A DNA stretch of 20,000 nucleotides, taken from an uncultured virus (IMG/VR IMGVR_UViG_3300018427_000754). Lineage: Duplodnaviria; Heunggongvirae; Uroviricota; Caudoviricetes. The stretch lies in the IMG/VR virus record IMGVR_UViG_3300018427_000754. One strand, 5' to 3'. The translations under genes and the position numbers were made by a program. Positions 1-20,000 of this stretch are shown here, piece by piece. The stretch's first letter is position 1. Every line of letters starts with the position of its first letter. The notes under the pieces are model-generated. The model made no database searches, was not told where the DNA came from, and saw nothing but the letters and a program-made list of their open reading frames with translations.

Positions 1-23
1 TTTGACTCCCTATTTCTTTTCAT
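1..23 (-). CDS. 5' end of next phage gene (partial, MKRNRES...)
   Basis: ATG at 23 preceded by GAGGAGG, just after the stop of the upstream gene; runs off the window edge. Confidence 0.5.
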
Positions 24-24
24 G

Positions 25-558
25 TCACGCCTCCTCTGGAATATATGGTGCTGTTCTTTCCTTCCACGCAATCACTTTTCCAGAATGCATCCATCTCCCT
101 GATGAGCTGAACAGAACACATTCTGTGATATACTGCTTCTGTGAATTAATGACCTTTTCAATCGTTACTTCGTAAATACCGCATTCCTTTGGCAATTCCT
201 TTTCGCACAGTGTCCATTTCTTTTCATTGTCTTCAAAGATTTTCAAATGTTCTCTAAGATCTGCCATTGCCCAAAGATTACGATAAAACGCGGCAATCAA
301 TCCTTCCGGTTCCTCCAATGAATACATCCCGTTTTCCATTATTTCATCGTCAAACTGTTCATCATCCACTAGCGCCATGGATTCTTCATTCCAGCACCCA
401 AATACCAGCATGAGTTTTCTGGTCAAGTCTCTGGCAGTAATATCGATTTCAAAATCCCTGTATCTTGTCCATCCATCCTGTCCAATATAACAACAGTTAT
501 GTGCCAGCTCGACCATGCTCATGTCTTTTGTTATGGCATCCGTAGTCAGTCTCATCAT
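25..558 (-). CDS. phage hypothetical protein with C-terminal DUF551-like domain
   Basis: RBS GAAAGGAG; C-terminal WTLCEKELP...VIAWKERTAPY resembles the W..ERLP...VIAW.PLP.PY pattern of DUF551. Confidence 0.7.
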   Translation of the reverse strand: MMRLTTDAITKDMSMVELAHNCCYIGQDGWTRYRDFEIDITARDLTRKLMLVFGCWNEESMALVDDEQFDDEIMENGMYSLEEPEGLIAAFYRNLWAMADLREHLKIFEDNEKKWTLCEKELPKECGIYEVTIEKVINSQKQYITECVLFSSSGRWMHSGKVIAWKERTAPYIPEEA

Positions 559-1001
559 AATTCCACTCCTTTCAACAATTCCGGGTTATCGAATATATTC
601 CCTATCACCTCATAGAAGTACGGTTCTCTAATATCTACATCTCCATCAAAAGTCCAGCCAAACACTCCGTCACAGCAGCTACAGTTGAACGCACCATATC
701 TCACTACCCCAAGTGCTCGGATATTTCCCTTGGCATCCCTTCGAGCCACGATATCATTTTCCCATACGCTTTTTTCATTCTTGTCATACAAGCCCGTATA
801 CTGGCAAACTGTCTCTGGATTTACTCTTGTCATATTTAAAACAACTAACTGGTTCGGTGAGTATGTACTGGCTCCATTACATGGTGGAACTATATAGCAA
901 AAACCTTCATCGAGATTAATTAAACTCCCATACTTCCACTGTCCTTTGAGATCTTTAGCCCTATACCAATTCTTGTTTATTTTTTTTACCTCTTTCTGCA
1001 T
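555..1001 (-). CDS. YopX family phage protein
   Basis: YRAK...WKYGSL, ETVCQYTGLYDKNEKSVWENDIV and EVIGNIFDNPELL are typical YopX motifs. Confidence 0.9.
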   Translation of the reverse strand: MQKEVKKINKNWYRAKDLKGQWKYGSLINLDEGFCYIVPPCNGASTYSPNQLVVLNMTRVNPETVCQYTGLYDKNEKSVWENDIVARRDAKGNIRALGVVRYGAFNCSCCDGVFGWTFDGDVDIREPYFYEVIGNIFDNPELLKGVEL

Positions 1002-1171
1002 ATCGTCAACCCCTTATCATCTGTTTTCAGAACACATTCTTTGTATCCAATATCCAACTTAATCAAATAAAACTGGTCACAATCATCTATAACCGTTCCT
1101 GGTCTTGGCCTCATGAATTCTCCTGTCAGTTTCGGAAGAATCACTCTCTGACCGATATTTAATTGCAACAT
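986..1171 (-). CDS. small hypothetical protein (possible SH3-like beta fold)
   Basis: 61-aa ORF overlapping both neighbours in the operon; RBS GAAGGGA. Confidence 0.65.
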   Translation of the reverse strand: MLQLNIGQRVILPKLTGEFMRPRPGTVIDDCDQFYLIKLDIGYKECVLKTDDKGLTICRKR

Positions 1172-1542
1172 TCGTTTTCCCTTCTTCCATTCGCTTCCGG
1201 TTCTATATCCATCTGCTGGAGTGTATCTTCCAAAGCACTCATAATTGCAATCTCAAAAGGAGAGTCCTCTGTTTCCACTATCAACTGTCCACAATGTTTA
1301 CAATAGTTCGCATTATCTCCAACTATTTTTCCGCAAACTGTACAGTATCGATATCCATCCTCTCCTGTCTTCGGAAGATAACTTTCTTGTTTCATGAGCG
1401 CTGCCATTGCAATAATTTTCGCAATATATGCTGCAGTCGATACGGCTTCATTGCCTTTGAAGCCAGCATAATATTCAATTTCAGTAAGGGCTTCTTTCGA
1501 TGTGTCCGGGTCAATGATTCTTCTTGCTTCTTTTACCGTCAT
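1159..1542 (-). CDS. zinc-ribbon domain phage protein
   Basis: CTVCG...NYCKHCGQ (CxxC-n-CxxC); RBS GGAGGAAGG. Confidence 0.75.
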   Translation of the reverse strand: MTVKEARRIIDPDTSKEALTEIEYYAGFKGNEAVSTAAYIAKIIAMAALMKQESYLPKTGEDGYRYCTVCGKIVGDNANYCKHCGQLIVETEDSPFEIAIMSALEDTLQQMDIEPEANGRRENECCN

Positions 1543-1553
1543 ACGCCTTCCTC

Positions 1554-2618
1554 CTATCTCAATTTCACTGGAAGCACCAGTGACATGGAATCCTTCTTTT
1601 CTGTCTCTATGAACAGAGGAGATTGGTCTGTTGAAAGATTCAGATTAACAACATCGTCTTTAAATGATTTCACGGAATCGAGTACCAGTTTCGGATCAAA
1701 GCCAATACGCAGCGGTGTTGTCACATTCTTCAGCAAAGGAACATTCTCTTCGTACTGCGCAGTAGTGTCATTCGCCTCAATATGTAATGTCGCTCCATTA
1801 AAATTGAAAACGACCTTTTTACTCTCGTTTATACACATATTTGCCCTGGACATTGCTGCAATGAAATCTGTTCTTTCGATTGCTGTATTGATAAGAGTAT
1901 CTCTGAACATGCCCTTATAATTAAAATACGTTCCATCGAGAAGCCGGCTGAAAATCGTAAATTCCTCATTCTGCAGGATAACGCTCTTTGTGTCGTAAGA
2001 AACATCGATGTCTGACGCAATCCCCATGGACAGCAGTTTCTTCACTGCTACTTTAGGGACTATAATCTTCATGTCGGAAGTTCCTTCCACTTCGATTCTG
2101 TCCCATGCCATTACATGTCCGTTCGATGCGACCAGATTCAGACATCCGTCTCCTCCTTCGAAATAGATACCTTTCAACATGAGATTGGAAACAGTTCCAT
2201 CAGCCGCTGCATAAGAACAATGGGAAAGAGCTTCCATTAATTTCGCCCCTGGAAGCCTGATCGCATTCGCTGTCTCCACATTCCTCTTTTTGTATACGAA
2301 ATCTTCAGGAGGGAAGCTCTGGTAACTGTTCTTGATCTTGGACATCTTAATCGTTACCACGTTTTTGTCGTTCGCTGTGATTTCCACCTCTTCTCCTTCC
2401 GGAAGATTCTTGATAAGGTCAAAAGCTTTCATGGGGATAATAAAATTATCCCCTGCACAAGCCTCCAGTTTGACCTGCATCGTGATTTCTGTGTTGGAGG
2501 CTATTAAATATCCGTCCTCTACCAAAATGCCGGATAAAGCCGCGATTTTATCGTTCTTCTGGACAATGCTCTTCAGCTTATCAATTGCCCTTGAAATCTC
2601 ATATTTGATTAATCTCAT
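1554..2618 (-). CDS. dnaN: DNA polymerase III beta sliding clamp (phage-encoded)
   Basis: About 354 aa with ALSGIL, ASNTE, LKGIYF, LVASNGH, SRLLDGTYFNY, IGFDPK and terminal LVLPVKLR, all DnaN-like; start moved to ATG 2618 after RBS GAGGAGG. Confidence 0.9.
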   Translation of the reverse strand: MRLIKYEISRAIDKLKSIVQKNDKIAALSGILVEDGYLIASNTEITMQVKLEACAGDNFIIPMKAFDLIKNLPEGEEVEITANDKNVVTIKMSKIKNSYQSFPPEDFVYKKRNVETANAIRLPGAKLMEALSHCSYAAADGTVSNLMLKGIYFEGGDGCLNLVASNGHVMAWDRIEVEGTSDMKIIVPKVAVKKLLSMGIASDIDVSYDTKSVILQNEEFTIFSRLLDGTYFNYKGMFRDTLINTAIERTDFIAAMSRANMCINESKKVVFNFNGATLHIEANDTTAQYEENVPLLKNVTTPLRIGFDPKLVLDSVKSFKDDVVNLNLSTDQSPLFIETEKKDSMSLVLPVKLR

Positions 2619-3180
2619 CTTTGCCCTCCTCTTTCGGTTCGATTCCATCAAGAAATCGAAGGATGCCATTAACATATTTCAGTTCATAAGGTGCCAGTTC
2701 CTTCTCGTTCATGAATTTGTGGCCGTATATCTTTTTCATATCTCGAAAAACTACCCATGGCACGCGGTAAAATTTCTGGAAACCAAGTGACACAACGATG
2801 AAACACATGGCTCCCATCTTCATATATCTTTCAAAGCACGTTTCCTGTTCCTCTGTCACAACATTACGTCCTATCTGATGGCTGTCTGTATGCTTTGCAT
2901 CGAACAGAATCATCGTTGAATCATTAAGTATGCCTTTAAAATCCGGCTGGGCCTGCTTTGCGAAACAGCATATGAACTGCCCTTTGCTCCTGTTATATAC
3001 TTTCAGGACCTTCATAGGCTCCGGAGTCTTATCTATCGCAGAAATCCCAAGTCCTTCGTAAAAATCAGCCGCTGCCATAATCATCTGTTCAAAATGTTCT
3101 CCACTTGCTCTGGACCTTTTACCTTGTAATGACCTTGCATAGCTCTGCATCTGTTCCTCAACACTGTTCCATGTATCCAT
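2599..3180 (-). CDS. recU: Holliday junction resolvase RecU family
   Basis: GEHFE, IDKTPEP, QPDFKG, FDAKHT and Q(x)6Y..MGA.CF match the RecU PD-(D/E)xK pattern. Confidence 0.85.
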   Translation of the reverse strand: MDTWNSVEEQMQSYARSLQGKRSRASGEHFEQMIMAAADFYEGLGISAIDKTPEPMKVLKVYNRSKGQFICCFAKQAQPDFKGILNDSTMILFDAKHTDSHQIGRNVVTEEQETCFERYMKMGAMCFIVVSLGFQKFYRVPWVVFRDMKKIYGHKFMNEKELAPYELKYVNGILRFLDGIEPKEEGKDEINQI

Positions 3181-3448
3181 TATCCATTGCCACCTTTAGT
3201 AATTTATTGATTGTCACTGCTCCGATTCCAGGAATCTTGCTTATCTGCAGAGCCGCTATGAACTCGCCCACACTCTTTTTAACCGGTGCTGACTTCTTGC
3301 CATGCTCCATGCCTCTTTCAAATGCTTTCTGCGATTCTTCATCCAGATATCGGCATAGCTGTTCATCTGTCATTTTCCGTATTCTTACGGCTCTGTCATG
3401 AAGCATCTCTTCTTCTGCAGTCCGTCTACAGCTTCTTCTTTTCGCCAT
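3158..3448 (-). CDS. phage hypothetical protein (HhH-like IPGIG motif at C-terminus)
   Basis: In-operon ORF with RBS GGAAGAG; RKMTDEQL and KIPGIGAVT motifs. Confidence 0.75.
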   Translation of the reverse strand: MAKRRSCRRTAEEEMLHDRAVRIRKMTDEQLCRYLDEESQKAFERGMEHGKKSAPVKKSVGEFIAALQISKIPGIGAVTINKLLKVAMDNGYMEQC

Positions 3449-3689
3449 CCGTCTCTTCCTCTGTTCCCATCAGATAACCAACACTACAATCCAGAACCAT
3501 TGCAATGTAATTAAGGATTCTGCCTCTTGGCATCCTCTGCCCTGTAACGATTCTTTCTGCAGAATATTCAGTAATTCCAACTCTTCTTGCAAATTCTTTC
3601 ATGGATAATCCACTTTCATTGAATTTTTTCTTTACTCTCTCGAAGAAAACTTCTGTTTCATCCGAACTATATTGACTTCTCTCTGCCAT
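3426..3689 (-). CDS. XRE-family helix-turn-helix protein
   Basis: GLSMKEFARRVGIT...IVTGQRMP...IAMVLDCSVGYLMG is an HTH_3 pattern; RBS GAGGAGG. Confidence 0.85.
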   Translation of the reverse strand: MAERSQYSSDETEVFFERVKKKFNESGLSMKEFARRVGITEYSAERIVTGQRMPRGRILNYIAMVLDCSVGYLMGTEEETDGEKKKL

Positions 3690-3914
3690 TTAATCCTCCT
3701 CACTTACACAGCTGTCGAATCCATACTCACGAAACAGATTCGGTCTCAGCATACGAAACAACGTTATCGGTTCAAGTTTTCCATGTTTCTTCTCCAGACT
3801 TTTGGCATGCTGATGAATAGCCTTTGTCCAATGTCTCATTCGCGGTACCGGATTACCATGCATCTTCTCCCAGTTATGGGATGGCAATTTGATTTCATCT
3901 AACAATTCATTCAT
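3690..3914 (-). CDS. hypothetical protein (74 aa)
   Basis: Start moved to ATG 3914 after AAGGAGG; fills the gap in the operon. Confidence 0.65.
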   Translation of the reverse strand: MNELLDEIKLPSHNWEKMHGNPVPRMRHWTKAIHQHAKSLEKKHGKLEPITLFRMLRPNLFREYGFDSCVSEED

Positions 3915-4185
3915 TTGAATCCTCCTTGTCCTCCGGCAGATGAAATACTGTCGGTGCTGAATATAAGGCCGCTGGTCTTCCGTTCGGTCCTGTGACCACC
4001 GTGTGCCTTTTGAACCGTTCCTCAATCCGATCCATTATTTCCACTGCTTTTTCTTCTAACGAATATCGGCCGTAATTCTGACCTGTTACGGAATGGCGGA
4101 TTTCAAAGATATTATCAGTAATCTTTACAATGTTAAATTCAATCTGCTGGGTGATTTTTCTTCTATCCTGACTTCTGACTAACAT
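3907..4185 (-). CDS. phage hypothetical protein
   Basis: RBS GGAGG; MLVRSQD...YGRYSLEEKA..IMD.I pattern seen in Firmicutes phage early proteins. Confidence 0.75.
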   Translation of the reverse strand: MLVRSQDRRKITQQIEFNIVKITDNIFEIRHSVTGQNYGRYSLEEKAVEIMDRIEERFKRHTVVTGPNGRPAALYSAPTVFHLPEDKEDSNE

Positions 4186-4194
4186 GACACCCTC

Positions 4195-5190
4195 CTATTC
4201 CCTCAGATCTTCCAAATCCGGAATCTCTACATCATGTTCCCGACAGAAATGTCGGAAACAATCTTTGCATATGTATCCAAAGCTTTTATTTTTACCATGT
4301 CGTTTAATTCGGATTGTAATATTGACCATTTCTGCATTCTTCTTTCGTTCTTTACAGGCCAGGCACTCACTCGTGGTTCTTCGCAGGACCTTGTCGCTTT
4401 CTTCCTTGGCTTCCAGTCTTTCCGGGAACTGGCGAATCATGTTCTCTTCGCCAACGATGTCCACAAGGCTGTCCTTCATGAATACCGGTATCTTTCTAAG
4501 CTGGCATTCTTTTACGATTTCATCGACCCATTCTTTTTTCGGAACAATCCTTTCTTTCCTTCTGCCTGTTTCCGCTCCGATAATGACCCAGTCTATATAA
4601 TTCAGTGATGTTAGGTGTGCTGTTCCAAAAGGCTCATGCAATGGCTCAATGCTTAAGAAATTTTTGTGACGGCTGCTCTCAAAGTACTTTCCGTCTGGAT
4701 TTGTAAGCGTACTTCCATACCAGAAATTATCCTCTTCCGGAAGAATTCCTTTTTTGTAGAGTTCAATATACCGTTTCGGATTTTTGGTAAGGAAAAGGTA
4801 TATATGCTTCGGATATTTCTTGCATTCCTCGAAGATAAGCTGGATCCATTCATCCGGCACCCATTCCCCGAACATATCAGACATGGCACAAACAAAAATC
4901 TTATGTGTACTTTTCAGTTCTCTCAGTTTTCTCACACGGTATTTATGTAATGTCGGTTCGAATCCGAACGGTGCAATGATTTTCTGCCCTGTCTCCGGAT
5001 GTACAAAAACATCGTCCAGGATATATAAATCTCCATCCATTCGATACTGATCTGTCAGCGACTTGTTATACCGGACATCTCCTCCAAATCTTTTGCACAT
5101 CTTCTCAGCATAGCAGTATGGACATCCATGTCTGCATCCTGTTATAAAATTCAATGTGTGGTCACACCACTCTATCTTTGAACGTGTCAT
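4195..5190 (-). CDS. DUF5131 (phage Gp37/Gp68) family protein with extra C-terminal CxxC...CxxC
   Basis: SKIEWCDHT.N...GCRHGCPYCYA, IFVCAMSDMF, FLTKNP, FLSIEPL, IDWVIIGAETG, PVFMK; start at ATG 5190 after GGAGG. Confidence 0.9.
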   Translation of the reverse strand: MTRSKIEWCDHTLNFITGCRHGCPYCYAEKMCKRFGGDVRYNKSLTDQYRMDGDLYILDDVFVHPETGQKIIAPFGFEPTLHKYRVRKLRELKSTHKIFVCAMSDMFGEWVPDEWIQLIFEECKKYPKHIYLFLTKNPKRYIELYKKGILPEEDNFWYGSTLTNPDGKYFESSRHKNFLSIEPLHEPFGTAHLTSLNYIDWVIIGAETGRRKERIVPKKEWVDEIVKECQLRKIPVFMKDSLVDIVGEENMIRQFPERLEAKEESDKVLRRTTSECLACKERKKNAEMVNITIRIKRHGKNKSFGYICKDCFRHFCREHDVEIPDLEDLRE

Positions 5191-5381
5191 GCCTGTTCCT
5201 CCCAATATTCCACTGTGTTTTCATATGTCGGTTTGCTGCTATTCTCTTTTCCCGGTGTAATCTGCCTTCCGAGTTTCACACAATACCCTGCCTTGACCAG
5301 CAGATTTGCCATGGTCAGCCTGTCTTCTTCGTTCCACTGATTAGAGCCCTTCCTGATGCTCCGAATAATATTCCTTGCCAT
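5187..5381 (-). CDS. hypothetical protein (64 aa)
   Basis: RBS AAGGAGGTG; start ATG 5381 overlaps the pcfJ stop. Confidence 0.7.
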   Translation of the reverse strand: MARNIIRSIRKGSNQWNEEDRLTMANLLVKAGYCVKLGRQITPGKENSSKPTYENTVEYWEEQA

Positions 5382-7540
5382 TAACAGCACCTCCTTACTT
5401 CCTCGGCAACTTCCATCAGATCTGCTTCAAGGACATCTGCAAGGAGCTGGCCTTTCAAATGGCCATTCCAGATTTTTTTCTTTTCTTTACGCATTTCCTT
5501 GAATTCCTCCACTCTGAGAATCGCACTTGTATCAGCCAGTTTCCTGTCTTCCTCCGTCAGTCTTATCTGAATCTCTTTCTGCCATTTACGGATAAAGCCC
5601 TTTGCTTCTTCAAAATCTTTATTCTGCTTATCACCGGTCGTTCTTTTCTGTCTGGCAGTTCCTCCCGGTTCAATTTCCAGAGTATAATATGATTTATCGA
5701 CTTCTCCGGTTTTCCGTAAGAATACAATGAACGACTCTTTTCTCTGGATCCGGTCAAAATAAATGTCTGTCCTGTCGATACAGTGTCCAAGGGAACGCCC
5801 TTCAAGAATGATATCTTCTATCCTTTCCGGAACGATGATAGAGTACTTCTTGTCCTCGTATTCATATTTGCTCTTAATAGACTGAAGAACTTCATCAACT
5901 CCGGGATACTTCCCGGCAATCTCTCCTGCACGTTTTGCTACTTCTATTCCATCAGACTGTTTTACTGCCTCATCGTGGGCCTTCCTCAAGTCTTTCGGTT
6001 TATAGAACAGTTCTTCCGCTGTATTCATTTTCATCCTGTTCGCCATGCAGAGATAATCCTTCCAAGTCTGGATAACATCCCCGGCATTGAAGAAACGTCC
6101 TACTGTCATCTGTTTTCTGATGTAGTTGCATATCTTCTTTTCCGTCATCCGATCCATGATGAATTCAATGTCTGTTTGACGGATGCCATTTTCTTCAAAA
6201 AACTGCAGCACATCATCATCAATACATTTATTAGTCGCTTTTTCATACTTCAGCCATTCGAGATACAGTCTTCCTCCGTCTTTATTTCTGAGCCTTTTCA
6301 GCCTGCTCTTGTCAATCTCAAGGGCTTTTCCAAGTTCTTTGACATCCTTTATGTTGAGCTGTAAGCTGTTATCAATCAGTTCCAGTGACAATCTATAGAG
6401 ACCGGACTTTGCAAGCTGTTCCAGATATTTTTTTCTCTTCAGACATTCCAGATACATTTCCGGGTCGAACTTCTTTCCGCTCCTTATAATGTCCGGCAGC
6501 CCGGTTCTGGCCAAAATCCCTTTTTCCAGTAATGGAATAGTCCTCTTATATACATTGCCTTTGTGATGATGGTAATATGACTCCCATGTTGGTTCTCCTT
6601 CTCCAATCCATCTATGCTCGATATTTTTATAAAGACCGTATTCAAATGCTGTGCCGTATAATCTCTCGTTATAAATGACTCTTCTCCGCTCGAACACATG
6701 GGCTCTTTCCTCCTCATATTTTCCTTTACGGTAATGCCGCCTTGCCCGGAATTCCCTAAGAACAAAGCCGTCCTCACATTTCTGCAGAAGGTATACATAC
6801 TCATCAGTCGTATAAAAGCTTCCTGCCTTTCCTCTGGATTTATACTGGATTGCTTTCTTGCATCTTGTACATACGCCTGCTCCATTATGCTTAGGCTTCA
6901 CGACGGGAACTGTCTTCCTGCAGCTCGTGCAATATCCTTCTTTGACGCCCTTACGGTCATATTCGTAGAAAATAAAGTGCTGTATCATTCCGTTCCTGTC
7001 TGCCCAGTCTTTAAAATCTTTTGGAATTTCCGGAACCTGATCCATCATCAGATCCCATGGTTCCGTTTCCCGTTTATGCTTCTTTTTCAGTTGGTCAGCT
7101 CTCACATTGTTCTGATACTCAAGAATGCCTGCATACCCTCCATTTTTTGTTCCAAGGTATGCCTTGATTGCCCTGTATCCTTCTGGATTGATATATCTTC
7201 CGGAATACCAGGTGTATGTCGGCCATTCCAGATTGTCGACTTTTGCAGTTCTCCATTTCTGTGAATCACAGTCAAGCGTAAGGAATTCTCCGCTCTCTGG
7301 ATTGATGAACAGTTCATATCGCGGGGTTGTGTCTCCAAGCCGCATCCTGTCCACCAGATAAAATGCGACCTTTAATATACCGCTTAGATGCTGGCATCTC
7401 ATGTGTATTCCATATTTGTAATAATCCGTTGTTGACTTCCAGCCGACATCTTTTTTCTTCGGAACATCCATTCCCGCTTTTTTCATCATGGCATCCGTCG
7501 CATAGAGTTTTCGCAGCTTACGTAAATTCTCAGTCTTCAT
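5381..7540 (-). CDS. PcfJ domain-containing protein
   Basis: C-terminal WKDYL.MA, P.DL..AHD, IILEGRSLGHCI, IVFLRK, YYTLEI, QKR match PcfJ; N-terminal CTSC/CTRC Zn finger. Confidence 0.85.
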   Translation of the reverse strand: MKTENLRKLRKLYATDAMMKKAGMDVPKKKDVGWKSTTDYYKYGIHMRCQHLSGILKVAFYLVDRMRLGDTTPRYELFINPESGEFLTLDCDSQKWRTAKVDNLEWPTYTWYSGRYINPEGYRAIKAYLGTKNGGYAGILEYQNNVRADQLKKKHKRETEPWDLMMDQVPEIPKDFKDWADRNGMIQHFIFYEYDRKGVKEGYCTSCRKTVPVVKPKHNGAGVCTRCKKAIQYKSRGKAGSFYTTDEYVYLLQKCEDGFVLREFRARRHYRKGKYEEERAHVFERRRVIYNERLYGTAFEYGLYKNIEHRWIGEGEPTWESYYHHHKGNVYKRTIPLLEKGILARTGLPDIIRSGKKFDPEMYLECLKRKKYLEQLAKSGLYRLSLELIDNSLQLNIKDVKELGKALEIDKSRLKRLRNKDGGRLYLEWLKYEKATNKCIDDDVLQFFEENGIRQTDIEFIMDRMTEKKICNYIRKQMTVGRFFNAGDVIQTWKDYLCMANRMKMNTAEELFYKPKDLRKAHDEAVKQSDGIEVAKRAGEIAGKYPGVDEVLQSIKSKYEYEDKKYSIIVPERIEDIILEGRSLGHCIDRTDIYFDRIQRKESFIVFLRKTGEVDKSYYTLEIEPGGTARQKRTTGDKQNKDFEEAKGFIRKWQKEIQIRLTEEDRKLADTSAILRVEEFKEMRKEKKKIWNGHLKGQLLADVLEADLMEVAEEVRRCC

Positions 7541-8099
7541 CAGCTTTCACCTCCATGCACTCCACGTCATACCAAACATCGGGCAGGAACTCTTTTCCAT
7601 CAATTTCTATGATTCCAAGTTCAACAATCTCACAGCTGTTGGGGTTCTCTTTTGCAAGCCCCAATACTGAACCAATTTTTCCTCTCGCTCTCGGAGCTTT
7701 CCCTCTGACCACTACAAAATCTTTAATCTCTGCAACGCCCTGCTCCGTCTTTACATGCCTGCTCATTTTTCGAAAAGGATGTTTGTCCATGTAATTCAGT
7801 GCATGTATCACGAACTCAGCCAGTTCCAGTTTCTTTACCAGTTTCATTCTGGTACAAGATATCTTCGTATCGGATGCATCCTCATGAACATCGCCATCTG
7901 CAAGGACTATGTAATATACCGACTTGTCCCAATCTCCGTAATAATTCAAGCAGTCCAGCGGATCCTCAGCACAATGAAAGCCATTCTTTACACAATTCGC
8001 TTCCGGCTCTTCGAACCACTTGCCTTCTTCATACTGGAACCGTCCTTTTCCCATCGTACAGGTAAGGTCTTTGTTGAATCCTTTATATGCCATTAACAC
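7530..8099 (-). CDS. phage protein with AYKGF...GFHC.E.PLD N-terminal domain (DUF7666-like)
   Basis: MAYKGFNKDLTC...FQYEEG...GFHCAEDPLDCLNYY; GTG start at 8099 or ATG at 8093. Confidence 0.75.
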   Translation of the reverse strand: MLMAYKGFNKDLTCTMGKGRFQYEEGKWFEEPEANCVKNGFHCAEDPLDCLNYYGDWDKSVYYIVLADGDVHEDASDTKISCTRMKLVKKLELAEFVIHALNYMDKHPFRKMSRHVKTEQGVAEIKDFVVVRGKAPRARGKIGSVLGLAKENPNSCEIVELGIIEIDGKEFLPDVWYDVECMEVKADED

Positions 8100-8112
8100 A
8101 ATTCACCCCTCC

Positions 8113-8673
8113 TTACCCTAAAAAATCAAACAGGCTCATCTGTCCGCTGTCTTCTTTCGGTTTGGACTTTTTCACGGATTTCTGTTCACCTGTTTTATTT
8201 GCCTTTACACTTGGCTTCTTGACCTGACCACTTGTATCAGAATCCGGTTTCTGTTCTGGTTTCTTTTTCTGCTCTTCAGCTTTTTTCTTTTTGGCAGCTT
8301 TTTCTTCTTCAGCCTTATCATCCCGTCTGTAATATTCCTCGATCCATTTGAACATCGTCTCCTGAGGGATAGGGACAGCAATCGGTTCTCCATCTCGTGC
8401 TCTTCTCTTCTGTTCATCCGTAGGATTACTTGTTAACATTGCTTTTTCGCTGCAATATTTCATGCATTTTCCCCATGTTTTATGTTCTTGAAGAACCATT
8501 GCATCTAATTGCTCATCTGCCTTACATCTTTCAATGATTGAAGAAAAAATCATATCATACTGCGCTTCCATGACTTCTTTGTATTTCCCACTAACGGTAT
8601 TGATGCACTGTTTTTTCTCCTGTTCCAGTTTTTCAATCCCAGTATTGAATTTTATATTTCCTGCATCTGCCAT
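8113..8673 (-). CDS. PcfK-like protein (family that also carries AcrIIA9-type annotations)
   Basis: KTWGKCMKYC...FKWIEEYY, Lys-rich tail and terminal GQMSLFDF; lies upstream of pcfJ. Confidence 0.65.
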   Translation of the reverse strand: MADAGNIKFNTGIEKLEQEKKQCINTVSGKYKEVMEAQYDMIFSSIIERCKADEQLDAMVLQEHKTWGKCMKYCSEKAMLTSNPTDEQKRRARDGEPIAVPIPQETMFKWIEEYYRRDDKAEEEKAAKKKKAEEQKKKPEQKPDSDTSGQVKKPSVKANKTGEQKSVKKSKPKEDSGQMSLFDFLG

Positions 8674-8674
8674 T

Positions 8675-9541
8675 TTACTTTCCTCCGTTCACTTTCTGGA
8701 TGAACTGGGATTCAAGGCTTTGGTAGTCATACTCTCTCTGAGGAAAATTGTGAAATTGATTTGTCCGGGCTTTCGATTCGTTCCTTACGTTTCCTCCTCT
8801 GTCCTGTTCTTTGGACAGCCAGGAATTGATAAACCGTCGAATTCCCCTCTTTGTTTTTCTTCTCTCCGGATTCGTACTCAACCATCCTCTCATACCCCTC
8901 ATCGCTTGCAGTACGTCCACTGCTGGATACAGTTCAGCGAATTCATCAATGTCGCGCTGGAATATCGGATATTCCTCCCCTGTATTCAGAGGGAGCGTTA
9001 TGATAGGCTCTGGTTCCGGTCCGGAGTTTTGTAGCTCCGGACAAGAAGTGTTATATATATCTCTTTTATCTTTCTCTATCTCTTTCTCTATGTCTGTGTT
9101 ACATGCTGTTACAAGAGCGTTACACTCCGTTACATCTGCGTTACATTGTAACAATTTCTGATTTTCTTCTTTCTTATTTATGATGTCCCTGTGTTTACGA
9201 ACTCTGGCGGCTGATTCTGACTCGCTTCCTACTGCATCCTTTACTTCGGAAAGAAGATATTCGTCCTCTTCTACCATCTCAATCATTTTGTGTTTATGTA
9301 AGAAGTTCAATGTTACACGAACGTTCTCTATATCTTCTTCCAGATCGGAAGCCAATTCTTCTGCAAAATCGTCTTCAATGCCTTCATAATAGAGCTTGCC
9401 TTCGTTCTTTAATGACAACAGCTGCATTTTGAGATAGATGATAGTATATGTGTCACCTCCGGCTATTCGCCGTAGTTTCTTTATCAGTTTTGAACCGAAC
9501 CAGTCGGCCTTTAATTTCAACCAGTAATATCTTTTCGCCAT
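8675..9541 (-). CDS. phage replication initiator (replisome organizer N-terminal domain)
   Basis: MAKRYYWLKLKADWF...IKKLRRIAGGDTYTIIYLKMQLLS is the Phage_rep_org_N pattern; C-terminal YPAVDV...W...NP.RRKT..GI.RFINSWL. Confidence 0.9.
   Translation of the reverse strand: MAKRYYWLKLKADWFGSKLIKKLRRIAGGDTYTIIYLKMQLLSLKNEGKLYYEGIEDDFAEELASDLEEDIENVRVTLNFLHKHKMIEMVEEDEYLLSEVKDAVGSESESAARVRKHRDIINKKEENQKLLQCNADVTECNALVTACNTDIEKEIEKDKRDIYNTSCPELQNSGPEPEPIITLPLNTGEEYPIFQRDIDEFAELYPAVDVLQAMRGMRGWLSTNPERRKTKRGIRRFINSWLSKEQDRGGNVRNESKARTNQFHNFPQREYDYQSLESQFIQKVNGGK
9098..9152. repeat. iteron array, putative phage replication origin
   Basis: GTTACA at 9098, 9108, 9119, 9129 and 9140 (10/11-bp spacing), plus inverted TGTAAC at 9147; adjacent AT/pyrimidine-rich tract 9051-9095. 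Confidence 0.8.
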
Positions 9542-9544
9542 ATC

Positions 9545-12500
9545 CTACCCCCACTGCACATGGCTGCCTTCCTCGTCTTTTACAATGGTAACCGCCTGTG
9601 GGAATCGTGACTTGAATTCTGGGTCATGAGTGATTGCCATGACGATAGTATCTGGATATCTCTCCCGGATGGTCTCCAGGGCATCACAATATGCATTTGT
9701 TCCATCTGCATCGAGGAAAGGAGCTTCATCAATGAAGAGCATTCCTAACTGGATTCCCGCATAAGAGGCTTTTACTTCTGCCAGTGCCAAGATAACTGCC
9801 AGGGAAGCCTTTACTTTCTCTCCGCCGGATTTGGACACATAAGGCATAACGTTCTTGCCATATTCATGAATAAGGACATCCAGCGCCGGCTTTTCCCCGC
9901 CGCCTTTCTTTGACGCCTCTTTTTCAAGAGAAAATTCAATTCCCATCGTTCCACCCGTCATGGATCCAAGAATAGAGTTTGCCACACCCGTGATATGCGG
10001 TATGAAGTTACGGATGATCTGATGAGGAACACCGTCTTGTGAGAATGCCTGTTTTAAAGTCTCATAATAGCTCTGTAGCTTACTGTTCTCTTTTACCTGT
10101 GCACGAAGTACTTTTACATCTGCTTCCAGTGCCTTTACATCTTCCGCTCTCTGAATGATACCGCCTTTCTTTACCTGCATATCCATGAGCTCTCCCTGTA
10201 AAGCATCGATTCGTGTACGAAGAACTTCCGGTTTCTCATTCACAGTGAATGTAAAGGTATCCGATAATGCTTTTACTGCGAACATGGATTTCTGACACTC
10301 TTCACACTGTTCATCCAGTTCTTTCCACTCTTTTTCATAAGACAGGATGCTCTCTTCAATAAACTGCATCTTGGTACGAAAGACCGGAATCTGTTTCTCC
10401 TTTTCCACATATGGTGCAAGTTCCGCACAGCGGTTTCTCACATTCTCGTATTCACCCTGTATACCAGAAAGCCCATCAACGGTTTCCGTTGCTCTCTGGA
10501 TGTCCAGAATGAGCGTAGAGAGCGTCTGCTCGTATTCCCTTAGGAATTTATGACTGGATTCTTTCTCTGCCTCTAAACGGGCAATCTGAAGCTTGTTCTC
10601 GTCATTCTGTTTTTTCATTAATTCATATTTCTCTAAAGCATAGATTTCAGAAATAAGACGTTCTTCCTCGTGTGGGTCATATCCGATCTGCTCAATCTCA
10701 ACACTAAGGCTGGCATCCAGCTGTTCATACCGAGCTTTGCACTGTGCTGCATTTGATTTGGCCATCTCGTAAAGTTCTCTATGACTCTCTGTCGTAAGCA
10801 CCATCTCTTTTGCTTTTTTCAAGAACTCGCATCTAGCGTTCCCAACATCGATGCAGCCGGACTGGTTCAAGAATCTCTGCTGTTCTTCACAGGCATATAC
10901 CCGGAGCTTTTCCTGGTCCTCTTTATTTGTCCAATGCTGATATTCCTCCAGGATTTCTCTTCGTTTATCGCTGGTCTTTTCTCGGTGCTCAAAATAAAGC
11001 TCTTTCTTCCTTCTCTGTTCGCCCAAAAGAGCGCGAAGCGAAAGAAGCATTCCGTATCTTTCCTCAAGGTCTGCCGGATAAAGATTCTGATAATATGCTA
11101 TCTTTTCGTCGATTTCCGAAATTTTTTCTTTTAGCAGAGTGATTTCCTGTTCTGTCTTTGCTGTTTTCGTTCTGAAAGCTTCTAACTGCTTCAGGGCTTC
11201 TTCATATTGTGCCTGTTTTTTGGACAGCTCTGGAAGCATTTCGGTAAGTCTGGTGTGTTCTGCAACTGCAGAAACAATCACCGCTTCTTCTTCTAAGAAC
11301 TTTTTATAAATTCCTATCTCAAGTTCTGCTTCCTGTTTCTTATTTGCAATCTCGTTCTTCTTTCGGCAGAGGTCGCCACGCTTTTCCGTCAGCTCCCAAT
11401 ATTCAGACTTTAATTTTTCATATGCCGCATGTTCCGTCCTAGCCGTTGCTTCCTGCTCAATGCATACCATTATGTCTTTTTCGGTCTTCTCGATACGGTT
11501 TTCCAGTTCGTCCAGTTCCTGTTCCGGGTCTCCCTTACTCTTGATCTGATTGCTCTTTACTTCAATCTTTGTATTACCTGAGGCAACTTCCCTTTTGAAA
11601 GCTGTGAACTTTGCTTCTGCTTCTTTTTTCATCTCTTCATAAAGCTTCAGCCCCAGAAGATTTCCAAGAATGGCCATGCGGTCTGTTTTATTTGCCTGCA
11701 AGAATAATCCATACTGGTCCTGCATGATAAGGGCACAGCTCTTAAATGTCATGCTGTCCATGCCGACGATTTTTTTGATTTCCTCTTCCGTCTGGTCCAT
11801 GGTTTCTTTTGATACGTTTATCCAGTCGGTTCCATTCTCCGCGAGCTGGGAAATATTCAGCTTTGGAGCGCCGTATTTCGCCCTGCTTCTAAGGATACGG
11901 AACCGTTTTTCTCCAATATCGAAGATGAATTCTATATCACCGGACTTGGCATCGTCGGAGGCTCGGATCCAGCCGACCTTTTTCCCTTCTCTTGGTTCTT
12001 CGAACAGGCAGTCAATAATGGCATCCATAAAGAGACTGCTCTTCCCTGCTCCATTCGTTCCATTGATGGTGCAGAATGTAACATCTGAGAAATCAAAAGA
12101 AGCTTCTTTGTAGTTTCGGTAATTCTTTACACGAATGGATACCGGCCGGAACACTCCGTTGTAAAGAGCCTCACCGTTCTGGCTCAGCGCCTTGGAGATA
12201 ATAGGTTCTGCCAGTTCTGTGATAGCATCCGCATCCTTGATGCATTTTTCGTCTAAATACTTTTTCAGATTGGCCAAAGGGTCGCTCTCTTCTGACAGCA
12301 GTCCTTTATTTACTACATCGAACACTGTCTCTTCCAGAACATCCGTGACCATGAATGCTCCCATGTCTGTCAGAGACTTTCTGAGAAGATGCGTATTCAA
12401 TGCCTTTTTCTGTTTCTCTGTACAGTCATATTTGACACGTACGATTTTCCCGTCTATTAATTCTGGATAATTATTTGCCTGAAGGAACAGTTCTCCAGTC

Positions 12501-13390
12501 TGCAGATATTCCTCAACATCTTCCGTGCTCCATTTAATGGTCTGGAACTGTCGGTAAGGTGTCGTAATAAATCTGGATCCAAGCACCCATCTGCCATCTA
12601 GTTCTTTAAAATCATGAATGAAGAAACCTCTTTCCTGCCCTTCGTCATTAAAATTAAGTGCGTTGATTGCACCGGAATAAAAAACATTGCGAAGTCCTTC
12701 GATTTCCTGCGGCCGGTGGATATGCCCAAGGAATACTCCGTCGAAATCAGCTGCAAGAAGAGCTTCCTGTGGAATCACCGGTTCAAAATTGGCAAAGAAT
12801 GCGGTCTGTCCGGATTCTGCATTCGCTCCCGGCACTGTGTAATGCGCCATAAGAATTGCCGGTTTGTCTTTTCCGCACATAGCACGGAGTCCCATGGTGA
12901 TGGTACTGATATGTTCTGTCCAGATCAGATTCTCATCTTCAACTTTGACATCAGGGAACTTCGCTCTAAATTCCTGTTTTTCAAACCCCGGTATGCAGGC
13001 GATATCTGCATATGCTGTATGTATCACTTGCGGCTCCATAACTACTTCTACGTTCTTGTACGGTGCCAACAGTTCTGCCAGCATCCTGTACTGACCGGCT
13101 CCATCATGATTCGGTGTGCCTCTCATAACAATCACATGCTCTGCGATTGACGCCAATTCCACGATAAAATCTGTCGCTGTCAATACCTCATCCGTGTATC
13201 TGGATGGAGCAACAAGCTCCTTATCTAAAATGTCTCCTGAGATACAAACGATATTGGGGATTTCTTCCCATGCCTTATTTACCATGTGACGGATACAGTT
13301 CAAAGTATCCATATAACGGACATTCACTCCGTTCTCCATCGGTCCTTGCTGTGGACCGATATGCCAATCTGCTGTATGTAAAATCTTCAT
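9545..13390 (-). CDS. SbcD-SbcC (Mre11-Rad50) fusion nuclease/ATPase
   Basis: N-terminal phosphoesterase motifs ADWH, GDILD, GTPNHD, MAH, GHIH; then Walker A GTNGAGKSS, Q-loop, long coiled coil, signature SGGEK, Walker B LFIDE, H-loop ITHD. Confidence 0.92.
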   Translation of the reverse strand: MKILHTADWHIGPQQGPMENGVNVRYMDTLNCIRHMVNKAWEEIPNIVCISGDILDKELVAPSRYTDEVLTATDFIVELASIAEHVIVMRGTPNHDGAGQYRMLAELLAPYKNVEVVMEPQVIHTAYADIACIPGFEKQEFRAKFPDVKVEDENLIWTEHISTITMGLRAMCGKDKPAILMAHYTVPGANAESGQTAFFANFEPVIPQEALLAADFDGVFLGHIHRPQEIEGLRNVFYSGAINALNFNDEGQERGFFIHDFKELDGRWVLGSRFITTPYRQFQTIKWSTEDVEEYLQTGELFLQANNYPELIDGKIVRVKYDCTEKQKKALNTHLLRKSLTDMGAFMVTDVLEETVFDVVNKGLLSEESDPLANLKKYLDEKCIKDADAITELAEPIISKALSQNGEALYNGVFRPVSIRVKNYRNYKEASFDFSDVTFCTINGTNGAGKSSLFMDAIIDCLFEEPREGKKVGWIRASDDAKSGDIEFIFDIGEKRFRILRSRAKYGAPKLNISQLAENGTDWINVSKETMDQTEEEIKKIVGMDSMTFKSCALIMQDQYGLFLQANKTDRMAILGNLLGLKLYEEMKKEAEAKFTAFKREVASGNTKIEVKSNQIKSKGDPEQELDELENRIEKTEKDIMVCIEQEATARTEHAAYEKLKSEYWELTEKRGDLCRKKNEIANKKQEAELEIGIYKKFLEEEAVIVSAVAEHTRLTEMLPELSKKQAQYEEALKQLEAFRTKTAKTEQEITLLKEKISEIDEKIAYYQNLYPADLEERYGMLLSLRALLGEQRRKKELYFEHREKTSDKRREILEEYQHWTNKEDQEKLRVYACEEQQRFLNQSGCIDVGNARCEFLKKAKEMVLTTESHRELYEMAKSNAAQCKARYEQLDASLSVEIEQIGYDPHEEERLISEIYALEKYELMKKQNDENKLQIARLEAEKESSHKFLREYEQTLSTLILDIQRATETVDGLSGIQGEYENVRNRCAELAPYVEKEKQIPVFRTKMQFIEESILSYEKEWKELDEQCEECQKSMFAVKALSDTFTFTVNEKPEVLRTRIDALQGELMDMQVKKGGIIQRAEDVKALEADVKVLRAQVKENSKLQSYYETLKQAFSQDGVPHQIIRNFIPHITGVANSILGSMTGGTMGIEFSLEKEASKKGGGEKPALDVLIHEYGKNVMPYVSKSGGEKVKASLAVILALAEVKASYAGIQLGMLFIDEAPFLDADGTNAYCDALETIRERYPDTIVMAITHDPEFKSRFPQAVTIVKDEEGSHVQWG

Positions 13391-13821
13391 TATTCCTGCC
13401 CCCTTGCCTTCTTTGTAAGCATCTCAAGTGTCGGGTATAAAAGGTCGAACTGTTCGTCATTCATCCCACAGAAGCTGATTCCATCCCTATGCCAAACCTC
13501 TCCGATAATCAATATGTTCCCTACAATAAAATGACCATGTATGTCTGTTTCGTACAGCCAGCTTCCGACTGTATTAACAGGAACGTCATGCCACAGTCCT
13601 TCTTCATCGACCAGCATGCTGACGCAGCTTCCTCTTTCTTTGGAAACCCTGTTTGAACCTCCAAGATGTGAATACAGTCTTTTCGGCATGACATGTTCAA
13701 CAAGACTGCATTTTGGTCCTATCAGTTCTCTAAGAAATTGATTCTGTTCTGACACGGAAAGCTCATCCGGGAATTCGTGAATGGAGATTTCGTTGTCCGT
13801 TGAAATACGAATTATTTTCAT
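13390..13821 (-). CDS. DUF3846-like phage protein
   Basis: LRELIG...VEHV...MLVDEEGL...PVN.VGS.LY...IVGNILI; start moved to ATG 13821. Confidence 0.7.
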   Translation of the reverse strand: MKIIRISTDNEISIHEFPDELSVSEQNQFLRELIGPKCSLVEHVMPKRLYSHLGGSNRVSKERGSCVSMLVDEEGLWHDVPVNTVGSWLYETDIHGHFIVGNILIIGEVWHRDGISFCGMNDEQFDLLYPTLEMLTKKARGQE

Positions 13822-14909
13822 TGTCTTCTCGCTCCTCTCTGGCAATTTCTACATAACGGACGACCAAATTTGTTCATGGAATATTCATGAACTCGCTGGT
13901 CAATTACTGCACCACAGCTCATGCACTGATAAGCCGGTACCTGCTGAGCAGAAGGTGCGGACTGGTAAGATGTCGCTGGTGGATACTCTTCTGCTTCTTC
14001 CGTTGTCGGTTCTTCATATACCTCTTCCTGTTCTTCCGGCTCATTGTATGTTGCTGGGAGGGCCACTGTCTGTTGAATCACAGGAGTTCCAAAAAGGCTG
14101 GCTGTAGAACCAAGACATCGCTGTAGCATCATCTGTTTTACCATCGGGTCATTGTAGTCCGGAGAAAAAGCCATTCTGGCAACTGCAAATGGTTTCTGTA
14201 ACTCTTCTCTTGTATAACTGGACGGCATTCCAAGAAGACTTCTCACAACTCTTGCCTTCGCTCCTGTCGCTGCCTTTTGAGGTGCTGATGCTCTCAACTG
14301 AGTCATGGCATCTACAAGACTTCTTTCGATGTAGCGCTGTTTTTCGTTCTCTTCAATCACATATTTCTTTATTGGATAACCGTTCTGTGGGTTAGTTCTT
14401 CCTGTATCTACCCATGTTCCCCGGTATCTCTTTTCGGCTTCTTTCGCCTGTCTGTATTCCTCAATTCCCCGTTCCGCTTTTTCTTCATATGCAAAACGGA
14501 ACTTTTTCTCTTCGGATTTCAAATCAATTATCTTGATATCGCTCATTCGCGCCAGAGAGCCATCCGGAAGCATCATTTCTCCATAAGCTTTCGCTTCCCA
14601 CGTATCTTCGTCTATCTTTCTGATCTGAACTGCGCTGTCTGGTATGTCGATACCTGCATTGATTGCGACCCTATTAAGGAACTGCCAATGTAAAGAGTAG
14701 ATATCTACATATTCCTCTCTATTTCCATTCCTTACAGGCATGCGTCCAGAAACGTAGATGTCTTTTTTCGCCGGATCCAGTTCCGGTCTCAATGGTGTGA
14801 CTGTAATTTTATAAAAGGGATTTACTTGCTGAATCACCTGAACAGGTATTGCAAGATTGAATTCGTTCTTTCTTTGAAGAACTGTATCTAAAGAATATTG
14901 TTCTGACAT
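13818..14909 (-). CDS. hypothetical recombination protein, candidate single-strand annealing protein, with C-terminal Zn ribbon
   Basis: Start ATG 14909 after GGAGG; KAATGAKARVVRSLLG helix, acidic linker and terminal CMSCG...LCRNC; upstream of the SbcDC fusion. Confidence 0.55.
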   Translation of the reverse strand: MSEQYSLDTVLQRKNEFNLAIPVQVIQQVNPFYKITVTPLRPELDPAKKDIYVSGRMPVRNGNREEYVDIYSLHWQFLNRVAINAGIDIPDSAVQIRKIDEDTWEAKAYGEMMLPDGSLARMSDIKIIDLKSEEKKFRFAYEEKAERGIEEYRQAKEAEKRYRGTWVDTGRTNPQNGYPIKKYVIEENEKQRYIERSLVDAMTQLRASAPQKAATGAKARVVRSLLGMPSSYTREELQKPFAVARMAFSPDYNDPMVKQMMLQRCLGSTASLFGTPVIQQTVALPATYNEPEEQEEVYEEPTTEEAEEYPPATSYQSAPSAQQVPAYQCMSCGAVIDQRVHEYSMNKFGRPLCRNCQRGARRQ

Positions 14910-14937
14910 AATTTCCTCCATATTGCATATTTTCGAT

Positions 14938-14966
14938 TTGATTTTTGAGTTAAGACATGATACAAT
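14938..14966 (+). promoter_or_regulatory. sigma70-type promoter antisense to the early operon
   Basis: TTGATT(14938-43), 17-bp spacer, TACAAT(14961-66), with extended TG at 14958-59. Confidence 0.7.
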
Positions 14967-14971
14967 ATGGC

Positions 14972-15014
14972 TATGTTGTTGGGAGGGTCCATTGCTACGG
15001 CGTGGGCCTTTTTT
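14972..15014 (+). ncRNA. putative ~45-nt antisense small RNA
   Basis: Lies between the promoter above and the hairpin GGTCCA-N11-TGGGCC followed by T6. Confidence 0.5.
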
Positions 15015-15040
15015 ATTGCTCATGTATAACTCTTTCATAA

Positions 15041-15304
15041 CTAGTTACCTGTGGAATCTTCGGAGCTGGACTGTTCTGCAAGATATTCTTCTAATGCCTG
15101 CTCCAGTGTCTTTTCCTGTGGCCCAACAAATTCAGCTTCCTGTGCAAGCTTCCATTCGTTATATGTAGGATATTCATCATAGGACAGCGGGCTCATAAAC
15201 TGTTCGGAATATACAGAAATTCCAAATGTCAAAAATAAAGTGATTCCCATCATTAATCCAAAAAACATAATGACCGGGTCTAATTTTCTAATAAGTTTTC
15301 TCAT
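15041..15304 (-). CDS. small membrane protein
   Basis: One hydrophobic segment VIMFFGLMMGITLFLTFGISV; RBS AAAGGAG. Confidence 0.7.
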   Translation of the reverse strand: MRKLIRKLDPVIMFFGLMMGITLFLTFGISVYSEQFMSPLSYDEYPTYNEWKLAQEAEFVGPQEKTLEQALEEYLAEQSSSEDSTGN

Positions 15305-15447
15305 TTCTTTTCTCCTTTTGCTTTCTCATTTTTGTTATCGGTTTTCTTTTTGCTTTGGCACCATGGGCAGATATAGCCCTCTTTCGGAATCTTGGCATAT
15401 ATGCTTATGTTCCATGAGGCACCACATTCCCTGCACCTTGCCATCAT
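15301..15447 (-). CDS. small Zn-ribbon protein
   Basis: CRECG...YICPWC; start moved to ATG 15447 after GAGGAG. Confidence 0.7.
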   Translation of the reverse strand: MMARCRECGASWNISIYAKIPKEGYICPWCQSKKKTDNKNEKAKGEKK

Positions 15448-15463
15448 CTGGATTTCACTCCTC

Positions 15464-15631
15464 TCATACGGCCAATCGCAACTGGCCATTTCTTTCTACA
15501 ACTACCATTTGGGAAATCTCTTTTTCGAATTCTTCTGCCGCTATGCTCTTCTGCTCTTTTTCGTCCTGGCAGTCGCATCTTTCTCCCGGATCCAAGAATG
15601 CTCCGCATTCTGGGCAAACATATCCGTGCAT
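15464..15631 (-). CDS. 55-aa Cys-rich phage protein (not in the ORF track)
   Basis: Manual translation MHGYVCPECGAFLDPGERCDCQDEKEQKSIAAEEFEKEISQMVVVERNGQLRLAV*; RBS AAAGGATGGTG. Confidence 0.8.
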   Translation of the reverse strand: MHGYVCPECGAFLDPGERCDCQDEKEQKSIAAEEFEKEISQMVVVERNGQLRLAV

Positions 15632-15909
15632 TTTTCACCATCCTTTCTGATTGTTTTCTGATTGAATCTGTTAACAAAATCTCCAATATCGACCTCGTCC
15701 AAAAGGTAAGCCTTTCTGAAAATCCATTTAGGAATCGTTCCTTCCTTACTTCCTCTGAACATCAGACCTTCGGATTCCAAAGCCTCTCTTAAGTCACGAA
15801 TCATCTCGTATGCCTTTGAACGTCCTACATTCATGATTTCCATCACATCCTGTGCGGTATAGTAGGACCTGTCTTTTGGAGAAAGTTTCTTTATAACTCC
15901 TTTTGCCAT
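15541..15909 (-). CDS. excisionase-like winged-helix protein
   Basis: YYTAQDVMEIMNVGRSKAYEMIRDL...G.IP..IF resembles the ICEBs1 Xis/HTH_17 type; RBS AAGGAGG. Confidence 0.75.
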   Translation of the reverse strand: MAKGVIKKLSPKDRSYYTAQDVMEIMNVGRSKAYEMIRDLREALESEGLMFRGSKEGTIPKWIFRKAYLLDEVDIGDFVNRFNQKTIRKDGEKCTDMFAQNAEHSWIREKDATARTKKSRRA

Positions 15910-15919
15910 AAGCTCCTCC

Positions 15920-16396
15920 TTATCTGAGATTTTTCTCTGCCCATACCTTCAAGCTCTGTGCCATCTGTGCAACATCTTCAAGATTTCTCAGAACCTTTTC
16001 TAACGTTGGTCGTTCATCTTCACTGATAATCCCATCAGCTGCTATATCCAAAAGTTCTTCTTTCGAAGTGGCCAGCCTTGATAATGCCGACAGTGTTTTA
16101 ACCGTGATGCGGTCAAGATCTTCCAGTTCTAACTTTGGCATGTCATATCCTAGTGGACATACATTTGTACAATAATAATTTCTTAGCTCAGGAGCATTAT
16201 ACAAATCTGCCATCAAATGGACTTCTTCTGGATAAGGATTAGTAATTCCACTCTCAATTCTATAAAGCCGACCTCGGTCAATCGACATAATGTCTGCTGC
16301 GCCTTCACGACTACTCAGCTGTTCATTGTGTGATGATGCCGCATAACGTGCTTTATAAAATACGTTGGAACTTGTTGATGCAGTAATATTTGACAT
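15920..16396 (-). CDS. XRE HTH / CII-like phage regulatory protein
   Basis: SREGAAD...RLYRIESG...PYPEEV.LMADLYNAPEL..YYC...CPLG and DIAADG.ISEDE tail; directly after cro. Confidence 0.75.
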   Translation of the reverse strand: MSNITASTSSNVFYKARYAASSHNEQLSSREGAADIMSIDRGRLYRIESGITNPYPEEVHLMADLYNAPELRNYYCTNVCPLGYDMPKLELEDLDRITVKTLSALSRLATSKEELLDIAADGIISEDERPTLEKVLRNLEDVAQMAQSLKVWAEKNLR

Positions 16397-16450
16397 TTTC
16401 TTTTAGACCTCCGAATTTTATAATTATTTAAAGTCAATTTTCCATGGACT

Positions 16451-16657
16451 TTATGTGCAAAAAAAATCCGTTGATTTATCACATGCTTCAGAAATGATAA
16501 CAGCCATCTCGTAACTTAGTCTAATATTCCCACGTTCAAGTTCTGAAACCCATTGTTTTGACTTTCCTATCATTTTCCCGAGTTCTGTTTGAGTCAATTT
16601 TGCTTCGCATCGAGCATCTTTTACTCTTTGTGATACATTCATGGTTTCGATTTTCAT
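16451..16657 (-). CDS. Cro-like XRE repressor
   Basis: LTQTELGKMIGKSKQWVSELERG; ATG 16657 after GAAAGGAGG; divergent from cI. Confidence 0.88.
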   Translation of the reverse strand: MKIETMNVSQRVKDARCEAKLTQTELGKMIGKSKQWVSELERGNIRLSYEMAVIISEACDKSTDFFCT

Positions 16658-16696
16658 TTTGCCCCTCCTTTCAGTCCATGTTTTATGGACATTATC

Positions 16697-16725
16697 ATAA
16701 TAGTCCATTTTTTATGGATTGTCAA
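16697..16725 (-). promoter_or_regulatory. lytic (cro) promoter
   Basis: TTGACA(16725-20), 17-bp spacer, TATTAT(16702-697); the spacer is exactly operator 16703-19. Confidence 0.8.
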
Positions 16726-16764
16726 TACATTTGTCAATAAATCATGGACTTTATTCATCTTGTC

Positions 16765-16793
16765 TTGTTTGTCCAATTTTTTTGGACTATAAT
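16765..16793 (+). promoter_or_regulatory. cI promoter
   Basis: TTGTTT(16765-70), 17-bp spacer, TATAAT(16788-93); the spacer is exactly operator 16771-87. Confidence 0.75.
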
Positions 16794-16811
16794 TTAATGT
16801 AGGAGGCGCCT

Positions 16812-17447
16812 ATGTCAGGAAAAAGAATTAAATATTTACGAAAATTGAATAACCTTACTCAAACAGAATTAGGAAAAAAGTTAGGTGTAATTAAACAGAC
16901 TGTCAGCAGCTGGGAAAATGATATTTCTCAGCCAAGTAACGATTCTTTAGCAATTATGTCGAAACTATTCGGTGTCAGCATTGACTATATATTAGATGTC
17001 GATAATTCTACTTACTTTATCTCATTTGATTCCGACGACGCTGAAATAAAAAACATTTTTCAAAGCAGGCTTAAAAAAAGTTTAGAACGAAGACAAATTG
17101 ATGAAGATGCATTAAGTGAAATTACACACATAGATAAAAATGTAATACACAAGTACTTACACGAAGACAAGCAACCCACTTTTAGGGACTTAAAAGTAAT
17201 CGCCTTTTCTTTGAATATACGAACGGATTATTTGCTTGGTCTGTCTGAAGCAGAAAATTTTGCTGTCGACGAGGCCTATATCCAGACTAATGCCGAATTT
17301 AAGATAGTAAACACCTTTCGATGTTTAAGCGAGGATAATCAGGACATTGCTTTGGGAGAATTAAAAAAACTGTTAAAAGACCAAACCAAAGAAGAAGCTG
17401 ATTTATTATCTGAAGCCAAAACAGGAACAGATGACTCGGGAAAATAA
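16812..17447 (+). CDS. CI-like phage repressor with two XRE HTH domains
   Basis: LTQTELGKKLGVIKQTVSSWEND..QP and a second HTH LSEITHID...YLHEDKQP...DYLLG; RBS AGGAGG; no S24 peptidase domain recognised. Confidence 0.88.
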   Translation: MSGKRIKYLRKLNNLTQTELGKKLGVIKQTVSSWENDISQPSNDSLAIMSKLFGVSIDYILDVDNSTYFISFDSDDAEIKNIFQSRLKKSLERRQIDEDALSEITHIDKNVIHKYLHEDKQPTFRDLKVIAFSLNIRTDYLLGLSEAENFAVDEAYIQTNAEFKIVNTFRCLSEDNQDIALGELKKLLKDQTKEEADLLSEAKTGTDDSGK

Positions 17448-17473
17448 TTCCCTTCGAGTGGTGCCGAAGGGAA
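17438..17473 (+). other. candidate -1 programmed frameshift signal (slippery heptamer plus hairpin)
   Basis: G_GGA_AAA at 17438-44 in frame just before TAA; hairpin TTCCCTTCG/CGAAGGGAA at 17448-73. Confidence 0.55.
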
Positions 17474-17494
17474 CATTTAAGAAAGAGATAATCC

Positions 17495-17827
17495 ATGAAG
17501 AATACAGGTCAAATCATCAAATCTCTCCGGGAAGAATCCAGGATGTCCCAGTTGCAGCTGGCCAAGATTGCTGGATGTTCCGGACAAGTTATTTCCAATA
17601 TTGAAAGAAGCTACACCAAGCCTACGACTGATATCGTGCATCGGATAGCTGAACATTTTAAAATATCTGCAGACTATATCCTCGGCCTTTCTGAGGAAAG
17701 ATGCAGATCTGCTCTTGCCATTACTGACAATAACGAAATAGACATCATTGAACAGTTCCGGAGACTGACCTGTGAGAAACAGGAGATGTTGATGGCCATC
17801 ATAACAGAGATGTCTAAATCCATCTAA
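17495..17827 (+). CDS. second XRE-family HTH regulator
   Basis: MSQLQLAKIAGCSGQVISNIERSYTKP...ISADYILG. Confidence 0.88.
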   Translation: MKNTGQIIKSLREESRMSQLQLAKIAGCSGQVISNIERSYTKPTTDIVHRIAEHFKISADYILGLSEERCRSALAITDNNEIDIIEQFRRLTCEKQEMLMAIITEMSKSI

Positions 17828-17828
17828 C

Positions 17829-17863
17829 AAAAAAGACCATTCCAGCTCTTGGCCGGAATGGTC
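17829..17863. terminator. intrinsic terminator-like hairpin after the HTH gene
   Basis: GACCATTCC(17835-43)/GGAATGGTC(17855-63) with an A6 run on the left, i.e. a U tail on the minus strand. Confidence 0.6.
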
Positions 17864-17876
17864 GTAATTTTATAAT
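17849..17876 (+). promoter_or_regulatory. promoter of the small toxin gene
   Basis: TTGGCC(17849-54), 16-bp spacer, TATAAT(17871-76). Confidence 0.55.
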
Positions 17877-17945
17877 ATGCTTAACCAGGCAACTGGTAGG
17901 ACAGCTTCCATCCACTCCGGAGTCTTACGGAAGGGGATGGTAATT

Positions 17946-18029
17946 ATGAGTACATATGAAGAGTTTATGATTATCATTGCAGTCGCAAGTCTGATTGTAT
18001 CTATTCTTAATTTTACACATAAAAAATAG
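17946..18029 (+). CDS. 27-aa hydrophobic type I toxin (holin-like toxin type)
   Basis: Manual translation MSTYEEFMIIIAVASLIVSILNFTHKK*: one TM helix and a basic tail; SD GGAAGGGG. Confidence 0.8.
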   Translation: MSTYEEFMIIIAVASLIVSILNFTHKK

Positions 18030-18125
18030 CCGTCCTGTCTCTGGTAAAGCCTAGGACGACTATTTCAAGTTAACTGTTTTCCCGGAGCGGATGGGGTGCA
18101 TCCATCTTTTCCAGTTGTCTTGTTA
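18021..18125 (-). ncRNA. putative antisense antitoxin sRNA (~105 nt)
   Basis: Minus-strand promoter TTGACT(18158-53), 16-bp spacer, TG-T-TATAAT(18136-31); terminator stem AAATAGCCGTCCT/AGGACGACTATTT (18024-65) with U run; convergent with the toxin gene. Confidence 0.65.
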
Positions 18126-18252
18126 AGTATATTATAACAATTTAGTTTAAAAAGTCAACGCAACTTTTTAACATGGGTTTTTATCATTCCATTGCTGGTA
18201 GTCTGGACAGCTTTCCTTCACGTGTCCAACAATCACATACGGAGGTGGCACT

Positions 18253-19767
18253 ATGCCTGCATACAAATATTTTTTAAAAAACGGAAGAGTCAAATGGTAT
18301 GCTACATTCTACTATACTGACTGGACAGGAGAACAATGCAGAAAACTCAAAAGAGGTTTCCTTAGAAAAGCGGATGCCGAAGCTTATGAACGAGAATTCC
18401 TTACAAGGTATGCATCGGATCCGACGATAACATTTGCAGCTCTTGTTGATAACTATCTCGAAGACATGAATGAACGTCTGAAGCCTACAACAATGGGCAC
18501 AAAAACGAACATTATCCAGACCAAGCTCATTCCATTCTTCGGGAAGATGAAGATCAACGAGATTGACGAAGGGAAAATCCGAAAATGGCAGAATGAACTC
18601 ATTCGGTACAGGAATGAGAATGGAGAAGAATTTTCCCAGACATATCTCCGGACCATAAACAACCAGATGTCCAGTATCATGAATTACGCAGTCAAATATT
18701 ATAAGCTCCGTTCTAATCCATGCCACGCAGCCGGATACATGGGCAAGAACAAGGCAGGAGAAATGAATATATGGACACAGAACCGTTTTGAGGAAGTCAT
18801 GCAATATGAGACAAAAAGCATCTATCAGCTCCTGTTCCGGCTCCTGTTCTACAGTGGAATCCGTTCAGGCGAAGTACTTGCTCTGACTCCGGAAGATATC
18901 TGTCGTGATGAAGCTGCCATAGACATCAACAAGAACTATGCTGTGGTCGACCAGATAGAATATTTTCTGACTCCAAAAACCGAGCGAAGCATCCGGAAGG
19001 TCACAATACCTCCATCCCTTCATTCCGATCTGCTGGAATACATCGACAGCATCTACATCGAACCAGAAGAAAGGATATTCTATTTCCGCCGCACCGCCAT
19101 CAGCAAAGAACTGCAGATTGTCATGACAAAAGCAGGCATCGAAAAAGACTCTGAAGAATGGCTTCGAGTCCATGATCTGAGACACAGCCATGCATCCATG
19201 CTGATACACATGAAAAAAGACATCGGAGAAATATCCCGACGTCTTGGCCATGATTCCTATAAGACCACATGGGACACCTATTCCCATCTCTATCCCGGCA
19301 CCGATCGGGCGCTTGCTGATGAAATCGATGAACTCATTGCCAGCGATAACGAGCAACGGAACATAACAGAATCAGAAAGTGAAGGATTCCGGATGATTGC
19401 AGGTTCTCCATTCAGCCGCAAAAGCCAGTATATCCTCAACAAGACTCTGCAGGAAACAAACCCAATGATACATCGAAACAATCAGAGAATTTTCGAAAAG
19501 TATGGCATCGATATCGATTCTGAGCAAATCCTCGGATACAGCTTCGCAGCTTTTGTGGACTATGTGGCATGCGGAGATACTGTCTTTGAACTGCTGACTG
19601 CATTCCGGCCAAACGAGAAGATGCGTGACCTCATGATATCCCTCTTCACAGAAGCGGTGACCACATGCGAGTTGGCCAACGGCAGCATTGAAGACCTCGA
19701 CAGCTACATTACTGACACTATAATCCCTCGATACAGCCGTATTTACAGCACTCAGTATGATGCCTAA
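18253..19767 (+). CDS. int: tyrosine recombinase (phage integrase) with C-terminal extension
   Basis: N-terminal arm-binding WYATFYYTDWTG...KRGF; catalytic residues YSGIRSGE, TPKT, HDLRHSH, LGH, TYSHLY; RBS GGAGGTG. Confidence 0.95.
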   Translation: MPAYKYFLKNGRVKWYATFYYTDWTGEQCRKLKRGFLRKADAEAYEREFLTRYASDPTITFAALVDNYLEDMNERLKPTTMGTKTNIIQTKLIPFFGKMKINEIDEGKIRKWQNELIRYRNENGEEFSQTYLRTINNQMSSIMNYAVKYYKLRSNPCHAAGYMGKNKAGEMNIWTQNRFEEVMQYETKSIYQLLFRLLFYSGIRSGEVLALTPEDICRDEAAIDINKNYAVVDQIEYFLTPKTERSIRKVTIPPSLHSDLLEYIDSIYIEPEERIFYFRRTAISKELQIVMTKAGIEKDSEEWLRVHDLRHSHASMLIHMKKDIGEISRRLGHDSYKTTWDTYSHLYPGTDRALADEIDELIASDNEQRNITESESEGFRMIAGSPFSRKSQYILNKTLQETNPMIHRNNQRIFEKYGIDIDSEQILGYSFAAFVDYVACGDTVFELLTAFRPNEKMRDLMISLFTEAVTTCELANGSIEDLDSYITDTIIPRYSRIYSTQYDA

Positions 19768-19787
19768 AAATCACATCATTTTGAGCC

Positions 19788-19808
19788 TACAGTATCATTA
19801 CGGTATCA
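19788..19808 (+). repeat. direct repeat TAC(A/G)GTATCA x2, putative integrase arm-type sites
   Basis: TACAGTATCA at 19788-97 and TACGGTATCA at 19799-808, between int and the host gene. Confidence 0.55.
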
Positions 19809-19815
19809 CGGAGAC

Positions 19816-19862
19816 AAAAAAAGAACCCGGAAAGCCCATAAAATAAGGGCTCCCGGGTTTTT
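19816..19862. terminator. bidirectional intrinsic terminator between int and guaA
   Basis: A7 run, AACCCGG..AGCCC-loop-GGGCT..CCGGGTT, then T run. Confidence 0.75.
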
Positions 19863-19867
19863 GCTTT

Positions 19868-20000
19868 CTATTCCCACTCAATTGTTCCAATTGGCTTTGG
19901 TGTGAGGTCCATAAGAACTCTGTTGATGCCAGGAACTTCGTGTGTAATACGGTATGTGATGTGGTGAAGAATTTCATATGGAATTTCTTCAATTGTTGCA
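19868..20000 (-). CDS. guaA: GMP synthase, 3' end (host gene, partial)
   Basis: Manual translation ...[38 protein letters not shown] matches the conserved GuaA C-terminus (NRV..D.T.KP..TIEWE). Confidence 0.92.

Follow-up and report, generated by a model that had tools for sequence, protein, structure and literature searches.

A conserved and apparently undescribed candidate recoding signal at the end of repressor genes in Lachnospiraceae-type prophages

Introduction

Does a phage repressor gene that ends in Gly-Lys encode one protein or two? The question is raised by a stretch of 20,000 nucleotides (the window) from a 31.7-kb phage record of an uncultured Caudoviricetes virus (IMG/VR IMGVR_UViG_3300018427_000754), whose immunity module consists of a cro-like gene, an XRE gene, a second HTH gene, a toxin-like ORF and a tyrosine integrase. 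A sequence-only reading had proposed that some ribosomes slip into the -1 frame at the very end of the XRE gene, giving a second repressor isoform and a translational link to the second HTH gene. Known phage -1 frameshifts lie mostly in virion genes. In this study, comparison of related gene ends suggests that the cassette at the end of the repressor gene is a real, conserved and apparently undescribed recoding signal of a family from Lachnospiraceae-type prophages.

Results

The locus and its immediate surroundings are laid out as follows.

16451..16708, minus strand: cro-like HTH gene, an ORF matching PF01381, divergent from the repressor gene
16812..17447, plus strand: XRE repressor gene, 211 aa, with two HTH domains and a helical C-terminal domain, ending in GK-stop
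17423..17426, plus strand: SD-like AGGA, 11 nt upstream of the heptamer, optional at best
17438..17444, plus strand: candidate slip site G_GGA_AAA, with the conserved core A_AAA at 17441-44
17444..17491, plus strand: -1-frame tail IIPFEWCRREHLRKR and its stop, giving a predicted 226-aa isoform
17445..17447, plus strand: frame-0 stop TAA; the preceding A and the TA of the stop form the first -1 codon, ATA
17448..17473, plus strand: hairpin, whose conserved 6-bp core (17451-56 with 17465-70) begins 6 nt past the slip site
17495..17827, plus strand: second HTH gene, an ORF of 110 aa that occupies the variable position behind the element

The 211-aa double-HTH product of the XRE gene matches PF01381 and PHROG regulator/repressor families, and a domain search found no peptidase domain on it. 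We infer its role as a repressor from the layout, with a divergent cro-like gene on one side and an integrase downstream. Its last 13 residues are predicted to be disordered (pLDDT <50 at residues 199-211 of an AlphaFold model). The integrase itself (18253-19767, 504 aa) continues ~150 residues past its catalytic-domain match. Between the second HTH gene and the integrase lies a type I toxin-antitoxin-like unit (17835-18158) around a 29-aa ORF (17940-18029), which has a PF16935 Hol_Tox match below the cut-off (E 5e-4) and a weak likeness to BsrG/rli28; a sense promoter (17849-76), an antisense promoter (18158-31) and a terminator (17835-63) are predicted for the unit. A 1281-aa ORF at 9545-13390, judged by eye, appears to join a nuclease domain to an SMC-like coiled-coil ATPase in an SbcD-SbcC-like manner.

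On direct reading of the sequence, the AGGA, heptamer, stop, hairpin and -1 frame all lie exactly where the sequence-only reading had placed them. The final repressor codons are TCG GGA AAA (17436-44) with the heptamer in frame, and a perfect 9-bp stem pairs TTCCCTTCG (17448-56) with CGAAGGGAA (17465-73) across an 8-nt loop, with no U run on the plus strand. The -1 frame reads K-IIPFEWCRREHLRKR and stops at 17489-91, followed by TCC and the ATG at 17495; this tail has a Cys where relatives show a near-invariant Tyr. The segment 17445-97 folds at -13.9 kcal/mol (z -2.98, with 2 of 200 shuffles equally good), and the entire 75-nt stretch 17423-97 reaches a z of only -1.49. The hairpin, at -10.5 kcal/mol with a spacer of 5, falls within the stimulator rule that the IS3 passages of PMC4066793 give, namely a hairpin starting 4-10 nt after the motif with at least 7.6 kcal/mol. 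Among the 68 ends of ORFs of at least 80 aa in its own contig, this is the only one formed by a heptamer, and no Rfam match was found over 17423-97 at E<=10. What takes the element far beyond chance is its recurrence in relatives.

A search with the hairpin core matched 106 viral stretches, representing 62 distinct contexts including the window's own. Nearly all directly follow the stop codon of an HTH gene, where the -1 frame always reads K-I-I-x-F-E-W-Y-R; two matches (L009 and L030) were discarded as unrelated and due to chance. With the 3' arm left free, the full stem was present in 53 of 66 distinct matches, and 12 of the remaining 13 follow no long ORF. Since this search had itself fixed the hairpin, relatives were then gathered by protein similarity, identical ends were removed, and the tail was scored by the motif [KQER][IVL][IVLMP][SPDNAG][FL]. 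This motif, which was defined after inspection of the data, was found in the -1 frame of 76 of the 88 protein-selected ends (E<=1e-5) and in none of them in frames 0 and +1, and in the -1 frame of 2 of 16 weaker protein matches. As background, the 325 other ORF ends of the same loci gave 3, 1 and 7 occurrences in the -1, 0 and +1 frames, respectively. The 97 elements obtained fall into 52 clusters at 70% C-terminal similarity, with 30 motif-less ends outside the 52; part of the seed for the underlying alignments (A2-A4) came from loci chosen by their hairpin, so that the counts do not represent independent events. The family gene ends have in common NNA_AAA followed by a stop, a 6-nt spacer, a covarying hairpin and the -1 peptide K-I-I-[S/P]-[F/L]-E-W-Y-R-R, and those in named genomes come from Lachnospiraceae or Clostridium MAGs.

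In 802 further genomes, 17 ends at E<=1e-5 showed the motif twice in -1 and four times in +1, which indicates that the motif is noisy in AT-rich DNA and that the element is confined to the core family. Only four of these genomes' ends belong to the close family (E<=1e-9): two have the full element, one (L470) a similar tail with neither site nor stem, and one none of it. An RNA model run over 151 genomes found only 3 sites, all of them repressor ends already in its training set, and the A4 profile found one match over 301 genomes. A single-sequence locus search found no relative of the window repressor and five weak HTH matches to the second HTH protein, and the GenBank phage collection gave no match to the C-terminal domain of the repressor and none to the element. 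Within the core family, comparison of relatives supports two parts of the proposal: that the repressor gene ends in a -1 recoding signal, and that slippage there would give a further isoform whose tail is conserved.

The tail is under selection as a peptide in the -1 frame. By approximate spanning-tree counts, of 68 single-base changes to its codons, 33 leave the -1 residue unchanged, versus 21% expected (p 3e-7); the same test gave p 0.94 in the +1 frame and p 0.03 in frame 0. For codons outside the motif filter, equally approximate counts gave 15 of 34 synonymous in -1 (p 0.001), and variation is highest at the third and lowest at the second -1 codon position. Serines of the tail are encoded by TCN and also by AGY. 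Even without the motif filter, Tyr or Phe occupies -1 residue 8 in 66 of 70 ends of the Lys-stop type, and the peptide is retained in five hairpin-less members (L153, L155, L250, L252 and L208). Tails are 9-48 residues long in 51 of the 52 representatives and end mostly in basic residues. An LRVV word seen in the +1 frame was set aside, the +1 frame having no synonymous bias. Among distant XRE ends, L246, L260, L269, L270, L275, L262 and L276 have a looser N-[IV]-[IV]-x-[IVL] word in -1 with no A run or stem (4 of 21 in -1 versus 0 in +1; 1 versus 1 in a later sample). Long tails in L038 (1190-1333), L265 (740-877) and L207 repeat an I-I-P word near the end.

The site at which ribosomes would enter this frame is conserved in a simpler form than had been proposed. 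An in-frame heptamer or NNA_AAR is present in 49 of 52 representatives: G_GGA_AAA in 15, any canonical heptamer in 19, NNA_AAR only in 30, and neither in 3. Thus the heptamer of the sequence-only reading is present in the window but is not the conserved unit, which is A_AAA instead; synonymous changes in homologues, named beforehand as evidence against the idea, destroy the heptamer and spare the A_AAA core. Penultimate Gly, Ala and Val codons end in A in 44 of 46 cases, versus a usage of 37-43% elsewhere in these genes, and without the motif filter an A precedes the Lys codon in 64 of 70 Lys-stop ends. The efficient codon AAG is found at the site in just 1 of 52. A_AAA ranks as the weakest of six active tetramers in the E. 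coli data of PMC4066793, so that only a minor isoform would be expected. Peptide-like tails with no A_AAR at the junction occur in L207, L230, L250, L257 and L470.

The frame-0 stop triplet is TAA in 43 representatives, TAG in 2 and a sense codon in 7, and in these seven, where the change is silent in -1, the peptide is kept. The stop also shifts (offsets -4, -13, -40, -46 and +11) while the peptide stays in register with the A run. In many members the -1 frame is open for only 2 codons upstream of the site and contains no start, and the A run is therefore its evident entry. Indels in or near the A run of L156, L060, P0067 and P0208, due to mutation or assembly error, bring the +1 frame over the hairpin. 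In L212 (844-885) and similar loci, the -1 tail itself often ends in GGA AAA TAA, a slip-site pattern inside the ribosome binding region of the next gene.

These observations bear on the best surviving alternative, which we nevertheless consider improbable: a separate micro-protein of 10-15 residues, for which ribosomes would re-initiate on an ATN that overlaps the stop (A-TAA or TAA-TN), with no tail on the repressor. The stop overlaps an ATA in 43 of 52 representatives, an ATG stands at the TAATG position in 2 of 35 cores and also in L470, which lacks a slip site, and PMC4066793 mentions low-level initiation at AUA behind an SD. Yet the codons found there (ATA, ATC, ATT, GTA, GTT and CCN) act as Ile/Val residues rather than as starts, the SD is not conserved, and the 7 of 52 members that lack a stop here retain the peptide. 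Re-initiation would also leave the A before the Lys codon unexplained.

In 44 of 52 representatives, 6 nt separate the site from the 6-bp hairpin core that follows it, and 8 of the 9 stem pairs show two-sided changes. Stem covariation is 0.33, versus 0.165 in shuffled alignments, a control inflated by kinship, and at most 0.198 in slid alignments, which are also lower. The strict threshold of 7.6 kcal/mol is passed by 23 of 52, and a further 21 lie at 5.8-7.2. A U tract follows the stem on the plus strand in just 2 of 52 and the plus strand of the window is not predicted as a terminator, which rules out an intrinsic terminator on this strand. The minus strand, on the other hand, is terminator-like in the window, and a hairpin with a T-rich tail (at least 5 T per 10 nt) is found on it in 50 of 52. 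The hairpin letters were not found in 6 of the 8 supplementary files of PMC8040213, and structured-RNA catalogues may still list this hairpin.

Could the hairpin be an RNA element only, whether an antisense terminator, a processing or stability site or a cover for the next ribosome binding site, with the peptide as a by-product? The minus-strand T-rich tail and the antisense promoter predicted at 18158-31 would suit such a role, and pairing changes do override peptide residue 10 (R/S/G). Against this, G-U wobbles in the core favour the plus strand by 10 to 1, the synonymous -1 bias extends to loop codons (p 0.018), and the peptide survives loss of the stem in members among the 8 of 52 without a full core. 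We therefore regard this explanation as distinctly improbable.

The SD-like AGGA proposed as an upstream stimulator is present in the window, but the family supports it weakly: an SD-like 4-mer was found in 18 of 52 representatives versus 69 of 416 control windows, and largely reflects Thr-Gly codons of one subgroup. The proposed link to a second HTH regulator does not hold across the family. What follows the element varies: the next gene mostly encodes a lipoprotein-like, membrane or zinc-ribbon protein and usually not an HTH protein, and it lies in frame -1, 0 or +1 in 15, 14 and 18 of 47 cases. Coupling of a generic kind has partial support. Where the next ATG is at most 60 nt away, 19 of 21 cases have the -1 stop within -11..+7 nt of that ATG, compared with 8 for the +1 frame and 2 for frame 0; over all 47, this is so in 22.

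It is very improbable, however, that a genuine frameshift exists chiefly for the translational coupling of the following gene, with the tail sequence secondary. The close cases speak for it, as does L106, where the -1 frame enters the next HTH gene. But the supporting cases are related, in 25 of 47 the -1 stop lies away from the next start, the frame of the next gene is random, many of these genes possess an SD of their own, and no conserved peptide would be required for coupling. In L106 (47-374) the -1 frame runs into the HTH gene free of stops and a frameshift would yield a repressor-HTH fusion; in the window, by contrast, a stop lies 3 nt ahead of the equivalent ATG. L327 (207-921) has two tandem repressor-like genes ending in GKSLA and KKSLA, the first with a decayed tail and a -1 frame open for 215 codons into the second, and the second with a compensated stem.

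Finally, a relic of a decayed in-frame tail, or transcriptional slippage adding an A in the A run, would suit the few members with longer A runs, the +1-reading indel variants (L156, P0067, P0208 and L060) and the distant relatives with looser -1 tails lacking site and stem, but is scarcely credible given that most A runs are of four A, that none of 150 database relatives, 112 of them ending in [AGVPK]K, has the peptide in frame with the repressor, and that purifying selection acts alongside a covarying stem at ribosome-stimulator distance.

Discussion

In our judgement, this cassette probably directs programmed -1 ribosomal frameshifting, by which a minor part of the repressor would be extended by a tail of 15 residues. 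In the scenario we propose, the hairpin would slow the ribosome while its decoding centre is on the last Lys codon, or hold it at the stop; tRNA-Lys would then re-pair one base back, the stop would be bypassed, and about 10-20 residues would be added. Most ribosomes would terminate normally, so that the long form would account for only a small share, probably one percent or a few percent. The same ribosomes would melt the hairpin and finish beside the next start codon, and coupling of the next gene may thus be a second output of the frameshift. The lack of fixed in-frame forms fits a tail that is wanted on only a few subunits.

Located on a disordered end, the tail would most likely act as a short linear interaction or protease-docking motif. 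Through a small number of tailed subunits, a repressor oligomer could recruit a host factor, of which a Clp protease or a chaperone is the most plausible, and its turnover and induction could be tuned in this way. If frameshifting occurs, a Clp protease as the partner, the best guess by analogy with phages BPs and Mu, is a possible but still doubtful assignment, and another partner, or self-association of the repressor, is about as likely. More tentative again is the idea of a protease adaptor built by recoding, in which a small, fixed fraction of tailed subunits would deliver the entire oligomer to ClpXP, the frameshift rate would set the induction of repressors that have no self-cleaving domain, and any accessory gene that comes next would be switched on by the same slippage. 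The tail presumably resembles the ClpX-binding tail of alphaproteobacterial SspB. Across the family C-termini (P0104-P0249), 86 of 150 relatives contain an internal VAA located 7-24 residues from the end, with 8 and 14 the commonest distances; it is absent from the window protein. In one subgroup the word is VAAGE, which has what we take to be a likeness to the LexA cleavage site. AVAA at C-termini is described as a ClpX degron in S. mutans in the relevant part of PMC10782952. Complex prediction with a Lachnospiraceae-family ClpX N-domain dimer and the 48-residue L038 tail gave a score of 0.18. A tail profile found no match among 2426 candidate longer proteins at E<=10, which is weak evidence; no family or structure match to the tail was found in PDB sequences, PHROGs or Pfam, and ESM Atlas leads stayed under 0.9.

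The cassette would be a selected recoding signal that gene calls miss, the extra product being only ~15 residues longer. If real, it would add translation-level control to a lysis-lysogeny switch, offer a testable route of induction for repressors with no peptidase domain, and explain why the proteins of this family end in a small residue and Lys. It would also provide a small frameshift signal of natural Firmicute origin, for which compensatory variants already exist.

Among known systems, the lambda G/GT tail chaperone frameshift uses a G_GGA_AAR-type site like that of some members here. A G/GT-type arrangement was rejected, since the tails are of 9-48 residues in 51 of 52, the genes belong to a regulator module and there is no long fused ORF. 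In Mu vir mutants, a frameshifted tail destabilises wild-type repressor subunits in trans; those tails are DNA mutations, whereas here the signal for recoding is conserved. The Mu repressor itself has a C-terminal ClpX determinant and its tail governs its fate, as sections of PMC10584840 describe.

No conserved frameshift tail on phage repressors is described in the full text searched, which includes portions of the Atkins 2016 review, PMC8138137 and bioRxiv 2020.06.12.148478, although subscription papers and GeneTack tables could list one. The nearest case is cro of Lactobacillus phage A2, likewise a -1 frameshift in a lysis-lysogeny regulator; as summarized in PMC5009743, it was seen in E. 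coli, gives a shorter product and seems to have no relevance in its natural host, which cautions that slippage can be without consequence. Mycobacteriophage BPs immunity likewise uses two repressor forms that differ by a C-terminal extension, with mixed oligomers suggested, but there, according to the parts of PMC4557955 and PMC3694055 that treat it, recombination at attP determines which form is made and the long form carries an ssrA-like tag at its C-terminus, whereas here control would be translational. BPs-type immunity was therefore rejected for this family, whose mostly basic tail ends have no ssrA-like tag.

Sequence features of IS3- and dnaX-type frameshifting are present, namely an in-frame motif, a 3' hairpin and a selected -1 frame without its own start. 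As treated in sections of PMC4066793 and PMC5009743, IS3-family and dnaX frameshifts share a Z_ZZN or X_XXY_YYZ motif on Lys codons and a hairpin 4-10 nt downstream; unlike them, the present site lies at the very end of a regulator gene with the stop directly after it, uses AAA rather than AAG, and would add only 10-20 residues. The Bacillus subtilis cdd site A_CGA_AAG, in the account of PMC5009743, is likewise from a Firmicute, is an NNA_AAR hexamer and yields a C-terminally extended product. That frameshift is called incidental there, whereas the present family conserves site, stem and peptide across 52 clusters.
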